The translations under genes were made by a program, and so were the position numbers. Below the pieces are notes generated by a model, which did not search any database, was not told where the DNA came from, and saw nothing but the letters and a program-made list of their open reading frames with translations. A stretch of 64,000 nucleotides of DNA from an uncultured bacterium (GTDB lineage: Bacteria > Zixibacteria > MSB-5A5 > GN15 > FEB-12): the NCBI GenBank assembly GCA_965372795.1, contig CBDVDR010000005.1, positions 32,001 to 96,000 on the forward strand, written 5' to 3'. Of this stretch, positions 1 through 64,000 are shown one piece after another. Positions within the stretch are counted from its first letter, which is position 1. Each line of letters begins with the position of its first letter.

Positions 1-50
1 ACTGCCCATAAAAATATATGAATAAAATCTTAGCTAATATAAAACACAGG

Positions 51-1397
51 CTAAGCCTGTCCGTTAACCTTTTCATCAAGGAACGCCATGATTTCAGGAA
101 CCTTCATCCGTTTCTGTTCCATCGTGTCGCGATCACGAACCGTCATTGTCTCATCCTCAAGCGACTGACCATCAACCGTGATACAGAAAGGACATCCGGC
201 TTCATCCATCCGCGCATACCGCCGTCCCACCGCACCGGATTCATCATAGAAAACTTTGAACCGTTTTTTAATATCGGCTTCAACTTTCTTGGCAAACTCG
301 GGCATCCCGTCTTTTTTGACCAGCGGGAAAATCGCCGCCTTGATCGGAGCCACCTTTGGAGAAATTCGCATAAATACCCGTTTATCACCTTTGATCTCAA
401 CCTCATCATAAGCATCAACCAGAATCGTCAACAAGGTGCGGTCGCAGCCAGCCGAGGTTTCAATGATATACGGAAGGAATTTTTCAGGATACCGTTCATC
501 AAAATATCGCAGATCTTTTTTAGTAGCTTCCATATGCCGTCCCAGATCAAAATCGGTGCGGTTATGGATACCCTCAAGTTCCTGCCATCCGAACGGATAT
601 TCATACTCAATATCATACGCCGCTTTGGCATAATGCGCCAGATTGTCCGGACCGTGTTCATGCCAGCGAAGTTTATCAGTGTTGATCCCCAGTTCTTTAT
701 AGAAATTCCAGCGTTCCTGACGCCAGTACTCAAACCATTTTTCATCTTCATTCGGCGGCACAAAATACTGCATTTCCATCTGTTCAAACTCGCGGGTGCG
801 GAAAATAAAATTACCCGGTGTAATTTCATTTCGGAAAGCTTTACCAATCTGGGCAATCCCAAACGGTACTTTCTGGCGCGAAGAATTTTTAACATTCAGA
901 AAATTAACATAAATCCCCTGGGCGGTTTCAGGACGAAGGAAAATAGTTGCCGAGTTATCCTCAACCGGCCCCATAAAGGTTTTGAACATAAGATTAAAAT
1001 TTCGAACCTCGGTCAAGTCGCATCCGTGTTCAATCGGGGATTTGGATGGTTTCTCAGGACAACGGGCTTCATCAAGCTGATCAGCGCGGAAACGGGCTTT
1101 ACATTTTTTACAGTCAACCATCGGATCAACAAATTCGGTAACATGACCCGAGGTATGCCAGACTTCAGGGTGCATCAAAATAGCAGCATCAAGACCCTCA
1201 ATATCATTTCGGCGGTTGGTCATAGCATCCCACCATAAGGTTTTAAGATTACGCTTTAGCTCGGCTCCCAATGGTCCATAGTCCCAGCAGGAATTCAGTC
1301 CGCCATAAATTTCGGAGGATGGGTATACATAACCTTTGCGTTTACACAGTGAAACAATCTTTTCCATTTTGTCGTCTTTGTTTTTCTTTGCGCTCAT
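51..1397 (-). CDS. glyQS: Glycine--tRNA ligase (homodimeric alpha2 type)
   Basis: Class II aaRS motifs IYGG..WDYGPLG, LRPETAQGI, FRNEITPGNFIFRTREFEQME; C-terminal anticodon-binding domain (GRRYARMDEAG). Confidence 0.97.
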   Translation of the reverse strand: MSAKKNKDDKMEKIVSLCKRKGYVYPSSEIYGGLNSCWDYGPLGAELKRNLKTLWWDAMTNRRNDIEGLDAAILMHPEVWHTSGHVTEFVDPMVDCKKCKARFRADQLDEARCPEKPSKSPIEHGCDLTEVRNFNLMFKTFMGPVEDNSATIFLRPETAQGIYVNFLNVKNSSRQKVPFGIAQIGKAFRNEITPGNFIFRTREFEQMEMQYFVPPNEDEKWFEYWRQERWNFYKELGINTDKLRWHEHGPDNLAHYAKAAYDIEYEYPFGWQELEGIHNRTDFDLGRHMEATKKDLRYFDERYPEKFLPYIIETSAGCDRTLLTILVDAYDEVEIKGDKRVFMRISPKVAPIKAAIFPLVKKDGMPEFAKKVEADIKKRFKVFYDESGAVGRRYARMDEAGCPFCITVDGQSLEDETMTVRDRDTMEQKRMKVPEIMAFLDEKVNGQA

Positions 1398-1406
1398 CTT
1401 AATCCT

Positions 1407-2201
1407 TTATAGTCCAATCGTTTGGCTGTTTTTCAATTTTTCTAAAAACTCAAGTGATTTAAGATTCGATTTTAAATCGGCCTGATAACTCAAAAGTTTC
1501 TGCAATGCATCCAAAAGCAGCGAGGTCTGTTGGTACCCTATCGGTAAAGCACAGGCTTCGCTCAAGGAAGCTTTCTGTAGAGCAATCAACAACCTGAGGT
1601 TGTCGGATGATAGGGGAATATAATAATCTCCTGCAATTTGGCAAGAGCGACATACAACTCCGCCCCGTTTTGGTGAAAGCGAGTATTCTTTACCGGAATT
1701 TTCAATATTGATCTCTTTATTACAGTTAACACAAAATTGCAATGACGGATGATAACCCAATTGAGAAATAATTCGCAGGAAAAAGGCAACAAACAGCGAT
1801 GGCAAAAACTGTTTTTCAGCCTTATCAATCATCTCAAGGTATTTTATAAAATATTGATAAATTGCCCGTTGCGGCTGCTCATCCGGTAATAGCATATTAA
1901 GCATCTCGCAGGCGGCTGAACCATACGCCAATCGTCCGAGAGTCCCGTCTTTTTCGAAAGTGTACATCTGCAAAAGTTCAGAATCTGAAACATAGCCATT
2001 GCTTTCTTTTTCAGAACTATAGAAAGTTACATCAAGTTTTGAAAATGGCTGAAGTCTGCCCCGTTTTGTTTTGAAAGATCGCCCGCCTTTATCAACCAGA
2101 GGAAGCCGTCCGTATTCTTTTGAGAAAAAGACAACCGTCCGTGATGATTCTGACCAGTTGAAGGTTTTTAGGATAACCGCTTCGGTTTTTTCAAGAGCCA
2201 T
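1407..2201 (-). CDS. recO: DNA repair protein RecO
   Basis: N-terminal OB fold (TEAVILKT..ESSRTVVFFSKEYG, LQPF); Zn motifs CVNC and GGVVCRSC; directly upstream of glyQS. Confidence 0.93.
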   Translation of the reverse strand: MALEKTEAVILKTFNWSESSRTVVFFSKEYGRLPLVDKGGRSFKTKRGRLQPFSKLDVTFYSSEKESNGYVSDSELLQMYTFEKDGTLGRLAYGSAACEMLNMLLPDEQPQRAIYQYFIKYLEMIDKAEKQFLPSLFVAFFLRIISQLGYHPSLQFCVNCNKEINIENSGKEYSLSPKRGGVVCRSCQIAGDYYIPLSSDNLRLLIALQKASLSEACALPIGYQQTSLLLDALQKLLSYQADLKSNLKSLEFLEKLKNSQTIGL

Positions 2202-2204
2202 AGT

Positions 2205-2570
2205 TTACCTGCCGCGGTAGCGGTAGATGGTTTCATCCGGGTATGACATGAAATATTTTGTACGGGCAATATACTCGATATAATTTCGGTCAGTGCGTAA
2301 CATCTCCCGCTCGCGCTGAGCATCAATTAATTCAGCAATCAGCTGCCTATTTTCACCTGTCAAAGCTGATTCTTCAAGCTCAAGCCTGATAATACGGGGA
2401 ATTCCGTAGGTTCCGCTCATAAATGAATATCCTACCATTACTAATAGGATCCAGAGCCCAAAACGCAGATATTTACGTCGCAAACGTACATCGGTCGACG
2501 ACAGTTTTTTAATAAAATTATCTGCCAAAGGAGCCAAAAATGAGCGGTTTTTTTTAACGCGGCGAGTCAT
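2205..2570 (-). CDS. Septum formation initiator family protein (FtsB/DivIC-like)
   Basis: One TM helix, coiled coil, YIEYIARTKYFMSYPDETIY motif. Confidence 0.8.
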   Translation of the reverse strand: MTRRVKKNRSFLAPLADNFIKKLSSTDVRLRRKYLRFGLWILLVMVGYSFMSGTYGIPRIIRLELEESALTGENRQLIAELIDAQREREMLRTDRNYIEYIARTKYFMSYPDETIYRYRGR

Positions 2571-2675
2571 GGCGATATATAACAGATATTAGATTATCCC
2601 GGCAAGTTTAAACTTTGATACTTCAAAATGTCCTAAAATTTTCACAAAAGACAATAAAAAAGTGAATGAAATATA

Positions 2676-2694
2676 CTGTTCAATATTTGAACAG
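2676..2694. promoter_or_regulatory. Palindromic putative operator CTGTTCAA-N3-TTGAACAG
   Basis: Perfect 8-3-8 inverted repeat in the divergent intergenic region; near-identical copy at 4180-4198. Confidence 0.55.
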
Positions 2695-2876
2695 CCTATT
2701 GCTGTGACCGATGTGAGAAGATAACAACTCAATAAAACTAAATTAAATGCCGATCAATTAGTCAATGAGCAATTTGTCCCTGGGGCTTGAAAAATTTAAA
2801 TCTAAACATAAATCATAGCCTGCTCCAGTTAGTAAATATAATAAGAAAAATTTGACTGCAAATAAAAGGAGTACTC

Positions 2877-3263
2877 ATGAAAATCCTAATCGCCGAAGAT
2901 TCTGCCCTTATGCGAAAAGCAATTGGAAAAACAGTTGTAGGAACCGGATTCAAAATGATTGAAGCTCTTAATGGAGCCGAAGCGTTGACGCTTTTAAGAA
3001 AAAACTGCACCGAAATCGCCCTTATCATTCTCGACTGGAATATGCCGGTAATGGATGGATATGAAGCGTTATTAAAAATAAGAGCAAATTCAGGCTATGA
3101 TCATATCCCGGTATTGATGGCAACCTCTGATGGTGTTGAAGAAGATGTGATCAAAGCCATTAAAGCGGGTGCAAATTCATATCTGGTAAAACCATTCACT
3201 CTTGAACAAATGACCAGACAAATTGAAAAACTTACCGGGAGCTCATCGGTTAAAACTTCCTGA
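2877..3263 (+). CDS. cheY: Single-domain response regulator, CheY-like
   Basis: ILIAEDS, LIILDWNMPVMDG, YLVKPF; SD AAGGAG upstream; next to a CheX-domain gene. Confidence 0.85.
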   Translation: MKILIAEDSALMRKAIGKTVVGTGFKMIEALNGAEALTLLRKNCTEIALIILDWNMPVMDGYEALLKIRANSGYDHIPVLMATSDGVEEDVIKAIKAGANSYLVKPFTLEQMTRQIEKLTGSSSVKTS

Positions 3264-3278
3264 TGAAGTATATTATTA

Positions 3279-4133
3279 ATGAGAAAATTACTGTACATAA
3301 CCAATTCCCAAAATAATATTGATGCTCTTTCAAAATGCATCGAGAAAGATTTTGAAATCGAATCATCGGATAGTTTCAAATCCGATATTGTAACTGATCA
3401 AGACGTTATTGTGATTGATTTAAATACCGGTTCGGTTGAAGAGATGGGAATTCTTGAAATGCTTCGAACCGCAACAGCATATAAAAATATTCCCATTCTT
3501 TTGTCAGTGAACGACTCCTGTTCAGAGATTGTCTGTCGGGGACTTTCCGGAGGAGCATCAGATATTTTGGTGCAGCCATTTATCAAAACAAATGTAGAAG
3601 AGACGCTCAATAATTCTTTAAAACCAAACAAAAATATCTCCCTTGCTGATTCTGAAGTTATTCGTCTGTTTATTTCATCATTTGAACTAGTATTACAGAC
3701 AACTGCTGGATATGAAATCAAACATAATCAAGAATTTATCCGAAGAGATTACCAATTCTGTGGCGATCTAACCGCTTCCATTGAACTTTCCGGAAGTGTT
3801 ATTGGTACTGTTTCAATCTCAATGAATACTAAAACTGCCCGACATATGTCTGCCAGTATTGCCTGGATGGAACCTGATGAACTCGATGAACAGATGATTA
3901 GTGAGGGTATTGCTGAAATAGCAAATCAGGTTGCCGGTCGAGTTCGAACAATATTATCCAATCAGAACGAGAAAATTGAGATATCATTGCCGGAAGTTGT
4001 TAACAGTTTTGGTCAAAAGGCTGTTCCAAAGCTGGATGAACCCCTTTATACCGTAATATTCGAGATCAACGGAAGTTTCCTTGCTTTGCAGCTATGTCTT
4101 AGCAAAGTAGCCAAATCCCCGGTTACTGTATAA
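3279..4133 (+). CDS. Degenerate receiver domain fused to CheX-type phosphatase
   Basis: N-terminal REC-like fold (VIVIDL, GASDILVQPF); C-terminal CheX/CheC motif EGIAEIANQVAG...ISLPEVV. Confidence 0.8.
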   Translation: MRKLLYITNSQNNIDALSKCIEKDFEIESSDSFKSDIVTDQDVIVIDLNTGSVEEMGILEMLRTATAYKNIPILLSVNDSCSEIVCRGLSGGASDILVQPFIKTNVEETLNNSLKPNKNISLADSEVIRLFISSFELVLQTTAGYEIKHNQEFIRRDYQFCGDLTASIELSGSVIGTVSISMNTKTARHMSASIAWMEPDELDEQMISEGIAEIANQVAGRVRTILSNQNEKIEISLPEVVNSFGQKAVPKLDEPLYTVIFEINGSFLALQLCLSKVAKSPVTV

Positions 4134-4179
4134 TTTCCAATATCAGATTATCATTTAAATTTCATAATATTTTATAGAA

Positions 4180-4198
4180 CTGTTCAAATATTGCACAG
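4180..4198. promoter_or_regulatory. Second copy of palindromic operator (CTGTTCAA-ATA-TTGCACAG)
   Basis: One arm mismatch relative to 2676-2694; about 130 nt upstream of the 4329 gene. Confidence 0.5.
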
Positions 4199-4328
4199 TT
4201 AATTTTCTTGTAATAGATCATAAGTAGAACAGATTTCTATCCGATAATAGTAGAAAGTAATTGAGCTACGGCGGATATTTATATCTGTAATAATGACAAC
4301 GAGTTTAAGGCAATCAAGGTATTAAAAA

Positions 4329-6455
4329 ATGAGAAAAAAACGTCTCGATGATATACTTCTAAATCAGACCTCTGTTACAGAAGGTCAAATTAAAATAGCT
4401 TTAAAACATCAGAAAATCTATGGTGGAAAATTTGGTTCTCTTTTGATGCACCACGGTTTTGTAGATGAAGATTCGCTTGTAAAAGCCTTAGCGACCCAGT
4501 ACGATTGTGAAGGTGTCGTATTATCCCATTTGGAAATTGACGATTCTATTTTAAATATGATTTCGGCCGAACTGGCTGTCTCTCGTGCATTGGTACCATT
4601 TGAATATAACAAAAAAGAACAAATTCTTAAAGTTGCCTGTGAAGAACCAAATAATGAAGAGCTAAGAAACGAACTGATTTTTGCAACATCAATTGATACT
4701 GTTCAACTTTATATCGCAGCCGAACTTGCAATTGTTGATATTATTGAAGAACATTATAAACCTCTTTTAGACGAAGAAGATTTAACTCGAAGTCCTTATT
4801 CGGCAAGTTCAAAAATTTCAATTGATTTAGTCAATGAATCGGTAAGCAGTATTGACAATGATTTTGATATAACCCAGCGAACAGCCATGCTTGTAACTGA
4901 TGATGAAAATTTCAGTCCCTTTGTAAAACTATTGCTAGAAGAAGATAATTTTGAAGTTATCGTAGTTGACAATGTGCATGATGCAATTGATATGCTTGAG
5001 GGTAAAAAATATTTTGCAGTATTTATCAAGGATACTGTTTCGGGCGACTACCTTGATTTAATCGACCGTATCCGAAAAAAAACTCCAGATACGCTGGTTC
5101 GATATTTTGAATCTGCCACCGGACTTCTTTTAAACGATTTCCAGAATCTAACAGAGAATAGTCTACTTGAAAAAAACCTTGAAATATTTACTTCTTTGCT
5201 GTCTATAAAAGAAAATTTAAATTCTAATCACAGTGGCCGAGTTGGTGAGTATGCCATTAAACTTTGTCAACGAATGGGAATCCCGCCAACAGAAAGAGCC
5301 CAAATTTGCAATGCCGGCTTTATTCATGATCTGGCAAAATTTTATTTCCCATCATGCAAAAATGCAGGCTACCGAATTCAGATTGATAAAACTATCAAGT
5401 TGCTAAAATCATTAAATTATGATCCCGTAGTAATTGTTATGCTTAAATCAATGTATATAAATTTGAAAAAGAAATATACAAAACGATTACCGATAGAAAT
5501 TTTGGGCGGCAATATATTGACAATTGCTGATCTGTTTTGTGACACCATTCCCTCAGACCAACAACTTACTCTGGATAAATTCGGATTACTTAAGAAGAAG
5601 CTGTATGATATGGTCGGTAACTTATTTCTTGAAGAAGTTGTCGATGCTTTTATCAGTCTTCTTCAAAAAGAGATGTTTAACTCTCGCGCGAGTAAACGTT
5701 TCAGTCAGGTTTTTATCTATTCAAATGTACCGGAAAGCACTTATCCGATAGAGACCCATCTAAAAAAAGAAAGATTTCGAACTATTTCAGTTAACTCAAC
5801 GGAAACTTTTGTAAAACTGTACACCCGAAGCAAACCGGATCTTGTTGTTCTTCATCTTTTAACAGATCCTGATTCGATAATTGCTACGATTGAAAATCTT
5901 TCGAAAAATGGAATCGATTTTTCAACAATTCCAACTTTGTTGCTGGTGGATAATGAACATATAAACCAGCTCTCTTCTCTTTTCTCAACCGGTATTGAAG
6001 ATATTATGGATTATTTAACTAACCATGATTTTATAATTCTAAAAATCAAAAAGATTCGTGACCGCGCTATTGAAATGAATGAAAAACAAAGAGCTATTAT
6101 CAAAGGTGAAACAATTACCAAAGGGAATCTTAAAGATTTAAATTTAATCGATCTGCTTCAAGCCCTTGGACCGAGTCGCAGAACATCAAAGATAACAATT
6201 AAACCTTATGACTCTGAGAATGAGCACCTTGATATATTCCTTGCAAATGGCAATATTATCTATGCCAAATTAAATGAATTAATAGGTGCCGAAGCCGTAT
6301 ATAGCGCGCTTAATTGGAATGACGGCATCTGGACAGTTGAAGTAGTAAGGCATGATAAGTTACCTGAGCCCAACAATGAAATTCCAAATGAATCAATCCT
6401 GATGGAAGGCTGTCGTTTGATAGATGAGCGAAATCAAAAAGTAACGGTGAAGTAA
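4329..6455 (+). CDS. Multidomain signalling protein: MshEN/T2SSE_N, REC-like, degenerate HD-GYP-like, REC-like, DUF4388 (PATAN)
   Basis: RLDDILL..Q..GGKFGSLLMHHGFV; HSGRVGEYA..AGFIHDLAK; C-terminal GNLKDLNLIDLLQAL..GNIIYA..GAEAVY..W..G..SILMEGCRLIDE. Confidence 0.75.
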   Translation: MRKKRLDDILLNQTSVTEGQIKIALKHQKIYGGKFGSLLMHHGFVDEDSLVKALATQYDCEGVVLSHLEIDDSILNMISAELAVSRALVPFEYNKKEQILKVACEEPNNEELRNELIFATSIDTVQLYIAAELAIVDIIEEHYKPLLDEEDLTRSPYSASSKISIDLVNESVSSIDNDFDITQRTAMLVTDDENFSPFVKLLLEEDNFEVIVVDNVHDAIDMLEGKKYFAVFIKDTVSGDYLDLIDRIRKKTPDTLVRYFESATGLLLNDFQNLTENSLLEKNLEIFTSLLSIKENLNSNHSGRVGEYAIKLCQRMGIPPTERAQICNAGFIHDLAKFYFPSCKNAGYRIQIDKTIKLLKSLNYDPVVIVMLKSMYINLKKKYTKRLPIEILGGNILTIADLFCDTIPSDQQLTLDKFGLLKKKLYDMVGNLFLEEVVDAFISLLQKEMFNSRASKRFSQVFIYSNVPESTYPIETHLKKERFRTISVNSTETFVKLYTRSKPDLVVLHLLTDPDSIIATIENLSKNGIDFSTIPTLLLVDNEHINQLSSLFSTGIEDIMDYLTNHDFIILKIKKIRDRAIEMNEKQRAIIKGETITKGNLKDLNLIDLLQALGPSRRTSKITIKPYDSENEHLDIFLANGNIIYAKLNELIGAEAVYSALNWNDGIWTVEVVRHDKLPEPNNEIPNESILMEGCRLIDERNQKVTVK

Positions 6456-6459
6456 ATTA

Positions 6460-7512
6460 TTATTTTTTGGCTGCTCTGATTAAGACCCCTAATTTTGTAC
6501 CTTGAATATTTTTAATTTTTTTGGGAATATCTACATAATAAGATTCAACATTTAATGCAATTTGTTGTGATTTATTGTCTAAATTCATTTTTTGATAGCA
6601 CTCATAAATATTATGGTCGCACTCTATTAAATTAAAATAATTGCCCGGGTCCTTAATGAGTTTCTCTCTGATTATCTTATAATTTTTCAAAGCCAATGAC
6701 CAATTGTTATTCCCCTGATACGCTTCAGCCAAAGGCCATCGGAATAGTTTTCCATCCGGAAAAATCTTCAATAATTTATTACAGGCAATAATAACCGAAT
6801 CGAATTTTTTGGAATCAAGCCAGACCCAGATCAAACCGTTTAATGATGCTTCTTTAGAAATCAGCGATGAGTCAGTGGCAAGGCGCAATTCGGCGATTCC
6901 TCTTTTTTTATCATTTTTAAAAAATCCTAATTTTCTTAAAATTCCTGCTTTGGCAGATTTCCAATAATGGAATCCGCCTAAGCCCATATATAAATCGTAT
7001 AAATCCCCCTTCAAATTTAATCCAGTCTCATATTGATTCTTGGCATTATAAGCCTGCTTAATACTGCTGAATTTTGATCCGAACCGAGATTCCCATAACG
7101 AGCGATAAAGCAAAGCATGCCCTTTAAACAGATACATCCAGGCTTGAGTCTTGACAGAACCGGTGGCTATAATATTATCAGCAAGCAGGTGAACCGAATC
7201 CAAAACTGCCAAATAATGTTCATCGAATAGATTCTCTTCCCGGTCGGTCATCATACCGATCATATATGATGCTTTGAGAATATATCCTGAAGGGTCATTT
7301 AAGTTATTACTTATATATGATTGAATAAAAGAATCAGCACTGGTGAAATTATCATTAAACAGGAATTCCTGAACTTGTAAAAAGCTCTCGATTTTTTGAT
7401 CATTCATGTATTCAGCAGTTTCAGGATTCTGAGCCATAGACAATACGGGGGATAACAAACTGGTCAGACCAATTATAAGATATAAAAAAAACTTACCGGA
7501 ATTATATTTCAT
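6460..7512 (-). CDS. Secreted helical-repeat (TPR-like) protein
   Basis: Signal peptide, all-alpha TPR-like pattern (DLYMGLGGFHYW). Confidence 0.55.
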   Translation of the reverse strand: MKYNSGKFFLYLIIGLTSLLSPVLSMAQNPETAEYMNDQKIESFLQVQEFLFNDNFTSADSFIQSYISNNLNDPSGYILKASYMIGMMTDREENLFDEHYLAVLDSVHLLADNIIATGSVKTQAWMYLFKGHALLYRSLWESRFGSKFSSIKQAYNAKNQYETGLNLKGDLYDLYMGLGGFHYWKSAKAGILRKLGFFKNDKKRGIAELRLATDSSLISKEASLNGLIWVWLDSKKFDSVIIACNKLLKIFPDGKLFRWPLAEAYQGNNNWSLALKNYKIIREKLIKDPGNYFNLIECDHNIYECYQKMNLDNKSQQIALNVESYYVDIPKKIKNIQGTKLGVLIRAAKK

Positions 7513-7555
7513 TCTGGTAAGTTATCTAATTATTTTTATAATTCAATAAAATTAT

Positions 7556-8347
7556 CTAAAGAATCGAATATCCCGGTACAAAATTCAACAGTTCCACGTC
7601 GCGATCATTAGTCGCAGTTATAATTATCGCCTTTTCAGTTTGGTGGAAGACCAAACGACATCCTCGACAATGATGATCAAACATTTCGATATTATTTTGC
7701 AAGACGCTATTTTCTTTTAAATCTTCGGGGATTTCAAATTCAGAAACAGGAGCAATAAACACTGACACTTTAATCCCGTTTTCAGAATAAGTAAAGTGAG
7801 CCATCTCGACCCCCATAAGTTCTTCAAAATAACCACCGGAGAGGATAAAATTATCAACTGAGCCAGCGATAGTATAGCCGAGTTTTTCTTTTATAGTATT
7901 TATAGCAAAAAACGTTTTTTGATCGTTAAAGACTATTTTGTTATTTCCAGACACAGAAAAATGAGCCTGTTCGAAGGAATCATAGAGATTGTAATGACGT
8001 ACAAAATCCGAGGCGAAGAATGAGGCGCCGATTAAAATTACCAGCGAGGCGGCAGCCACTAAGGTCATGGCAGTCAGATTAAATCTTTTATTTTTTTTTG
8101 AAGACATCTGACAATCAATCTGGTCGAGTTCCGATAGAATATTAGATTTTAATTTATCCAGATTGCCATTTGGGTTATTAGATTTTGTTTTGGCGGTTAT
8201 AAGACTATTTATCTTCTCTTCAAGAGAAAACTTATCAAAACAGTCATGACATTTGCTTAAATGTTCTTTAACCTGTTTTTCGTCAATTTCTTTGGTTTCT
8301 TTATCAATGTAATCGTACAATAACTCTAAGGCTTCTTGACAGTTCAT
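7556..8347 (-). CDS. Zinc-binding anti-sigma factor (zf-HC2) with TM helix and extracytoplasmic domain
   Basis: MNCQEALELLYDYID...HLSKCHDC (HxxxCxxC); TM AMTLVAAASLVILIG; ATGA overlap with sigma gene. Confidence 0.9.
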   Translation of the reverse strand: MNCQEALELLYDYIDKETKEIDEKQVKEHLSKCHDCFDKFSLEEKINSLITAKTKSNNPNGNLDKLKSNILSELDQIDCQMSSKKNKRFNLTAMTLVAAASLVILIGASFFASDFVRHYNLYDSFEQAHFSVSGNNKIVFNDQKTFFAINTIKEKLGYTIAGSVDNFILSGGYFEELMGVEMAHFTYSENGIKVSVFIAPVSEFEIPEDLKENSVLQNNIEMFDHHCRGCRLVFHQTEKAIIITATNDRDVELLNFVPGYSIL

Positions 8348-8934
8348 TTGCTTGTATCCCTGATGTAACCGTTTTTCACAGCATACTCATATAATTCTTT
8401 TTGTAACAATTTTCTTCCACGGTGTAAACGGGATTTCACAGTTCCTAACTGAAGATCAGCAATTTCTGCAATCTCCTGATAGGAAAAACCTTCGAGAAAG
8501 GACAATACAATTACTAAGCGGAAATCATCGGGCAAGTTTTCAATCGCCTTTTTGACATCATCATCAAATAATTTAGCAAATAATTCCTTCTCAGGGTTAT
8601 CCATTGTTACGCCGCTTGCCAATTGACCATAAAGAAAGTTATCATCGATTTCATCAACATTAACCGCCATCGGGGAACGGGACTTGGAGCGATATTCATT
8701 TATGAATATGTTGGTCATTATTTTAAATAACCACGCCCGACAGTTAGAACCCGGTTCAAACTTGTCCCAGAAACGATATGCTTTAACCAAAGCTTCCTGA
8801 ACCAGATCTTCAGCGTCCTTTTCGTTCTTAGTCATCCTAAGAGCAGTTCGGTACAGAGCGTCCATATGAGGTAAAGCCTCTTTTTCAAACGCCCTCCGCT
8901 TGTTCTGAATCGTTCCTTTTCCGATAGCCATCAT
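8344..8934 (-). CDS. ECF sigma factor, SigH/SigR-like
   Basis: DAEDLVQE, AWLFKIMTN, FSYQEIAEI..GTVKSRLHRGR. Confidence 0.93.
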   Translation of the reverse strand: MMAIGKGTIQNKRRAFEKEALPHMDALYRTALRMTKNEKDAEDLVQEALVKAYRFWDKFEPGSNCRAWLFKIMTNIFINEYRSKSRSPMAVNVDEIDDNFLYGQLASGVTMDNPEKELFAKLFDDDVKKAIENLPDDFRLVIVLSFLEGFSYQEIAEIADLQLGTVKSRLHRGRKLLQKELYEYAVKNGYIRDTSK

Positions 8935-8988
8935 TTAATGGTTCCAATCAAACTTGCAAAATCGGCTAATCGGTCATTCAATAATTTC

Positions 8989-9014
8989 AACATATCCAAA
9001 GCTCCAGAAGTTCC
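8989..9014 (-). promoter_or_regulatory. Putative autoregulatory ECF promoter GGAAC-N18-GTT
   Basis: Minus strand GGAAC ttctggagctttggatat GTT, about 55 nt upstream of the sigma start; fits the SigR/SigH-type consensus. Confidence 0.6.
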
Positions 9015-9212
9015 CTTAAAGGCAAATTTGTGCAATATCTACCATTTATTATTGGTGATAAGTTGATTTATACCAATACTTTGTGTAAACACCCTTAAAT
9101 CAAGATAACCAATCACAGAATACATATCAAGGATTAAACCAACCATAGTTTTCATTATTTGATATTTGATTAATAGATTGAATTGCGATAAGTCTGAATT
9201 AGTCTATTACAA

Positions 9213-11420
9213 TTAGCCGATTATTTTCAATTTGGCAAATTTTGCCATAATTTTTTTCAAACCGATTCCGGTGAACAAAATCTCTAATCGTAATGATTCC
9301 CCAAACCCTTCAACCTTAATAATTTTACCGCGACCAAAGGAGGGATGCATTACTATTCGACCAACCCGCATAATCTCTTCTTCTTCATAATCATAATGAA
9401 TACCCTGAGGAACTGGTTCAGGTTTAGGCTTTCTTTGTTTATTTCCGAATAAAGAAGATTGATTTGGTTGACCGGAATATTCATAATGCCGGTGGGTTCG
9501 AAGATCTTTTCTTTCGAGAAGTTCTTTTGAAATTTCTTTTAAAAATCTCGAGGGCATAGATTCTACTTCACCAAAACGGTATCTTGAGGTTGCGCTCGAT
9601 ATTGATAATTTTTTCCTTGCCCGGGTTGCTCCGACATAAAACAGTCGCCGTTCTTCTTCAATTCCCATAGGGTCATTGATAGCATTACCAAGAGGAAAGA
9701 GACCTTCTTCTAACCCAACCAGATAAATTGAGTCATATTCAAGACCTTTTGCCGAGTGAATCGTCATCATTGAGATTTTATCCTCGATCTCGCGGTAGGA
9801 ATCCATATCGGTAAACAGCGAAATTTCGGCAAGGTAATCAGCCAGAGTCGAGTGGTGGTTTTGCCGGGCGTATTCCGCCATACCTTCGATAAAGGCTTCA
9901 ATGTTTTCAATTCGGGTTTGACCTTGAACTTCATCCTCTTCTTTGAGATAATCAAACAATTTGATCTCATCAATCAGTTCTCCGGCAAGCAGATCAATCG
10001 GGGTGCCTTCTTGCTGGAAACGGAATTTTATGATTACATCTCCAAATTGACGAAGTTTCCCTGATCGTGCCGCCAACATTGGATACTCATCAATATGTTC
10101 AACCACATCGAGAAAAGAGATTGAGTTTAATCGTGCTGTTTCAGAAATCGTTTCGATAGTTTTTTGACCAATACCCCGTTTAGGGTAATTAACAACTCTT
10201 TGAAATGAGATATCATCTTTATTGTTAATTATCAATTTGAGATATGCCATTAAATCTTTGATCTCTTTACGCTGATAGAACGAAATTCCGCCAAAAATCT
10301 GATACGGGATATTGTTAATCCTGAGTTGTTCTTCAAAAGGTCGTGATTGGGCGTTAGTGCGATACAGGATGGCTGCATCTTTAAATCTTATTCCGAAATC
10401 ACTATTTTTTTGTAAAGACTTAATAACCTGAACCGCCTCTTCGGCAGCATTGTCAACCAACAAAAGATCAATTTTATCGCCGCCTTCAATATCAGTCCAT
10501 AGGGTTTTCTCTTTGCGGACTTCATTGTTTTTAATAACCGATGAAGCTGCTTTGAGGATAACATTGGTAGAGCGATAGTTTTGTTCAAGTTTTATAATTT
10601 TGGCGCCGGGGTAATCTTTTTCAAATTCTAAAATATTTCTTATGTCAGCACCGCGCCATCCATAAATTGCCTGGTCTTCATCGCCCACCACGCACAGATT
10701 ATTATGGTCACCGAGCAGATATTTCAGCATCAGATACTGGACATGGTTGGTATCCTGATATTCATCCACCATAAGATATTTGAATCTGTTCCGGTAGCGT
10801 TCGCCAACCTCGGGGTGATTTTTTAAAAGCGATACTGAATTAAATAGCAGATCATCAAAATCCATAGCGTTACATTCTTTTAATCGGCTTTGGTACATTT
10901 TATAAATTTCAGAAGTAGTGGTTTCGAAATAGCCACTTGCCGATTCTTCAAAAGTTCGCGAGTCAATCATCTGGTTTTTTGAATTTGAAATTTTTCGAAG
11001 TTGGGCGCGGGGAGTGAATTGGCTTCCGGAAAGCTTTAAATCGCGAATACAATTTTTAACTAAGGTTTTAGAATCATCAGCATCAAAAATTGTAAAATTT
11101 GTATCATATCCAATATGCACGCCCTCCTGCCTCAAGAATCGGGCGCAAAATGAATGGAAAGTACTTACATTCAGATTTTGAATATCCCCACCGAGAATCT
11201 GCGAGACTCTTTCTTTCATTTCACCGGCGGCTTTATTGGTAAAGGTAACAGCTAAGACCTGATACGGCAGGGCTAATTGTTCGGTAATGATGTATGAAAT
11301 TCTTCTTGTCAGCACCCGTGTTTTACCGGAGCCAGCCCCGGCAATAATCAAGAGTGGTCCCTCGGTGGTTTGCACAGCTTCGCGCTGGGCATCGTTCATG
11401 TCTTTTAGCAGTCTACTCAT
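9213..11420 (-). CDS. pcrA: ATP-dependent DNA helicase UvrD/PcrA
   Basis: AGAGSGKT, VDEYQDTN, LEQNYRS, TIHSAKGLE, EERRLFYVGATRA; C-terminal Tudor-like HPSFGRG. Confidence 0.95.
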   Translation of the reverse strand: MSRLLKDMNDAQREAVQTTEGPLLIIAGAGSGKTRVLTRRISYIITEQLALPYQVLAVTFTNKAAGEMKERVSQILGGDIQNLNVSTFHSFCARFLRQEGVHIGYDTNFTIFDADDSKTLVKNCIRDLKLSGSQFTPRAQLRKISNSKNQMIDSRTFEESASGYFETTTSEIYKMYQSRLKECNAMDFDDLLFNSVSLLKNHPEVGERYRNRFKYLMVDEYQDTNHVQYLMLKYLLGDHNNLCVVGDEDQAIYGWRGADIRNILEFEKDYPGAKIIKLEQNYRSTNVILKAASSVIKNNEVRKEKTLWTDIEGGDKIDLLLVDNAAEEAVQVIKSLQKNSDFGIRFKDAAILYRTNAQSRPFEEQLRINNIPYQIFGGISFYQRKEIKDLMAYLKLIINNKDDISFQRVVNYPKRGIGQKTIETISETARLNSISFLDVVEHIDEYPMLAARSGKLRQFGDVIIKFRFQQEGTPIDLLAGELIDEIKLFDYLKEEDEVQGQTRIENIEAFIEGMAEYARQNHHSTLADYLAEISLFTDMDSYREIEDKISMMTIHSAKGLEYDSIYLVGLEEGLFPLGNAINDPMGIEEERRLFYVGATRARKKLSISSATSRYRFGEVESMPSRFLKEISKELLERKDLRTHRHYEYSGQPNQSSLFGNKQRKPKPEPVPQGIHYDYEEEEIMRVGRIVMHPSFGRGKIIKVEGFGESLRLEILFTGIGLKKIMAKFAKLKIIG

Positions 11421-11486
11421 AATGATTCAACGAATATATAAACTCTCAATGGTATAGCAATAATATAATGGAAATTATAGACAAAT

Positions 11487-11518
11487 AAAAAAGCGTGATC
11501 AATTTTGACCACGCTTTT
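11487..11518 (-). terminator. Rho-independent terminator after rpmA
   Basis: AAAAGCGTG...CACGCTTTT hairpin with T tract on the minus strand. Confidence 0.7.
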
Positions 11519-11539
11519 GAAACTTATTAAACCGAGTAA

Positions 11540-11797
11540 TTAAGCTTGAGGATATACCGAAACTTTTTTACCAGTTTTTCCAACCCGTTCAAAAGTAACA
11601 ACACCGTCAACCTTGGCAAAAAGAGTGTAGTCTTTTCCGAGACCAACATTTTTACCCGGTTTGATCGGAGTGCCTAATTGACGAGCAATGATGGAACCGG
11701 CAGGTACTAACTGACCGCCGTAAACTTTGGTTCCTCTTCGTTGACCGTTCGAATCCCGGCCGTTCTTTGAGGATCCAACACCTTTCTTATGTGCCAT
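11540..11797 (-). CDS. rpmA: 50S ribosomal protein L27
   Basis: [16 protein letters not shown]...GKDYTLFA. Confidence 0.98.
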
Positions 11798-12051
11798 CTA
11801 AAACCTCTATTTCTAAATTATTTTTTTTCAATTTAATACAGCTTGCCAGGCAAGCATCTTATAGTTATCGTCAGAATCTATTCCGACAAAAGTCTCTAAT
11901 AATAATTATTTCCCTCAAAAAACGCAAGCGATTTCTTAAATGCCTTAGTCACTTAGCCTTAAGCGTCAACCTGCGAGTTCCTCTTATATGTTTTTACTCA
12001 AAAAATGATATTGTTTATTTAATAGATAATAAAATGGAATATCCTTCCCAT

Positions 12052-12081
12052 AAAAAAAGCGGCTGAAAATTCAGCTGCTTT
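12052..12081 (-). terminator. Rho-independent terminator after clpC
   Basis: AAAGCGGCTGAA-AA-TTCAGCTGCTTT hairpin plus T tract on the minus strand. Confidence 0.75.
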
Positions 12082-12104
12082 CATTTTATGATAAAGAATG
12101 AAGT

Positions 12105-14552
12105 TTAGAGGACTTCTTCTTTTTTCGTCTTTTTGCCATTGAAGTTAAAAACAAGTTTTTCATCAACAACATCAATTAATAAATCACAATCTCCGGCGTG
12201 CTGTCCTCGAAGAATTTCTTCGGCAAGAGGATCTTCAAGGTAAGTTTGAAGAGCTCTCTTAAGCGGACGAGCGCCATATTGCGGATCGTATCCTTTATCA
12301 ATAAGGAATTTCTTAGCATTATCTGTCAGGACAAAACTGATTCCTTTGTCTGCTAACCGTTCGGCAATTTCTTCAACCAGAATTTCGATTATCACAGAAA
12401 TGTTTTCACGAGACAACTGACGGAAGACAATGGTCTGATCAATACGATTAAGAAGTTCCGGGTTGAACAGTTTTTTCAATTCATCAAGAATCATCTTCTT
12501 CATATTATCAAACGAATTCTCGACTTCTTCGGCGCCAAAACCAACTGTTTTCTGATCCTGCAGCTGTCTGGTTCCGATATTTGAAGTCATAATAACTACT
12601 GTGTTTTTGAAATCGACTTTTCGACCAAAGGAGTCAGTTAAAGAACCGTCATCAAATAATTGTAACAAAATATTAAATACATCCGGATGAGCCTTTTCGA
12701 TTTCATCAAGAAGCACAACCGAATAAGGTTTACGACGTACTTTTTCAGTCAGCTGACCGCCTTCTTCAAACCCGACATACCCCGGAGGAGCACCTATCAA
12801 GCGGGAAACAGCAAATTTCTCCATGTATTCCGACATGTCAATACGGATTAACGAATCCGGATCATCAAACATGAAGTCTGCCAATTGGCGAGCCAACTCG
12901 GTTTTACCAACACCGGTTGGTCCCAGGAACAGGAAGGCACCGATAGGGCGACGCGGGTCACCTAATCCGGCGCGTGCCCGACGAATTGTCTTAGCCAGAA
13001 TTTCAATCGGTTCGATCTGACCAACAATTTTCTTCTGCAGAGTTTCTTCCATTCGAAGTAAACGATTAGTTTCATTTTCTTCCATACGGAATAGAGGAAT
13101 ACCGGTCATCTTCGCCAGTACAACAGCTACATCTTCACCAGTTAGAACAATTTTCTCTTCTTCACGGGCTTCTTCCCATTGTTTTTGAAGATTAGCTAAC
13201 TTCTCTTTTTTCATTTTAATATCATCACGAAGCTGAGCTGCAGTTTCAAAAGCCTGGTTCTTGACCGCTTTTTCTTTATTTTTCTGAAGCTCAACCAGTT
13301 CGGTTTCGATTTCACTAAATTCAGCCGGGCGAGTGTAACTTGCCAGATGAGCTCTTGATCCGGCTTCATCAATCAGATCAATTGATTTATCCGGTTGAAA
13401 TTTACCGGAGACATAACGGTTAGTAAATTTAACCGCCTGCTCAATGGCTTCATCGGAAATAACTATTTTGTGATGTTCTTCATATTTAATACGAAGACCC
13501 TTGAGGATTTCAATAGTATCCTTCTCTGACGGCGGTTCAACCATTACAGTTTGGAATCTTCTTTCCAGCGCGCCATCTTTTTCGATGAATTTGCGATATT
13601 CATTCAGAGTCGTTGCACCGATACAGCGCAGTTCACCTCGCGCCAGCGACGGTTTGAAAATATTGGATGCATCCAATGAACCTTCGGCACCGCCGGCACC
13701 AACGATTGTATGTAATTCATCAATAAAAATAATAACATCGTTGGCATTGATAATTTCATTCATCACCGCTTTAAGTCGTTCTTCAAACTGACCGCGATAT
13801 TTTGTTCCGGCGACAAGTGACGCCATATCAAGGGTGACCACTCTTTTATTTTCCAGAGTTTGTGGCACTTGATTGCTGACAATACGCTGAGCCAGACCTT
13901 CTGCTATAGCAGTTTTACCCACTCCTGGTTCACCGATAAGAACCGGATTATTTTTCTTACGCCGCGACAAAATCTGAGCCACGCGCTGGATTTCATCCTG
14001 TCGTCCGATAATCGGGTCAAGTTTCCCGCGACGGGCAAGTTCGGTTAAATCGCGACCGAAATGGTCAAGGGCCGGTGTTTTTGATTTTTTGCGTTTCTTT
14101 TTGAAGGATGACGGTTTTCCATTATGGATATTTTTCAACTCTTCATAAGCTTCTTTATAATCTATCTCGTAAGTAGATAAAACCTGAGCCGCAACTCCTT
14201 CTTCATCTTTTAATAATGCTAAAAGAATATGTTCAATATCAATATCCTGCGACTTTAAAGCCCGGGCTTCCTGTCCGGAAACTTCCAGAGTCTTTTTAGC
14301 TCTGGCTGTTAAAGGAAGTTGTCCCATTGTCATGGTTCCACCGGATGGCTGAACGACTTCTTCAATCGATGCCTTGAGATCACTAAGCTCAAGACCAAGA
14401 TTCTGAAGGATTTCAACTCCGCGTCCTTCGCCGAGTTTGATCAATCCTAACAGGAGATGTTCTGTTCCGATGTAATCATGTTTTAAGCGAGCGGCTTCAT
14501 CTCGAGCGAACTCGATAGCTTTCCTTGCGCTCTCTGTAAACATCTCATTCAT
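12105..14552 (-). CDS. clpC: ATP-dependent Clp protease ATPase subunit ClpC
   Basis: Clp N repeats, two AAA+ modules ([16 protein letters not shown]), UVR coiled coil (FETAAQLRD); follows mcsAB. Confidence 0.97.
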
Positions 14553-14615
14553 GATGTTTCACCCTTCCATTTATAATTAAAATATTTTATCACTCAATTT
14601 TATACAAGCAGTTTT

Positions 14616-15680
14616 TTACTGCTTAATTTCTCGTAATTTTTCTCTAACCATCTGTGCTCTTACAAAATCTCTGCGATTATGATCCATTTCATGGCCATAA
14701 AACTTTTGAAGATGTGCCGGTTGTGAGAATAACAGGATTTCATTGATCAGAGCAGTATCAAGGGATTCAATGATTTTCATAGCATGTCCCATACGGACAG
14801 CAGATAAAAGATTCATGACCTCTTCAGAGGTAAGGACACGGGCATTTTTCAATATTCCATAAGCCCGCCATATTTTATCTTCAACCATGTCAGCCGCTTC
14901 GCTGATAAGTCGGTCTCTGGCAGTAGCTTCCCGCTCAATTATTTCTCTTGTAATAAGCGTTAGCTGATTTAAAATTTCTTCTTCTGTGATGCCTAATGTA
15001 TTCTGGTTGGAAATCTGGAATAAATTACCAAGCACATCAGACCCTTCCCCATAAAAACCTCTTACAACTAATCCGCTGCGAGTAATATGGGAAATAACAT
15101 TTTCTATATTACGAGTTAAAACCAAGCCCGGAAGATGAATTAAAACCGAAGCTCTCATTCCGGTACCGGCATTGGTTGGACAAGCAGTCAAAAATCCAAA
15201 ATCATTATCATAGCAATATTCAAGGTAGTGGCTAATCTCTTTATCGTAAACAGATGCTTGTTGGAAAGCGCCTTCGGGATCCAAACCCGGTTTTAGAGCT
15301 TGTATCCGCAGATGGTCTTCTTCATTAACCATTATCGATACATTCTCTCCCTTGTCGATATATAATGACTTGGTGAATTCTCCATTCAAAAAAGTCGGTG
15401 AGATCAAATGACGCTCAATAAGAAAGTCGCGGTCAAGTTGATCAATATCACTTGCTTTTAAATACATCCCATCAGCGAGAAGTTTTGAACGAGCAATTGT
15501 AGAGTCTATATAATTTATAATTCTTTTTTTTGTTTCAATATCAGCTGAAGTAGGGAAATGACATCCGGCAACATTTCTTGCCAGACGTACTCTGGTTGAG
15601 AGAACGACTAAAGCTTCTTCGCCCTTACCAGATAACCATGTAGCAGAGTTCTTAGACATATTTTCAAACATAGTACCCAC
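14616..15680 (-). CDS. mcsB: Protein arginine kinase McsB
   Basis: STRVRLARN, NEEDHLRIQ, LTACPTNAGTGMRAS, RGFYGEG. Confidence 0.95.
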   Translation of the reverse strand: MGTMFENMSKNSATWLSGKGEEALVVLSTRVRLARNVAGCHFPTSADIETKKRIINYIDSTIARSKLLADGMYLKASDIDQLDRDFLIERHLISPTFLNGEFTKSLYIDKGENVSIMVNEEDHLRIQALKPGLDPEGAFQQASVYDKEISHYLEYCYDNDFGFLTACPTNAGTGMRASVLIHLPGLVLTRNIENVISHITRSGLVVRGFYGEGSDVLGNLFQISNQNTLGITEEEILNQLTLITREIIEREATARDRLISEAADMVEDKIWRAYGILKNARVLTSEEVMNLLSAVRMGHAMKIIESLDTALINEILLFSQPAHLQKFYGHEMDHNRRDFVRAQMVREKLREIKQ

Positions 15681-16232
15681 TTATCCCCCACTTTCCATCG
15701 TCATAGAATTTCGTAACGATTTCAGCTTGTCTCTAACTTCTGCGGCTCTTTCGAAATCTTCTGTTTCAATAGCCTTGCTTAGTTCAGTTTCCAACCGTTC
15801 TTCTTCCTGTATAGGCATCGAAGTTGGTGTATTGACACCGTTCTTATCAATAATTTCCGGAGTCGTCCCCCGATGAAGAGAAGAACCATGAATTTTCCGC
15901 ATGATCATCTCCAAATTAGGACGAAAAGCTTCATAACACTTTCCACACCCAAACCGTCCCTGACGCGTAAATTCTTCGTAGGATAATCCGCACTCGGAGC
16001 AATTTATTGATTTTTGATCGGGACCCGAGTTTACAGTATTCTTAATGTTTTCAGACATCCCAGTAAGAATTTCCGCTAATGGAAAAGGCATGTTGTCCAA
16101 AGGTGAATGAAAGCCTCTTGCCGAAGCACATTCTTTACACAAGGACAAAGACCGTTTATCATTGTTAGCGATCTGGGTCAAATGAACATGTGCTTCTCTT
16201 TTTTTGCAATCCTGACAAAGCATAATTTTCAC
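15681..16232 (-). CDS. mcsA: McsA (McsB activator)
   Basis: Four CxxC motifs, GRFGCGKCY, C-terminal UVR domain (EDFERAAEVRD). Confidence 0.93.
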   Translation of the reverse strand: MKIMLCQDCKKREAHVHLTQIANNDKRSLSLCKECASARGFHSPLDNMPFPLAEILTGMSENIKNTVNSGPDQKSINCSECGLSYEEFTRQGRFGCGKCYEAFRPNLEMIMRKIHGSSLHRGTTPEIIDKNGVNTPTSMPIQEEERLETELSKAIETEDFERAAEVRDKLKSLRNSMTMESGG

Positions 16233-16238
16233 CTATCG

Positions 16239-16922
16239 TTAATTATTAATAACTCCATCACATAAGACCAACTCTCTATCACAGCTGGCAGCCAACTCAC
16301 GATTATGAGTTGCAATTAAAAATGATGTGTTTTTTTCATCATTTAATTTCAAGAGCAAATCATGTAATTTTGAGCCGGTTTTAATATCCAAATTTCCAGA
16401 AGGTTCATCCGCCAGAACAATATCCGGTTCATTTGCCAGCGCTCGGGCAACAGCGATTCTTTGCTGTTCACCTCCGGAAAGCTGACCGGGTAGATGACTC
16501 TTCCTATCTATTAAACCCACTTTCTCTAGCAAGAGTTCCGCTTTCTCTTGAGCAGTTTTCTGGGACTTACCACTGACAAGAATTGGCATCATAACATTTT
16601 CAAGAGCGTTAAAGTCTTCAAATAGATAGTGTTGCTGGAAAACGAATCCAATTTTCTTGTTTCGGAGTTTGGCTAATTCTTCCTGAGTTTTTTTTAAGAT
16701 ACTTTCACCCCCAAAAAGAATGTCACCTTTTGTCGGTTTATCCAACCCCCCTAAAATATATAGTAAAGTTGATTTTCCAACTCCCGATTCACCAGTCACC
16801 GCTGTCATTTCGCCACTTTTAAAGCTCAAGTTGATCCCTTTCAAAACCGAAATTATCCCTTCCGGCGTTGAAAATTCTCTTGTTACATTCACAGCCGATA
16901 GAATTTCTTCGACTTTATCCAT
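16239..16922 (-). CDS. lolD: Lipoprotein-releasing ABC transporter ATPase LolD
   Basis: GESGVGKST, LSGGEQQR, LADEPSGNLD; downstream of lolC/E. Confidence 0.88.
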   Translation of the reverse strand: MDKVEEILSAVNVTREFSTPEGIISVLKGINLSFKSGEMTAVTGESGVGKSTLLYILGGLDKPTKGDILFGGESILKKTQEELAKLRNKKIGFVFQQHYLFEDFNALENVMMPILVSGKSQKTAQEKAELLLEKVGLIDRKSHLPGQLSGGEQQRIAVARALANEPDIVLADEPSGNLDIKTGSKLHDLLLKLNDEKNTSFLIATHNRELAASCDRELVLCDGVINN

Positions 16923-16993
16923 TCAAAAAACCCTCATTGATGAGGTTACTGTTATAATCGTCATTTTCCTCAATAACTGGAGTTTTTTCCGCA

Positions 16994-18220
16994 CTATTGA
17001 CGTAAAACATCAACAACTTCCAATTTTGATGCCTGGCTAGCAGGATACAAAGCTGCAAAAAAACAGATTACAAAGGTGACAATTCCTGCCAGTAAGAAGT
17101 CCAACAGGTGTGTTTCAATCGGTAAATAACTAATGAAGTATATATCTGGAGGTAAAGAGATCAGTTCGTATCGATTCTGTATAAAAGCAGCCAAAAACGC
17201 AAGTATCCACCCTCCCAAAACGCCACCGATAGCAATCGCCATACCTTTTAAGACAAATATCTTTCGAATTGAGGCAGGAGTCGCTCCAAGAGTTTTTAAG
17301 ACACCTATCTCTTCTCTTTTTTCCATTGTTAACATTACTAAGGTGGAGATAATTGAAAATGCTGCTACAATTACAATAAGTATGAAACCGAGGAAAAGAA
17401 TTTTTTTCTCGATTGCTATCCAGGAAAAAAGATTACGATGTAAAATATACCAGGGGACAACATCATATTTATATTGTAAAGTTGAATCAATGATCGGGTT
17501 CATGCGTTCGGCTTCATAAATATCATCAAGCTTAAGATGAATAGCCGTTACAGCATCACCGATTTTAAATAATTTTTGAGCATCTTTTAATGAAATATAA
17601 GCTAATTGCGAATCAAATTCATACATCCCCGTTTCAAAAATACCTGAGATATAAAACTTTTCAACGCGAGGTCTGGTTTTTTTAAGAAAATCTTCCCCTT
17701 TAAGAGAATACAGTAAAACATTTTCTCCAATAAATAAACCCAAACTTTGCGCTAAAGAATTTCCAATAATCATGCCCGGGATGGTATCATCTTCTGTAAT
17801 AACAGGTTCAAACGTATATTCACCTATTTCAAGATCATTTTTCAGATTCGATGACCTGCTTTCCTGTTCAATATCAATACCCCTAATTACAATTCCATCA
17901 CCAGCTGATGCGGATGATATAGCAGCCTTGTAATAAATAAATGGTGAAGCTGCCATGACTCCGTCAATAGCCTCTACTGAATCAACCAGTTCATTATAAT
18001 TTTTTATGTATGAATTTCTTATCGGGAATATTGAGATGTGTGATGTTGTTCCGAGAAGTCTGGTGCGGATTTCGCTTTCAAAACCGTTATGCATAGACAT
18101 AACAAAGCATACCACCGCAACTCCAAGGGTTACCCCGAGTATTGTCATCCAGGTCGAAACCGAGATGAAAAACCGGCCAGATTTTAAATATCGTCTGGCA
18201 ACGAAATTTTCATATCCCAT
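16994..18220 (-). CDS. Lipoprotein-releasing ABC transporter permease LolC/E
   Basis: Start reassigned to ATG 18220 (MGYENFVARRYL); MacB/FtsX architecture, EKREEIGVLKTLG, YFISYLP, LYPA. Confidence 0.9.
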   Translation of the reverse strand: MGYENFVARRYLKSGRFFISVSTWMTILGVTLGVAVVCFVMSMHNGFESEIRTRLLGTTSHISIFPIRNSYIKNYNELVDSVEAIDGVMAASPFIYYKAAISSASAGDGIVIRGIDIEQESRSSNLKNDLEIGEYTFEPVITEDDTIPGMIIGNSLAQSLGLFIGENVLLYSLKGEDFLKKTRPRVEKFYISGIFETGMYEFDSQLAYISLKDAQKLFKIGDAVTAIHLKLDDIYEAERMNPIIDSTLQYKYDVVPWYILHRNLFSWIAIEKKILFLGFILIVIVAAFSIISTLVMLTMEKREEIGVLKTLGATPASIRKIFVLKGMAIAIGGVLGGWILAFLAAFIQNRYELISLPPDIYFISYLPIETHLLDFLLAGIVTFVICFFAALYPASQASKLEVVDVLRQ

Positions 18221-18336
18221 ACCATTGAATATTATGACTTTAAACTGTTTAAAATCAATTAGAAACTGGAATATTTCAAAAAAACAGTTATTATTCGGGA
18301 TGTTATTAAATTTTGTTATAAAAACAGGCTCAAAAA

Positions 18337-18771
18337 ATGTCTGAATTAATTTCTCACCCAACCGTCACCCGTAAAGCTCTTATAAAAGGTGCGGGAGTTT
18401 TCTGGTCAATTGGCGGAATATTTTTAGTAGTAAGAGCCTTTATTCTTCCGGCAAATACTCAAATGAACTGGATTGTAATCGTTCCGGCGGCATTATTTAT
18501 ATCTTTTTTTAAGTACAAATTTATGTTTTCTAAGATTGTGGGGGAAAATCTCAATAGAATCGCATCACTATCACCCCAAAAAGAGCGAATATGTCTATTT
18601 GCCTTTCAATCAATTGAATCATATTTGCTGATAATCGTAATGATTACAACAAGCATATTTCTTCGAACCCTAAATATCCCATCTTATCTGCTTTCGACCC
18701 TTTTTATTGCTATCGGAGTCGCCCTCTTTTTTGCAAGTCTTTTATATTATAAAGCTTATAAGAAATTATAA
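18337..18771 (+). CDS. Hypothetical integral membrane protein (about 4 TM)
   Basis: Four hydrophobic segments; CLFAFQSIESYLLI. Confidence 0.65.
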   Translation: MSELISHPTVTRKALIKGAGVFWSIGGIFLVVRAFILPANTQMNWIVIVPAALFISFFKYKFMFSKIVGENLNRIASLSPQKERICLFAFQSIESYLLIIVMITTSIFLRTLNIPSYLLSTLFIAIGVALFFASLLYYKAYKKL

Positions 18772-19018
18772 ATAACAACATAATATGTTGTATAACAATA
18801 CAATACGAATTTTATTCCATTTCACAGTTAATCGGCAGAGTAGCCCAAATTCATAAAATGATATTCACATAATGAGAACGTATGATTAAATTAAAATAAT
18901 ATTACTTTGTTATTTTTTTCACATAAATAATGACAAAATTATGACAATCGATATCTCTTTTATTGCATCTTGTCCCTCAAGATGAGCATAAATAGAATTA
19001 AAAAGGAACTTTAGGGAT

Positions 19019-20287
19019 ATGGAATTTGGCATAATCGGAACTTCAATCTGGCAACAGAACATGCCTCTCCTTGAGAGATTAACAATAAATCCTGAGACAA
19101 AAGAAGATACTTTAAATCGTTTAAAATCAATCCTTGAATTAAAAGAATTGATTTACCTTTCTACCTGCAACCGGGTTGAGTTTATATTTGTAAAGTCTGA
19201 GAATATTTCCAACGCTCAAATCCTTCATCGCTTGATAGATTTCTTTTTCAAAGGTCGAAAAAATATCAGCTTCTTCCCTAACGATTTTTTCCAATTCAGC
19301 GGTAAAGAAGCGGTGACTCACCTTTTCAGGACTACTTCTTCTCTTGAATCTCTTGTAGTTGGTGAATCACAGATATCCGGTCAATTCAAAAACGCTTTTC
19401 AGGAAGCAAAAGAATTCGGTCTTTGTGGTTTAAGTCTTGAAACTCTGGCTAAAGAAGCTCTTGTAGTTTCCAAAAAAGTTAAAAAAGAGACTTCCATAGG
19501 ACAAGGATGTGTTTCAATGGCATCCTTAGCCGCCAATGAATTATTAGATTCCTTGCCGGGTGTAAAAAATCCAAAAGTAGCTTTGGTTGGATCCGGTGAA
19601 ATGTCGGTTAAAATGGCTAAGTATGTTAAAGACCTTCTTAAGGGTGAAATTGTTTTTGTAAACCGTACTCTTGAGAAAGCAGAAAAACTAGCCAAAGATC
19701 ATAACGGTACCGCGATTTCACTAAAATCATTTAAAGAAAATCCGATTGCAGTTGATGCCATCGTATCAGCCACTGCTTGTTCTGAACCGATATTTGGTCT
19801 TGAATTTTTGAATCTTCTTAAAGAAAATCATATTCCGGTAGTTTGTATTGATCTGGCAATTCCTCGCGATTTTTCTTTTGAATTCAGCGGCATCCAGAAA
19901 GTTAATCTGATTGATATTCCTTATTTAAAAGCAAAAGTTCAGGATAATCTTCGTAAGAAATTTGTTGAAGCATCACAGGCAGATGAAATCGTCAGAGATG
20001 CTGTTTTAAAATTCCTGTCTAACAGAATTGAACTATCCCTAAAACCGATATTTAATGACAGCTATAAAGCATCAATCGAATTTGCCCGCAAAGCTTTTGA
20101 TGATCTTCTTTCGCATCGTATGACCTCTCTACCTGAAGAAGAAAAAGAATTGATGTTTGAACTTATCACTAAATTAGTGGGTCACTCATCATTCCAGCCG
20201 GTTAGAATGCTTTCTTCACATTTTGTTGAAATGCGCTCCAAGTTCAATTTTGAAGACTTTTCAACTGATCGGAAGGAAGCGGTTTGA
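19019..20287 (+). CDS. hemA: Glutamyl-tRNA reductase
   Basis: YLSTCNRVE, SLESLVVGESQI, GSGEM, IDLAIPRD. Confidence 0.93.
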   Translation: MEFGIIGTSIWQQNMPLLERLTINPETKEDTLNRLKSILELKELIYLSTCNRVEFIFVKSENISNAQILHRLIDFFFKGRKNISFFPNDFFQFSGKEAVTHLFRTTSSLESLVVGESQISGQFKNAFQEAKEFGLCGLSLETLAKEALVVSKKVKKETSIGQGCVSMASLAANELLDSLPGVKNPKVALVGSGEMSVKMAKYVKDLLKGEIVFVNRTLEKAEKLAKDHNGTAISLKSFKENPIAVDAIVSATACSEPIFGLEFLNLLKENHIPVVCIDLAIPRDFSFEFSGIQKVNLIDIPYLKAKVQDNLRKKFVEASQADEIVRDAVLKFLSNRIELSLKPIFNDSYKASIEFARKAFDDLLSHRMTSLPEEEKELMFELITKLVGHSSFQPVRMLSSHFVEMRSKFNFEDFSTDRKEAV

Positions 20288-21192
20288 CAAAAACAAGTTT
20301 AGTTATCGGGTCACGAGGCTCGGATCTGGCTTTATTTCAGGCAAATTTCATTCACGATATCCTCGTAAATGATCACAATTGTGATGTAGAGATAAAAATC
20401 ATAAAAACTATTGGTGACAAGCTCGATCAGATATCTTTTGAAAAGATGGAAGGTAAAGGCTTTTTCACAAAAGAACTCGAAGATGCCCTGCTTCAAAACG
20501 AAATTGATCTGGCGGTTCATTCCCTTAAAGATTTAATGACCTCCCAGCCTGCCGGTTTGAAACTTGGAGCTGCCGGGTATCGGGTTGACCGTCGGGAAAT
20601 GCTGCTTATCAGTAATAGCAGTAAAACTGAAAGCGGAATTCTTCCTATCAAAGATGGCGGTATTATTGGAACCAGTTCTGCCCGCAGAAAATCACAAATA
20701 GCGCATCTAAACCCATCTCTGCAAATAAAAGACCTTCGCGGTAATGTCCCGACCAGAATCAAAAAACTTCGCGATGGACAGTATGATGCAATTATTCTGG
20801 CTGCTGCCGGAGTTACAAGACTTGAACTTGATGTTTCTGATCTGGCAGTCATTTTATTGGACTCCGAACAGTTTTTCCCGGCACCTGCTCAGGGGATTCT
20901 TGGTATTCAAATTCGGGAAAATGATCCAAAAGTTGAAGCTGTGATTTCCAAAATGGGTTCCACTCAAGAAATGAACGAAGCTATGCTTGAGCGGGGATTG
21001 CTGGCCAAGTTTGATTCCGGCTGCTCTTTACCTTTGGGAGTGTTCTCAAAATTTGAAAATGATACGTATACTCTTAAAGCAGTTCTCGGACAGATAGATG
21101 ATGAAAAATGGACAGGCTTGAAACGCATTGAAATTTCCGGAACTGACATTAACCAAATTGTTGAAGAAGCGTTTAATAAGTTGAAAGACTAA
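20284..21192 (+). CDS. hemC: Hydroxymethylbilane synthase
   Basis: GSRGSDLAL, KGFFTKELE, AVHSLKD, GTSSARR, RGNVPTR. Confidence 0.96.
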   Translation: MTKTSLVIGSRGSDLALFQANFIHDILVNDHNCDVEIKIIKTIGDKLDQISFEKMEGKGFFTKELEDALLQNEIDLAVHSLKDLMTSQPAGLKLGAAGYRVDRREMLLISNSSKTESGILPIKDGGIIGTSSARRKSQIAHLNPSLQIKDLRGNVPTRIKKLRDGQYDAIILAAAGVTRLELDVSDLAVILLDSEQFFPAPAQGILGIQIRENDPKVEAVISKMGSTQEMNEAMLERGLLAKFDSGCSLPLGVFSKFENDTYTLKAVLGQIDDEKWTGLKRIEISGTDINQIVEEAFNKLKD

Positions 21193-21199
21193 TTAAGAA

Positions 21200-21898
21200 T
21201 TGAAAATAGGAATTACCCGACCATCAGATCAATTGGCAGAAATAACGGAAAAAGCAACTCAAAGAGGGGTAGACATTGTCGCATTACCTCTTACAACAAT
21301 TACTGCTATTCCGTTTGAATGGCCTCTGGAAAATTTTCCGGATGCTGTTGATTGGCTTATTTTTACAAGCGGCAATGCAGTCAACATATTCTTCGAGCAA
21401 CTTAATCAAAACGACAAAAATTTAGATCAAAATATTAAAATTGCCTCAATCGGCGAAAAGACTTCAAGAGTTTTAAAAAAATATAATCAAACCCCCGAAA
21501 TGACATCTTCCAATTCTTACGGTAAGATCTTGTTTGCTGAATTTGTAAATAAATTTAAAGCACAAAATCTATCGGTAGTTTATGCCAGAGCAAAAGAAGT
21601 TGTTAACGATCCTTCGGAATTATTTTCTCAAAACAAAATAAATTTATATTCGCTTATTTGCTATGAGACATTGGAAAACAAAATTGAGAAATCATTGGTT
21701 GAAGAGTTTGCTAAGGATGATCTGATGTTATTCACTTCCCCATCGAATGTAAAATCTTATGCTAATCAAATTGGGAAACCACATTCATCAGTTTTAGCTA
21801 TCGGCGACACAACCGCCGGCGAAATGAGAAAGCAGGCTTGGGATAAATTTGAAATTATGAATAATCATGATATTAATAATGTATTGGAGTACATATAA
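21200..21898 (+). CDS. hemD: Uroporphyrinogen-III synthase
   Basis: ITRP, WLIFTSGNAV, IGEKT, FTSPS; operon position. Confidence 0.88.
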   Translation: MKIGITRPSDQLAEITEKATQRGVDIVALPLTTITAIPFEWPLENFPDAVDWLIFTSGNAVNIFFEQLNQNDKNLDQNIKIASIGEKTSRVLKKYNQTPEMTSSNSYGKILFAEFVNKFKAQNLSVVYARAKEVVNDPSELFSQNKINLYSLICYETLENKIEKSLVEEFAKDDLMLFTSPSNVKSYANQIGKPHSSVLAIGDTTAGEMRKQAWDKFEIMNNHDINNVLEYI

Positions 21899-22878
21899 TG
21901 GAACAGATGTACCGCCCCAGACGAATGCGGCGCACCCAGATTATAAGAGACCTCGCCTTTGAGCATACTTTCCAAACCTGTCGGTTGATTCAGCCTTATT
22001 TTGTTTGCGAAGGAAATTCTATCAAAGAAGAGATAAAAGGGCTCCCCGGAATTTACCGTGAATCGACTGATTCTCTTATAAAGTCTGTGACCGATGATAA
22101 AAAACTCGGCATCAATAATATTATGCTTTTTGGTGTAACCGACCGTAAAGATCAGATGGCAACTTCCTCAATGGATCAAACTAATCCTGTTATTTCAGCG
22201 ACCAAACAGCTTAAAAAAGAATTTGGCGATGACCTATTTGTCAGTGCCGATGTTTGTTTGTGTGCCTACACCGATACCGGACATTGCGGCGTATCTGTTA
22301 ATGATGAAATTGACAACGATAAATCAGTCGAAGTCCTAAGCAATATGGCTTTGGCTTTGGCGAATGTCGGTTGTGACTGTGTGGCTCCATCGGATATGAT
22401 GGATGGCAGAGTCGGGGCGATTCGAGAAATTTTGGAAGTAAATAATCATCCTGATACAATTATTATGGCATATACGGCCAAGTATGCTTCATCTTATTAT
22501 GGTCCTTTCCGCGAAGCGGCCAATTCATCCCCCGGAAAAGGGAATCGCAAAGTGTATCAGATGGATTTTCGCAATCGCACCGAAGCCATGCGGGAATTGA
22601 TGCTTGATGAAGAAGAGGGTGCTGATATTGTCATGGTCAAACCGGCACTGGCATATTTGGATATTATTTCTGATTTTAAAAAGAATACTGAAATACCGGT
22701 CGCGGCTTATAATGTATCCGGTGAATACACGCAAGTCAAACTTATGGCGCAAGCCGGACTTGTTGATGAAGGACAAATGGTTGTTGAAAATCTAATAGCA
22801 ATGACCCGAGCCGGAGCATCGATAATTCTAACTTATCATTTAAGAGATATTTTGAAAAACGGGTGGAAGAATGGGTAA
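21898..22878 (+). CDS. hemB: Porphobilinogen synthase (Zn type)
   Basis: DVCLCAYTDTGHC, APSDMMDG, YGPFREA, MVKPA, YNVSGEY. Confidence 0.97.
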   Translation: MEQMYRPRRMRRTQIIRDLAFEHTFQTCRLIQPYFVCEGNSIKEEIKGLPGIYRESTDSLIKSVTDDKKLGINNIMLFGVTDRKDQMATSSMDQTNPVISATKQLKKEFGDDLFVSADVCLCAYTDTGHCGVSVNDEIDNDKSVEVLSNMALALANVGCDCVAPSDMMDGRVGAIREILEVNNHPDTIIMAYTAKYASSYYGPFREAANSSPGKGNRKVYQMDFRNRTEAMRELMLDEEEGADIVMVKPALAYLDIISDFKKNTEIPVAAYNVSGEYTQVKLMAQAGLVDEGQMVVENLIAMTRAGASIILTYHLRDILKNGWKNG

Positions 22879-24166
22879 TACAGACAAATCTAAAAAGCTA
22901 ATGGAACTGGCTAAAAAAGTAACTCCCGGCGGTGTTAACTCTCCGGTAAGAGCTTTTAAATCGGTTACGGGAACTCCAAGAATTATTGATAGAGGTGAAG
23001 GCGGATACCTTATTGATGTTGATGAAAATAGATATATCGATTTTTGCTGTTCATGGGGTCCATTGATCCTTGGTCACGCCGACCCTGATGTTGTTGACGC
23101 TGTTAAAACACAGGTTGATAAAGGCATGACATTCGGCGCCTCAACCGAACTGGAATATCAGTTAGCAGAATTTATGGTCGGGCATGTTGATCCGATTGAA
23201 AAAATTCGTTTTGTCTCATCCGGAACCGAAGCTGTTATGTCGGCGATAAGACTTGCACGGGGATTTACAGGACGGGATTTGATTGTTAAATTTGAAGGTT
23301 GTTATCATGGTCATTCCGATCATCTGCTGGTAAAAGCCGGTTCAGGACTGGTAACATTTGGGCAACCATCTTCTGCAGGGGTTCCTGAAGATATTACCAA
23401 AAATACAATCGTGCTTCCGTTGGACAATGAAGAGATGCTCGAAAAATTGTTTACCGAAAAAGGTGATCAGATCGCCGCAATCATTATAGAAGGCATCCCG
23501 GCAAACAACGGCTTGCTGATTCAAAGACACGATTACATGCGCCGATTGAGAGCCTTGACTGAGAAACATGGCGCTTTGTTGATTCTTGATGAAGTTATCA
23601 CCGGATTCCGTCTTGGATTCGGTGGCGCAGCAGCCTATTACGGCGTTCATCCTGATCTTGTCACCTATGGTAAAATTATCGGCGGCGGTATGCCGGTTGG
23701 TGCATTTGGCGGTCGGGCTGATGTGATGGACAAACTTTCGCCGGATGGTCCGGTTTATCAAGCGGGAACTCTATCAGGCAATCCGGTGGCAATGACAGCC
23801 GGTTTGACGACTCTAAGAAAACTAGCTAACGGTAAAATTTATAACGAATTAGAAATAAAAAATCGTAATTTTGTCAGTAAAATAACAACCGAACTTTCAA
23901 ATTATAATTTCACGGTGGTCGGTGTAGCTTCAATGTACTGGATACTGTTCCAGCGTGAACACCCCCGCGCCGCATCGGAAATTAATCCGAACGGTATTTC
24001 ACATTACAATCGGATGCATGAATCAATTCTCGATCAGGGTGTTTATATACCGCCGAGTGGATATGAAGTCTGTTTTATTTCTGCCGCGCATACTGATGAG
24101 ATGCTTGATGAAGCTTCGGATGTTTTAATTAATGCGATCAAAAAAGAGGCTCATACATGGTCATAG
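22871..24166 (+). CDS. hemL: Glutamate-1-semialdehyde 2,1-aminomutase
   Basis: PGGVNSPVRAF, SGTEA, GKIIGGGMPVG, YQAGTLSGNP. Confidence 0.97.
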   Translation: MGNTDKSKKLMELAKKVTPGGVNSPVRAFKSVTGTPRIIDRGEGGYLIDVDENRYIDFCCSWGPLILGHADPDVVDAVKTQVDKGMTFGASTELEYQLAEFMVGHVDPIEKIRFVSSGTEAVMSAIRLARGFTGRDLIVKFEGCYHGHSDHLLVKAGSGLVTFGQPSSAGVPEDITKNTIVLPLDNEEMLEKLFTEKGDQIAAIIIEGIPANNGLLIQRHDYMRRLRALTEKHGALLILDEVITGFRLGFGGAAAYYGVHPDLVTYGKIIGGGMPVGAFGGRADVMDKLSPDGPVYQAGTLSGNPVAMTAGLTTLRKLANGKIYNELEIKNRNFVSKITTELSNYNFTVVGVASMYWILFQREHPRAASEINPNGISHYNRMHESILDQGVYIPPSGYEVCFISAAHTDEMLDEASDVLINAIKKEAHTWS

Positions 24167-25182
24167 AAAATTCAAACTTCATAAACGCCTGTTATGGCAA
24201 AAATAAAGGCGCTATCCCCGTTTGGATAATGAGACAAGCCGGAAGATACCTTCCGGAATATCTGGAAGTGCGCTCGAAAGCATCATTTATTGAGCTGTGT
24301 GAATCTCCTGATTTGATTGCTGAAGTTGTCAGACAACCGATTGCCAGATTTAATCTTGATGCTGCGATTTTGTTTTCTGATATCCTGACGATGCTCGACC
24401 CGATGGGAATGAAATTTGAATTCCCCGAAGGCGGACCGAGAATTGAAAACCCGATTGAAACACCTGACGATGTTAAACGCCTGCATGATTTTGATGTCAA
24501 AGAAAAACTTCCTTTTGTATATGACGGCATTAGAAAAATCAAAGAGATTCTGCCTGACACACCTCTGATTGGTTTTACCGGATCACCTTTTACTCTTGCC
24601 TGTTATTTGATCGAAGGCAAAGGTTCGAAGAATTTTGATAAAGCTAAAAAATTCCTGCATACTTACCCTGAAGCCTCACAGGACCTTTTTGATCTGCTAA
24701 GCACTGTCATAGCAAAACATCTTTCAGCCCAAATAGATGCCGGAGCCGAAGCCGTTCAATTGTTCCAGAGCTGGGACGGGATTTTATCTTATGAAAATTA
24801 CCGTCGCTGGTCGGTTGAACCGGCTCAGAAAATTTTTGGGAAATTAAAAGAAAAAAATGTGCCAAGGATTTTGTTTGTAAATAATGTTGCTCCATACCTT
24901 GATCTTGTTAACGGCGTCGACTGTGAAGTTATCGGGGTTGATTACCGCATAGACCTTGCAACAGCGATGAAAAGTTTACCAACCAAAGCTGTTCAGGGGA
25001 ATCTTGATCCGTCAATTCTGTTTGGTCCGATTGAGAAAGTCAAAGAAGCCACGCTTAAAATTTTGGACAGCCTGCCGGGACATGATAACCTGATTTTTAA
25101 TCTTGGTCATGGAATTCAACCGAAAACTCCAATCGAATCAGTAACTGCTGTCGTAGAAACAGTAAAAAATTACAGGAAATAA
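24157..25182 (+). CDS. hemE: Uroporphyrinogen decarboxylase
   Basis: PVWIMRQAGRYLPEY, AAILFSDIL, QGNLDP, FNLGHGI. Confidence 0.97.
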   Translation: MVIENSNFINACYGKNKGAIPVWIMRQAGRYLPEYLEVRSKASFIELCESPDLIAEVVRQPIARFNLDAAILFSDILTMLDPMGMKFEFPEGGPRIENPIETPDDVKRLHDFDVKEKLPFVYDGIRKIKEILPDTPLIGFTGSPFTLACYLIEGKGSKNFDKAKKFLHTYPEASQDLFDLLSTVIAKHLSAQIDAGAEAVQLFQSWDGILSYENYRRWSVEPAQKIFGKLKEKNVPRILFVNNVAPYLDLVNGVDCEVIGVDYRIDLATAMKSLPTKAVQGNLDPSILFGPIEKVKEATLKILDSLPGHDNLIFNLGHGIQPKTPIESVTAVVETVKNYRK

Positions 25183-25183
25183 T

Positions 25184-26569
25184 ATGTCTGAGAACCGTAC
25201 AACTTCAATACCGATTGAACTATTAAAAAAGTACGACAAACCGGGACCTCGCTATACCAGCTATCCAACCGCCCCAATCTGGACTGATAAAATCGGCAAC
25301 AAAGAATATGCTGAAGATTTAAAAGAAGCTTCAGAACACAGCGACAAAACTCTATCAATTTACACTCACATACCGTTTTGCAAAAAACGCTGTTTCTATT
25401 GCGGATGCAATACCTGCATTACCAATGAAAAGAAAAATTCAGACGATTATATTGAAGTCATTTGTAAAGAGATTACCAAAACTTCTTCATTATTAGCTCC
25501 ACGCAAAAAAATCAGTCAGCTACATTTTGGCGGAGGCACCCCGACCTTCCTTGATATTGAAGGATTAGGCAAAATCTTAGACTGTTATGATGCTTCATTT
25601 GATTTCATTGAGGGATGCGAAAAATCAATTGAAGTCGACCCGCGGGTCACTTCCGAAGAACAACTTGACTACCTAGCCTCTCGTGGATTCAATCGGGTTT
25701 CAATCGGCGTTCAGGATTTCGATCCCGAAGTTCAAAAGGCAAGCGGACGGGTTCAGACCGATGAATTGGTTGCCGCTGTTTTGGATAAATGCCGAAGTTT
25801 AAATTTTAAGGGAATTAACTTTGACCTGATTTATGGACTTCCCCGTCAAACAGCTGAAAGTTTTAAAGCTACTATTGAAAAAGCGATTAAATTCAGACCT
25901 GATCGCCTGGCAGTTTATTCTTTTGCCTATCTCCCGGACTTAAAATCCAATCAGGCAAAAATAATTGAAGATGAACTTCCGATTACGGAAATCAAATACC
26001 AGCTCTTTGCCGATTCGATAGAAAAATTTACTGCTGCCGGGTATCGTCAGATTGGGATGGATCACTTTGCTCTTCCTGATGATGAATTATCTGTTGCTCA
26101 GACCGACGGCCGACTGCATCGAAATTTTATGGGATATACCGTTCAAGCTTCTGAGGAAATGATAGGGATCGGGATGTCATCAATCGGCTATATCAATAAC
26201 GCTTTTTTTCAAAATTTATCAAAGATTAACAGCTATAAAGAGGAAGTCAACTCGGACGATTTTGCTGTTTATCGGGGGATGCGTCTTTCCAACGATGATC
26301 TTATCAGACAATTTCTGATTCAGTCTTTGATGTGCAATTTCCATTTCTCTTTCGCTTCTATGAAGGAAAAATTCAATGTTGATTATCATGAATATTTCAA
26401 AGAGGAGCACCCAAACTTAAAAGAGTTTGTTGAAGACGGCTTTATGACAATTGATGATAACAGCCTGAATGTCACCCCGCTTGGAAGAACCTTTGTGAGA
26501 AATATCTCCATGACCTATGACGCCTACTTAAAAGGCGACAAAAAGGCTACTTTCTCCAGGACAATCTAA
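25184..26569 (+). CDS. hemN: Oxygen-independent coproporphyrinogen III oxidase (radical SAM)
   Basis: PGPRYTSYPTA, HIPFCKKRCFYCGC, GGGTPT, HRNFMGYT, C-terminal FSRTI. Confidence 0.96.
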   Translation: MSENRTTSIPIELLKKYDKPGPRYTSYPTAPIWTDKIGNKEYAEDLKEASEHSDKTLSIYTHIPFCKKRCFYCGCNTCITNEKKNSDDYIEVICKEITKTSSLLAPRKKISQLHFGGGTPTFLDIEGLGKILDCYDASFDFIEGCEKSIEVDPRVTSEEQLDYLASRGFNRVSIGVQDFDPEVQKASGRVQTDELVAAVLDKCRSLNFKGINFDLIYGLPRQTAESFKATIEKAIKFRPDRLAVYSFAYLPDLKSNQAKIIEDELPITEIKYQLFADSIEKFTAAGYRQIGMDHFALPDDELSVAQTDGRLHRNFMGYTVQASEEMIGIGMSSIGYINNAFFQNLSKINSYKEEVNSDDFAVYRGMRLSNDDLIRQFLIQSLMCNFHFSFASMKEKFNVDYHEYFKEEHPNLKEFVEDGFMTIDDNSLNVTPLGRTFVRNISMTYDAYLKGDKKATFSRTI

Positions 26570-27502
26570 ATGGGAAAAACCGGTGTCATACTCCTTAGTA
26601 TGGGAGGTCCTGAGAAATTAGATGACATCAAAGAATATTTGTATAATATTTTTTCTGATCGACTATTGATTCAACTTCCCGGCGGATCATTGTTTCAGAA
26701 ACCGTTCGCCAAACTAATTTCATCGTTGCGTTACAAAAAGGTTCAAGCCCATTATGAACTTATTGGCGGCAGTTCGCCGCTTTTGAAATGGACCAAATCA
26801 CAGGCAGTCCAAATTGAAAAATACTTCCAAAACGATAAGATTGATTTAAAATGCTATATAGGAATGCGTTATTTTCATCCCTATATTGACAAAACTGTTA
26901 AACAAGCTATTAAAGATGGGTGCAAAAGACTAATCGTTCTCCCACTTTATCCACAGTTCAGCCTTGGTACAACCGGCTCCTCCATATGGGAAATAAAAAA
27001 AGTTATATCTCTACATAACGACATTGAAACTATCTACATTGATGATTTCCATGACGACACGGGGTACATTGATTTACTAAAAGATTATATCGAACAGAAT
27101 ATAAATGAGAATGATATCCTGCTGTTTTCAGCTCATTCTATTCCTGAAAAATTTGTTAAAAAGGGCGATCCTTATGTTGATCGCACTAAATTGACCGCCT
27201 CCAAAGTTGCCGGAGTGAGAGAGCATTTTGTAACCTTCCAAAGTCGTACCGGACCGGTTGAATGGGTAGGACCGGATACGGTTGAAACTGTTAGAGAACT
27301 GTTGCACAACCGGAAAGGGAATATTTTTATTGTTCCGATCAGTTTTGTCTGTGACCATATTGAAACGATGTATGAAATAGATATTGAGTTAAAATCACTT
27401 GTTGATGAAAAACATAGAGATCGAATTAAAAGAATGCCGATGTTCAACGATGATAAGAAATTTGCTATGGTGCTATCTAATATTATAAAGAGCAGGATGT
27501 AA
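26570..27502 (+). CDS. hemH: Ferrochelatase
   Basis: MGGP, GMRY, PLYPQFS, FSAHSIP, FQSR, FVCDHIETMYEID. Confidence 0.96.
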   Translation: MGKTGVILLSMGGPEKLDDIKEYLYNIFSDRLLIQLPGGSLFQKPFAKLISSLRYKKVQAHYELIGGSSPLLKWTKSQAVQIEKYFQNDKIDLKCYIGMRYFHPYIDKTVKQAIKDGCKRLIVLPLYPQFSLGTTGSSIWEIKKVISLHNDIETIYIDDFHDDTGYIDLLKDYIEQNINENDILLFSAHSIPEKFVKKGDPYVDRTKLTASKVAGVREHFVTFQSRTGPVEWVGPDTVETVRELLHNRKGNIFIVPISFVCDHIETMYEIDIELKSLVDEKHRDRIKRMPMFNDDKKFAMVLSNIIKSRM

Positions 27503-27503
27503 A

Positions 27504-28880
27504 ATGTCAAAATATGATGTTGCAATTATAGGTGGTGGAATCTCCGGGCTTTCGGCTTTACATTATATTAAAACAAAACATCCAAACCTTTCGGTGCATC
27601 TTTTTGAAAAAGATAATCGCCTGGGTGGTACTATTGGCACTGACAACATCAACGGTTACAGCTTTGACTGGGGTCCCAACGGCTTTCTTGATCGCGAACC
27701 GCTAACCCTTGAACTGTGCGATCAACTTGGTTTGAAAGATCAACTTGAACGAGCCAATGACAGTGTCACTAACCGTTTTATCCTTCGTCAAAATAAACTA
27801 TGTTCGGTTCCAATGTCTCCGCCGGCATTTTTGATGTCTGATATTTTAAGCCTCAAAGGGAAACTTCGCCTGTTCATCGAACCGTTTGCAAAATCCCGCC
27901 CGGAGGGTATTGATGAATCAATTTATGATTTTGTTCAACGAAGAATCGGCACTGAGGCGGCTGACTATCTGGTACAGCCGATGGTATCGGGTGTTTACGG
28001 CGGAGTAGCAAAAAAACTTTCGCTGGCATCCTGTTTCCCGATTATGCGGGAGATGGAAGATGAGTACGGTTCCTTATTTAAGGCGATGATCGCCAAAGCC
28101 AGAAAGGCAAAAGCAAAGAAGAAAAAAACAGGCAGTCCCTCGGGTCCCGGCGGTTGGTTGACCTCGTTTCATGGCGGACTTTATAAAATAATCGAACAAT
28201 TCAATGAACTCTATTCCGATCTTATTACAACCGACAAAGCAACTGAAAAAATCGAACAGGAAGAAAACAGATATAATTTAACGCTTTCCGGTAATGAAAC
28301 CATAACAGCCCAAAAAGTAATTCTGGCTTTACCGGCAAACTACGCCGCACAAATTGTAGGTACTCTCTCTAATCCTTTATCAAAAGCATTGGGTGAGATT
28401 CCTTATGCTCCGATCTCGGTTGTTTGTTTGGGATATAAAAAAGAGAAAATAAATTCAAACCTCGATGGTTTTGGATTTTTAGTTCCTCAAAAAGAAAATT
28501 TATCAATACTCGGGTCGATCTGGACATCCTCTATTTTCAAAAATCGGGCACCTGAAAATTCGGTACAACTTCGAATAATGGTTGGTGGGGATGGCGATCA
28601 CGAATCGTTCAAATTAAGTGACGATGATCTGGTTAAATTGGTGAAAAATGATATGGGCAAAATTTTAAACATCACCGGCGACCCTGATTTGGTTAAAATT
28701 TATAAATGGAAATACGGTATTCCCCAGTTTCGTATCGGTCACAGCGTTACAATGCAAAAAATTGAAAAAGAACTCAATATTCTCGGCAATATTTATATTA
28801 CCGGGAACGCCTATTACGGCATCGGGTTAAACGATTGCATCAAACAATCTTATAAAATCGTTGAAATGTTTGGTAATTAA
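27504..28880 (+). CDS. hemY: FAD-dependent protoporphyrinogen oxidase (HemY family)
   Basis: GGGISGL, GPNGF, GFGFLVP, LGSIWTSSIF, GIGLNDCI. Confidence 0.93.
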   Translation: MSKYDVAIIGGGISGLSALHYIKTKHPNLSVHLFEKDNRLGGTIGTDNINGYSFDWGPNGFLDREPLTLELCDQLGLKDQLERANDSVTNRFILRQNKLCSVPMSPPAFLMSDILSLKGKLRLFIEPFAKSRPEGIDESIYDFVQRRIGTEAADYLVQPMVSGVYGGVAKKLSLASCFPIMREMEDEYGSLFKAMIAKARKAKAKKKKTGSPSGPGGWLTSFHGGLYKIIEQFNELYSDLITTDKATEKIEQEENRYNLTLSGNETITAQKVILALPANYAAQIVGTLSNPLSKALGEIPYAPISVVCLGYKKEKINSNLDGFGFLVPQKENLSILGSIWTSSIFKNRAPENSVQLRIMVGGDGDHESFKLSDDDLVKLVKNDMGKILNITGDPDLVKIYKWKYGIPQFRIGHSVTMQKIEKELNILGNIYITGNAYYGIGLNDCIKQSYKIVEMFGN

Positions 28881-29023
28881 ATCTTCCAAAAATCTTAATT
28901 TGCCGCTCCGGGAACCTAATTTTAAATTGTTAGTTCAATAATTTAATCTATAAATTATAGTATTGAATTATTAGATTTATTAATTAGTTACAATAAATAA
29001 TAATTTACTAACAGGAGCTTTTC

Positions 29024-29836
29024 ATGCAAGAGTACCTCACATTATTAACCGACTGGGGGCAGATGTATGGTCTGAAAATCCTCGGTGCCTTAGCAATCTT
29101 TATCATCGGTCGCATTGTAATCGGAATTTTGATTAGCGGCTTAAAAAAATTAATCAACAAGTCATTCAAAGATGAAACTCTGACAAAATTTCTTGGTAAT
29201 CTTATCAGAATGCTTTTACTGACGGTCTTAGTAATTGTCATATTGAATCAACTTGGCATAGAAACCACTTCATTTATAGCAATTCTCGGTGCCGCCGGTT
29301 TGGCTATCGGTTTGGCATTACAAAGTTCCCTTTCAAATTTTGCCTCGGGGGTGATGCTTATAATTTTTAAACCGTTCAAAACCGGTGATTATATTGAGGC
29401 TGGGGGAACTAACGGTTCGGTTGAAGAAATCGGAGTATTCACAACTACCATGAAAACGCCCGACAATAAAATGATTATTATTCCCAATGGTGCTATAACA
29501 TCTGGAAATATCACTAACTATTCCGCCAAAGAGTTGCGCCGGGTTGACATGGTTTTTGGAATCGGATACGGCGATGACCTTAAAAAAGCAAAAAACACCT
29601 TGGAACGAATCCTCAAAGAAGATTCGCGGGTTCTTGATGATCCGCCTTTCACAGTTGCCGTTTCTGAATTAGCCGACAGTTCAGTGAATTTCGTTGTTAG
29701 GCCATGGGTAAAATCAGCCGATTATTGGGATCTGTTATTTGATATTACCGAAAAAGTCAAACTTACTTTCGATGCTGAAGGTATTTCTATCCCGTTCCCA
29801 CAACAGGATGTTCATATGCACCAGGTCACATCCTGA
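29024..29836 (+). CDS. mscS: Small-conductance mechanosensitive channel
   Basis: GAAGLAIGLALQSSLSNFASG, PFKTGD, IPN, GISIPFPQ. Confidence 0.95.
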   Translation: MQEYLTLLTDWGQMYGLKILGALAIFIIGRIVIGILISGLKKLINKSFKDETLTKFLGNLIRMLLLTVLVIVILNQLGIETTSFIAILGAAGLAIGLALQSSLSNFASGVMLIIFKPFKTGDYIEAGGTNGSVEEIGVFTTTMKTPDNKMIIIPNGAITSGNITNYSAKELRRVDMVFGIGYGDDLKKAKNTLERILKEDSRVLDDPPFTVAVSELADSSVNFVVRPWVKSADYWDLLFDITEKVKLTFDAEGISIPFPQQDVHMHQVTS

Positions 29837-29859
29837 GCATTTTTTATTATATCAGATAA

Positions 29860-29890
29860 GAGCGATTTGGAGATTGACCCCAAATCGCTC
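29860..29890 (+). terminator. Hairpin or probable terminator after mscS
   Basis: GAGCGATTTGG...CCAAATCGCTC 11-bp stem. Confidence 0.55.
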
Positions 29891-29995
29891 CCTTCCTATT
29901 TTTGCGACTATTGTATCCCTTTAGGTACCAACGCCTTAATCACCATAAAAAGCCATTGCATTTTGATCTAAATTACAGTAATTTGATTGGTTATT

Positions 29996-30077
29996 GCGAG
30001 AGTGGTGGAATTGGTAGACACGCTGGATTTAGGATCCAGTACTTAACCGTGTGGGGGTTCGAGTCCCCCCTTTCGCA
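29996..30077 (+). tRNA. tRNA-Leu (anticodon TAG)
   Basis: Acceptor GCGAGAG/CTTTCGC, D loop GGAATTGGTAGAC, anticodon arm CTGGA-TTTAGGA-TCCAG, long variable arm, T arm GGGGG-TTCGAGT-CCCCC; CCA not encoded; upstream of tig. Confidence 0.96.
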
Positions 30078-30118
30078 TGATATTTTGATAATTAGTTAAT
30101 TAATAATAAGGACGTTGC

Positions 30119-31381
30119 ATGAAAGTCGAAGTAAAAGAACTTGATCAGTTAAAAAGAGAAATTTCCGTTGAGATTCCTCCTGAAACTGTAAATAAAAAAA
30201 TTGAGATTGAACTCAAGGATCTTCAAAAGAAAGCCAAAATCAAAGGCTTTCGTCCCGGTAAGACTCCGATGAAAATTATCGAATCTAATTTTGGTGAAGA
30301 AGTTAAAGCCGATGTATTCGATAAGCTCATCAAAGAAACATATCCAAACATTATTAAAGAACAGGCTCTTGATGTAGCTTCCCACCCGACGGTTACAAAT
30401 ATTGATATGAGTGAAGAAGGCGTTTTCACTTATACTGCCCAGGTGGAAGTATATCCCAAAATTGATGATGTTACCATTGAGAATCTTGAATACCCCAAAG
30501 AAGAAACCGAAGCAACTGATGAAGAGGTTGACGAATATATCGAGATGGTTCGCAAGCAACACTCGACCCTGAACAAGGTAGAACGTAAAATCGAAGATAA
30601 AGATACGGTAGTGATTGATCTGGTAAAACTTGAAGATCCGAAAAATATCCTCAAGGAAGATAAATTCCCTGCTTCCGTAATTGATTTAAGCAACAAATTT
30701 ACGCTCAAAGAATTTCGCGAGGAATTGATAGGGATGTCAATCGGTGAAGAAAAAGATATCAACATTAATTATGCCGATGATTATCCGGATGAAAAATTTG
30801 CCGGAGCCGAAATAAAATATAATTGTAAAATTCGCGAAATCAACCAGAGGGTTCTACCGGAATTGAATGATGCCTTTGCAAAAACTTCGAAACTTGCAGA
30901 AACCGCCCTTGAATTAAAACTGAATGTTCGCAAAGAAATTAAGGCTCATAAAGAAGAACAGTTAAAGAAACAGCAGAAAAACACTATCATTTCTCAACTG
31001 GTCGCCAAAAACGAAATACCGGTTCCTCAGGCAGTCTTAAACAATTATCTGGATAATATTGTCGAAGATTTCAAGAAACAAGGACAGGAATTCAATGAAG
31101 AAGATGTCCGCAAACAGTACCGAGCTGTTGGCGAGATGACATTTCGGTGGAATTTGATGTATCATTTTCTGGCAAAGAAGGAAAAGATTGAAGTTTTGCC
31201 GGTAGATACCGAAAATCTGATAAGTAAGTTTGCTGAAAACTATAAGATGACGATTGAGCAGACTAAAGAAGCATTGCAACAATCCGGTAAGATTGCTGAT
31301 ATAAGAGAATCAATACTGGAAGAAAAAGTGCTCGATTATCTGTTTAGCAACGCCAAAGTAGTTAAGGCTGAAAAGAAATAA
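30119..31381 (+). CDS. tig: Trigger factor
   Basis: IKGFRPGKTP signature, LPELNDAFAK; tig-clpP-clpX order. Confidence 0.95.
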   Translation: MKVEVKELDQLKREISVEIPPETVNKKIEIELKDLQKKAKIKGFRPGKTPMKIIESNFGEEVKADVFDKLIKETYPNIIKEQALDVASHPTVTNIDMSEEGVFTYTAQVEVYPKIDDVTIENLEYPKEETEATDEEVDEYIEMVRKQHSTLNKVERKIEDKDTVVIDLVKLEDPKNILKEDKFPASVIDLSNKFTLKEFREELIGMSIGEEKDININYADDYPDEKFAGAEIKYNCKIREINQRVLPELNDAFAKTSKLAETALELKLNVRKEIKAHKEEQLKKQQKNTIISQLVAKNEIPVPQAVLNNYLDNIVEDFKKQGQEFNEEDVRKQYRAVGEMTFRWNLMYHFLAKKEKIEVLPVDTENLISKFAENYKMTIEQTKEALQQSGKIADIRESILEEKVLDYLFSNAKVVKAEKK

Positions 31382-31417
31382 AGGGATTTAAATTAATTAA
31401 GAGAAGGTTCAATTCAA

Positions 31418-32035
31418 ATGAACGAAACAATTACGAACAATCATTTAGTTCCGATGGTGGTCGAGCAGTCCGGTCGTGGCGAAAGAGCCTACGATATTTT
31501 TTCACGTCTGCTCAAGGATAGAATCATTTTTATCGGTACTCCTATTGATGACAATATCGCCAATCTGGTTATTGCCCAGCTTCTGTTCCTTGAAGCTGAA
31601 GATCCGGAAAAAGATATTTATATTTATATCAACTCTCCGGGTGGATCAGTTACTGCCGGTATGGCAATTTATGATACTATGCAGTTTATCAAACCTGATA
31701 TTGCAACAACCTGTATGGGCATCGCTGCATCTATGGGAGCGTTCCTGCTTTGTGCCGGAACCAATGGCAAACGAGCCGGACTTCCAAACAGTCGCGTAAT
31801 GATTCATCAGCCATTAGCCGGTACTCAGGGTCAAATCTCTGATATTGTTATTATGACTGAAGAATTTCAAAATACAAAAAAACGTCTTAATGATCTGTTA
31901 GTTTATCATACCGGACAAGATTTGAAAAAAATTGAAGTCGATACCGATAGAAACTTTTTCATGTCTGCTGATGAAGCAAATGAATATGGGATTATTGACA
32001 AAGTGTATCAATTTAGCCGGGAAGAAAAAAAATAA
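31418..32035 (+). CDS. clpP: Clp protease proteolytic subunit
   Basis: [31 protein letters not shown]. Confidence 0.98.
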
Positions 32036-32051
32036 GTTTGGTTAAAAAATT

Positions 32052-33332
32052 ATGAGTAAGGGTAAAACACCTCCCACCACTCCACAGCGATGTTCATTCT
32101 GTGGAAAGCCTGCCAGTCAGGTTAAAAAACTATTTAGCGGACACGATTCGTTTATCTGTAACGAGTGTGTCGAGTTATGCGGTGATTTGATGGAAAACGC
32201 CCCGGTAACTGCCGAGCGTTCCAATGAAATCACCGATCTCCCTTCCCCTGCTGAAATTAAGAATTTTCTCGATCAATGGGTTATTGGTCAGGATGACACA
32301 AAAAAAACCGTTGCCGTAGCTGTGTATAATCATTATAAGCGGATTAATTCGCAACTAAATCGACATCTGGAAAGCTATAACGATGAGTCGGATGTGGAAC
32401 TTGAAAAGTCTAACATTCTGCTTATCGGTTCAACCGGTACCGGAAAAACATTGATTGCCAGGTCACTGGCAAAATATCTCAAAGTGCCATTTACAATTGC
32501 CGATGCAACCGTTCTTACCGAAGCCGGTTATGTTGGTGAAGATGTTGAGAATATTCTTGTTCGACTTTATCAGTCGTCCGATTTTAATCAAACTAAAACC
32601 GAACGCGGAATTATCTATATTGATGAGATTGATAAAATCTCCCGTCGGGACGGCAATCCATCAATCACCCGTGATGTTTCAGGTGAGGGTGTCCAGCAGG
32701 GATTATTGAAAATCCTTGAAGGTACCATTGCCAATATCCCGCCAAAAGGCGGCAGGAAGCATCCCGAACAATCATTTGTTCCGATCAATACATCCAACAT
32801 CCTTTTCATCTGCGGTGGTGCTTTTGATGGTTTGGAAAAAATGATTGCAAGGCGCTTAGGTAAAAAAACAGTTGGCTTCGAAACTGACAAAAAGTTTATT
32901 GATCATTCCTCAGCGGACATTCTCGATTTTGTCACTCCATCCGATCTGATCGAATTTGGTTTGATACCTGAGATGGTCGGAAGACTTCCGGTTTATGCCA
33001 CTTTAAAGCCGCTTGATGAGGAGGCTCTTTTAAATATCCTGACTCAACCCAAAAACGCTATTATCAAACAGTATGCAAAACTACTGGCGATGGATGGTGT
33101 TAAACTAACGGTTACACAAGATGCGCTTGAAGCCGCTGTTGAACTGGCTATCGAAAGAAAAACCGGTGCCAGAGCATTGCGTTCAATCTTTGAAAAAGCA
33201 ATGCTTGAGGTTATGTACGAGGTGCCTTCAACTCCAGAGATTGCTGAAGTGATAGTTTCTGCGGAAACTATTATTGACGGTAAACAGGCAAAACTTGTGA
33301 TGCACAATGATAATGACAAAAAAGCTTCTTAG
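32052..33332 (+). CDS. clpX: Clp protease ATP-binding subunit ClpX
   Basis: CSFC/CNEC zinc finger, [31 protein letters not shown]. Confidence 0.98.
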
Positions 33333-33347
33333 CAGTTTTCAAATATT

Positions 33348-33382
33348 GAAAAAAACCGGAATCAGTTGATTCCGGTTTTTTC
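33348..33382 (+). terminator. Rho-independent terminator after clpX (possibly bidirectional)
   Basis: AAAAAACCGGAATCA-GT-TGATTCCGGTTTTTT inverted repeat. Confidence 0.85.
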
Positions 33383-33542
33383 ATATCTTATATTAAGGGG
33401 CAGACGAGGGCGTCTACCGCCCACACCGATTAACCTAATGTAATTTTAGCTTCAATTTCGATATATTTCTGATCTACTGCCTTCAATATAATTATCAATT
33501 TATCCATTAAAAATCGATCAAATATTCCGATATATATATCAA

Positions 33543-34094
33543 ATGAAAGGTCAACTTATGTCGTTTAGAAAACTACTTGTTTTAGCAATATTAGCTATTT
33601 GTCTGACTTCCTGTCAGAGTCATCAAAAACTTGAAATAACAAAAATATCATCGCTGGCAGAAAATCTTTCAATAAAGTTTGATAAAATCAGTGATTTCAT
33701 AGAAAACAATCATTTTGACAGTCTCGAAACTCTTATCGACCCGATTGAATTGATATCTTTAAAGTTCAAAGCCGAAGTAAATCGTACCCGCGATATTAAT
33801 CATTATATAAAGAGGAACTATTCCTCACTGCCACATACTGATACTTTGCAATTCTATGAAATAAAAAATACGGAAAATTTCATTCGGGTTACCTACATTG
33901 GCGACGGTAATAAGTACCAAAATAAAACCGAACGAGTTCTTTATACTTTTCTATTATTTAGAAACTGTGAATCAGTTTGGAAACTTGCGGCAACATCTTC
34001 AATTGAAAAAGAGAGATTTGACAGTTACGGTAACGAGATGACATTTCACGAGACTGAACTCCCCGCGCTGTTTAGATTTCCAAGAATTATATAA
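33543..34094 (+). CDS. Hypothetical lipoprotein
   Basis: Signal peptide with lipobox LTSC. Confidence 0.6.
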   Translation: MKGQLMSFRKLLVLAILAICLTSCQSHQKLEITKISSLAENLSIKFDKISDFIENNHFDSLETLIDPIELISLKFKAEVNRTRDINHYIKRNYSSLPHTDTLQFYEIKNTENFIRVTYIGDGNKYQNKTERVLYTFLLFRNCESVWKLAATSSIEKERFDSYGNEMTFHETELPALFRFPRII

Positions 34095-34130
34095 TTATCG
34101 GTTGAATTTCAATGGCAAAAAACAACGCTG

Positions 34131-35303
34131 CTACCCTTTGATATTGAAAATCGGTTTTAATTCTGTTTTAATATCAACCAGTTCCTCTTGATAGCCCATG
34201 ACCATTTTAATATTTTTATAAGCATCCGGCGCCTCATCGAGATGATTTTTATTTACCGACTCCGAGTAGATACCATCCATTTGATCCCTGAACTTGTTTA
34301 TTTCAATCACTCGTTTTGCCTGCCTGCGAGACATCACCCTCCCGGCACCATGAGCGCAAGAATTAAATGAATCATCATTACCCTTGCCACTAACAATATA
34401 AGAGGGATTTGCCATAGATCCCGGAATTATACCAACGGTATCGCTTGAGGCTTTGGTGGCTCCTTTTCTATGCACCCAAACATAACTTCCAAAATGTTTT
34501 TCCCGTTCAGCATAGTTATGATGAATATTTATGGTCGATTCAAATTTGACTTTTTGGAAAATATCTTCAATGATAGATTTAACAATCTCAACCATAACAA
34601 AACGATTCTGACGGGCAAACTCCATCGAAAAACTCATATCATCAATGTATTTGATACCAAGATCTGAATCCTCTTCCAAAAAATCCAAACCGGCTAAATT
34701 TTGATGGTTCTTTTTTGATATTTTGCGGGCCAGTTTGATATATTCAGTCGCCAGTAAATTGCCAATATTTCTTGAACCGGAATGTAACATAATCCAGATA
34801 TTATCATTTTCATCTTTTTGGAGTTCAATAAAATGATTCCCGCCCCCAAGTGTTCCCAACTGGGGCAGAACCTTATTTTTGCTCCATTTCTCATATGGTT
34901 TAATATCATTCAGAAGATTTTTCGAGCTAAACTTGTAAACATCTTTCATCTGTCCGGGATTTCTATGCTCAAATCCGAGCGGTATCCGGTGGAGAATTCT
35001 ATTGTGAATATTTTTCATTTGTGGTTTTATTTCTGAAAGATCAAGATCCGTTTTAACCGCACACATCCCGCAACCAATATCTACCCCGACCGCCGCAGGA
35101 ATTAACACACCTTCCATTGGCAGAACCGCCCCGATTGTGGCACCAATCCCCATATGAACATCCGGCATTATAGACACCCATTTATAAATTCTTGGGTGGT
35201 TAGCCATATTATAGACCTGTTCCAATGCCGAAGATTCAATATCTTCCTTTGGAATCCATAATTTGGCTTTAATATTACCTTTACTGTCAGTTATAATATT
35301 CAT
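34131..35303 (-). CDS. rtcB: RNA ligase RtcB
   Basis: MPDVH, GVDIGCGM, GTLGGGNHFIE, HSGSR, HHNY, HRKGA, HGAGR, DEAPDAYK. Confidence 0.95.
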   Translation of the reverse strand: MNIITDSKGNIKAKLWIPKEDIESSALEQVYNMANHPRIYKWVSIMPDVHMGIGATIGAVLPMEGVLIPAAVGVDIGCGMCAVKTDLDLSEIKPQMKNIHNRILHRIPLGFEHRNPGQMKDVYKFSSKNLLNDIKPYEKWSKNKVLPQLGTLGGGNHFIELQKDENDNIWIMLHSGSRNIGNLLATEYIKLARKISKKNHQNLAGLDFLEEDSDLGIKYIDDMSFSMEFARQNRFVMVEIVKSIIEDIFQKVKFESTINIHHNYAEREKHFGSYVWVHRKGATKASSDTVGIIPGSMANPSYIVSGKGNDDSFNSCAHGAGRVMSRRQAKRVIEINKFRDQMDGIYSESVNKNHLDEAPDAYKNIKMVMGYQEELVDIKTELKPIFNIKG

Positions 35304-35474
35304 TTAATAATTCTCATATCTTATTTAACTTAATAAATATATTATAATTTTGAAACTTCAATAATAATAGCTTTCGGTTCAGAATGTTAACTTAATAGCC
35401 TTAAGCAGCTTAAGAACTTTTGAATTGCTTGAGTGATTTATACTGCCTATATTACCACAAAAATGGAGAAATAT

Positions 35475-35816
35475 ATGTGTGACAGGGTAAAAAAGTTTAG
35501 AGAAGAACGTGAGCAATTAAATGAAATAGTATTGGGACAGGATGACATAAATATCAAAAGATTTTTTTCTCTTGATACTGCCGTCTATCGAGCGGGTGCT
35601 CTTGATGCAAAGACTAAAGAACTGCTTGGGTTGGTGGCATCATTAGTATTGCGTTGTGATGATTGTATTACTTACCATGTTATAAAGGTAAAAGAAGAAA
35701 AGACAACTGATGCTGAATTTAGTGAAGTTATGTCAATTGGTCTTGTTGTTGGAGGATCTATCACTATTCCGCATGTCAGAAGAGCGTATAAACTCTGGGA
35801 AGATTTAAATAATTGA
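35475..35816 (+). CDS. Carboxymuconolactone decarboxylase/AhpD-like protein
   Basis: LDAKTKELLGLVASLVLRCDDCITYH; start moved to the ATG after SD GGAG. Confidence 0.85.
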   Translation: MCDRVKKFREEREQLNEIVLGQDDINIKRFFSLDTAVYRAGALDAKTKELLGLVASLVLRCDDCITYHVIKVKEEKTTDAEFSEVMSIGLVVGGSITIPHVRRAYKLWEDLNN

Positions 35817-35828
35817 GGATTTTAATTT

Positions 35829-36734
35829 ATGAAAAATGTTAAAAATTTATTGACCCTGTTATTAATTATCTCTGCTATTTCTCTTACAACAAACTCATTT
35901 GCACAAACCGAAAAAGAAGTGCCGCTAATTGTTAAGCAGTATAGACAATCATACAGTTTTATCAGTATGTCTGATTCTATTTATACGTCTCAATCCGAAT
36001 TTATTTTACCTGATGGTTTTTCTTATCCAGAGCCTAATAAAATGACTTCTTTTCAAAACTGGATATCCAATTTCCCTTTGTGGCACAAATACAAACCAAT
36101 CGGCATCTGGAAAGGGAGCAAAAAATATGAATATGGCGAGGTTGCTCGTGGAGTTCATCTTCCCTGGACCGGAAAAATATATACCGATCTGAATTTCCCG
36201 ATTCGATTTTTGGGAGAATTTGTTCTTTACAAGAAGAATGATCTTAAATTTTCATTTACACCTATGAAAGGCGATGACCTTTTGTATTCAGATTGGCTGG
36301 AAAGTATACCAAAATATAGTGGGCAAAAAGAAGTTATGCTGGTTCCCGATATGAAACGCGATGCCAGCGAAACTGAGTTTTTTAAATTTATGCACTTTTG
36401 CATGGTCAATAATCATTATTTTAATCTGACTAGAAATTGCGATTCCTTATCTGAAGCTGAGGTTATGCCGGGAGATATGTTTATTGCCCGTAATAAAAAT
36501 GGGCGTAAAGGACGCGTACTTTTTATTATGAATATGATTCAAAATAAAAAGGGAAATAAATTATACACATTTGCAACCGGATGCGAGGATGATGCCTGTG
36601 ATATGCATATCCCTCTTATGAATAATGACCGTAACAACCCCTGGGTAACTTTGGATCAGGTTAAAACCTATGTTGAGCCATTTGAACAAAGAGGTTTTTA
36701 CAGATTTAAATTGTTATCAGACTTTGATAATTGA
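35829..36734 (+). CDS. Secreted protein, distantly DUF4846-like
   Basis: Signal peptide; PDGF..SFQNWISNFPL, PGDMFI, MHI..N....PW pattern. Confidence 0.5.
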   Translation: MKNVKNLLTLLLIISAISLTTNSFAQTEKEVPLIVKQYRQSYSFISMSDSIYTSQSEFILPDGFSYPEPNKMTSFQNWISNFPLWHKYKPIGIWKGSKKYEYGEVARGVHLPWTGKIYTDLNFPIRFLGEFVLYKKNDLKFSFTPMKGDDLLYSDWLESIPKYSGQKEVMLVPDMKRDASETEFFKFMHFCMVNNHYFNLTRNCDSLSEAEVMPGDMFIARNKNGRKGRVLFIMNMIQNKKGNKLYTFATGCEDDACDMHIPLMNNDRNNPWVTLDQVKTYVEPFEQRGFYRFKLLSDFDN

Positions 36735-36741
36735 GAGTAAT

Positions 36742-37926
36742 ATGAATATAAAAAATGATATTTTAAATAAAGTTAAAGCCCAACATAAAGAACAGATCAA
36801 ACACCGCCGTCATATTCATCAGAATCCGGAAATTTCTTATCAGGAAATAAAAACTACTGCTTATTTAAAACAGGAAGTAAAAAAACTTGGGTTGAAAATA
36901 CTCCCGTTAAAAATGGAAACAGGTCTACTTGCTGAAATAAAAGGCGCTCACCCGGGACCAACCATTGCAATCAGAACCGACATTGATGCTTTACCGATTA
37001 CCGAGCAAACGAAGCTTCCTTTTAAATCAAAAAATATAGGCTGTATGCACGCTTGCGGACATGATATGCATATGGCAACAATATTAGGGACCGCCAAAGT
37101 TCTGTCTCAAATGAAAGAACATCTTCACGGCAATGTAAGATTTCTATTTCAACCGGCCGAAGAGGTCCCGCCCGGAGGCGCCAAAACGATGATTGAACTG
37201 GGTGCCCTTGATGGGGTTTCGATGATTTTTGGTCTTCATGTTGATCCGCATCTTGCAACCGGTAAAATCGGGCTTCGTGATGGGATAACAATGGCGGCAG
37301 TTACCGACCTTGATATTATTATTCATGGCAAAGGCGGTCATGCGGCAAGACCGCAATATGCTGTCGATGCAGTAGTGACTGCTACTGAGATTATCGAATC
37401 CTTACAAAAAATAGTATCAAGAGAAACCGACCCTATCTCTCCGGTTGTAATCACCTTTGGAAAAATAGAAGGCGGCACAGCTCGTAATGTCATCGCCGAA
37501 AAAGTTATACTTACCGGTACAATTCGCGCGCTCTCAGCTCAATCAGCCAAGCAGGTGCCGAAATTAGTTAAACGAACCGTTGATGCTATTTGTAAAGCTC
37601 GCGGTGCCAAAGCTGAAATTAATATTCTGGCGGCATATCCGGTGCTGGATAATCATCTGAAAGTTAACAAAATATTTAAAAAGAGTTATGATATATTGTT
37701 TGGTAAAGGGAAAATAGAAGTTACCGACCAGACCTTAGGCGGTGAAGATTTTGCTTATTATCAACAAATAGTACCCGGCGCAACTTTTAGAGTGGGAGTT
37801 ATGAATAAAAAAATCGGAGCCGATAAATCATGGCATTCATCATTGTTTATCGCCGATGAAAACGGATTGATCTATTCAACGGCGTTGTTGGTTGGGTCCA
37901 CTCTTGACTTTTTATCAGACAGCTAA
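36742..37926 (+). CDS. M20D family amidohydrolase
   Basis: RRHIHQNPE, RTDIDALP, MHACGHD, FQPAEE, GEDF. Confidence 0.92.
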   Translation: MNIKNDILNKVKAQHKEQIKHRRHIHQNPEISYQEIKTTAYLKQEVKKLGLKILPLKMETGLLAEIKGAHPGPTIAIRTDIDALPITEQTKLPFKSKNIGCMHACGHDMHMATILGTAKVLSQMKEHLHGNVRFLFQPAEEVPPGGAKTMIELGALDGVSMIFGLHVDPHLATGKIGLRDGITMAAVTDLDIIIHGKGGHAARPQYAVDAVVTATEIIESLQKIVSRETDPISPVVITFGKIEGGTARNVIAEKVILTGTIRALSAQSAKQVPKLVKRTVDAICKARGAKAEINILAAYPVLDNHLKVNKIFKKSYDILFGKGKIEVTDQTLGGEDFAYYQQIVPGATFRVGVMNKKIGADKSWHSSLFIADENGLIYSTALLVGSTLDFLSDS

Positions 37927-37935
37927 ATAAAACTG

Positions 37936-39414
37936 ATGACTACAAAAATTAAAATTTTCCTGTTGGTTCTCGGATTGTTCTGTCTACCTGCATTTAGTTC
38001 TACAACGGCAAGCGAACTGCCAATTGAGGTAGTAACCTATTCTAATTTTAATTATATTTTATATGTCACCAGTTCATTAAAACATACCTACTTCGCTACA
38101 ACAGAAGGCATTATCCGCTATAATAATATGGAAGAAAGCTGGGCTGAACCTCTTACAGGAACTTATGGGATTGACCATCAGGATATAAGGCGTATCTGGG
38201 TAGATAAGTTTGATGAAAAGCTGTTTGCTCAAACCGGATCATTTCTTTATGAATATGATTTCCTTTTTGAAAAATGGTTTCCATTATCAGAACTGCCTGC
38301 TTTTGAATATGATTTCCGGCATATCAAGGCTCCCGAATTTTTCCATCCGCCATCAGGATATATTTATTCTCCCGATGGCAGCCTGACTGATGCTTTTGGA
38401 CGAGATTATGTGTTGACCGATTTAATCAATGACGGCTCTGGAAATATCTGGATCGGCAGCTGGGGTTTGGGACCGATGCAATCAAGCGAATTAACTTCAT
38501 CGCTGGAACTGTTGCCTTATGGTCTTTTACAAAAACGAGTTGATGCTATCTTAAATGATATGGGTACTTTGTGGGTTGGCGGGTATGCAATTGACCCGGT
38601 TCGGTCCGGGGTGACTATCTTTAATCCCGATGATGATAATTTCAGCTATATAGAATCCGGTCTTCAACTCTATTTTCCGGTTGTCAACATCAGCTGTTTT
38701 GAACAGTTTAATGATTTGATGGTAATCGGTTCAGATAATGGCGTATATTTTGTAGATAAAGAAAAATTTGATGTCTCTGAAAATCTCAATCGCAGAGATG
38801 GAATAACCGACAATAAAATTCTTAGCCTGTTGGCAATTGGTGATACTCTTCTGGTGGGAACTGCCAATGGAATGAATATGGTTACTTCATCCGGCAAGGA
38901 TGTACAACTGGTTTACCCGTCTGAATTTATAAACAAAGTCATATATGATTTCCAACTGGTTGATTCGTCGGTTTGGATTGCAAGCTCATACGGTGTTTAC
39001 CGGATGGCAATTCCATCAGGGAAACTTCAGCAATTCCAGGACAATGAAATGTTCATATTTAATGATGTCTATGATATTGAGCAGTTCGATGATTTTCTCT
39101 TTTTCTCAACCAATAGCGGAGTTTTACAACTAAATATTATGACTGCCGAAATGGTGACTCACCCTTCACAGTCCCACCAATTCACGCCAAGGAAACTGGC
39201 CGTTAATGAAAAAATTATTGCCTTGGGATCAAATGATGGCTTAACAATCATCTTTTACGATAACGATCCGCCTTACAGCAGAACTTTTACAACCGAAGAC
39301 GGATTTCCATCAAACCGAATTTATTCACTTGAAATGGATGGGGATTTTCTATGGATCGGCACTGACAATGGATTAAGCCGATTTTGGTGGAATAATCCGA
39401 GTCGAGTTGATTAA
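37936..39414 (+). CDS. Secreted beta-propeller protein (two-component-regulator propeller-like)
   Basis: Signal peptide; repeated WIG/W.G/GT.NG blades, DGFPSNRIYSL..DGDFLWIGTDNGL. Confidence 0.7.
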   Translation: MTTKIKIFLLVLGLFCLPAFSSTTASELPIEVVTYSNFNYILYVTSSLKHTYFATTEGIIRYNNMEESWAEPLTGTYGIDHQDIRRIWVDKFDEKLFAQTGSFLYEYDFLFEKWFPLSELPAFEYDFRHIKAPEFFHPPSGYIYSPDGSLTDAFGRDYVLTDLINDGSGNIWIGSWGLGPMQSSELTSSLELLPYGLLQKRVDAILNDMGTLWVGGYAIDPVRSGVTIFNPDDDNFSYIESGLQLYFPVVNISCFEQFNDLMVIGSDNGVYFVDKEKFDVSENLNRRDGITDNKILSLLAIGDTLLVGTANGMNMVTSSGKDVQLVYPSEFINKVIYDFQLVDSSVWIASSYGVYRMAIPSGKLQQFQDNEMFIFNDVYDIEQFDDFLFFSTNSGVLQLNIMTAEMVTHPSQSHQFTPRKLAVNEKIIALGSNDGLTIIFYDNDPPYSRTFTTEDGFPSNRIYSLEMDGDFLWIGTDNGLSRFWWNNPSRVD

Positions 39415-39489
39415 TATTATTGTTTTATCATTGAATCTCAATGAGATATCTATTACTATATTGATGGAATTAATTTGCTATAAAATCTA

Positions 39490-40413
39490 ATGAAATTAAA
39501 ATTATTTGAACATTTCGGGCTTAAGTTATTTGCGATTATTATGGGATTGCTTTTGTGGTTTCATGTTGCTACTGAAAAAACATACAAGCACCAGATAAAT
39601 CTTCCCATTGCTGAAATCAGCTTAAGCGACGACCTTAGTATCGCCAGTGAATTGCCGGATTCACTCACAGTTATCGTAAACGCTACCGGTAAACAGTTAC
39701 TGCGCAAAAAATGGCGATCCCGAGGACTTAGAATCAATGCGACCCAATTTCATGCCGGTCGTCATAATCTCACGCTTAATACCCAAAACACATCTCTCTC
39801 AAGCGGTGAAGATCTTGTGTCGCTTGAGGAAATTATTTTCCCAACTTCGATACAACTAAATATTGATTTCAAACTCAAAAAAATAATTTATGTGTTACCG
39901 GATATAAATACAATTCCCGATGATGGATTTGCAGTCAGTGAAATAAATATTTCCGAACCGAACGAAATTACAATCTCAGGACCGAGATCAATTATTAAGA
40001 ATATTCATTCTGTGACAACCGAGCCCAAGAAATTAACCTCGCTTCGAAATGACATCAGTTTAACCCTGGCAATTTTAAGACCCGGAAACGGTAATGTCAC
40101 CCTTGATCCTGATTCGGTTGAAGTTAACATAAAAGTTGTGCCGGTTAAGACAAGGGTTTTTGAGGCAATACCGATTGTTATATTTAACTCCCCTTCTACA
40201 ACCGGTTTTAGGACTGTTCCTGAATTCATTAAAATCGAATTAACCGGACCGCCTGAAGAAATCACTAATATGAGCAGTAATAATATTATCGCTTCCGTAG
40301 ATTATTTAACCGCCGACAGTATTAGTCTGATTGCGGCAGTTAAAGTAGAATGTCCGGCTCGTTTCCAGATCAAATCAATATCAAGCGATTCAATAAAAAT
40401 TATTGAGCAATAA
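39490..40413 (+). CDS. YbbR/CdaR-like protein
   Basis: N-terminal TM (LKLFAIIMGLLLWFHV), repeated P..I.I.GP beta domains. Confidence 0.75.
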   Translation: MKLKLFEHFGLKLFAIIMGLLLWFHVATEKTYKHQINLPIAEISLSDDLSIASELPDSLTVIVNATGKQLLRKKWRSRGLRINATQFHAGRHNLTLNTQNTSLSSGEDLVSLEEIIFPTSIQLNIDFKLKKIIYVLPDINTIPDDGFAVSEINISEPNEITISGPRSIIKNIHSVTTEPKKLTSLRNDISLTLAILRPGNGNVTLDPDSVEVNIKVVPVKTRVFEAIPIVIFNSPSTTGFRTVPEFIKIELTGPPEEITNMSSNNIIASVDYLTADSISLIAAVKVECPARFQIKSISSDSIKIIEQ

Positions 40414-41416
40414 GATGATTACCCTCGGAATAGAAACCTCCTGTGATGAAACATCCTGCGCCGTTGTCAAAGACGGCGAACAGATTCTTTCTAATATTAT
40501 ATATTCACAGGAAGACCACCAAAAATTCGGCGGGGTTGTTCCCGAAGTTGCCAGTCGGGCACATGTAAAGAAAATCGTTCCGATATATGAACAGGCATTG
40601 AAAGAAGCTGATCTACCAATTGAGAAAATAGATTTAATCGCCGCGACCATGGGTCCCGGACTGGTCGGACCGTTGCTGGTCGGACTCACTTTTGCCAAAG
40701 GTCTTGCCTTTGCCAGCGGTAAACAATTTATTCCGGTTAATCATATGGAAGGGCATCTGGCGGCAAACATTCTGGAGCATCGCGAGCTTGATGAAAAACA
40801 CCTGACCCTTATTGTTTCGGGTGGTCATACAATGCTGGTCGAAATAAACGGATTCGGGAATTATGAACTGCTCGGGCAAACAATCGACGATGCTGCCGGA
40901 GAAGCGTTTGATAAAGTTGGAAAAATAATGGGGCTTGGCTATCCCGGCGGAATTGCAATTGATAGACTTGCCAAGCAAGGCAACTCGTCATATGTAAAAT
41001 TCCCCCGCCCGTTGGTTCATGAGAAAAGTTACCGCTTCTCATACTCCGGCTTGAAAACTGCCGTAGCATTATATATTAAGAAACTCAGCCCTGAAGAATT
41101 TGAAAAACATAAGGCTGACATTGCCGCCTCGTTTCAGGAAGCAGCCGTTGAAGTGCTGGTAATCAAAACGCTCAAGGCTGCAATTGAGAAAAATATTCGC
41201 CATGTAACATTATCCGGCGGGGTTGCTGCCAATAGCCGACTTCGCTCAATGATGAAAGAGAAACTTGAAAATAATAAGCTTCGCTTGTTTTATCCTTCTA
41301 TTAAACTTTGCACCGATAATGCTGCGATGATTGCGGCTGCCGGTACCTATAGATTTGAAAAGGAAGGACCGGGCGAGTTTGCCGCCAATGCAATCCCCTA
41401 TCTGAGATTAGTTTAG
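40403..41416 (+). CDS. tsaD: tRNA N6-threonylcarbamoyladenosine synthesis protein TsaD
   Basis: LGIETSCDET, GGVVPEVASRAH, VNHMEGH, SGGHT, DDAAGEAFDK, CTDNAAMI. Confidence 0.97.
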   Translation: MSNKMITLGIETSCDETSCAVVKDGEQILSNIIYSQEDHQKFGGVVPEVASRAHVKKIVPIYEQALKEADLPIEKIDLIAATMGPGLVGPLLVGLTFAKGLAFASGKQFIPVNHMEGHLAANILEHRELDEKHLTLIVSGGHTMLVEINGFGNYELLGQTIDDAAGEAFDKVGKIMGLGYPGGIAIDRLAKQGNSSYVKFPRPLVHEKSYRFSYSGLKTAVALYIKKLSPEEFEKHKADIAASFQEAAVEVLVIKTLKAAIEKNIRHVTLSGGVAANSRLRSMMKEKLENNKLRLFYPSIKLCTDNAAMIAAAGTYRFEKEGPGEFAANAIPYLRLV

Positions 41417-41451
41417 GAATTTCCTGATTCGTATTGAATGAAATTATATTT

Positions 41452-42207
41452 ATGAGTAAAATTGTTTTATGTGATGATTGTGATCCCCAAAAAGTATCTG
41501 AACTCTGTAAGAAATATAATATGGGGATGGAAATACAATCATTTTATGATCCGGCATATATAGAAAAAAATCCTGATGCCATAGAAGAGCATATCAATTT
41601 TATCAAAGATATCCCTGTTAGATATTTTCACGCCCCCTTTGCTGATTTATGCTCTGGTAGTATAGACCCGCTTGTGCGTGAAACAGCTCTTATACGGTAT
41701 AAGCTTGCACTCGAAATTACGACAAAACTAAATATCACCAATATCATTTATCATATTGGCAATGTACCAAACACAGGCAGTGTTATTAACTGGATAAATA
41801 GAAGCTCAAAATTATGGAATAATTTTATTGAAACGGTTCCTGATACTTTCAATTTTTACTTTGAAAATCTTTTTGAGAAAGACCCGCAAATTGTTAAAGA
41901 CTTCATAGAAAGCATAGATAGCTCGCGAATGAAAGTTTGCCTTGATATCGGTCATGTTCATTGTTATGCAAAATCGGACATTGTTAGTTGGATTAAAGAA
42001 TTGGGCAGTCATATCGGATATATTCATGTTCATGATAATAATAGCGAAAAAGATGATCATTTAGGAATAAGCAAAGGAACCATTCCTTTCAATGAAGTTT
42101 TTCAGGCTTTAAATGAATATGCATCCGAATCTGTATGGGCTTTGGAAGTAAACCTGGACAGTATGGAAAGTTCAATCGATTGGCTGAAAGAACATAGTTT
42201 TATTTGA
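41452..42207 (+). CDS. Sugar phosphate isomerase/epimerase (xylose isomerase-like TIM barrel)
   Basis: HAPF, FEN, CLDIGH, HVHDN...DDH, ALE. Confidence 0.85.
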   Translation: MSKIVLCDDCDPQKVSELCKKYNMGMEIQSFYDPAYIEKNPDAIEEHINFIKDIPVRYFHAPFADLCSGSIDPLVRETALIRYKLALEITTKLNITNIIYHIGNVPNTGSVINWINRSSKLWNNFIETVPDTFNFYFENLFEKDPQIVKDFIESIDSSRMKVCLDIGHVHCYAKSDIVSWIKELGSHIGYIHVHDNNSEKDDHLGISKGTIPFNEVFQALNEYASESVWALEVNLDSMESSIDWLKEHSFI

Positions 42208-42526
42208 ATGTGAAGAAAATTCAAAACGATTACATCATTGCAAATCTTAGCTCTTTTCGGACAATTCTTCTTTAGGCAATGTTACAATCAGACCTTAAAC
42301 TATCTCATAATAGTACAAAATACTTGAAAATTATTAACTTCAACCTTGACGTTTACAAAGATATTATATATTTTCAATTACATTGAGTTGGGTATAACTC
42401 TTTATAAAGTATAGAGTTTTCATCCTAATTATTTTACAACAAACGTATTTGATTGTCGTATAAAGAGTAACGAATAAAGAGTTAAATTTTGACGGTTATG
42501 CCGTCAATTAAATTATATTGGAGTTT

Positions 42527-43399
42527 ATGATGGAACTCGACCTTCAGGGAAATATAGAACAATTCACATTACCGGAAATTTTTCAATTAGTTGCTTCGGG
42601 ACGTAAATCCGGAACTTTGGGTATTCAGCAAGAAGATACCATTGTTATGATTTATTTCCAGGAAGGTGAGATTATTTACGGGTATGGTCCTCGTGAGACA
42701 TTTCATATTGGCAGTTTACTTAAGGATAAAGGAATCATTTCCAGCGAGCAGCTTGATGAGGCGGTTCGTCAACAAGCCAAAACAGAAAACACAAAGCGCC
42801 TTGGTGAAATTCTTATATCCAAAAATTATATTGATAAGACCGATCTAAATAATGTTGTCACCAATCAGATTGAAGAACTTCTATATTCTCTTCTGACCTG
42901 GAAATCGGGCACCTTTAAGTTTTATGAAAACCAATTCCCCACTGATGAAGAAATTACTGTTAAAGTATCGGTTGAAAATGTTATTCTTGAGGGACTTCGC
43001 CGAACCGATGAAATGAATATGGTCAAAATGACATTACCGGACATTAATAAAGTGTACACCATCTCTGCCACTCAGGGAGACCGACCCCGGGATTTATCTA
43101 TGAAAGCTGATGAGTGGAATATTATGGCATTAGTTGACGGCCATAAAAATATTGATGAGATTTGTCAGATGAGTCATTTGTCTCGCGAGAAAACTTTGGT
43201 AAAACTGGCTCAACTCAAACTTGCCGGTTTAATCACTCCTTATGATCGTCCAAAATCTTCCGGATCATCAGGTGCTCCTGATCTTGAAAATATGATCAAT
43301 CATCTGGCTGGATTATTCGAAGACTACTTGACGGCTAAATCAGAATCCCGCCTTGACCATAGACAGACGACCAACACTTTTGTGGAGAATCTCGATTGA
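42527..43399 (+). CDS. DUF4388 (PATAN) protein with internal MshEN-like motifs and C-terminal winged helix
   Basis: LQGNIEQFTLPEIFQLV..KSGTL; IGSLL..G...EQLDEA..Q...RLGEILI; W.SGTFKF; ILEGLRRTDE. Confidence 0.82.
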   Translation: MMELDLQGNIEQFTLPEIFQLVASGRKSGTLGIQQEDTIVMIYFQEGEIIYGYGPRETFHIGSLLKDKGIISSEQLDEAVRQQAKTENTKRLGEILISKNYIDKTDLNNVVTNQIEELLYSLLTWKSGTFKFYENQFPTDEEITVKVSVENVILEGLRRTDEMNMVKMTLPDINKVYTISATQGDRPRDLSMKADEWNIMALVDGHKNIDEICQMSHLSREKTLVKLAQLKLAGLITPYDRPKSSGSSGAPDLENMINHLAGLFEDYLTAKSESRLDHRQTTNTFVENLD

Positions 43400-44058
43400 C
43401 CGATTATTTTACATTAAAATCCCTTGAAGGATTGCTTGAGGCATTTCTTGCCGGAGTGGTTCATGTTAAACAGAACAGGTTAAAAGTTATAGAGGGAATT
43501 AACCGCCTTGATGATATAGCTCGCTTTACGGATGAAAAGGGTTCAATTGATGATGCAATTGGTGATTGGTTTGCAGATCATTCCCAATGGCTGAATAAGC
43601 AGGATTTGAAGGAAAATGATATTTCACGTATAGGTGGACTTTTAGAAAATATCAGAGGTCATCTTGATCAGAATAAATTAAGTTCTCCTTCCCGCCGGAA
43701 AATCAGTTCAGAAATTGACCGGTGGAGTTCGATGGTAAGTAAAACTCCTAGAAAAGTAGTTTTAAAACGACCTCCAGAACTTAAAACATCAACCGAACAC
43801 GATACTATTGCGATGTATGCCAATCACTTAGATGACATGACCGCTCTTTTCAAGGATAAGGTTGAAGGAAAGAAACATATTCTTTCAATATTGGATGATG
43901 CCTTAAAATCGGCTGTTGACCAAAAGAATAAACAAGCCTTGCTTTTATCGGGGTATATCATATATTATCTCAAACTTGACGGGTACCTTGTCGAGCCTTA
44001 CGTAAAAAGGCTCAAACAAGCCGAACAGTTGCAAAAAGGAGACATGACAAATGCTTAA
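43396..44058 (+). CDS. Hypothetical helical protein
   Basis: 220-aa ORF overlapping both neighbours; no motif recognised. Confidence 0.6.
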   Translation: MTDYFTLKSLEGLLEAFLAGVVHVKQNRLKVIEGINRLDDIARFTDEKGSIDDAIGDWFADHSQWLNKQDLKENDISRIGGLLENIRGHLDQNKLSSPSRRKISSEIDRWSSMVSKTPRKVVLKRPPELKTSTEHDTIAMYANHLDDMTALFKDKVEGKKHILSILDDALKSAVDQKNKQALLLSGYIIYYLKLDGYLVEPYVKRLKQAEQLQKGDMTNA

Positions 44059-44299
44059 TCATTTTGAGAAAGCATATTGCCAGGCAATTATTGCACTCAA
44101 GGAGAAAAAATACCGTCAGGCAGCCAGTTGCTTTGAAAATGCGGCACCTTATTATTCCGATAACAAAGAATTTACTTTGTTGATGGAAACAAATAAGATG
44201 CTTTTGGTTGTTAAAGAGAAACTGGCCGAAGAAGAAAATGAAGAGATAATTATAAAGGAGGCGTTCGCGCATGGCAAAGAAACAGAGCTTCTCGGATAA
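44051..44299 (+). CDS. Small hypothetical protein with a single TPR-like hairpin
   Basis: SD AAGGAG; AY.QAI.AL..KKYRQAA..FE.A. Confidence 0.55.
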   Translation: MLNHFEKAYCQAIIALKEKKYRQAASCFENAAPYYSDNKEFTLLMETNKMLLVVKEKLAEEENEEIIIKEAFAHGKETELLG

Positions 44300-44459
44300 A
44301 TCATCCAAAAAGTCTCATTCTATGAGTTGCCCGGTTTGTCAGGAAGGTTTTCAGTTTATCAAATTTGTGAAGTCTGTCAAGACTGACGTTGGTGCTTGGA
44401 AATTCCGCTCACAAAATATCGGTGTCTGCAAATGTAACCATAAAGAAGTTTACGGCTAA
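44271..44459 (+). CDS. Small basic Cys-containing protein, DUF4295/bL38-like
   Basis: Strong SD AAGGAGG; MAKK...IKFVKSVKT..GAWKF pattern; CPVC and CKC. Confidence 0.6.
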   Translation: MAKKQSFSDKSSKKSHSMSCPVCQEGFQFIKFVKSVKTDVGAWKFRSQNIGVCKCNHKEVYG

Positions 44460-44505
44460 GCGATTTAATCGCTTTATTATACCTACACAGGTTACAACAA
44501 AATTT

Positions 44506-44536
44506 AAAAAGCTCTTCCATCCGGGAGAGTTTTTTT
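44506..44536 (+). terminator. Rho-independent terminator between convergent genes
   Basis: AAAAAGCTCTTCC-ATCC-GGGAGAGTTTTTTT. Confidence 0.75.
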
Positions 44537-44577
44537 GTTTGGGGGTATCTATTAATAATTATAATTGATTTGTTAAA

Positions 44578-46632
44578 TTACTTATCCAATTGGTCTTTTG
44601 GATCTATTGGTTTTCCAGCTTTAATTAAGTCGTGTAGCTTCTGAACTCTTGATTCATTGGGACTCTTAATCTCATGAAAAATCTTTATTGCCTCTTCAAA
44701 ATTCCGTATTGATTGTTCAATGTTTTTAGCTCCATAAAAAGCCTTACCCATTTGCCAAAGTGTTAATCCTTTCTCTGAGGGAATTTCTATTTCGCTGTAA
44801 TAAGTAAGTGCCTCTTCATATTTTAAAATTGCCTGATCCCATCTTTCGTAAGCTCTGTCAACATTACCTAATCCCACCAAACAGTCTACTTCTCCATATC
44901 TATTTTTAATTTTTCGAAAAGTTATTTTAGCCTTTTCAAATAACTTTTCAGCAGAATTAAATTTGTTTTGCACTCGTTGAATATTGCCTTGTGAATAAAG
45001 AGTATTTACTTCACCAAATTCATCTCCAATTTTTTGATAGATCGATTTAGCCTTTTCATAATAATCTCTTGCAGAAACATATTGACGCTTCTGAAATTCT
45101 ATACCACCTTGCGAAAAAAGAACATTTGCGACTCCCTGTTTATCTCCAATTTTTTCGTAGATAGATTTTGCCTGCTTATAAAATTCTTCTGCAGAATCAA
45201 ATTGATATAGATAAAAATCAATATCGCCTTGCGATTTAAGAGTATTTGCTTCACCATGTTTACTTCCAATTTCTTGATAGATTGATTCCGCCCTTTTATA
45301 ATATTCTTTTGATAATTCATATTGATCCTTCTGTAACTCTATGCCGCCTTTTGAAAAAAGAACATTTGCAACACCCTGTTTATCTCCGATTTTTATGTAG
45401 ATAGATTCAGCCTGTTCATAAAATTCTTTTGCAGAATCATATTGATCCAGATAAAATTCTATATCACCTTGTGAGCGGAGCGTATTTGCTTTTCCCAGTT
45501 TACTTCCAATTTCTATGTAGATAGATTCAGCCTGTTCATAAAATTCTTTTGCAGAATGATATTGATCTTTTCGAAGTTCAATATCGCCAAGTGAACAGAG
45601 TGTAGTTGCTTCTCCGAGTTTATCGCCAATTTCTCGGTAGATTGTTTCGGCATGTATAAAATATTCTTTTGCTGTGTCGAATTGTTCCTCGTGCAGTTCT
45701 AAATCGCCCTGTGAAAGAAGTGTGTTCGCTTGACCAAGTTTATTCCCAATTTCCCAATATATTATTTTACTCTGTTCGTAATATTCTTTTGCTGAGTCAT
45801 ATTGGTTCTTCCTATGCTCAATATCGCCTTGTAATTTTATAGTATTTGCTACTCCGAGTTTATTTCCAATTTTATGGTAGATAGTTTCAGACTTTTTATA
45901 ATATATTTTTGCCTTATCATAATTTGATAATCTGTTTAGGGCCTGACCATGCGAAAAATTCAGATTCCCCCAAAACAAATCATCATCAATCTTTATTTCT
46001 CTTATTAAATGAATTTTGTCTAAAGCATTGTTCAATTGATATTTGTATAAATCAACTTGTATCTCCCAAAAAAGACAATAAGCTAAAGCTTTTTTTGAAA
46101 CAAGGGCAGCGAAACTTTGCTCATATATATTTCTTATAAGAGCTTCTATTTTATCATAAGCATAAAATGGAGGATTTAACCAATTTATACATGTATTATA
46201 AAATATATCTTCTCCTTTTTCAGCATCTGCGACCAAAAGATTTCGTATATATTCAATCATCCATCCGGTATCATCAAGGTTTTGATCTTTCCCGTAATTT
46301 GCTGCATTGAAACTTAGTATTTTGTAAGTTTTAGGATCGTTCTCCCACAAATGTTTTTGAAGTATTTTCCGGCTTCGTTCGTGAATGTTAAATCCTTTTC
46401 CTTCAAAAGGTTCAACATAGCTTAACGAAATCAAATCATCGAAACCTTTTATCGATGACTTATCTAGAGTTGCACTCAGATATTTTTCATCAAACCAAGT
46501 TAGAATTGAAGCTGCCCTGACTGCGTCACGAATTTCAGAATTGAGGTTTTCAAGGCTGAACTCCATAACCAGCCATTCCCGCTCTTCATCATTTTTGGCA
46601 TTTTCAAGTTTTGCCAGAAAATCTTCAATCAT
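44578..46632 (-). CDS. Winged-helix plus 40-aa TPR repeat protein (C-terminal half of a split STAND/NLR-like receptor)
   Basis: N-terminal AVRAASILTWFD..L..LSYVE..FNIHERSR (STAND WHD/MHD-like); about 11 TPR units of type G.ANTL.SQGDIE....QY.SAKEYY.QA.SIY..IG.K. Confidence 0.85.
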   Translation of the reverse strand: MIEDFLAKLENAKNDEEREWLVMEFSLENLNSEIRDAVRAASILTWFDEKYLSATLDKSSIKGFDDLISLSYVEPFEGKGFNIHERSRKILQKHLWENDPKTYKILSFNAANYGKDQNLDDTGWMIEYIRNLLVADAEKGEDIFYNTCINWLNPPFYAYDKIEALIRNIYEQSFAALVSKKALAYCLFWEIQVDLYKYQLNNALDKIHLIREIKIDDDLFWGNLNFSHGQALNRLSNYDKAKIYYKKSETIYHKIGNKLGVANTIKLQGDIEHRKNQYDSAKEYYEQSKIIYWEIGNKLGQANTLLSQGDLELHEEQFDTAKEYFIHAETIYREIGDKLGEATTLCSLGDIELRKDQYHSAKEFYEQAESIYIEIGSKLGKANTLRSQGDIEFYLDQYDSAKEFYEQAESIYIKIGDKQGVANVLFSKGGIELQKDQYELSKEYYKRAESIYQEIGSKHGEANTLKSQGDIDFYLYQFDSAEEFYKQAKSIYEKIGDKQGVANVLFSQGGIEFQKRQYVSARDYYEKAKSIYQKIGDEFGEVNTLYSQGNIQRVQNKFNSAEKLFEKAKITFRKIKNRYGEVDCLVGLGNVDRAYERWDQAILKYEEALTYYSEIEIPSEKGLTLWQMGKAFYGAKNIEQSIRNFEEAIKIFHEIKSPNESRVQKLHDLIKAGKPIDPKDQLDK
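44860..45900 (-). repeat. Intragenic tandem 120-nt repeats encoding TPR units
   Basis: Identical 44-nt block TATGTAGATAGATTCAGCCTGTTCATAAAATTCTTTTGCAGAAT at 45394-45437 and 45514-45557; near-identical blocks 240 nt apart at about 45113 and 45353. Confidence 0.9.
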
Positions 46633-47423
46633 TATTTATCTGTCTTTAATGGTAAATTCATAATTACTTTCATAATTGCTTCTGGTCGACCCTTGAAAGC
46701 ATGACATACACCTGCAAGCCAGTTCAGTGGATTCTCCACCTCAATATGACGATTTAATTCTTCAACAACAGGCATCCAATCTTTAGCATCAGGGATTCCC
46801 AATAAAGGATAATGATTACAACAATCACCCCACCCAATATTTTTTATATCTGGTATACATTGACCGGCTACAAGAACTCTCATTTGAGGAGTATCTGAGA
46901 CATGTCCTAAAAATGAATCATCCAACCAACTTTTAAACACACTTGTTGCTTTTTCAAAAGTATCTATAATTATCAGCAGGTTATTATCAAAATTTTTAAT
47001 ATCCTGAAACCATGCGTTTGTTAATATCGATTGACGTATTCTTTTATCTTCTTCCTTTTCAGCTCTTAAGGCAATTTCAATACTGCTTCTATCACCTTTT
47101 AATTTGACGTCTTTAATATTAAGATTTATAGTCGTATGTTCAGAATATGTTGAAACCTCATGTTGGAATTCAGGCAATAGTTCCCAGCCCAGTTTATTTA
47201 CTGATCTATAAAAAATATCTGTAACAGAGATTGTTCCGGATTTGCAATCAAAGCCAATATGAATAAGGTCATCTGGGATCCTATTCTTACAGTCAAAAAG
47301 CAGTTTAGTTTTCCCACTACCACTTTCACCTTCAAAAAATAAAATAGGCTTGTCACAATCGGAACAACATAACTCATCAAAAGCGGAACGTTCATCTACA
47401 TAATCTGCGAAAACAGTTGACAT
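46632..47423 (-). CDS. Stand-alone STAND-type P-loop NTPase (AAA_16/NB-ARC-like)
   Basis: Walker A GESGSGKT, Walker B LLIIIDTFE, sensor strand RVLVAGQ, terminal GxP (KGRP); TAATG overlap with the TPR gene. Confidence 0.85.
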   Translation of the reverse strand: MSTVFADYVDERSAFDELCCSDCDKPILFFEGESGSGKTKLLFDCKNRIPDDLIHIGFDCKSGTISVTDIFYRSVNKLGWELLPEFQHEVSTYSEHTTINLNIKDVKLKGDRSSIEIALRAEKEEDKRIRQSILTNAWFQDIKNFDNNLLIIIDTFEKATSVFKSWLDDSFLGHVSDTPQMRVLVAGQCIPDIKNIGWGDCCNHYPLLGIPDAKDWMPVVEELNRHIEVENPLNWLAGVCHAFKGRPEAIMKVIMNLPLKTDK

Positions 47424-47431
47424 ATTGTTTA

Positions 47432-47749
47432 TTAGTCCTCTTTAGGTCCGATATCAATCTTACTACCTTTACCAATAATTTGAATTTTCTTTGCCTCTAA
47501 ATCATCACCCTTAATTTTAATCTCACTTTCGTCACCATCGATCTTAACATCTTCAATGTCTGCTTTTGTTTCTCCTGTTTGACCGGTGTCTTTCATCTCA
47601 ACCCCGGCCTCTATGCCATCATTGTTAAATTTAAGAAATAATTTCTTTATTTTTTTGCGATTTGGATAAATTACAACAAAAAATAACACCAAGACTACAA
47701 AAGAAATTAAAATAACTAATTGGGTTGTATCCATATCGAAAATCCCCAC
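47432..47749 (-). CDS. Small single-TM protein with C-terminal 21-aa-period beta pseudo-repeats
   Basis: TM LVILISFVVLVLFFVVIY, basic stop-transfer segment, repeats ADIEDVKIDGDESEIKIKG and LEAKKIQIIGKGSKIDIG; likely start ATG 47734 after GGGGA; 8 nt from the NTPase start. Confidence 0.75.
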   Translation of the reverse strand: MGIFDMDTTQLVILISFVVLVLFFVVIYPNRKKIKKLFLKFNNDGIEAGVEMKDTGQTGETKADIEDVKIDGDESEIKIKGDDLEAKKIQIIGKGSKIDIGPKED

Positions 47750-47897
47750 ATGTATAATTAGAAAGTCTTATAACTATTTTTTAATTCTTATTATCCTAAT
47801 ATCTGCCTGCTATAGAGATATATCTCTAATATCATTATATAATATTAAATAGTGAACCAATTATCAATAGATTTTTTCTAGTATTTTGTATTGTCCC

Positions 47898-48797
47898 CTA
47901 AGCGTGGGATGTGAGCGGGAAAAGGTATTCAGTATCTTCAAGGGGGAAATCACTCAACAGGTGGGTGCCGTTATCGGTTACCGGAATTAAGTTATCTGCG
48001 ACTGAAACTGAATTGAATTCTTCTAACTTTAATTTGTCCGGCATAAATAAAAACTCGACCGCCTTATCACTCTCATTACAGAGGTATGGATACAGTTCCG
48101 AAAATATCGGAATCTTTTTAGCAACAATATCATAAACGGTAACCGTTCCCTTGTCCCGTTTGAATGATACGATTGTATCAAGCTCTTTGATGTAGTAAAG
48201 ATTATCATTCAAAACATATAAACACCAAAACATAAACAGACGCGGATTGTAAACACCTAACAGGTCAGAGACTGATTCTCTTTCATTGGCATATTTGTAA
48301 ATAAAATCAAGGTCGGCTTTATTGCTGATCTCCAACTTTTTCAAATCTCGTTTGGGAGTTCCCCCGTCAATTTTAATATTTGTTTTATACTCTTCTACTT
48401 TCCTAAAACCGCGATTTTTATAATATTCCTGGGCATCTTCATCAGCAAAAAGGAAAAAGAAATCATGGTTCGGTTTTGCCCAATCCATTGCTTTTTGAGT
48501 AAGTTCAAGATTCAACCCCTGTTTGCGATAATCAGGATGCGTCCCTACCCCGGAAATTTGAGCCACCAATTTACGCTGGCCATTTACAACCATATCCATA
48601 GAATAGACGCAAACATTTGACACTAACATATCTTTGTTAAAGTATGAGAAGGGTCGATAATTATTATCCCAGTAGCCGGCTTTATCCCAAAGAGTAAGAT
48701 CAAGGTTGTGGATAAAATTAAGATGTTTGATGAATTTATCTTTTGACTCTAAATCGTTCCAGTAATTTTCTTTATAAATCAAATCCATAAAAAACAA
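47898..48797 (-). CDS. GNAT family N-acetyltransferase
   Basis: QISGVGTHPDYRKQGL, YYKNRGF. Confidence 0.88.
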   Translation of the reverse strand: MFFMDLIYKENYWNDLESKDKFIKHLNFIHNLDLTLWDKAGYWDNNYRPFSYFNKDMLVSNVCVYSMDMVVNGQRKLVAQISGVGTHPDYRKQGLNLELTQKAMDWAKPNHDFFFLFADEDAQEYYKNRGFRKVEEYKTNIKIDGGTPKRDLKKLEISNKADLDFIYKYANERESVSDLLGVYNPRLFMFWCLYVLNDNLYYIKELDTIVSFKRDKGTVTVYDIVAKKIPIFSELYPYLCNESDKAVEFLFMPDKLKLEEFNSVSVADNLIPVTDNGTHLLSDFPLEDTEYLFPLTSHA

Positions 48798-48821
48798 TAC
48801 CTTTGTATAATCGTAGAGAAT

Positions 48822-49697
48822 TTATTCGCGCCACAAAGGTCTTGTCAGACAGGTAGGACCGCCGGCACCTTTGGCGGATATTTCATTTCCCTTATAGGTC
48901 AGCACCTCGGCACCAGCCTTTTCAAGGCGTTTCTTTGTAACCGGATTACCCTCAATAGCAATACATTTACGAGGAGCAATCGCCAGGACATTGCAACCCA
49001 TCGAATCAAATTCTTCTTCAGGGACTTCCACCAGTTCTATCCCCCGTTCAAGCAGCCAATTTCTGAAGGGAACCGGCATGATTTTAGAATAAACCAGGGC
49101 AAGGTTTGAATCTATCGGACTGATAAATGACATGAGATGCATGACATCATTAACACCCGTCCAATGCGGAAGCGGCACAACAACAAACTCATCAACTAAG
49201 TCAATCGTTAATTCTCTAAGCTGATCAATGCCAGCTTTATTGGTTCGATAGCCATGCCCAACAACCAAGGTTCGCTCATCAAGCCAGACAATATCGCCAC
49301 CCTCCATTGAACCATCCTCGCAAATCTTCCCTAAAACCGGTACTCCGATTTTTTCAAGATACGCTCCGACCAGAGCCGGTTCGTTTTTTCGATCTTCTTT
49401 TCCCATATTAGCCAAAATCGCACCGTTTTTTGTAATTATAGAAGTATCACGCACGTAGATAGAATCTATTCCAGCTTCAACCGATGATGGCAAATACTCA
49501 AAGTTATCAATCTCAGATTTTAATAATTCCTCAAATTGTTCATACTCATCGAGGGCTTCATTAAAATCAGGGCAATCAAGATAGTTAAATTTTTTCCAGT
49601 ATTCGTCAAGTTTTGATTGGGCGATAAAAGCATCTTTGGGATGACTTAAAAGAATTCTTCTGATATTCGAGATTTCAGACTGACTGCCATGAGACAT
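48822..49697 (-). CDS. Amidinotransferase/dimethylarginine dimethylaminohydrolase family protein
   Basis: YVRD, EGGD, RTN..G, MHL, GGPTCLT (pentein catalytic Cys). Confidence 0.88.
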   Translation of the reverse strand: MSHGSQSEISNIRRILLSHPKDAFIAQSKLDEYWKKFNYLDCPDFNEALDEYEQFEELLKSEIDNFEYLPSSVEAGIDSIYVRDTSIITKNGAILANMGKEDRKNEPALVGAYLEKIGVPVLGKICEDGSMEGGDIVWLDERTLVVGHGYRTNKAGIDQLRELTIDLVDEFVVVPLPHWTGVNDVMHLMSFISPIDSNLALVYSKIMPVPFRNWLLERGIELVEVPEEEFDSMGCNVLAIAPRKCIAIEGNPVTKKRLEKAGAEVLTYKGNEISAKGAGGPTCLTRPLWRE

Positions 49698-49766
49698 ACT
49701 TACTCCTTTAAAAAACAGGGAAAACCAGTAAGTTATTAAAATTATTGAATTAATAGCCCTTTATAT

Positions 49767-52700
49767 TCATTCATCAGAATCTATTAGTTTTTGAATAGTA
49801 AAGTCAAGTTCAGAAAATTTATAAGGTTTTGAGATGACAGCAGAAAAGCCATACTTTTCATGGTCAGCCAAAATCAAATCATTTGAGAAGCCACTGCATA
49901 CAATTGCTTTAACTTTCGGATCAATACGAAGCAATTGTTCGATTGTCTCTTCCCCCCCCATTCCTTCGGGAACAACGAGATCAAGAACAACCACATTATA
50001 AGGTTTTTTGTTCTTCTTAGCTTTCTTGAACAGCTTAAGGGCTTCTTCGCCATCTTTGGCAACATCAATTTTATAACCATATTTTGTAAAGGATCGAATT
50101 GCAAGATTACGCAATAATTCTTCATCATCCATAATTAAAACAAAACCTTTGTTAACTTTTTTGATTCCTTCAATATGTTTAGGTTTTGTTTTTGTAGCAG
50201 CAGGCAGATAAATTGTAAAGACCGACCCCGTACCAATTACAGAATCAACTTCAATGTGTCCTTCGTGTTTAACTAAGATAGAATACGCCGCCGCTAATCC
50301 AAGCCCAGAATGAGAAGTACGGGTTGAGAAATAAGGGTCAAAAACTTTTCTCAGGTTCTTTTTTGAAATCCCTTTACCTGCATCCGTGAACGAAACTTTG
50401 ATGAATTTTCCATTTTTAACTGGGAGCTTATTTTTTTCAGTAATTAAAATATTGGAAGCAGCTATTTTGACAGAACCACCATTGGGCATAGCCTGGATGG
50501 CATTTTCAACGATGTTATGGATTACCTGACTTATCTGGCTAATATCAATGTTTACAGACTGAAGATTTTTAGCAATTTCCACCTCAGCTTTTATTTTTGA
50601 ATCAGTTAAAGCCAACATGACCGAATCACGCAATAATCTTTCAATTTCGGCGGGTTCTTTTACCAGGTTACTGCCTTCTGAGTAGGTCAATAACTGCTGG
50701 GTTAAACTTCTTGCACGCCAACCCGCCTTCTCAGCTTCGGTCAACACATCAAAAAGGTCATCATCTTCATCAAGGTCAAGTTTTGCAAAAGAGATATTCC
50801 CAAGGATACCAGTTAATAGGTTATTAAATCCGTGAGCAATACCACCAGCTAAAGTTGCAACCGATTCGAGTTTTTGATTATTTAAAAGTTCCTGTTCATA
50901 TTTTTTTCGTTCAATAAAAGTTCCGATTTCAATTGCAAGGGTCTCCAGGAGCTGTTTTTCTTCTTCATGAAAAGATTCTTCAAATTTCAAAGATTTTTCA
51001 TTCTTGCGATAGACTTCAAGCGTGCCGTATTTATCACCAGAGATAGAAAATTTAAAAATTTTATTACAATTTGATTTTTTAAATTTATTTGAAGATATTT
51101 CTCTATTATCGAACACAATCCTAACAGACGAACAATTGGGATAGCGCAGAGACTTCGCAATTAAGTTAGTGATTTCCTGTAAGACGGTATCTTCAGATTT
51201 GTCAAATTGAATAACAAGTTTTGCAAATTTATTTAAACAATTAAGCTGATTAACTTTAATTTTTAATTGTTCAGTTTGTTCTCGAGCAATTTTCTGAGCT
51301 AATTTTTTTTCAGTAATATCAACACCGACACCATCAATATATTGAATTTCGCCTTTATCGTTTTTTATGGCTGTCATGTTTGCTGAGATCCACCGGGAAG
51401 TACCATCTTTTCTTTTTACATAAAGTTCAATATCTTTGGCAATTCCCTTTTTATTAAGAATATCTATCATTTTTTTTCTAGCATCGGGATCGACATAAAA
51501 TTCACGGCTAGAGACAGCAAGCATTTCTTTCTCTGATTTATATCCCGCGGCTTTTAAAACCGTCGTATTGACCGAGATAAGTTTCCCTTTGGGAGTGGAA
51601 CGGAAAATTCCAACCGGTACATTATTCTGTAAGGTCCGAAGTCTGTTTTCCGACTCCTTAATAGCTTCCTCATTTCGCCGCCTCTCAATCGCATTAGCAA
51701 AAATATCCCCAACAAACCTAAGTAAGGAAATCAGTTTTTCATCCCATTCTCGAACTTCCCCTACATCATCAAAAACACCAAGGGCTCCAATTAAATTTTC
51801 TTCAGTAGTAAGCGGAACAAATAAAAACGGTCGGAATTCTTTCTTTTTTAACCAAAGGATTTCAGGCTTTAGATATGACGGTATATCTTCCAAACTTGAG
51901 AATGCCACATTTTCATCTCTTTTAAATTGTTCGAGATAGAACCCAAAAACTTCAATCGGCACATCCTTAAGCAGTTCAATCTGAGAATCTTTTCTTTTTG
52001 CGCACCACTCATGAGAGTTATAGACTTCTTCGAGATCGGGTGAAAAGAGGAAAAGGGAACATCTTGAAACAGATGCAAATTTTGCAATTTCTTTCAGAGC
52101 TTGAGTGATTGAGCGGTCAATTTTATTTACGGGAATATTAATTAATTCTGCCGAAATTGCAGAGATAAGCTGCTCAAAATCAAGCCAATACTTTAGTTCA
52201 TCTTCAGAACGCTGGCGCTGGGTTATATCCAAAACAGTGCCTATCATTCTTGCAGGTTGGCCAGAATCATCAACAAATATTTCCGATTCTGAATGAAAAT
52301 ATTTGATTTCTCCGTCTTCACAAATGATCCCATAATCAGCACCGAATCCTTTTTCACCGGCGGCAGCTTGTTTCATTAACTTTTTAATTCTTTGCCGATC
52401 TTCCGGAATAACATAGTCGATCCATTCATGGTGCAATGGTCCCAATTCTTTGGGGCGTTTATAAAAAGTGTATAATTCATCAGACCAGGTTATTTCATCA
52501 TTGATCATATCCCATTCCCAGTATCCAATTTGAGCAACTCGCCGTGATTCAGCAAACAGGTTATGGCTTTCACGCAAGGCTCTTTCAGCAAGGATAGTTT
52601 CGGTTCTGTCTTCATGGGTGATTATAACATTGATGACTTTGCCATTTGTGTCTTTAAGAGGAAAGATTCGGCTATTAACCCATCGTGCATTAGACTGAGT

Positions 52701-53543
52701 TTCAGAGATGATAGGCTCCAACTCAACATTGGAAAGGATTGTATTTTTTCCTTTTCTAGCTTTTTCAAAAGCTGAGGTATAACCCTGGATTATTGCTGTT
52801 GGATCGGAAAGAATATTATACTGGTCGATTGCTTGATTAGCTATAACATCAAAAAAGTTTTCAAAAGCTTGATTCACTCTAATTTGAAAACCATTTAAAT
52901 CAAAAATTTCAATAGGGACGGGTGATTGCTCAATTATCAGGTCAGCTAATAGTTTTGTTTCCTGAAGCTTCTTTTCCTGATTTTTAATCTGGGTTAAATC
53001 AGTTATTGAAGTACGAATCTGGAAAAATTCTTTCATATCCCCAAAAACAGGAATGCTTTCCAGATAAACATCGAAAATTGAACCATCTTTTTTTACCAGC
53101 TTGAGTTCGCAAAACTGCTTTGTTTTAGAATCTTCTACTTTTTGTCTATGCAGGGTAAAGTGTTTTTTGTCTTTTGAGGATATAAACGGGTTAAAGGTCT
53201 GACCGATAATGCTTCGTTTATCAATCCCTAAAAGGTCGGCACCATGCTGGTTAATTTCGAGGACTTTCCCTTTACTGCAAAATGATACATATCCGATGGG
53301 AGCAAAATCATATAAGTTATAATATCTATTTCTGGAGAGCTCAAGTTCATTTTTAACAGTCTGAAATTCAATACAGTTTTCTTCTAATACCGTTAGAGTT
53401 TCTTTGGTTTCATTTAGAAATTTATTAAACTGCTTTTCAAAGGCTGAATTTAGATTTTTAGTTTTATTTGCAAGAAGTTTTTCTATTTTAGACTGTAATT
53501 GATTTGTTTTCTTTAAAAAATTATTAGATTTATTCACGTTCAA
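49767..53543 (-). CDS. Cytoplasmic multi-PAS/GAF hybrid histidine kinase with C-terminal receiver
   Basis: Several PAS/PAC units (APIGY, IGYWEWD, VPVGIF), GAF, H box GGIAHGFNN, N/G boxes, REC VLIMDDE..LDL..KPY. Confidence 0.92.
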   Translation of the reverse strand: MNVNKSNNFLKKTNQLQSKIEKLLANKTKNLNSAFEKQFNKFLNETKETLTVLEENCIEFQTVKNELELSRNRYYNLYDFAPIGYVSFCSKGKVLEINQHGADLLGIDKRSIIGQTFNPFISSKDKKHFTLHRQKVEDSKTKQFCELKLVKKDGSIFDVYLESIPVFGDMKEFFQIRTSITDLTQIKNQEKKLQETKLLADLIIEQSPVPIEIFDLNGFQIRVNQAFENFFDVIANQAIDQYNILSDPTAIIQGYTSAFEKARKGKNTILSNVELEPIISETQSNARWVNSRIFPLKDTNGKVINVIITHEDRTETILAERALRESHNLFAESRRVAQIGYWEWDMINDEITWSDELYTFYKRPKELGPLHHEWIDYVIPEDRQRIKKLMKQAAAGEKGFGADYGIICEDGEIKYFHSESEIFVDDSGQPARMIGTVLDITQRQRSEDELKYWLDFEQLISAISAELINIPVNKIDRSITQALKEIAKFASVSRCSLFLFSPDLEEVYNSHEWCAKRKDSQIELLKDVPIEVFGFYLEQFKRDENVAFSSLEDIPSYLKPEILWLKKKEFRPFLFVPLTTEENLIGALGVFDDVGEVREWDEKLISLLRFVGDIFANAIERRRNEEAIKESENRLRTLQNNVPVGIFRSTPKGKLISVNTTVLKAAGYKSEKEMLAVSSREFYVDPDARKKMIDILNKKGIAKDIELYVKRKDGTSRWISANMTAIKNDKGEIQYIDGVGVDITEKKLAQKIAREQTEQLKIKVNQLNCLNKFAKLVIQFDKSEDTVLQEITNLIAKSLRYPNCSSVRIVFDNREISSNKFKKSNCNKIFKFSISGDKYGTLEVYRKNEKSLKFEESFHEEEKQLLETLAIEIGTFIERKKYEQELLNNQKLESVATLAGGIAHGFNNLLTGILGNISFAKLDLDEDDDLFDVLTEAEKAGWRARSLTQQLLTYSEGSNLVKEPAEIERLLRDSVMLALTDSKIKAEVEIAKNLQSVNIDISQISQVIHNIVENAIQAMPNGGSVKIAASNILITEKNKLPVKNGKFIKVSFTDAGKGISKKNLRKVFDPYFSTRTSHSGLGLAAAYSILVKHEGHIEVDSVIGTGSVFTIYLPAATKTKPKHIEGIKKVNKGFVLIMDDEELLRNLAIRSFTKYGYKIDVAKDGEEALKLFKKAKKNKKPYNVVVLDLVVPEGMGGEETIEQLLRIDPKVKAIVCSGFSNDLILADHEKYGFSAVISKPYKFSELDFTIQKLIDSDE

Positions 53544-53791
53544 CTTTCTACATCCGGCATTTCATATTTCCGAACAGCCCTAAAATATAGGTATCAGTAT
53601 TAGTTTTATCATTATTATTCCCAAAAAAACGTACAACCTCAAAGATTATCTTTGAAAGTAATAAAAGCAAGAGAATTATTTATTAGTGCTTTTCCTCTCC
53701 CCTCTAAGCAACTAATATGAAATAGTTTATTGATTTTATTCGATTAATTTTTTATAACATATATAAGAATAATCTAATTGAAGGAACAATC

Positions 53792-54241
53792 ATGAATGAT
53801 TCACAAACTGGAATTTACAAAGTTAGCTTGAAAATCTGGATTGACTCAAGTAGAGATCAGGTATGGGACTGTTTCACACAAGAGATTAACAACTGGTGGC
53901 CCAAAGAATTTTATGCCCTTGAAGAACATTTAGAAACAAAATTTGAACCGCAGGTTGGCGGAAGGCTTTATGAAACCGGAGCAAACGAAAGCAGTCTTTT
54001 GTGGTTTACGGTTTCAGTTATTATACCCAAAATGAGCATTAATTTGACGGGACAGGTTGCGCCTCCTTTTGGTGGACCTGCGATCTCGATGCTTCAATTA
54101 AATTTCATTGAAACTGATGAGGGTAAAACTATTTTTGAAGTGATTGATACTTTAATAGGTGCTAAACCTCATGATGGTCTTGAAGATGACTGGCGAAAAC
54201 TGTTTGAAACCGGTTTAAAGAAGTACATTGAAAACAAATAA
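53792..54241 (+). CDS. SRPBCC/AHSA1 family protein
   Basis: VWDCFTQEINNWWP, FEPQVGGRLYE, C-terminal W..L helix. Confidence 0.8.
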   Translation: MNDSQTGIYKVSLKIWIDSSRDQVWDCFTQEINNWWPKEFYALEEHLETKFEPQVGGRLYETGANESSLLWFTVSVIIPKMSINLTGQVAPPFGGPAISMLQLNFIETDEGKTIFEVIDTLIGAKPHDGLEDDWRKLFETGLKKYIENK

Positions 54242-54244
54242 GTT

Positions 54245-54676
54245 ATGTTAAAACGGCGTTTTTTTAAAAACGGCAAAGTTTCACCTCCGGCTGGAATAAA
54301 AAAGCCGCGTCTGATGAAATTTCAACCGACGATCAAAACTAAATCCGGGGTGTGTGTCAGGTCAAAGTATGAACAAACTTGCGCCGATTTTTTATTTATC
54401 CATAATATCAAATTCCAATATGAGCCATTAATGCTTATTGAAGGGCGTCAATTTCGGCCTGATTTTTATTTATCTGATTATAATCTTTTTTTAGAAATCT
54501 GCGGGTATACCCATATGCCTTATTACAATGATCGAGTAGCCCAAAAGAAAGAAATTTACAAAAAGGGTAATTTGACCTCGATTTTTATTTCGTATCAGGG
54601 AAGGGGTTCGCTTCAAAATATTTTGTCACAAAAGCTCCAAGAGCATAATATCAATATAGAAAATAAGCCAGAATAA
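54245..54676 (+). CDS. Small PD-(D/E)xK nuclease-fold protein
   Basis: VRSKYE...ADFL...YE...RPDFYL...FLEICG. Confidence 0.7.
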   Translation: MLKRRFFKNGKVSPPAGIKKPRLMKFQPTIKTKSGVCVRSKYEQTCADFLFIHNIKFQYEPLMLIEGRQFRPDFYLSDYNLFLEICGYTHMPYYNDRVAQKKEIYKKGNLTSIFISYQGRGSLQNILSQKLQEHNINIENKPE

Positions 54677-54828
54677 TATCCTTCCGTTTATTAATAATAT
54701 TTATTAAAAGTTCAATAATGACGTTTTACTCAAATCAGGGAACAAATTAATCTACTTTATTCGTTATAAGTTATAATTCAACTTACCTAATTGATAGTGA
54801 TTTATTCCGGGTAAATCGGAGATTAGTA

Positions 54829-55833
54829 TTGAACCTTAAAAATTACTACATTAATTCAAGCCGGATTAAAAAATTATTATACACCCTCATAATATTTTTT
54901 TTCTCCACTTCAATTGTAACCAGTCAGACTTGCAGTTGCGGAGGTCCTCCCCTGCTTGGGTCTTTAGAATCATCAGGAGTGTTTTATAAAAGTTTACAAA
55001 TTGGGGTAACTTATGAATACAGTTCCATCTCAGATTTAGTCAACAATACTGATAAGATCGATAATCAAACTCGCGAACGGGATATAAAAGCGGCGTTGTT
55101 TCAAATAGACTACGGCTTAACTCCGCAAATTACACTGGCAGCATCAATGTCTATTTTGGAGCAGAGACGAACCACCCTTTCTGAAACCGGAGTGGTAGAA
55201 AATTTGAATACACGTGGGGTGGGTGATGTTTTATTTCTCGTCAAATATTCTTTAAAAGCACCTTCTATTTTTAATCGCATCTCTTTTTCAATCGGCGGCG
55301 GGATTAAATTTCCGACCGGGAAATCGACTTTGAAAAATAATAATCTTTTAATAAGCGCAGATATGCAGCCCGGTACTGGGGCAATTGATGGAATTATCTG
55401 GAGCTCTTATTCGCAACCAATTTTAAATACATCTAATATTTCTCTATTGGGAAATTTGATCTATCGTTTTAACGGACCCAATGACAGGTTCGGCAGTAAT
55501 TTTGATAATTATAAATTCGGGAATGAATTCATTCTAAATCTCGGCGCCGGTTATAATTTTTCGACAAATTTGGGTACTACTCTTTTTCTTAGATACCGAA
55601 ACAGCCAGGCGGATAAATTTTCAGATCAAAGTCTGCCAAATTCCGGAGGAAAATGGTTGAACCTTGTCCCGGGGATTAATGCATCAATTTCACCTTCGAT
55701 AACTCTTCGAGGATCGGGGCAACTGCCTGTTTATAGAGAATTGGAAGGCGTACAATTTAGTACCAGTTACTCATTTTCAATCTCACTATTTTATACTTTT
55801 TTAAACAAGGGATCACCCAATGACTTACTTTAG
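54829..55833 (+). CDS. Putative outer-membrane beta-barrel (MetA-pathway/'transporter'-like)
   Basis: Signal peptide then CSCGG; GVGDV, GIKFPTG, QPGTGAID; amphipathic strands. Confidence 0.65.
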   Translation: MNLKNYYINSSRIKKLLYTLIIFFFSTSIVTSQTCSCGGPPLLGSLESSGVFYKSLQIGVTYEYSSISDLVNNTDKIDNQTRERDIKAALFQIDYGLTPQITLAASMSILEQRRTTLSETGVVENLNTRGVGDVLFLVKYSLKAPSIFNRISFSIGGGIKFPTGKSTLKNNNLLISADMQPGTGAIDGIIWSSYSQPILNTSNISLLGNLIYRFNGPNDRFGSNFDNYKFGNEFILNLGAGYNFSTNLGTTLFLRYRNSQADKFSDQSLPNSGGKWLNLVPGINASISPSITLRGSGQLPVYRELEGVQFSTSYSFSISLFYTFLNKGSPNDLL

Positions 55834-56926
55834 AGAAAAAATTCAAATCTCAGGCATAATTCTGATCGTGCTAACTCTCGTATCTTTTTTATTTAAAGGG
55901 TGCAGTAATAATGTTGACAGTAATTCCCCTACTTCAAGCGGAGGAACAGAGCCTGGTTCCGGGTCGACATGGTTAATTCCGGAGAGTGAAGTTTTCGGAG
56001 GCGGTCCCGGTAAAGATGGCATACCGGCTTTGCTCTCTCCGGCGATTCAATCAGTTTCACAAATAAATTTTCTTGATGATGACGATCTGATCATCGGTAT
56101 CAGAGTAAAAGATGAAGTAAGAGGTTATCCTCATCAAATTCTCGACTGGCATGAAATTATCAATGACGACATGGGCGGAGAATTTTTTGCAGTCACTTAC
56201 TGTCCCTTAACCGGTTCAGGAATTGGGTGGAGTCGAAATGTAAACGGCAATGTTACTACTTTTGGAGTTTCGGGACTATTGTATAATACAAATTTGATTC
56301 CTTATGATCGTGCCACGGGAAGTAACTGGTCACAAATGAAATTACAAAGCGTTAACGGCGTTCTTAAATCAACCAATGCCACCTTGGTTCCGGTTGTTGA
56401 AACAACTTGGAAAACATTCTCTCAATTATATCCGGATGCAAAAGTTGTAACGCAAAACACCGGGTCATCGCGCCCTTATGGGTCTTATCCTTATGGTGAC
56501 TACCGGACGAACAATTCAAGGCTTTTGTTCCCGGTTGATAATTTTGATGAGAGACTTCCCGGGAAAAGCAGGATTGTGGGTGTTGCCATTGATGGGAAAA
56601 GCAAAGCTTTCAATATTTTAAATTTCACCGATAATACTACCGCACAAAATTTAGTTTTCAATAAGGTACCCATTGTTGTGGTTGGGAATAGATTTAAAAA
56701 TTTTGGAGTCATCTACCAGAGAACTCTCAATAATGGCACCCTGCTTACTTTTGAACCAATTAATAGTAACACTGCCGGAGTGATGATTGACAATGAAGGC
56801 ACAACCTGGGATCTGTTTGGGTACGGACTAAGCGGACCGCGAGCCGGCGAAAGACTTCAAACGGTGGAATCATATATTGCCTATTGGTTTGCCTGGGGAG
56901 CATTTCATCCGGATTCGGAGTTGTAA
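55820..56926 (+). CDS. DUF3179 family lipoprotein
   Basis: GGPGKDGIPAL, WHEIIND, TYCPLTGSG, FGVSGLLY, YDRATGSNWSQ, YWFAWGAFHP. Confidence 0.88.
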   Translation: MTYFREKIQISGIILIVLTLVSFLFKGCSNNVDSNSPTSSGGTEPGSGSTWLIPESEVFGGGPGKDGIPALLSPAIQSVSQINFLDDDDLIIGIRVKDEVRGYPHQILDWHEIINDDMGGEFFAVTYCPLTGSGIGWSRNVNGNVTTFGVSGLLYNTNLIPYDRATGSNWSQMKLQSVNGVLKSTNATLVPVVETTWKTFSQLYPDAKVVTQNTGSSRPYGSYPYGDYRTNNSRLLFPVDNFDERLPGKSRIVGVAIDGKSKAFNILNFTDNTTAQNLVFNKVPIVVVGNRFKNFGVIYQRTLNNGTLLTFEPINSNTAGVMIDNEGTTWDLFGYGLSGPRAGERLQTVESYIAYWFAWGAFHPDSEL

Positions 56927-56933
56927 AATATGC

Positions 56934-57431
56934 TTAGTTCATATTAAGAATTGTTTTTCGACAGTCAGGGGCACCACATTTACAAGGGTAGCTTTTCTGG
57001 GCTTCTTCAATTGTCTCATCGTCGGCAACAAATGAATAGTCGTAGGTTAGCTCTTCGCCTTTTTCAATTGTACAAATGGCTTCAATAAAAATACGATCGT
57101 TAACATTAATAGACTCACAGTTAGGTGAGCAGGAATGATTTATATAACGGGCATCATTACCTCTAACTGTAGCATCAATTGTAATTTCATCATCAATTTC
57201 AAACAGATAAGTCTGGTGTCTTTCCGGATCTACTTCACTGTAACGGCGTTCTTCTTCCTCGACTGTTATAATCTCACCGAGATATTCAATAATGCGTTTA
57301 CCTTTTTTAATTCTATTGGATGCAAAGACACCTTTACCATGTATCCCTGAATCTTCAACAATTATCATATTCTTTTTTTGTTTTCTAACTGAAGTCATGT
57401 TTAAACCTTTTACAATTTCTGATATTAACAA
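56934..57431 (-). CDS. SET domain lysine methyltransferase with post-SET Zn motif
   Basis: IHGKGVFA, ARYINHSCSPN, GEELTYDY, CKCGAPDCR. Confidence 0.93.
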   Translation of the reverse strand: MLISEIVKGLNMTSVRKQKKNMIIVEDSGIHGKGVFASNRIKKGKRIIEYLGEIITVEEEERRYSEVDPERHQTYLFEIDDEITIDATVRGNDARYINHSCSPNCESINVNDRIFIEAICTIEKGEELTYDYSFVADDETIEEAQKSYPCKCGAPDCRKTILNMN

Positions 57432-57558
57432 TCAAATAATATTTGACTAAATTTAACCACTATTTAAATAATTCAAAGAGCAAATTTTGAACAGCTTTTG
57501 ATTTCCCCAAAACAATTCAACTTTGCTTGTCTACTAAACATTACGTATAAAAAATAAA

Positions 57559-58710
57559 TTATTGAATAGTGGCAAGATCTTTTTTTGAAGGAATAGCTAT
57601 TGCAAATAGCATATCTACAAAAACGATTACAGCCCCGACTAAAAAAGTTAATTCGTAACTAAACATTGTCCAAAGAATTCCCCCAACAATGGGAATTATA
57701 ACTGCCGTAATATGATTGGCTGTCATCCCAAACGATAAACAACTGGTAAGATCTTCATCGGAAGAAATCTTCCTGAGGTATGATTTTAATGCTATTGAAG
57801 AACCAAACAGAATATTATCGACAAAATACAATCCGATCAATAACGGTAGGTAGGTTACATAAGCATAGCCGGTGAAGATAAAAACCAATAACAGAGAAGA
57901 TGTAACAAGCACAATTTTTTCACCTACATGGTCACTTAGATAACCCAGATATCGATTTGTAAAAATGGTAACAAAATTAGTTGCCAGCATTATTATTGCG
58001 ACCATGGTAATATCGAGTTCATAGTTTTTGACTAATAAAAAAATCGCAAAGGTTGTAAAAATATGTCTCCGGCAACCACGAAGAAAAGCCAGCGTATAAT
58101 ACAATTTGTATTTTTTCTTTAAATGAATTTTACGGGTTTCAGAACCGGTTCTGTTTGATGGGAGAGCATAAGCCAGATAGCACCCGATTACAACTACAAT
58201 TCCGCCAATAATATAGAATGATTGTCGGTAATCAAGAAATAACGTCATGAAAAGAATCAACCCTGCCCCGGCAAGTCCTGCCATTGATTCATAGGAGCGA
58301 AGTTTCCCCTGCACTTTTCCAAGGTCTCCGGACTTACTAATCATTAATAATTGAGATGAATTAGTCGGTTCAAAATAATGAAATCCAAATGACATAAGTA
58401 CCGTAGCGCAAGCCAGCATCAAAATTGAATTTGATAAACCGCACAATAATAAACCCAACCCAACAGTAATGATTGATATAGCGGCAATTTTGGACTCGGT
58501 AAAATAAATTGCCAATGCCCCAACCCCAAAAGCCAGTAATCCGGGAATCTCGCGTACGGCTTGAATCATGCCAACATCATTTGGAGTAGCATTAAAAACA
58601 TCAATGGCAAAATTATTGAACATAATTCGCCAGCTTGAAAAACCCATCCACATTACAACTGCTGAGAAAGTTATGGTAAAGACAGAGATGTTTTTAATTT
58701 TAAGATTCAT
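57559..58710 (-). CDS. MFS transporter
   Basis: About 12 TM segments; REIPGLL, GYLSDHVGEK, NHITAV. Confidence 0.88.
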   Translation of the reverse strand: MNLKIKNISVFTITFSAVVMWMGFSSWRIMFNNFAIDVFNATPNDVGMIQAVREIPGLLAFGVGALAIYFTESKIAAISIITVGLGLLLCGLSNSILMLACATVLMSFGFHYFEPTNSSQLLMISKSGDLGKVQGKLRSYESMAGLAGAGLILFMTLFLDYRQSFYIIGGIVVVIGCYLAYALPSNRTGSETRKIHLKKKYKLYYTLAFLRGCRRHIFTTFAIFLLVKNYELDITMVAIIMLATNFVTIFTNRYLGYLSDHVGEKIVLVTSSLLLVFIFTGYAYVTYLPLLIGLYFVDNILFGSSIALKSYLRKISSDEDLTSCLSFGMTANHITAVIIPIVGGILWTMFSYELTFLVGAVIVFVDMLFAIAIPSKKDLATIQ

Positions 58711-58918
58711 TACGGGCTAAGATACAGGCTGTTGATTATGAAGCAACCGATTATTGATAAACAGACAAACTATATCGGTGCATAGCCTTATATTGCAAGA
58801 GAGTCAATTAAGTTTTTAATCTCTTCCAAAAGATATCAATAACCACGAATTTTTTGATTTACAATGAAGTTATTTGGAGGCTTATTAACAAAAAGTTTAA
58901 CAATTTAAAGGAGAAATA

Positions 58919-59989
58919 ATGAAAAGAGGAATTACTATATTAATTGTCTGCCTTCTGTTTTTAGGATGTGTTCAAAAAGTTGATGACAAAGCCGATCAAA
59001 CCTCAGCAACTGATGGAACCCCGACAATTTTTGAAAATGAAAAACATTTTAAAAATATTAAGCAACTTACTTTTGGCGGTCAGAACGCCGAAGCCTATTT
59101 TTCTTATGATGCCTCCGAACTAATCTTTCAGGCTACAATCGATGATATGGAGTGTGATGCAATTTTTCGAATGAATTCAGATGGTTCCAATGTTCGTCAG
59201 GTATCCTCTGGTTTGGGAACTACTACTTGTTCGTTTATTTCACCTGATAAGACAAATATTATATATGCTTCGACCCATCTGATTGATTCGACCTGCCCGC
59301 CCAAGCCGGATATGTCCCGAGGCTATGTTTGGCCATTATACAAAAGCTATGATATTTTTAAAGCTGACCCGGATGGTTCAAATATCGTTCAGCTTACTCA
59401 AACCGAGGGTTATGATGCTGAAGCTGTATACTCTACCCAGGGCGACAAAATCATTTTCACTTCGGTTAGATCCGGCGATCTTGAACTATTCCTGATGGAC
59501 CCCGATGGTGACAACGTCGAACAACTAACTCATGAAATGGGCTATGATGGCGGAGCTTTTTTCTCACTTGATGGAGAATGGATCTGCTGGCGTGCCTCAA
59601 GACCTCAAGGAGACGAACTTAAGGATTATCAAGCCCTGCTTAAAGATGGTATGATCCGACCAAGTATGCTTGAAATTTTCATAATGAATTTGAAACAACG
59701 CAAACCTATTCAATTAACTAATAATGGTGCCGCTAATTTTGGACCATATTTCCACCCTGATGGCAAACATGTCATTTTCTGCTCAAATGTTGCTGATTCC
59801 TTGGGTAGAAATTTTGATCTTCATATGGTCAATATCGACACCAAAGAAGTTGAACAGATTACTCATAACAAAACCTTTGATGGATTCCCAATGTTCAGCC
59901 ATGATGGCAGTAAATTGGTTTTTGCTTCCAACAGAAATAATTCTGTAAAAGGTGAAACCAATGTCTTTATCGCCGATTGGGTCTGGTAA
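58919..59989 (+). CDS. TolB-like (PD40/WD40-like) beta-propeller lipoprotein
   Basis: Lipobox FLGC; repeated QLT...YD...FS.DG..I.F.S. Confidence 0.85.
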   Translation: MKRGITILIVCLLFLGCVQKVDDKADQTSATDGTPTIFENEKHFKNIKQLTFGGQNAEAYFSYDASELIFQATIDDMECDAIFRMNSDGSNVRQVSSGLGTTTCSFISPDKTNIIYASTHLIDSTCPPKPDMSRGYVWPLYKSYDIFKADPDGSNIVQLTQTEGYDAEAVYSTQGDKIIFTSVRSGDLELFLMDPDGDNVEQLTHEMGYDGGAFFSLDGEWICWRASRPQGDELKDYQALLKDGMIRPSMLEIFIMNLKQRKPIQLTNNGAANFGPYFHPDGKHVIFCSNVADSLGRNFDLHMVNIDTKEVEQITHNKTFDGFPMFSHDGSKLVFASNRNNSVKGETNVFIADWVW

Positions 59990-60001
59990 AAAATCTGCTT
60001 T

Positions 60002-60031
60002 AAAAGAGGAGTAGTTAAATACTCCTCTTTT
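60002..60031 (+). terminator. Rho-independent terminator
   Basis: AAAAGAGGAGTA-GTTAAA-TACTCCTCTTTT. Confidence 0.8.
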
Positions 60032-60227
60032 ACTCTTGTTTTCTTCAAAATTACAATGTTTATCACAATGTGCATCAAATTACATAGTTTTTCTTTTTAA
60101 TTAACTACTAATAACTCTTCATTATTTATTTGGCGGGGCTTTATCGCCCTTCTCATCGCCCCCTATCTCATTGTATTACAGCACCATAACAATTATGTGT
60201 AAAGACATAATTCGTTTCCTTTATAAA

Positions 60228-60243
60228 TGGCACAGCCTATGCT
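60228..60243 (+). promoter_or_regulatory. Putative sigma-54 promoter
   Basis: TGGCAC-AGCCT-ATGCT with correct -24 GG / -12 GC spacing, about 40 nt upstream of the 60282 gene. Confidence 0.55.
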
Positions 60244-60281
60244 CAAAGGGATATTAGATTGAAGAATAAAATCAAGGAGAG

Positions 60282-60905
60282 TTGATGATCGCAACAAATT
60301 TACAGCCAGGGTTTTCAAACGAAGTATTGGCAACCATGAATGATCCCCGAATTCGCAAGGATGAAGCGGGGTATTTTATTATGTCTTTATCAGAAAATAG
60401 TAAGGTCTATTTCGATGATTATTACAAATTTCTCGATCTGGCTTTCAATCGGGCAAAGACGGAACGTGAATATTTAAACGACAAAATTGCTTCTACAGCA
60501 TCGGATAACCTCGAAATACTGGCATATTACCGAGCTCGTGGGGTAATTGTAGATTTATTAATGAGAACTATTAAACGATTTTATGCTGATGCCACCAATT
60601 TTGGGATTGTAATGACCCCTTGGTGTTTTGGAACCGTTGTTTTAGAGAAGATAGAGGTTTACCGGGACCGAATCAGCAGAGGCGATGTTCAAGACCCTAA
60701 TGTTGTTGATTATCCTTATTATGTAGTAAAATATATAGATGAAATATATAAAATCACTCTCTTAGAGATGTTTGATTTTCCTGAAAATGCATTTCAGATG
60801 CGCTGGCAGTATTCAGAGCTTCTGAAAAAATATTCAAAAATTCTCACTAATATAACCGGATCTTTGAATTCGGTACTTTCCATGATAAAAAATTATGAAA
60901 AGTAA
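60282..60905 (+). CDS. Hypothetical protein (helical, aromatic-rich)
   Basis: SD AAGGAG, 207-aa ORF, own terminator. Confidence 0.7.
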   Translation: MMIATNLQPGFSNEVLATMNDPRIRKDEAGYFIMSLSENSKVYFDDYYKFLDLAFNRAKTEREYLNDKIASTASDNLEILAYYRARGVIVDLLMRTIKRFYADATNFGIVMTPWCFGTVVLEKIEVYRDRISRGDVQDPNVVDYPYYVVKYIDEIYKITLLEMFDFPENAFQMRWQYSELLKKYSKILTNITGSLNSVLSMIKNYEK

Positions 60906-60928
60906 CTTTCGATTGCTCTAAGCCCTCC

Positions 60929-60960
60929 AACCCCTGTCAATTGGCAGGGGTTATTTTTTT
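60929..60960 (+). terminator. Rho-independent terminator
   Basis: AACCCCTGTCAA-TTGGCAGGGGTT followed by ATTTTTTT. Confidence 0.8.
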
Positions 60961-61054
60961 AACTATTTTCAAATAATTACCGATAATATTCACTAAATAA
61001 CCGGGTTTATAGAAATACGGCGTTTGAACTATTAATAAATTTTAATGCAAATTT

Positions 61055-62032
61055 ATGACTTCTACAGCAATAAAAAAAAGAACTGAAGAAAAATATATAG
61101 CAATATTGTTAGATTCTATCAGGGTCGATTCGATCCTTGATTTTGATCTTTACATAAGTATTGATAACAATCTGGTTTTATATCGATCTGCTGATTTACC
61201 CTTTACTGAAAAAACCCGTTTAAAACTTATGGAGAATAAAGTTGAACGACTTTATATAGAAACGGTAAACAAAAAGAAATATCAGCTCTATATTGAAAAG
61301 AATCTAAATATAATCTTACATGATCCCACAATTCAGGAAGTAAAAAAAGCCGGGATTCTTTATGACACCTCAACCGCTCTAGTAAAAGATATTTTAGAAA
61401 AACCGACCAACAGCGAAAATATTGATCGTTCCAAAGAATTAGTTGGCAATACCGTAGGCTATATCCTTCAAGGAAGAGAAGCCTTTTTAAACCTATTAAC
61501 GATTACTTCTTTTGATTATTACACCTATACTCATTCGGTCAATGTCTGTACTTTTTCAATTGCCCTGGCTCAACAACTGGGTTTTACAGATGATCAATTC
61601 TTACACGAATTAGGAGTCGGAGCGCTTCTTCATGATGTGGGTAAATCAAAAGTCTCCGAACGAATTTTGAATAAACGCACTTCATTGAATCAAATAGAAT
61701 TTGAAATAATGAAAAAGCATCCCAAGTGGGGTATCGACATTCTAACTGAAACCGATATGATTGCTGCCTCATCCTACTATCCAGTACTTCAGCATCATGA
61801 ACGGGGTGACCGTACCGGTTATCCAAGCGGACTAAAACTTGATGAGATGCATATCTATTCAAAGATAGTTGCTGTCTGCGATACATTTGATGCGATGACC
61901 TCGGAGCGGGTTTATCAAAAAGCAATGGACTCTTACCCAGCTCTTAAAGTAATGATGACTCAAAGCTCCTGCTTTGATGATAAAATCCTTCAAGCTTTTA
62001 TTGCTCTAATGGGACCGGGCGGTCTGAAATAG
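61055..62032 (+). CDS. HD-GYP domain cyclic-dinucleotide phosphodiesterase
   Basis: YTYTHSVNV, LLHDVGK, KHP..G, QHHERGDRTGYP, CDTFDAMTSER. Confidence 0.93.
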   Translation: MTSTAIKKRTEEKYIAILLDSIRVDSILDFDLYISIDNNLVLYRSADLPFTEKTRLKLMENKVERLYIETVNKKKYQLYIEKNLNIILHDPTIQEVKKAGILYDTSTALVKDILEKPTNSENIDRSKELVGNTVGYILQGREAFLNLLTITSFDYYTYTHSVNVCTFSIALAQQLGFTDDQFLHELGVGALLHDVGKSKVSERILNKRTSLNQIEFEIMKKHPKWGIDILTETDMIAASSYYPVLQHHERGDRTGYPSGLKLDEMHIYSKIVAVCDTFDAMTSERVYQKAMDSYPALKVMMTQSSCFDDKILQAFIALMGPGGLK

Positions 62033-62132
62033 ACAAACAAATATTTCTTATACTTTATCTTTCTTTTTCTCTAAATTTATCATAATAATAGATAAATATT
62101 AATCTTATATTTAAAAAATAATGGAGTATTAT

Positions 62133-62519
62133 ATGAAAACCGTTATAAACACCGATAAAGCCCCATCTGCAATAGGTCCGTATTCCCAGGCAATCAAAGT
62201 AAAACCAAACGAAATGATGTTTATCTCAGGACAGATCCCACTTGATCCTGAAACAATGGAGATTGTTGGTAATTCTGCCTCGCAACAATGTAAACAGGTG
62301 ATGGATAATTTATCGCAGATCCTCAAAGCGGGTGGTGCCGAGTTTTCAAATATTGTAAAAACAACTATCTACTTAAGTAATATGAATGATTTTGGACCTG
62401 TAAACGAAATGTACGCAACTTACTTTGATTCCAATCCACCTGCCCGTGCAACGGTTGAAGTTAGCAGACTTCCAAAAGATGTCAAAGTAGAGATTGATGC
62501 TATTGTAGTTTTTAAATAG
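62133..62519 (+). CDS. ridA: RidA/YjgF family enamine deaminase
   Basis: APSAIGPYSQA, SGQIP, PARATVEV..LPK...VEID. Confidence 0.95.
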   Translation: MKTVINTDKAPSAIGPYSQAIKVKPNEMMFISGQIPLDPETMEIVGNSASQQCKQVMDNLSQILKAGGAEFSNIVKTTIYLSNMNDFGPVNEMYATYFDSNPPARATVEVSRLPKDVKVEIDAIVVFK

Positions 62520-62636
62520 TTTTTTAAGTTATACTATATTCCATTATTTTGTTGCAATGACATAGCTTTGAATTTATTATAAAAAACATAGATAAATCAA
62601 ATATATTATATCTTATATTTATTAATTGGAGGAACA

Positions 62637-63089
62637 ATGAGCAAACAAAAACCCAATCGACGAGGGTTTTTGGAAATTATCCTTGGGGGTGGCGCTTTAG
62701 CTACTCTTGGAGCTATATTTTACCCAATCGGAAAATACCTCGTTCCACCCAAAACTGCTGAAGCAAATTTATCTCAATTGAAATTGGATTTCACCAGAGA
62801 TGATATTAATGCAGATGAGAAAAAAGCCAAGTACTTTAAGTATGGCAGAGATCTCGGGATAATTTTCTTAACTGGTTCAAATGAATTAAAAGCACTGGCT
62901 GCAACCTGCACCCATCTCGATTGCACGGTCCAACATCGTCCGGATCTCGGAATCATTTGGTGTTCATGTCATAATGGAAGGTATAGCAATGATGGTTTAA
63001 ATGTTTCCGGTCCACCTCCAAAACCGCTTGCCAAATATGTTGTAAAAGAGGAAAATAATGAAATATTCGTCAGCAAGGAGGATAGCTGA
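62637..63089 (+). CDS. Rieske iron-sulfur protein of a cytochrome bc complex
   Basis: Tat motif NRRGFL, CTHLDC and CSCH boxes, GPPPKPL. Confidence 0.93.
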
Positions 63090-64000
63090 TGGATAATCAA
63101 AAGAAATTATTACCGGACTCAAAGTCTTTTAAGTGGCTTGATGATCGTTTTAAAATAAACGCCTTAGTTGAATATATGGGAGACAAAGTTGTTCCCGTAC
63201 ATGGTCACTCGGCTTTTTACTATTTTGGCGGCATCTCTCTATTTTTATTTATTGTACAAGTCATCTCGGGAATTTTACTACTGATGTATTACCGTCCCGG
63301 AGCTGATTCGGCTTACGAATCGGTCCAGTTTTTAATTACAAATGTATCATTTGGCTGGTTGATACGGGCAGTGCACGCATGGTCGGCAAACCTGATGGTA
63401 CTGGCGGTATTTATACATATGTTTTCGGTATATTTTACTTCGGCATATCGAAAACCACGCGAAATGACCTGGTTGTCCGGAATGGTCTTATTTGCTCTTT
63501 CGTTAGCCTTTGGCTTTTCAGGATATCTACTTCCCTGGAACGAACTTGCGTTTTTTGCAACCAGAGTCGGAACCGGAATGGTAGGAGCAGTTCCTATTAT
63601 AGGAGAACAACTACTAATTGTCGCCCGTGGTGGAGAAGAAGTTACCGGTGCTACAATTGGAAGATTTTTTGGGCTTCATGTTGCTATTTTACCGGGGATT
63701 TTTACAGTTATGCTTTCTGCTCATTTGGTATTCATTCAACGACAAGGCATGAGTGAACCTCTTGAATGGGCCAACAAACCTCAGGAACAGAAAAAATACC
63801 AGAAATTTTTCCCTAACTTTCTATTGAAAGATCTTCTGGTTTGGTTAATAGTTCTTAATGTATTAGTTATTTTAGCGGTTTTATTCCCTGATGGCATTGG
63901 TGTAATTCACTGGCCTCTGGGTGAAAAGGCAGATGCATTTGCTCCTCCTCCGGCAGTTATTCGACCGGAATGGTATTTCATGTTTGCATTTCAGGCTTTG
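63089..64000 (+). CDS. Cytochrome b (b6 N-terminal part fused to subunit-IV-like part), truncated by window end
   Basis: Not in the ORF track because there is no stop. Manual translation from ATG 63089 (TGATG overlap): ..[65 protein letters not shown]. Confidence 0.95.

Follow-up and report, generated by a model that had tools for sequence, protein, structure and literature searches.

We read three neighbouring minus-strand genes in the window, the whole 64,000-nucleotide stretch of DNA that was analysed, as an NLR-like module for regulated cell death or immunity, and we hold with modest confidence that its output runs through a shared 17-21-residue beta-arch motif by amyloid-type templating. 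Output would be coupled through this motif rather than through a fused effector domain, with one copy in a loop of the NTPase and two copies at the C-terminus of the candidate effector. Judged from the sequence comparisons set out below, the resemblance between these copies is beyond chance.

Architecture of the three-gene locus

The ORF list places the trio on the minus strand at 47432-47749 (105 aa), 46632-47423 (263 aa) and 44578-46632 (684 aa), with an 8-nt gap between the small gene and the NTPase gene and a TAATG overlap between the NTPase gene and the third gene, all exactly as the preliminary description had it when it called the three genes tightly coupled. The small gene probably starts at the ATG at 47734, giving a protein of 100 aa and correcting the 105-aa ORF-track start at GTG 47749, since homologues align from that ATG, the 100-aa form occurs in a public protein collection, and GGGGA lies 8 nt upstream. 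Upstream of the operon, a promoter-like site (47839..47867, minus strand) matches the consensus at 10 of 12 positions, which is weak evidence; the region 5′ of the operon holds 14 promoter-like sites against 16.5 expected from shuffled sequence, and thus no excess. We saw no defence-island context within the window, where the neighbours are housekeeping-like or signalling genes, and this counts against our main reading. Conserved synteny with relatives stops at the 3′ end of the TPR gene, and the NTPase is present in 1 of 285 genomes of the window’s phylum; both observations point to an accessory gene set, which was counted in favour of our main reading.

The middle gene (46632..47423, minus strand) encodes a STAND-type NTPase made up of a nucleotide-binding domain and a helical domain with a GxP motif, and its polypeptide carries neither a winged-helix domain (WHD) nor a sensor. 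Pfam returned AAA_22, AAA_16 and NACHT, all below the cut-off. The AlphaFold2 (AF2) model of the protein (mean pLDDT 90, pTM 0.85) had its best Foldseek matches in MalT (8bob_C, 5.2e-6), PaBY2304 (2qen, 6.6e-6), ORC/Cdc6 and CED-4 (8jo0/2a5y), at modest TM-scores of 0.35-0.56. In an alignment of 29 sequences, G32, G35, G37, K38 and T39 of the Walker A box (47307..47330, minus strand; residues 32-39) are invariant, as are G245 and P247 of the GxP motif (46683..46691, minus strand), where AF2 predicts helices at 232-255. A GxP motif in the helical domain after the nucleotide-binding domain is a hallmark of STAND proteins. In the Walker B strand (46953..46979, minus strand; residues 149-157, AF2 strand at 149-154) D154 is invariant and the second acidic residue is displaced, the sequence reading DTFE. 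The single internal motif copy (47073..47123, minus strand) occupies residues 101-117, in a loop between helix 84-96 and helix 111-119; with the boxes at 32-39 and 149-157, it indeed falls between Walker A and Walker B, where it had first been placed. Its G110 and I115 are nearly invariant, and residues 100-108 are the sole segment of the NTPase model with a pLDDT below 50, a flexible position that we take as further support for an amyloid or beta-solenoid reading.

No repeat sensor was found on the NTPase polypeptide, and none of the 150 best NTPase-family representatives is longer than 524 aa; the TPR array is encoded instead by a translationally coupled gene of its own, and this holds for the window and for 20 of 20 loci. 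This array, the presumed sensor (44623..45927, minus strand), matches TPR_12 at 5.7e-55 and TPR_MalT at 2.1e-14 in Pfam, which bears out the TPR part of the WHD+TPR protein that had been claimed. The N-terminal stretch of about 225 residues (45958..46632, minus strand), kept in 15 of 15 aligned loci, is probably a MalT-like winged-helix domain with a first helical part, and would supply the half of the NOD that the NTPase lacks. Of 30 ESM Atlas matches to this start, 28 were clusters with WHD_MalT (score 0.94), a language-model lead only, and Pfam and PDB sequence searches with the start of the protein gave no match. We read the sensor as a MalT-type STAND NTPase split over two genes, nucleotide-binding and helical domains on the first and a probable WHD and the TPRs on the second. 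It resembles MalT-type STAND NTPases in its fold match to 8bob_C (E 5e-6), its TPR_MalT match, its WHD_MalT lead, and its Walker A/B and GxP motifs, and differs from MalT in being split between the helical domain and the probable WHD, in lacking a DNA-binding output and in possessing the motif loop.

The first gene (47432..47734, minus strand, from the inferred start) encodes the small candidate effector of 100 aa, which runs from a TM helix at the N-terminus through a juxtamembrane hairpin and a linker to two motif repeats at the C-terminus. The single TM helix (47666..47725, minus strand) is predicted from a hydrophobic run and from an AF2 helix at 3-22 (pLDDT about 86), and is kept in 15 of 15 aligned homologues; RKKIKK follows it directly, so by the positive-inside rule the C-terminus would be cytoplasmic. 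AF2 further placed a hairpin at 29-47 and modelled the repeats as four strands of low confidence, whose pLDDT of about 50 weighs against our main reading. The small protein, whose family numbers 89 proteins, had no Pfam match and no HeLo match, Pfam and the AF2 model (one TM helix and a hairpin) gave no Bell or Babybell helical domain, and no solved chain proved related when the alignment of the small proteins was run as a profile against solved chains.

A motif shared by the NTPase and the upstream protein

Effector repeat 1 (47513..47563, minus strand) has a 17-mer core at residues 63-79 of the 105-aa ORF, and repeat 2 (47450..47500, minus strand; residues 84-100), charge-complementary to repeat 1, is anchored on G93, which lies 21 residues past G72 of repeat 1, where a second copy in the TM protein had been noted. 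The core of repeat 1 and the NTPase motif are identical at 9 of 17 positions. The narrower comparison from which the preliminary description set out also reproduced, with 9 of 15 identities between NTPase residues 103-117 and residues 65-79 of the 105-aa ORF, and charge reversals at four of the six differences.

We collected 21 loci with upstream sequence, the window and 20 others. A matrix built from the upstream repeats only, applied leave-one-out, hit the insert in exact register with its top-scoring 17-mer in 20 of 21 NTPases, all but that of locus L026, which bears out the expectation that the NTPases keep an insert resembling the C-terminus of the upstream protein. The insert score had an empirical p ≤ 0.007 in 19 of the 21, against decoys of 600 ORFs of the window’s own genome per locus. 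Genome-wide, among 11,782 six-frame ORFs of at least 60 aa, the two top scores belonged to the small gene and the NTPase gene, in a scan whose matrix of 63 copies included the window’s own three, and the window’s genome yielded no further motif copies.

The suggestion that the insert co-varies with the upstream C-terminus stood in part. Over all 21 loci, partner co-variation reached z=5.37 by BLOSUM and z=5.21 by identity, a value attained by 0 of 20,000 shuffles; in 18 dereplicated loci z was 5.2-5.3, and the true partner ranked first of 21 in six of the 21 loci. Inside the largest clade (11 loci) no locus-specific co-variation could be detected: z was 0.4 and 0.25, and 6966 and 9062 of 20,000 shuffles did at least as well as the true pairing, which weighs against our main reading. 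Co-variation therefore holds at the level of clades (z about 5.3) but not inside the largest one (z 0.4), and the overall signal rests on about five clades.

That the resemblance is a chance or low-complexity match of two charged, beta-prone segments without function appears to us extremely improbable. The single pairwise match is short (BLASTP of the NTPase against the small protein, 12/29 identities, E=0.002 for that single comparison), and a genome search with a generic 17-column HMM of the repeats gave no significant match, missing even the window’s own genes. However, the register-exact match in 20 of 21 loci and the clade-level co-variation already contradict chance, and the conservation of G110 and I115 and the synteny of the trio also speak against it.

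The charges of the two effector repeats (r1 and r2) follow a regular pattern. Across the 21 loci, r1/r2 charge pairs at identical positions were opposite in 49 cases and of the same sign in 6, against a null of 26.6 +/- 3.9 opposite and 26.0 same, and 0 of 5000 shuffles reached the observed value. In a register scan, the opposite/same counts were 43/5 at parallel offset 0; elsewhere in parallel the ratio stayed at about 0.7-2.75, and opposite pairs never exceeded 22 in any antiparallel register. The 89-protein family, reduced to 19, gave 54 opposite and 5 same-sign pairs versus a null of 23.6 +/- 3.8 (0 of 5000 shuffles). At the sequence level, we regard this in-register charge complementarity as a signature of stacked beta-solenoid rungs. 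The NTPase copy shares charge sign with r2 at 29 positions (null 20.7, P=0.005) and with r1 at only 9 (null 14.8), and on these counts it is repeat-2-like in charge and complementary to r1. In the 89-protein family the effector repeats are contiguous, with periods of 21, 18, 20 or 19 residues. HET-s rungs are 21 residues long and carry salt-bridge pairs, and the trio is like HET-s both in its 21-residue repeat length, seen in the window and in 20 of the 89 family members, and in its complementary charges at equivalent positions.

The same pattern bears on an alternative that we consider possible but rather unlikely, in which the motif is a finite adaptor and not an amyloid, forming a closed three-layer beta-sandwich or mini-solenoid of fixed stoichiometry (two effector rungs and one NTPase rung). 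The motif would then be the beta-strand equivalent of an EAD, the effector would be pre-bound or recruited one-to-one, and activation would come about by induced proximity upon NTPase oligomerisation, without templated propagation. An NTPase copy that is complementary to r1 and r2-like fits a defined three-rung stack, and a highly charged motif with salt-bridge-type complementarity also suits a soluble, specific complex. Open-ended r1-r2-r1-r2 stacking is, however, equally satisfied by the r1/r2 complementarity, and the bare TM helix gains a plausible killing activity only through higher-order clustering. Moreover, two effector repeats with one receptor copy is the templating layout given for HET-s and BASS1/6 by Dyrka et al., 2020.

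Homologous loci and exchange of effector heads

The trio proved syntenic elsewhere on both sides of the NTPase gene, with a co-directional upstream ORF bearing two repeats in 21 of 21 loci and a homologous WHD-like/TPR gene next downstream in 20 of 20 distinct loci that had at least 400 nt past the NTPase. Hosts include Chloroflexota, Acidobacteriota, Planctomycetota-type MAGs, the window’s organism and cyanobacteria. The N-terminal module of the upstream gene is swapped between loci, as had been proposed: the tail carries a TM helix in 16 loci, EAD7 in two (L020 and L023; 1e-19 and 8e-24) and an alpha/beta-hydrolase in one (L018; Abhydrolase_6, 1.6e-8), and in the remaining two the head is cut by the contig end.

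These heads inform a further reading, to which we give little credence, that the small protein is not an effector but serves as a membrane anchor or regulator, using the motif to tether or sequester the NTPase at the membrane, with output elsewhere (nucleotide hydrolysis, unlinked partners). It would suit a protein that has no enzymatic or pore-forming domain and consists, motif apart, of a TM helix and a short hairpin. The EAD7 versions in L020 and L023 are moreover themselves adaptors, implying further unlinked partners, and inspection of the 2 kb upstream of L023 revealed no EAD7 effector. In contrast, the same tail sits on an alpha/beta-hydrolase in L018, the window’s genome has no further motif copy, and in relatives of the NTPase a fused TIR, trypsin-like, caspase or PNP_UDP domain replaces the motif, so the motif-linked position is the output position. 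The association of motif loss with effector fusion was strong in raw counts and not significant after kinship control, and was counted against our main reading.

Within the family, EAD7 is found in the tail protein, at the NTPase C-terminus and as an insertion at the motif site. The last of these is seen in protein P0153, in which EAD7 takes up residues 110-171, flanked by NTPase stretches 1-95 and 159-326. As an adaptor placed where the motif would be, this insertion was counted among the evidence for our main reading. That the motif site hosts a helical, non-amyloid adaptor also counts against templating and in favour of the finite adaptor, since simple adaptor binding would suffice at such a site. 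An internal loop tethered at both ends is likewise a geometrically harder template than a free N-terminus.

Relation to known systems and proposed output

The trio family had no match in PADLOC, Pfam or the literature, and the cassette is not a described system by PADLOC, Pfam or NCBIfam. In PADLOC-DB 2.0 neither the TM protein nor the NTPase matched any family, and the third protein matched generic TPR models only. The three departures from known cases that had been claimed also hold, namely the internal motif, the division of the NLR between two genes and an effector consisting of hardly more than a TM helix.

Amyloid-signalling pairs are among the closest known systems. Like the Bell/NLR pairs of BASS1-10 (Dyrka et al., 2020, bioRxiv 10.1101/2020.01.06.895854), the trio consists of collinear neighbours whose ends overlap or almost meet, has a short beta-prone motif common to the effector C-terminus and a STAND/TPR receptor, and comes with alternative effector heads, an alpha/beta-hydrolase among them; as in some BASS families, two effector pseudo-repeats face one receptor copy. 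BASS motifs are enriched in Q, N, G, V and I and depleted in P and L (Dyrka et al., 2020). In general composition, the level at which the two were compared, our motif is similarly N/G/Q/V/I-rich and P-poor (I 13%, N 12%, V 12%, G 9%, Q 7%, L 5.5%, P 0.1%). Unlike in BASS, K shows no depletion (6.9%); the motif carries an unusual amount of charge and the window’s copies are especially rich in K, D and E, which argues against the amyloid reading. The trio also differs from BASS pairs in that its receptor carries the motif internally, at residues 101-117 between Walker A and B, rather than at the N-terminus, two genes share the coding of the NOD, a TM helix with a small hairpin stands in place of the Bell domain, and the hosts extend beyond cyanobacteria to the other groups listed above. 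The published BASS screen looked at NLR N-termini only (Dyrka et al., 2020).

In the E. coli Bab/Agp antiphage system with BASS11 (Ibarlosa et al., 2024, bioRxiv 10.1101/2024.11.07.622273), as here, a small protein (about 100-109 residues) has a hydrophobic helix at its N-terminus and the motif at its C-terminus, and is encoded beside a TPR-containing sensor with the same motif. Agp, however, has no NTPase and bears its motif N-terminally (residues 2-25), whereas the trio has an NTPase with an internal motif, and Bab combines a helical ‘Babybell’ domain with a single motif with four glycines, whereas the small protein has two repeats with one invariant G each. BASS11 also occurs on EAD7, TIR and CHAT proteins (Ibarlosa et al., 2024), a range echoed here by the tail on EAD7 proteins and by an NTPase family with TIR and caspase fusions. 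HET-S/NWD2 of Podospora anserina (Dyrka et al., 2020) resembles the trio in pairing an effector that has two pseudo-repeats with an NLR that has one, and in a membrane-targeting output, which is predicted in our case. The repeats here are contiguous, without the flexible G/P-rich loop of 6-15 residues of HET-s, the effector is already membrane-anchored and has no HeLo domain, the receptor copy is internal, unlike that of NWD2, and the trio has no detectable sequence relation to HET-S/NWD2.

EAD-coupled STAND/NTPase conflict systems (Kaur et al., 2020, PMC7159879; 2021, PMC8195603) likewise have matched modules on a core NTPase and separate effectors, with adjacent copies most alike (here at clade level only) and interchangeable effector heads, and EAD7 itself is found in the NTPase/tail family. 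This pattern of matched copies, most similar when adjacent (PMC7159879), supports the finite adaptor, as does the helical EAD7 at the same site of the nucleotide-binding domain in P0153. EADs are folded and mostly alpha-helical, whereas the module here is a 17-21-residue beta-arch repeat of predicted strands, modelled as disordered in the NTPase monomer. The accessible portions of the two papers make no mention of the trio family, an internal beta motif or amyloid, and the terms ‘amyloid’, ‘split’ and ‘inserted into’ have 0 occurrences each in PMC7159879.

Returning to templating as our preferred reading, we infer TPR-driven oligomerisation, templating or cross-seeding, open-ended polymerisation, fibril formation, membrane damage and a role in defence. 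Binding of a ligand to the TPR array would lead the NTPase/WHD-TPR pair to oligomerise and would bring neighbouring NTPase loops together into a parallel, in-register cross-beta (beta-solenoid-like) template. Effector repeat 1 would dock on this template because the template’s charges resemble those of repeat 2, and more effector tails would then add in the order r1-r2-r1-r2. In the window’s version, polymerisation of the tails would cluster the TM helices of the single-pass protein and thereby damage the membrane; at other loci, the same tail may drive an alpha/beta-hydrolase or an EAD7 adaptor. On its sequence features, the trio looks like the prion-like ‘death switch’ of fungi and filamentous bacteria, with the sensor’s copy of the motif placed inside the ATPase domain.

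A three-gene module and its distribution

The preliminary description had proposed three tightly coupled minus-strand genes, and all three are present where it placed them: a small effector ORF (47432-47749, 105 aa in the ORF track), an NTPase ORF (46632-47423, 263 aa), and a third ORF encoding a TPR protein (44578-46632, 684 aa). The coupling is also as claimed, with an 8-nt gap between the small gene and the NTPase gene and a TAATG stop/start overlap between the NTPase gene and the third gene. The small gene most likely starts at the ATG at 47734, giving a protein of 100 aa, because homologues align from that methionine, the public form has 100 aa, and a GGGGA lies 8 nt upstream. Searches of the small protein against Pfam, NCBIfam, and PADLOC gave zero matches, and a PDB search with its family profile turned up no related chain. 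In Pfam, the NTPase matched AAA_22, AAA_16, and NACHT, all below threshold, and the third protein matched TPR_12 (5.7e-55) and TPR_MalT (2.1e-14). The juxtamembrane segment that follows the transmembrane (TM) helix of the small protein (47609-47665, minus strand; residues 29-47 of the 100-aa protein) is conserved and is predicted to form a beta-hairpin (pLDDT ~67-72).

Scans of genomes and metagenome contigs yielded 22 distinct loci with a near full-length NTPase relative (loci outside the window carry L numbers; L019 repeats L005). A co-directional ORF with two motif repeats, ending at or within ~25 nt of the NTPase start, lies upstream in all 21 loci that could be scored (20 plus the window), L012 and L014 being outside this count since both begin at a contig edge. 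Downstream, a homologue of the third gene directly follows the NTPase gene in 20/20 loci with at least 400 nt of sequence on that side; the contigs of L023 and L025 end too early to be counted. The trio therefore keeps its synteny in both directions, as had been anticipated. Going by record titles, its hosts include a Candidatus Brocadia MAG, Anaerolineae/Chloroflexota MAGs, an Acidobacteriota MAG, and others, and the small-protein family numbers 89 proteins, including members from Pseudanabaena, Anabaena, Leptolyngbya, and Limnothrix. Distribution of the module is patchy: one genome out of 285 in the window's phylum carries it. From the phylum of L004, 10 genomes in a sample of 401 matched at E<=1e-10, only one of them with a strong full-length match. 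The trio of L002, whose record is titled as a Paraglaciecola arctica MAG, has the Brocadia locus L001 as its closest counterpart, and their small proteins are similar over almost the full length; misbinning or a recent transfer could account for this. At L003:4617-5789, in an Anaerolineales MAG, the NTPase lies in two frames with a break at ~5276/5277, reflecting either a frameshift or an assembly error.

In the window itself, a run of four plus-strand genes (42518-44459) keeps its synteny in four relatives belonging to the same family. Synteny with those relatives breaks off at the 3' end of the TPR gene, and the right-hand neighbour of the trio was found in one of five relatives. The genes at 47898-53543, which encode a 299-aa protein, an amidinotransferase-like protein, and a 1258-aa PAS/histidine-kinase hybrid, are absent at the corresponding places in those relatives. 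A 62-aa ORF with a CxxC...CxC pattern (44271-44459, plus strand) is conserved in relatives, at up to 81% identity over 43 residues, and overlaps the end of an 82-aa ORF (44051-44299). We looked for a defence-island context in the window and found none.

A motif shared by the NTPase and its upstream effector

The two motif peptides of the NTPase and the small protein read as originally reported, with 9/15 positions identical and charge reversals accounting for four of the six differences, and a second copy does occur in the small protein 21 residues further on. Considered as a 17-mer beta-arch, the motif is found twice at the C-terminus of the upstream protein (repeats 1 and 2) and once in the NTPase, at residues 101-117, after Walker A and before Walker B. 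When the genome of the window was searched with an HMMER profile of the repeats (17 columns), no match reached significance, the window's own genes included. In its place we used a gapless log-odds matrix, which was built from the upstream-protein repeats only, with the tested locus left out, and was calibrated on 600 decoy ORFs per locus. With this repeat-only matrix, the insert was the best 17-mer, in exact register, in 20/21 NTPases, and its match reached an empirical p <=0.007 in 19/21. The sole NTPase missed by the matrix was that of L026, which is divergent and cyanobacterial-type. The L026 NTPase copy has its own five-residue signature in common with repeat 2. The consensus is hydrophobic-x-hydrophobic-x-x-N-x-x-x-G-x-x-N/Q-x-I-x-V, and, judged from sequence, a motif common to the NTPase and the upstream protein is real.

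It had been suggested that the insert would co-vary with the C-terminus of the upstream gene, and this held between clades but not inside the largest one. NTPase copies resembled their own upstream partners more than shuffled ones (z ~5.3; 0/20,000 shuffles reached the observed value), with the same outcome for 18 dereplicated loci, whereas within an 11-locus Chloroflexota-type clade the signal disappeared (z 0.4). Clade-specific signatures are common to both genes; the Brocadia-like clade, which includes the window, has I/V where most others have N. The co-variation signal is carried by about five independent lineages. When sister loci were paired, the own combination scored above the crossed one in three of seven cases (20 vs 13 for the window and L001, 17 vs 13 for L021/L022, and 12 vs 5 for L026/L027), while two pairs were tied and two went in the opposite direction.

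The proposed swapping of the N-terminal effector module was borne out, as different heads sit on one two-repeat tail. The head is a single TM helix in 16 loci, an alpha/beta-hydrolase in L018 (Abhydrolase_6, 1.6e-8), and the effector-associated domain EAD7 in L020 and L023 (1e-19 and 8e-24); in two loci it is cut by the contig end. No EAD7-bearing effector was seen within 2 kb upstream near L023. Swapped heads on one tail are also a published pattern for bacterial amyloid signalling sequences (BASS) and fungal motifs (Dyrka et al., 2020).

The charged positions of the motif are 4, 5, 11, 12, 14, and 16; positions 1, 3, 15, and 17 are hydrophobic, position 6 is N, and position 13 is N/Q. Comparing repeat 1 with repeat 2 at the same positions across 21 loci gave 49 opposite-charge and 6 same-charge pairs, against 26.6 +/- 3.9 opposite and 26.0 same under a shuffled-partner null that never reached the observed value (0/5000). 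The excess appeared at parallel offset 0 only (43 to 5 in 18 dereplicated loci) and was absent from other parallel offsets and from antiparallel registers. Charge complementarity was found again in the 89-protein family reduced to 19 (54 to 5; null 23.6 +/- 3.8; 0/5000). A beta-solenoid-like arrangement, with repeat 1 stacked on repeat 2 in parallel register, would be expected to give this pattern. HET-s is built in this way, as a beta-solenoid with repeats stacked in parallel register. Repeats recur every 21 residues in the window and in 20/89 family members, every 20 in four, and every 19 in two; in a cyanobacterial subfamily of 63/89, whose named members include ones from Pseudanabaena, Anabaena, Leptolyngbya, and Limnothrix, the period is 18. 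AlphaFold2 predicted four strands for the effector tail, but with low confidence (pLDDT ~50).

The NTPase copy has charges like those of repeat 2 (29 same-sign positions vs 20.7 in the null, P=0.005) and avoids like charges with repeat 1 (9 same-sign vs 14.8), and should therefore stack on repeat 1. How far such stacking would extend allows two readings. With two rungs in the effector and one in the NTPase, the copies could close into a three-rung adaptor complex, which we consider less likely; we lean, by a modest degree, towards open-ended stacking of an amyloid, prion-like kind.

The NTPase fold and its inter-Walker site

The AlphaFold2 model of the NTPase, made from a 29-sequence alignment, had a mean pLDDT of 90 and a pTM of 0.85, and its best Foldseek matches were MalT (8bob_C, 5.2e-6), the archaeal ATPase 2qen, ORC/Cdc6 subunits, and CED-4. 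Walker A, the Walker B aspartate D154, and G245-x-P247 are invariant in the family alignment. From this invariance together with the fold matches it follows that the NTPase spans the nucleotide-binding and helical domains: it is a STAND-type NTPase cut short, ending where a winged helix would come next. A Ras-like GTPase reading, which came from P-loop-only PDB matches in a profile search (midasin, Rab GTPases), was rejected because the fold search groups the NTPase with MalT, CED-4, and ORC.

The first ~225 residues of the third protein form a region conserved across the aligned loci. Neither a PDB profile search nor Pfam, run on 15 members, found a winged-helix domain at the start of the protein, and a word-indexed search with residues 1-225 returned a single relative. 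In the ESM Atlas, 28 of the 30 nearest named clusters to this start carry WHD_MalT (score 0.94), and a WHD_MalT-type winged helix at this position is accordingly best treated as a lead.

Only at residues 100-108, between helix 84-96 and helix 111-119, does the pLDDT of the NTPase model fall below 50. An exhaustive profile search with the NTPase family returned 2108 representatives at E<=1e-3, 874 at <=1e-10, and 226 at <=1e-30. The best 150 are mostly stand-alone proteins of ~255-265 residues. Other family members are fused to another domain: TIR (P0143, P0220), a trypsin-like peptidase (P0188), a caspase (P0190), a winged-helix regulator domain (P0125), PNP_UDP (P0179), or EAD7 at the N-terminus (P0231) or C-terminus (P0137, P0148, P0222). 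Of these, P0143, P0220, P0188, P0190, P0179, P0125, P0137, P0148, and P0222 are all-in-one counterparts of the split system, and the motif is absent from most of them.

In P0153 (327 aa), NTPase stretches 1-95 and 159-326 flank an inserted EAD7 (residues 110-171), which sits precisely at the motif site. P0215 (368 aa) has an unnamed helical insert of ~120 residues at the same inter-Walker site. On these sequences, adaptor modules in general seem to use this site as a port.

The motif pattern, whose false-positive rate is 8.6%, occurs at the site in 88/103 stand-alone vs 3/24 fused members (Fisher 1.4e-11, which ignores kinship). On a FastTree tree, fusion state changes 10 times and offers just 6 independent well-supported contrasts; a kinship-aware sign test of motif loss against fusion gave ~4.3 contrasts in the expected direction and 0.5 in the other (median p 0.22, not significant). 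Since the link does not reach significance once kinship is controlled over these 6 contrasts, complementarity between the motif and a fused effector is only suggestive.

Proposed mechanism and its place among amyloid-signalling systems

In the best-supported reading, a MalT-type NLR split over two genes is linked through the motif to an effector that can be swapped. Motif copies would stack in parallel register with the NTPase loop as the first rung, or template, and the window's effector would be a membrane-anchored protein whose clustering would harm the membrane. The parts of this scheme that we infer for the module are oligomerisation, the sensing of a ligand, damage to the membrane, and a role in defence.

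A broader reading, which we put forward tentatively and hold to be less than an even prospect, is that the inter-Walker loop serves this STAND family as a general 'adaptor port', mostly occupied by a single amyloid rung, which would put the template of a prion-like polymer in a folded ATPase domain. Exposure and stacking of the template could then be directly gated by nucleotide state or ring assembly, and a ring of n protomers would offer n pre-aligned rungs as a nucleus.

Fungi provide the established examples of amyloid signalling between NLRs and effectors; more recent demonstrations come from filamentous bacteria and an E. coli antiphage system. To our knowledge, the motifs are terminal in all known cases; in the present family, in contrast, the receptor copy is inside the nucleotide-binding domain. 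The closest published systems are the Bell/BASS-NLR pairs (Dyrka et al., 2020), the E. coli antiphage pair Bab/Agp with BASS11 (Ibarlosa et al., 2024), the fungal pair HET-S/NWD2, and the principle of effector-associated domains (Kaur et al.). Dyrka et al. (2020) defined BASS at the NLR N-terminus with a screen that covered N-termini only, and a 2026 review (PMC13506858) still places BASS motifs there. Among the titles and abstract openings returned by a full-text literature search, whose coverage is incomplete and does not extend to supplementary BASS tables, no paper dealt with an internal NLR-side motif or with the present NTPase family.

If the adaptor-port reading is true, the family would provide the first receptor motif for amyloid signalling located within a catalytic domain, and a whole class would have been missed by screens limited to NLR N-termini. 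The receptor copy occupies a site where relatives have EAD7, which joins helical effector-associated domains and amyloid motifs, concepts so far kept apart. The effector is near-minimal, one TM helix and two rungs, and the rungs have a clear charge code from which the stacking order of the layers can be predicted; the module is therefore an attractive system in which to ask by what means a folded ATPase could nucleate a cross-beta polymer, whether specificity between paralogous systems is set by charge complementarity, and how a single helix, once clustered, can be lethal to the cell. For genome mining of amyloid signalling motifs, internal NLR loops are worth scanning too.

Follow-up and report, generated by a model that had tools for sequence, protein, structure and literature searches.

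Amyloid signalling linked to NLR proteins has been described in fungi and, as RHIM, in animals; in bacteria it is known as a dozen motif classes and one anti-phage system that has been tested. In the solved HET-s fibril the rungs stack in register, with ladders of Asn, arcs at glycines and salt bridges between rungs. HET-s/NWD2 of Podospora (HRAM) and HELLF have two 21-residue repeats on the effector and a single one on the NLR-type NTPase beside it, the same arrangement as at the locus described here. All described amyloid signalling motifs are located at NLR N-termini. Curli CsgB/CsgA likewise build a beta-solenoid from tandem repeats of some 20 residues in which Gln, Asn and Gly positions are conserved, and the nucleator templates the subunit. 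Curli is an extracellular biofilm fibre with five repeats per subunit and no NTPase or TPR partner.

According to the preprint by Dyrka (2020), HRAM repeats are separated by a flexible loop of 6-15 residues, and bacterial NLR/effector gene pairs share amyloid motifs, some of which are present once on the NLR and as two to three pseudo-repeats on the effector. The preprint names alpha/beta-hydrolase, TIR and CHAT among the BASS effectors and mentions non-Bell effectors. The BASS1-10 screens were confined to NLR N-termini and to Bell-domain proteins beside Pfam-recognised NB-ARC and NACHT proteins. According to a second preprint (Ibarlosa 2024), Bab/Agp is an amyloid-signalling Abi anti-phage system (BASS11), Bab has about 109 aa with an N-terminal hydrophobic helix, and the motif is also tied to TIR, CHAT and EAD7. 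EAD1-10, as defined by Kaur, Burroughs, Iyer and Aravind (2020, eLife), have one copy in a core component of an NTPase system and more on displaceable neighbouring effectors, and homotypic coupling is proposed for them.

We identified a related arrangement in a window of 64,000 nucleotides (the whole stretch of DNA that was analysed) from an uncultured bacterium. We favour a reading, which we hold to be moderately probable, in which the locus encodes a three-gene NLR-like system and the effector tail is a two-rung stacking module that is docked or seeded by a single repeat copy (R0) in the NTPase. The features are listed in Table 1.

Table 1. Features of the operon and its products (positions in the window; effector residues in the numbering of the 105-aa ORF)
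Feature	Position	Strand	Remarks
TTGATA-17-TATTAT, promoter-like, within the 150-nt gap that precedes the effector gene	47839..47867	minus	weak
Effector gene, 105-aa ORF	47432..47749	minus	GTG start at 47749; one-pass membrane protein with C-terminal double repeat
N-terminal transmembrane (TM) helix, residues 8-30	47660..47728	minus	AF2 and family TM segments
Juxtamembrane segment, family pattern FxIKAxxEGVEAxL	47594..47650	minus	alignment A2; predicted beta-hairpin
Repeat R1, residues 63-83, first 21-residue rung (putative)	47501..47563	minus	alignment, couplings
Repeat R2, residues 84-104, second 21-residue rung (putative)	47438..47500	minus	contiguous with R1
STAND-like P-loop NTPase, 263 aa	46632..47423	minus	starts 8 nt after effector stop
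Walker A GESGSGKT, NTPase residues 32-39	47307..47330	minus	G32, G35, G37, K38 and T39 invariant in 30 sequences
R0, single internal repeat copy, NTPase residues 101-119	47067..47123	minus	BLASTP, HMM, alignment
Walker B strand and acidic residues, NTPase residues 149-157	46953..46979	minus	D154 invariant (30 sequences); E157 invariant in alignment A1
Third gene, 684 aa, helical N-terminal region then TPR_12 repeats	44578..46632	minus	Pfam TPR_12 5.7e-55
DNA tandem array inside the TPR gene	44980..45912	minus	period 120 nt, 7.8 copies, 69% matches

Gene order and gene products

The operon encodes, in this order, a one-pass membrane effector, a STAND-like P-loop NTPase and a TPR protein. A Shine-Dalgarno-like AGAGGA for the NTPase sits within the last codons of the effector gene, and the third gene overlaps the NTPase stop by one base (TAATG). 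An upstream double-repeat ORF that ends at the NTPase start is present at 20 of 23 distinct related loci, and two of the three loci without one have no upstream DNA. A homologous downstream TPR gene, judged by eye, is present at 15 of the 16 related loci with enough DNA. The helical N-terminal region of the third gene is conserved, and its product is presumed to be the sensor part of a split NLR-like protein. The DNA array inside this gene can also be described at a period of 240 nt (2.5-2.8 copies, 77-80% matches).

The distribution of the NTPase is patchy: it was not found in any of 40 relatives (same genus, family or order), and copies with 55-59% identity occur in distant phyla. The proposed signalling family is widespread, with members in Chloroflexota, Acidobacteriota, Planctomycetota and other phyla. 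No paralogues of the NTPase or of the effector were found in the source genome. PADLOC has no model for either protein and matched the third gene by generic TPR models only. The GC content of the operon is 0.32-0.35, slightly under the 0.35-0.44 of its flanks, a difference that is not decisive for transfer.

The effector gene likely starts at ATG 47734 (100 aa) rather than at GTG 47749. The database copy of the protein has 100 aa and begins there, 16 relatives align from the same ATG position, and GGGGA lies 9 nt upstream of it. Promoter-like sites, one of which is listed in Table 1, are no more numerous in this region than in shuffles. The TM helix is modelled by AF2 at residues 3-25 of the 100-aa form (pLDDT about 90), and an N-terminal TM segment is present in 128 of 143 family representatives. 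It is followed by a basic stretch, NRKKIKK, and across the family the mean net charge is +2.85 over the 10 residues behind the segment and -0.69 ahead of it. By the positive-inside rule, which gives membrane topology from flanking charge, this implies a predicted N-out, C-in topology and thus cytoplasmic repeats. In the juxtamembrane segment AF2 places strands at residues 29-37 and 40-47 (pLDDT 64-76).

The NTPase scores below the Pfam gathering cut-offs of AAA_22 (19.7, cut-off 27), AAA_16 (14.9, cut-off 32.6) and NACHT (13.7, cut-off 26.7), and its profile matches PDB sequences only in segments of the P-loop region. Its AF2 model (pLDDT 90.3), which rests on an alignment of only 30 rows, matches 2qen, MalT 8bob, ORC/Cdc6 subunits and CED-4 2a5y in Foldseek with probability 1.00, at TM scores of only 0.41-0.57. 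As modelled, the fold is that of the STAND / Orc-Cdc6 branch of AAA+. STAND/NLR NTPases carry a C-terminal helical module and sensor repeats in one chain, whereas here the TPR part is a separate, overlapping gene. A search for fused, longer forms of the NTPase found none, which is weak evidence.

Two 21-residue repeats in the effector tail

R1 and R2 are each 21 residues long, and R2 joins R1 directly, without a flexible loop. An earlier note on this DNA had placed two such pseudo-repeats at 47447-47563 of the minus strand, which correctly corresponds to residues 63-101 of the 105-aa ORF. It had aligned G72/G93, S75/S96, I77/I98 and I79/I100, and had listed E66/K87, D67/K88, D73/K94, E76/K97 and K78/D99 as pairs of opposite charge; every one of these pairs is right. 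Over the 46-residue module, offset 21 gives seven opposite-charge versus two same-charge pairs, and 146 of 20000 shuffles reach seven. However, the best gapless self-match of the window sequence alone is at offset 9 (score 36, reached by 24 of 5000 shuffles) and not at 21. Offset 9 wins because of the alternating pattern, and the period therefore rests on the family and not on a single sequence. The window protein is an atypical member, with Ser and Ile/Val instead of Asn/Gln ladders, and scores only 48 bits against the module profile.

A word-index homology search with the effector returned a self-match only, and a protein atlas gave only unnamed clusters of about 100 aa (scores 0.89-0.90). 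Relatives were reached via the neighbours of NTPase homologues and then by profile. An HMM built from 19 modules, searched against 1.84 billion proteins, matches 166 representatives with E<=1e-3, of which 33 reach E<=1e-10; a near-full module is present in 143 of the best 150 of these 166. The period of 21 residues claimed from the single sequence is borne out by this family, since offset 21 is best in 18 of the 19 aligned modules, the window sequence being the sole exception. The glycine register that the earlier note expected homologues to conserve is kept as well: both glycines are invariant in all 19 modules, and in a larger set G13 is found in 121 of 121 modules and G34 in 118 of 121. Charge pairing likewise extends across the family. 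Opposite-charge pairs peak at offset 21 (62 opposite, 18 same), where they make up 0.133 of compared pairs versus 0.034-0.089 at offsets 13-29.

Co-variation in 121 unique modules is concentrated at the same spacing. Nine of the ten top MI-APC pairs and all ten top mean-field DCA pairs lie at an offset of exactly 21, which accounts for only 21 of the 780 candidate pairs, and none of the top coupled pairs forms an antiparallel, hairpin-type pattern. Columns 17/38 swap charge, being +/- in 34 modules, -/+ in 17, +/+ in 4 and -/- in 2 (Fisher 6e-9); among the 55 representatives that remain when the modules are thinned at 50% identity, the counts are 17, 9, 2 and 1 (p=5e-5). In the same order, the counts are 29, 12, 6 and 1 at columns 14/35; 39, 8, 2 and 2 at columns 15/36; and 16, 8, 2 and 0 at columns 8/29. 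Ladder columns 9/30 hold Asn-Asn in 83 of the 121 modules and Ile-Ile in five, and columns 11/32 are identical in 95 (Gln-Gln 68, Leu-Leu 16, Met-Met 10). Ladders of identical residues alone could arise by homogenisation of the repeats, but charge swaps could not. As far as co-variation can, the i/i+21 couplings prove R1 and R2 to be neighbouring rungs, a result that fits an intramolecular two-rung unit and a polymer alike. A signature of parallel, in-register stacking as in HET-s is strongly supported by the same couplings.

The earlier note had gone further and proposed a HET-s-like two-rung solenoid or amyloid polymerisation domain. The stacking and the inter-rung salt bridges are upheld by the couplings and charge swaps. 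Membership of the HET-s family by sequence is not supported: HET-s/HRAM gave no Pfam match at E<=1, and no solved HET-s or HELLF chain is among the PDB sequence matches. The module profile found no relative among PDB sequences, its one match (E=1.3) being unrelated.

The tail might instead be a low-complexity, charged sequence with no function, its periodicity and its likeness to the NTPase being due to chance or composition. The self-match at offset 9 and the word-index search without relatives are what one would expect of such a tail, but 166 profile matches with the same architecture, invariant glycines and offset-21 couplings are not. In addition, R0 (below) matches far above shuffles and synteny is conserved, and we regard this explanation, which is refuted as far as sequence analysis reaches, as extremely improbable.

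The module is also found fused to Abhydrolase_6/DUF676 (L022), EAD7 (L024, L027, P0020) and TIR_2 (P0067), and six proteins combine a TM segment, the module and EAD7. The EAD7 matches in relatives fall outside the repeat module, and no Pfam EAD family matches the window effector. Such swapping of effector domains around a module is typical of conflict systems. One member (P0024) has three repeats. The sequence after R2 is variable among relatives and includes no conserved capping element. Pectate-lyase-like beta-helix adhesins (P0105, P0160) and a Matrixin protein (P0148) were rejected as relatives, with single-repeat matches only; these show no more than that the repeat resembles a beta-helix rung. 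A bactofilin or curlin identity was also dropped because there was no Pfam match at E<=1, Curlin on the window effector included.

AF2, applied to the whole chain, models the effector tail as four strands that match the repeat halves (pLDDT about 77). Foldseek found nothing in the PDB for the effector model at E<=0.001, and an all-against-all VIA search gave rows of Z<=3.4 only, mostly to the TM helix. For residues 57-100 the sole PDB chain matched was the HELLF prion amyloid 6eka (Z 3.2, rmsd 5.0, 42 aligned), a weak match that is tied with unrelated rows and lies within the noise range of the tool.

A repeat copy within the NTPase

R0 is situated in an insert of the NTPase, a helix-loop-helix that follows strand 2 and precedes the Walker B strand. 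It is not N-terminal, and strand 1 itself has only about 25 residues ahead of it. BLASTP of the effector against the NTPase gives 12/29 identical residues (E=0.002), and in 34 aligned NTPases the segment keeps the alternating beta pattern with an invariant Gly and Asn. An HMM built only from 236 effector repeats and scanned against 33 NTPases has its best match on the R0 glycine in 31 of the 32 with a match, with scores mostly of 8-16 bits, whereas 660 shuffled NTPases reach 3.2 at most. Across the window's 213 six-frame ORFs the effector scores 11.5, the NTPase 7.5 and the next ORF 4.0, and neither the TPR protein nor any other part of the window yielded a further copy.

R0 is nearer to the repeats of its own effector (identity 7.59 vs 5.79 of 19 positions; 17 loci; 1 of 20000 permutations), in a comparison that ignores phylogeny and rests on about five lineage-specific changes. 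At ladder column 9 a switch from Asn to a hydrophobic residue is joint in R0, R1 and R2, with R0 and R1 equal in 14 of 17 loci where 7.9 are expected. Charge pairs at these loci are opposite in 18 cases and same in 8 for R0 versus R1, 17 and 24 for R0 versus R2, and 44 and 7 for R1 versus R2. R0 appears to have the charge pattern of R2, and if so it could sit on R1. The HET-s/NWD2 logic also holds in outline, with two copies on the effector and one co-varying copy on the NTPase.

In the AF2 model, the R0 loop (residues 100-107) has pLDDT below 50 and residues 111-119 form a helix (block mean pLDDT 89), so that R0 would need refolding to serve as a beta rung. A complex prediction from the NTPase alignment and the module alignment scored 0.00, with the fold of the partner uncertain.

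This confident helix, half of R0 packed in the NTPase, would suit an explanation in which R0, an ordinary helix-loop, binds the TPR protein or a site within its own chain, and the effector repeats imitate it without touching it, so that competition releases autoinhibition or sequesters the effector. Co-variation of R0 with R1 and R2 would be expected here too, if all three bind one co-evolving surface. However, the strong charge-swap couplings between R1 and R2 are then unexplained, and a helix would not usually keep the alternating beta pattern that R0 shows with its invariant Gly and Asn. Moreover, we identified no third partner site that is conserved, nor any other copy in the window by the repeat HMM. 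We consider such mimicry improbable.

Proposed mechanism

In the stacking reading that we favour, the N-terminal helix would anchor the effector in the membrane with its tail in the cytoplasm. R1 and R2 would each fold into three short strands around the invariant glycine and stack parallel and in register, with ladders of Asn and Gln/Leu holding the inside and salt bridges the outside, much like the beta-solenoid of HET-s. Each interface in such a stack would be R1-on-R2, so the unit would be open-ended and could add copies head to tail. The NTPase would display R0 as a further rung in an exposed insert of its nucleotide-binding domain. Upon triggering by the TPR sensor the NTPase would oligomerise, and the clustered R0 rungs would dock, and probably seed the stacking of, effector tails. 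Stacking in turn would cluster and activate the membrane helices (in other members, a TIR, hydrolase or EAD7 domain) and may damage the membrane. The system would act in conflict, probably in anti-phage defence or cell death.

A bolder version, tentative and in our view rather doubtful, places a prion-like nucleus within the catalytic core of the NLR-type NTPase. A metamorphic R0 would be helix and loop in the resting NTPase and a beta rung after activation. By comparison with Orc/Cdc6 and apoptosome structures, the insert would line the central hub of the assembled ring. The ring would then gather several R0 rungs and seed an open-ended beta-solenoid of one-pass membrane effectors, by which the cell would be killed. 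On this version, the locus would represent an undescribed amyloid-signalling family, one that would have been invisible to earlier screens because its receptor motif is internal.

The same sequence evidence for stacking and for R0 matching fits a finite docking adaptor equally well. Here R1-R2 would be a small closed beta unit that takes up R0, either as rung three or as an edge strand, to form a fixed 1:1 complex with the NTPase and no templated polymer, and activation would come only from the NTPase ring gathering effectors, as with a death-fold or an EAD-type homotypic adaptor. One R0 per NTPase, with R2-like charges, would suit a defined R0-R1-R2 unit of three rungs. A core copy with further copies on swappable effectors is also the EAD architecture as defined by Kaur et al. 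(2020), and the module co-occurs with EAD7. However, a 42-residue solenoid of two or three rungs would have uncapped edges at both ends, the tails after R2 are variable, and the three-repeat member P0024 suggests that the stack tolerates extension. Known motifs of the same composition and gene context form fibrils, according to both preprints (Dyrka 2020, Ibarlosa 2024). We consider the finite adaptor unlikely, if a serious contender.

Should the stacking reading be right, the family would show that the signalling template can reside within the nucleotide-binding domain itself, and NTP-driven assembly would thereby be tied directly to seeding. A module of 42 residues would suffice to couple a membrane helix, TIR, hydrolase or EAD7 to one sensor. 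From the natural sequences of the family, a HET-s-like two-rung architecture may also be legible through evolutionary couplings, swapped salt bridges included. The minimal effector, a TM helix with a putative stacking tail, is an attractive model for how polymerisation could be turned into membrane damage.

Comparison with known systems

As in HET-s, TPR/WD-type repeats accompany an NTPase and the effector would act at the membrane; Asn ladders, arcs at glycines and inter-rung salt bridges are also shared, although here they are read from couplings only. In contrast to HRAM, the repeats are contiguous and lack a Gly/Pro-rich loop, and in contrast to HET-s/NWD2 the receptor copy lies inside the NTPase domain and not at an NLR N-terminus. 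In place of a HeLo domain the effector has a plain TM helix at its N-terminus, NTPase and TPR are separate genes, and the system is bacterial.

With BASS the locus shares a short beta motif common to the C-terminal region of the effector and an adjacent NLR-like protein, and alternative effectors of the alpha/beta-hydrolase, TIR and EAD7 kinds. BASS1-11 motifs are G/N/Q-rich and found on the C-terminal part of the effector and on an adjacent NLR-like or TPR protein. Unlike in BASS, the NTPase here is below all Pfam thresholds, its copy is internal, and ahead of its repeats the effector has only a TM helix and a short hairpin in place of a Bell or helical domain. Of six 5-mers typical of the family, five are without a match among the entries listed in the BASS training-set supplement of PMC8086366, and the sixth matches only unrelated PDB fragments among them.

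The presence of R0 in the NTPase and of the module on TM, TIR_2, Abhydrolase_6 and EAD7 proteins recalls EAD adaptors. However, the module consists of two 21-residue beta repeats in tandem and is not globular, and the core copy is one repeat within a P-loop domain. Tandem repeats of about 20 residues that stack as a beta-solenoid are a likeness to curli.

Searches of the openly available literature gave no prior description of this family. The features that appear new within NLR-associated amyloid signalling are the internal receptor copy, the contiguous repeats and the one-pass membrane effector.

Operon organization

The repeat tail reported in the earlier note lies in the first of three closely spaced minus-strand genes, which encode a small one-pass membrane protein (the effector), a P-loop NTPase and a TPR_12 protein. 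The effector likely starts at the ATG at 47734, giving 100 amino acids, because the database copy begins there, 16 relatives align from it, and GGGGA lies upstream. The ribosome-binding site of the NTPase sits within the last codons of the effector. In Pfam the NTPase is sub-threshold for AAA_22, AAA_16 and NACHT. Since its confident AlphaFold2 model (pLDDT 90.3) resembles the archaeal ATPase 2qen, MalT, ORC/Cdc6 subunits and CED-4 in structure comparison, it is an NTPase of the STAND/initiator type, encoded apart from its presumed TPR sensor. The TPR gene carries a DNA-level tandem array, and internal repeat conservation of this kind has been reported for NLR sensor repeats that diversify rapidly.

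Features of the operon and its surroundings (window coordinates)
Feature	Position	Strand	Remarks
Effector ORF, 105 aa	47432-47749	minus	repeat tail at residues 63-101
P-loop NTPase, 263 aa	46632-47423	minus	begins 8 nt past effector stop
TPR_12 protein, 684 aa	44578-46632	minus	one-base overlap with NTPase stop (TAATG)
Tandem array in TPR gene	44980-45912		120-nt period, 7.8 copies, 69% matches; also 240-nt period, 77-80% matches
GNAT acetyltransferase (Acetyltransf_9, 7.8e-11) and ADI/DDAH-like protein (ADI, 7.5e-29)	47898-49697	minus	immediately upstream of operon
1258-aa ORF	49767-53543	minus	by eye resembles a multi-PAS hybrid sensor kinase with receiver domain
DUF4388 protein (5e-37)	42518-43399	opposite to operon	just past TPR gene
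Unannotated 220-aa ORF	43396-44058	opposite to operon	adjoins DUF4388 protein

Distribution of the repeat module

A word-index search with the effector matched nothing besides the effector itself. For the NTPase there are 13 relatives, not counting the query, and pattern scans of genomes and metagenomes supplied further loci. In 20 of 23 distinct loci (L023 duplicates L009), an ORF ending right at the NTPase start shares the effector layout, in which a short N-terminus and the TM helix lead into a conserved juxtamembrane segment, and a variable linker separates this from the two repeats, R1 and R2. The exceptions are L016 and L018, which lack upstream DNA, and L012, which has no recognisable effector. 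By eye, 15 of the 16 loci with enough DNA also have the downstream gene, whose N-terminal region is conserved and which contains TPRs. None of 40 searched relatives of the same genus, family or order yielded the NTPase, and a Brocadia MAG and other distant lineages carry copies with 55-59% identity. No PADLOC model covers the effector or the NTPase.

A profile built from 19 modules (R1 and R2 together; alignment A3) and run against 1.84 billion representatives matched 166 proteins at E<=1e-3, 33 of them at E<=1e-10. Among the 150 matches listed, 143 contain a near-full module, and 128 of these have an N-terminal TM segment. Mean net charge in the family is +2.85 following this segment and -0.69 preceding it, which by the positive-inside rule places the tail on the cytoplasmic side.

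The module is joined to several other domains. It lies C-terminal to an alpha/beta-hydrolase in L022, after EAD7 (an effector-associated domain) in L024, L027 and P0020, and after a TIR_2 domain in P0067, while six proteins carry it between the TM helix and EAD7, and P0024 has three repeats instead of two. A constant adaptor on which effectors are displaced is a mark of conflict systems (Kaur et al. 2020).

Several family members deviate. In an Anaerolineales locus (L007:4001-4780) the NTPase frame stops after 91 residues, yet the tblastn match spans residues 1-262, which may reflect a frameshift or assembly error. P0015 is the only NTPase relative with a 100-residue, seemingly helical N-terminal extension. 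In the most divergent locus (L030:315-638) the second effector repeat is degenerate, with no glycine pair detected by script, and the NTPase copy of the repeat lacks its glycine; this system may be decaying or re-purposed.

Evidence for stacking of the two repeats

The residue pairs listed in the earlier note, which described two 21-residue repeats, are all correct on re-reading of the sequence. Its 21-residue period is established by the relatives, but not by the effector sequence alone, where the best gapless self-match falls at offset 9 (score 36, equalled in 24 of 5000 shuffles), which arises from the alternation of charged and hydrophobic residues. Seven opposite-charge pairs occur at offset 21 in the effector, and 146 of 20000 shuffles attain seven. 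From this one sequence, the 21-residue claim is weaker than it appears. Of 19 modules in the family, 18 match themselves best at offset 21, and the glycines of both repeats are invariant.

We analyzed couplings in 121 unique modules. Only 21 of the 780 candidate column pairs lie at offset 21, and these supply nine of the ten strongest pairs by MI-APC and all ten by mean-field DCA. Ladder columns hold the same residue in both repeats and differ between proteins: 83 modules have Asn and 5 have Ile at both columns 9 and 30, and 95 of 121 repeat their residue at columns 11/32 (Gln-Gln 68, Leu-Leu 16, Met-Met 10). Outward columns carry opposite charges of either polarity, with +/-, -/+, +/+ and -/- counts of 34/17/4/2 at columns 17/38, 29/12/6/1 at 14/35, 39/8/2/2 at 15/36, 16/8/2/0 at 8/29, and 7/17/1/2 at 19/40. 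The charge swaps persist when the set is thinned at 50% module identity to 55 representatives (17/9/2/1 at columns 17/38, p=5e-5); thinning at 40% leaves 23, too few for this test. Identical ladders could arise by repeat homogenisation, whereas swapped salt bridges could not.

Inward and outward couplings, all at i/i+21, are the pattern predicted for parallel in-register stacking of two rungs. The antiparallel pattern expected of a hairpin meander was not seen in the 121 modules. The couplings therefore support the two-rung solenoid proposed earlier as far as stacking is concerned; the fold itself we infer. AlphaFold2 applied to 16 effectors predicts a TM helix, then a hairpin in the juxtamembrane segment, then four strands coinciding with the halves of R1 and R2 (pLDDT about 77 in the tail, 76 overall). 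In an all-against-all structure search the only PDB chain matching residues 57-100 was that of the HELLF prion amyloid, which is related to HET-s; its Z of 3.2 lies inside the tool's noise.

A single repeat of the profile matches two long proteins (P0105 and P0160) 6-8 times. Both are built from identical units of 180 residues that have beta-helix adhesive domains of Pectate_lyase_5 type, and the repeat pattern therefore resembles a right-handed beta-helix rung.

A repeat copy within the NTPase

In a BLASTP comparison of effector and cognate NTPase, the repeat aligns to NTPase residues 102-130 (12/29 identical, E=0.002). This third copy, R0 (residues 101-119), is conserved across the NTPase family with the same pattern, glycine included. 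We trained a repeat HMM on 236 effector repeats only and scanned 33 NTPases. The best match fell on the R0 glycine in 31 of the 32 NTPases having a match, mostly at 8-16 bits (maximum 3.2 in 660 shuffled NTPases), and among the window's 213 six-frame ORFs the effector and NTPase scored best.

R0 is closer to cognate than to non-cognate repeats in 17 loci (7.59/19 vs 5.79/19 identities; 1 of 20000 permutations), in a test that ignores phylogeny and whose support amounts to about five independent changes; the 17 loci exclude L017 and L028, which we dropped, as well as the unusable L007, L016, L018 and L030. Lineage-specific changes are common to R0 and effector repeats, the Asn ladder becoming Ile/Val/Leu in the window clade and L025/L026. 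Charges are opposite in 18 and same in 8 R0-R1 pairs, and opposite in 17 and same in 24 R0-R2 pairs, a small sample in which R0 is R2-like and complementary to R1, as a rung on R1 would be.

R0 is the sole uncertain spot of the NTPase model (residues 100-107, pLDDT below 50), and its residues 111-119 form a confident helix. R0 belongs to a helix-loop-helix insert flanked by strand 2 (54-59) and the Walker B strand (149-154). We take this to be the position of the initiator-specific motif, which in Orc/Cdc6 and apoptosome rings lines the central hub. If so, ring assembly would cluster R0 segments. The helical model of R0 fits mimicry, but the R1-R2 couplings do not, and we consider mimicry very improbable.

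We lean slightly towards a mechanism in which the TPR sensor would set off NTPase assembly, exposed R0 rungs would dock onto R1 in the membrane-anchored effector and start the tails stacking head to tail, and the clustered TM helices (TIR, hydrolase or EAD7 domains in relatives) would then act, probably arresting the growth of an infected cell or killing it. Its fold, R0-R1 contact, polymerisation, output and trigger are all proposed steps. The couplings would fit R1 on R2 of the same chain and of the next chain alike. Each interface of a head-to-tail stack would be R1/R2, so the unit would be intrinsically open-ended; the main rival, a finite R0-R1-R2 docking unit without a polymer, is possible but seems rather unlikely.

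Comparison with known signalling systems

The effector-NTPase pair follows the same logic as HET-s/NWD2 and as pairs with bacterial amyloid signalling sequences (BASS), some of which carry the motif two or three times on the effector and once on the NLR, with hydrolase, TIR and CHAT among the effectors (Dyrka 2020 preprint). The amyloid-signalling anti-phage system Bab/Agp (Ibarlosa 2024 preprint) matches likewise. Unlike HET-s and BASS, however, the module has no inter-repeat loop, R2 being contiguous with R1; the effector lacks a Bell or HeLo domain; and the NTPase carries the receptor copy internally. No sequence match to HET-s-type families was found in Pfam or with the module profile against PDB sequences.

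Published screens covered only NLR N-termini beside Pfam-recognised NB-ARC/NACHT proteins and would therefore have missed the module family. Of six 5-mers typical of the family, five do not occur in the portion of the BASS training data searched (supplement of PMC8086366). The text of the openly accessible literature searched holds no prior description of the family. We suggest that the module belongs to NLR-associated amyloid or homotypic signalling, in which a receptor-side copy inside the NTPase core is unusual.
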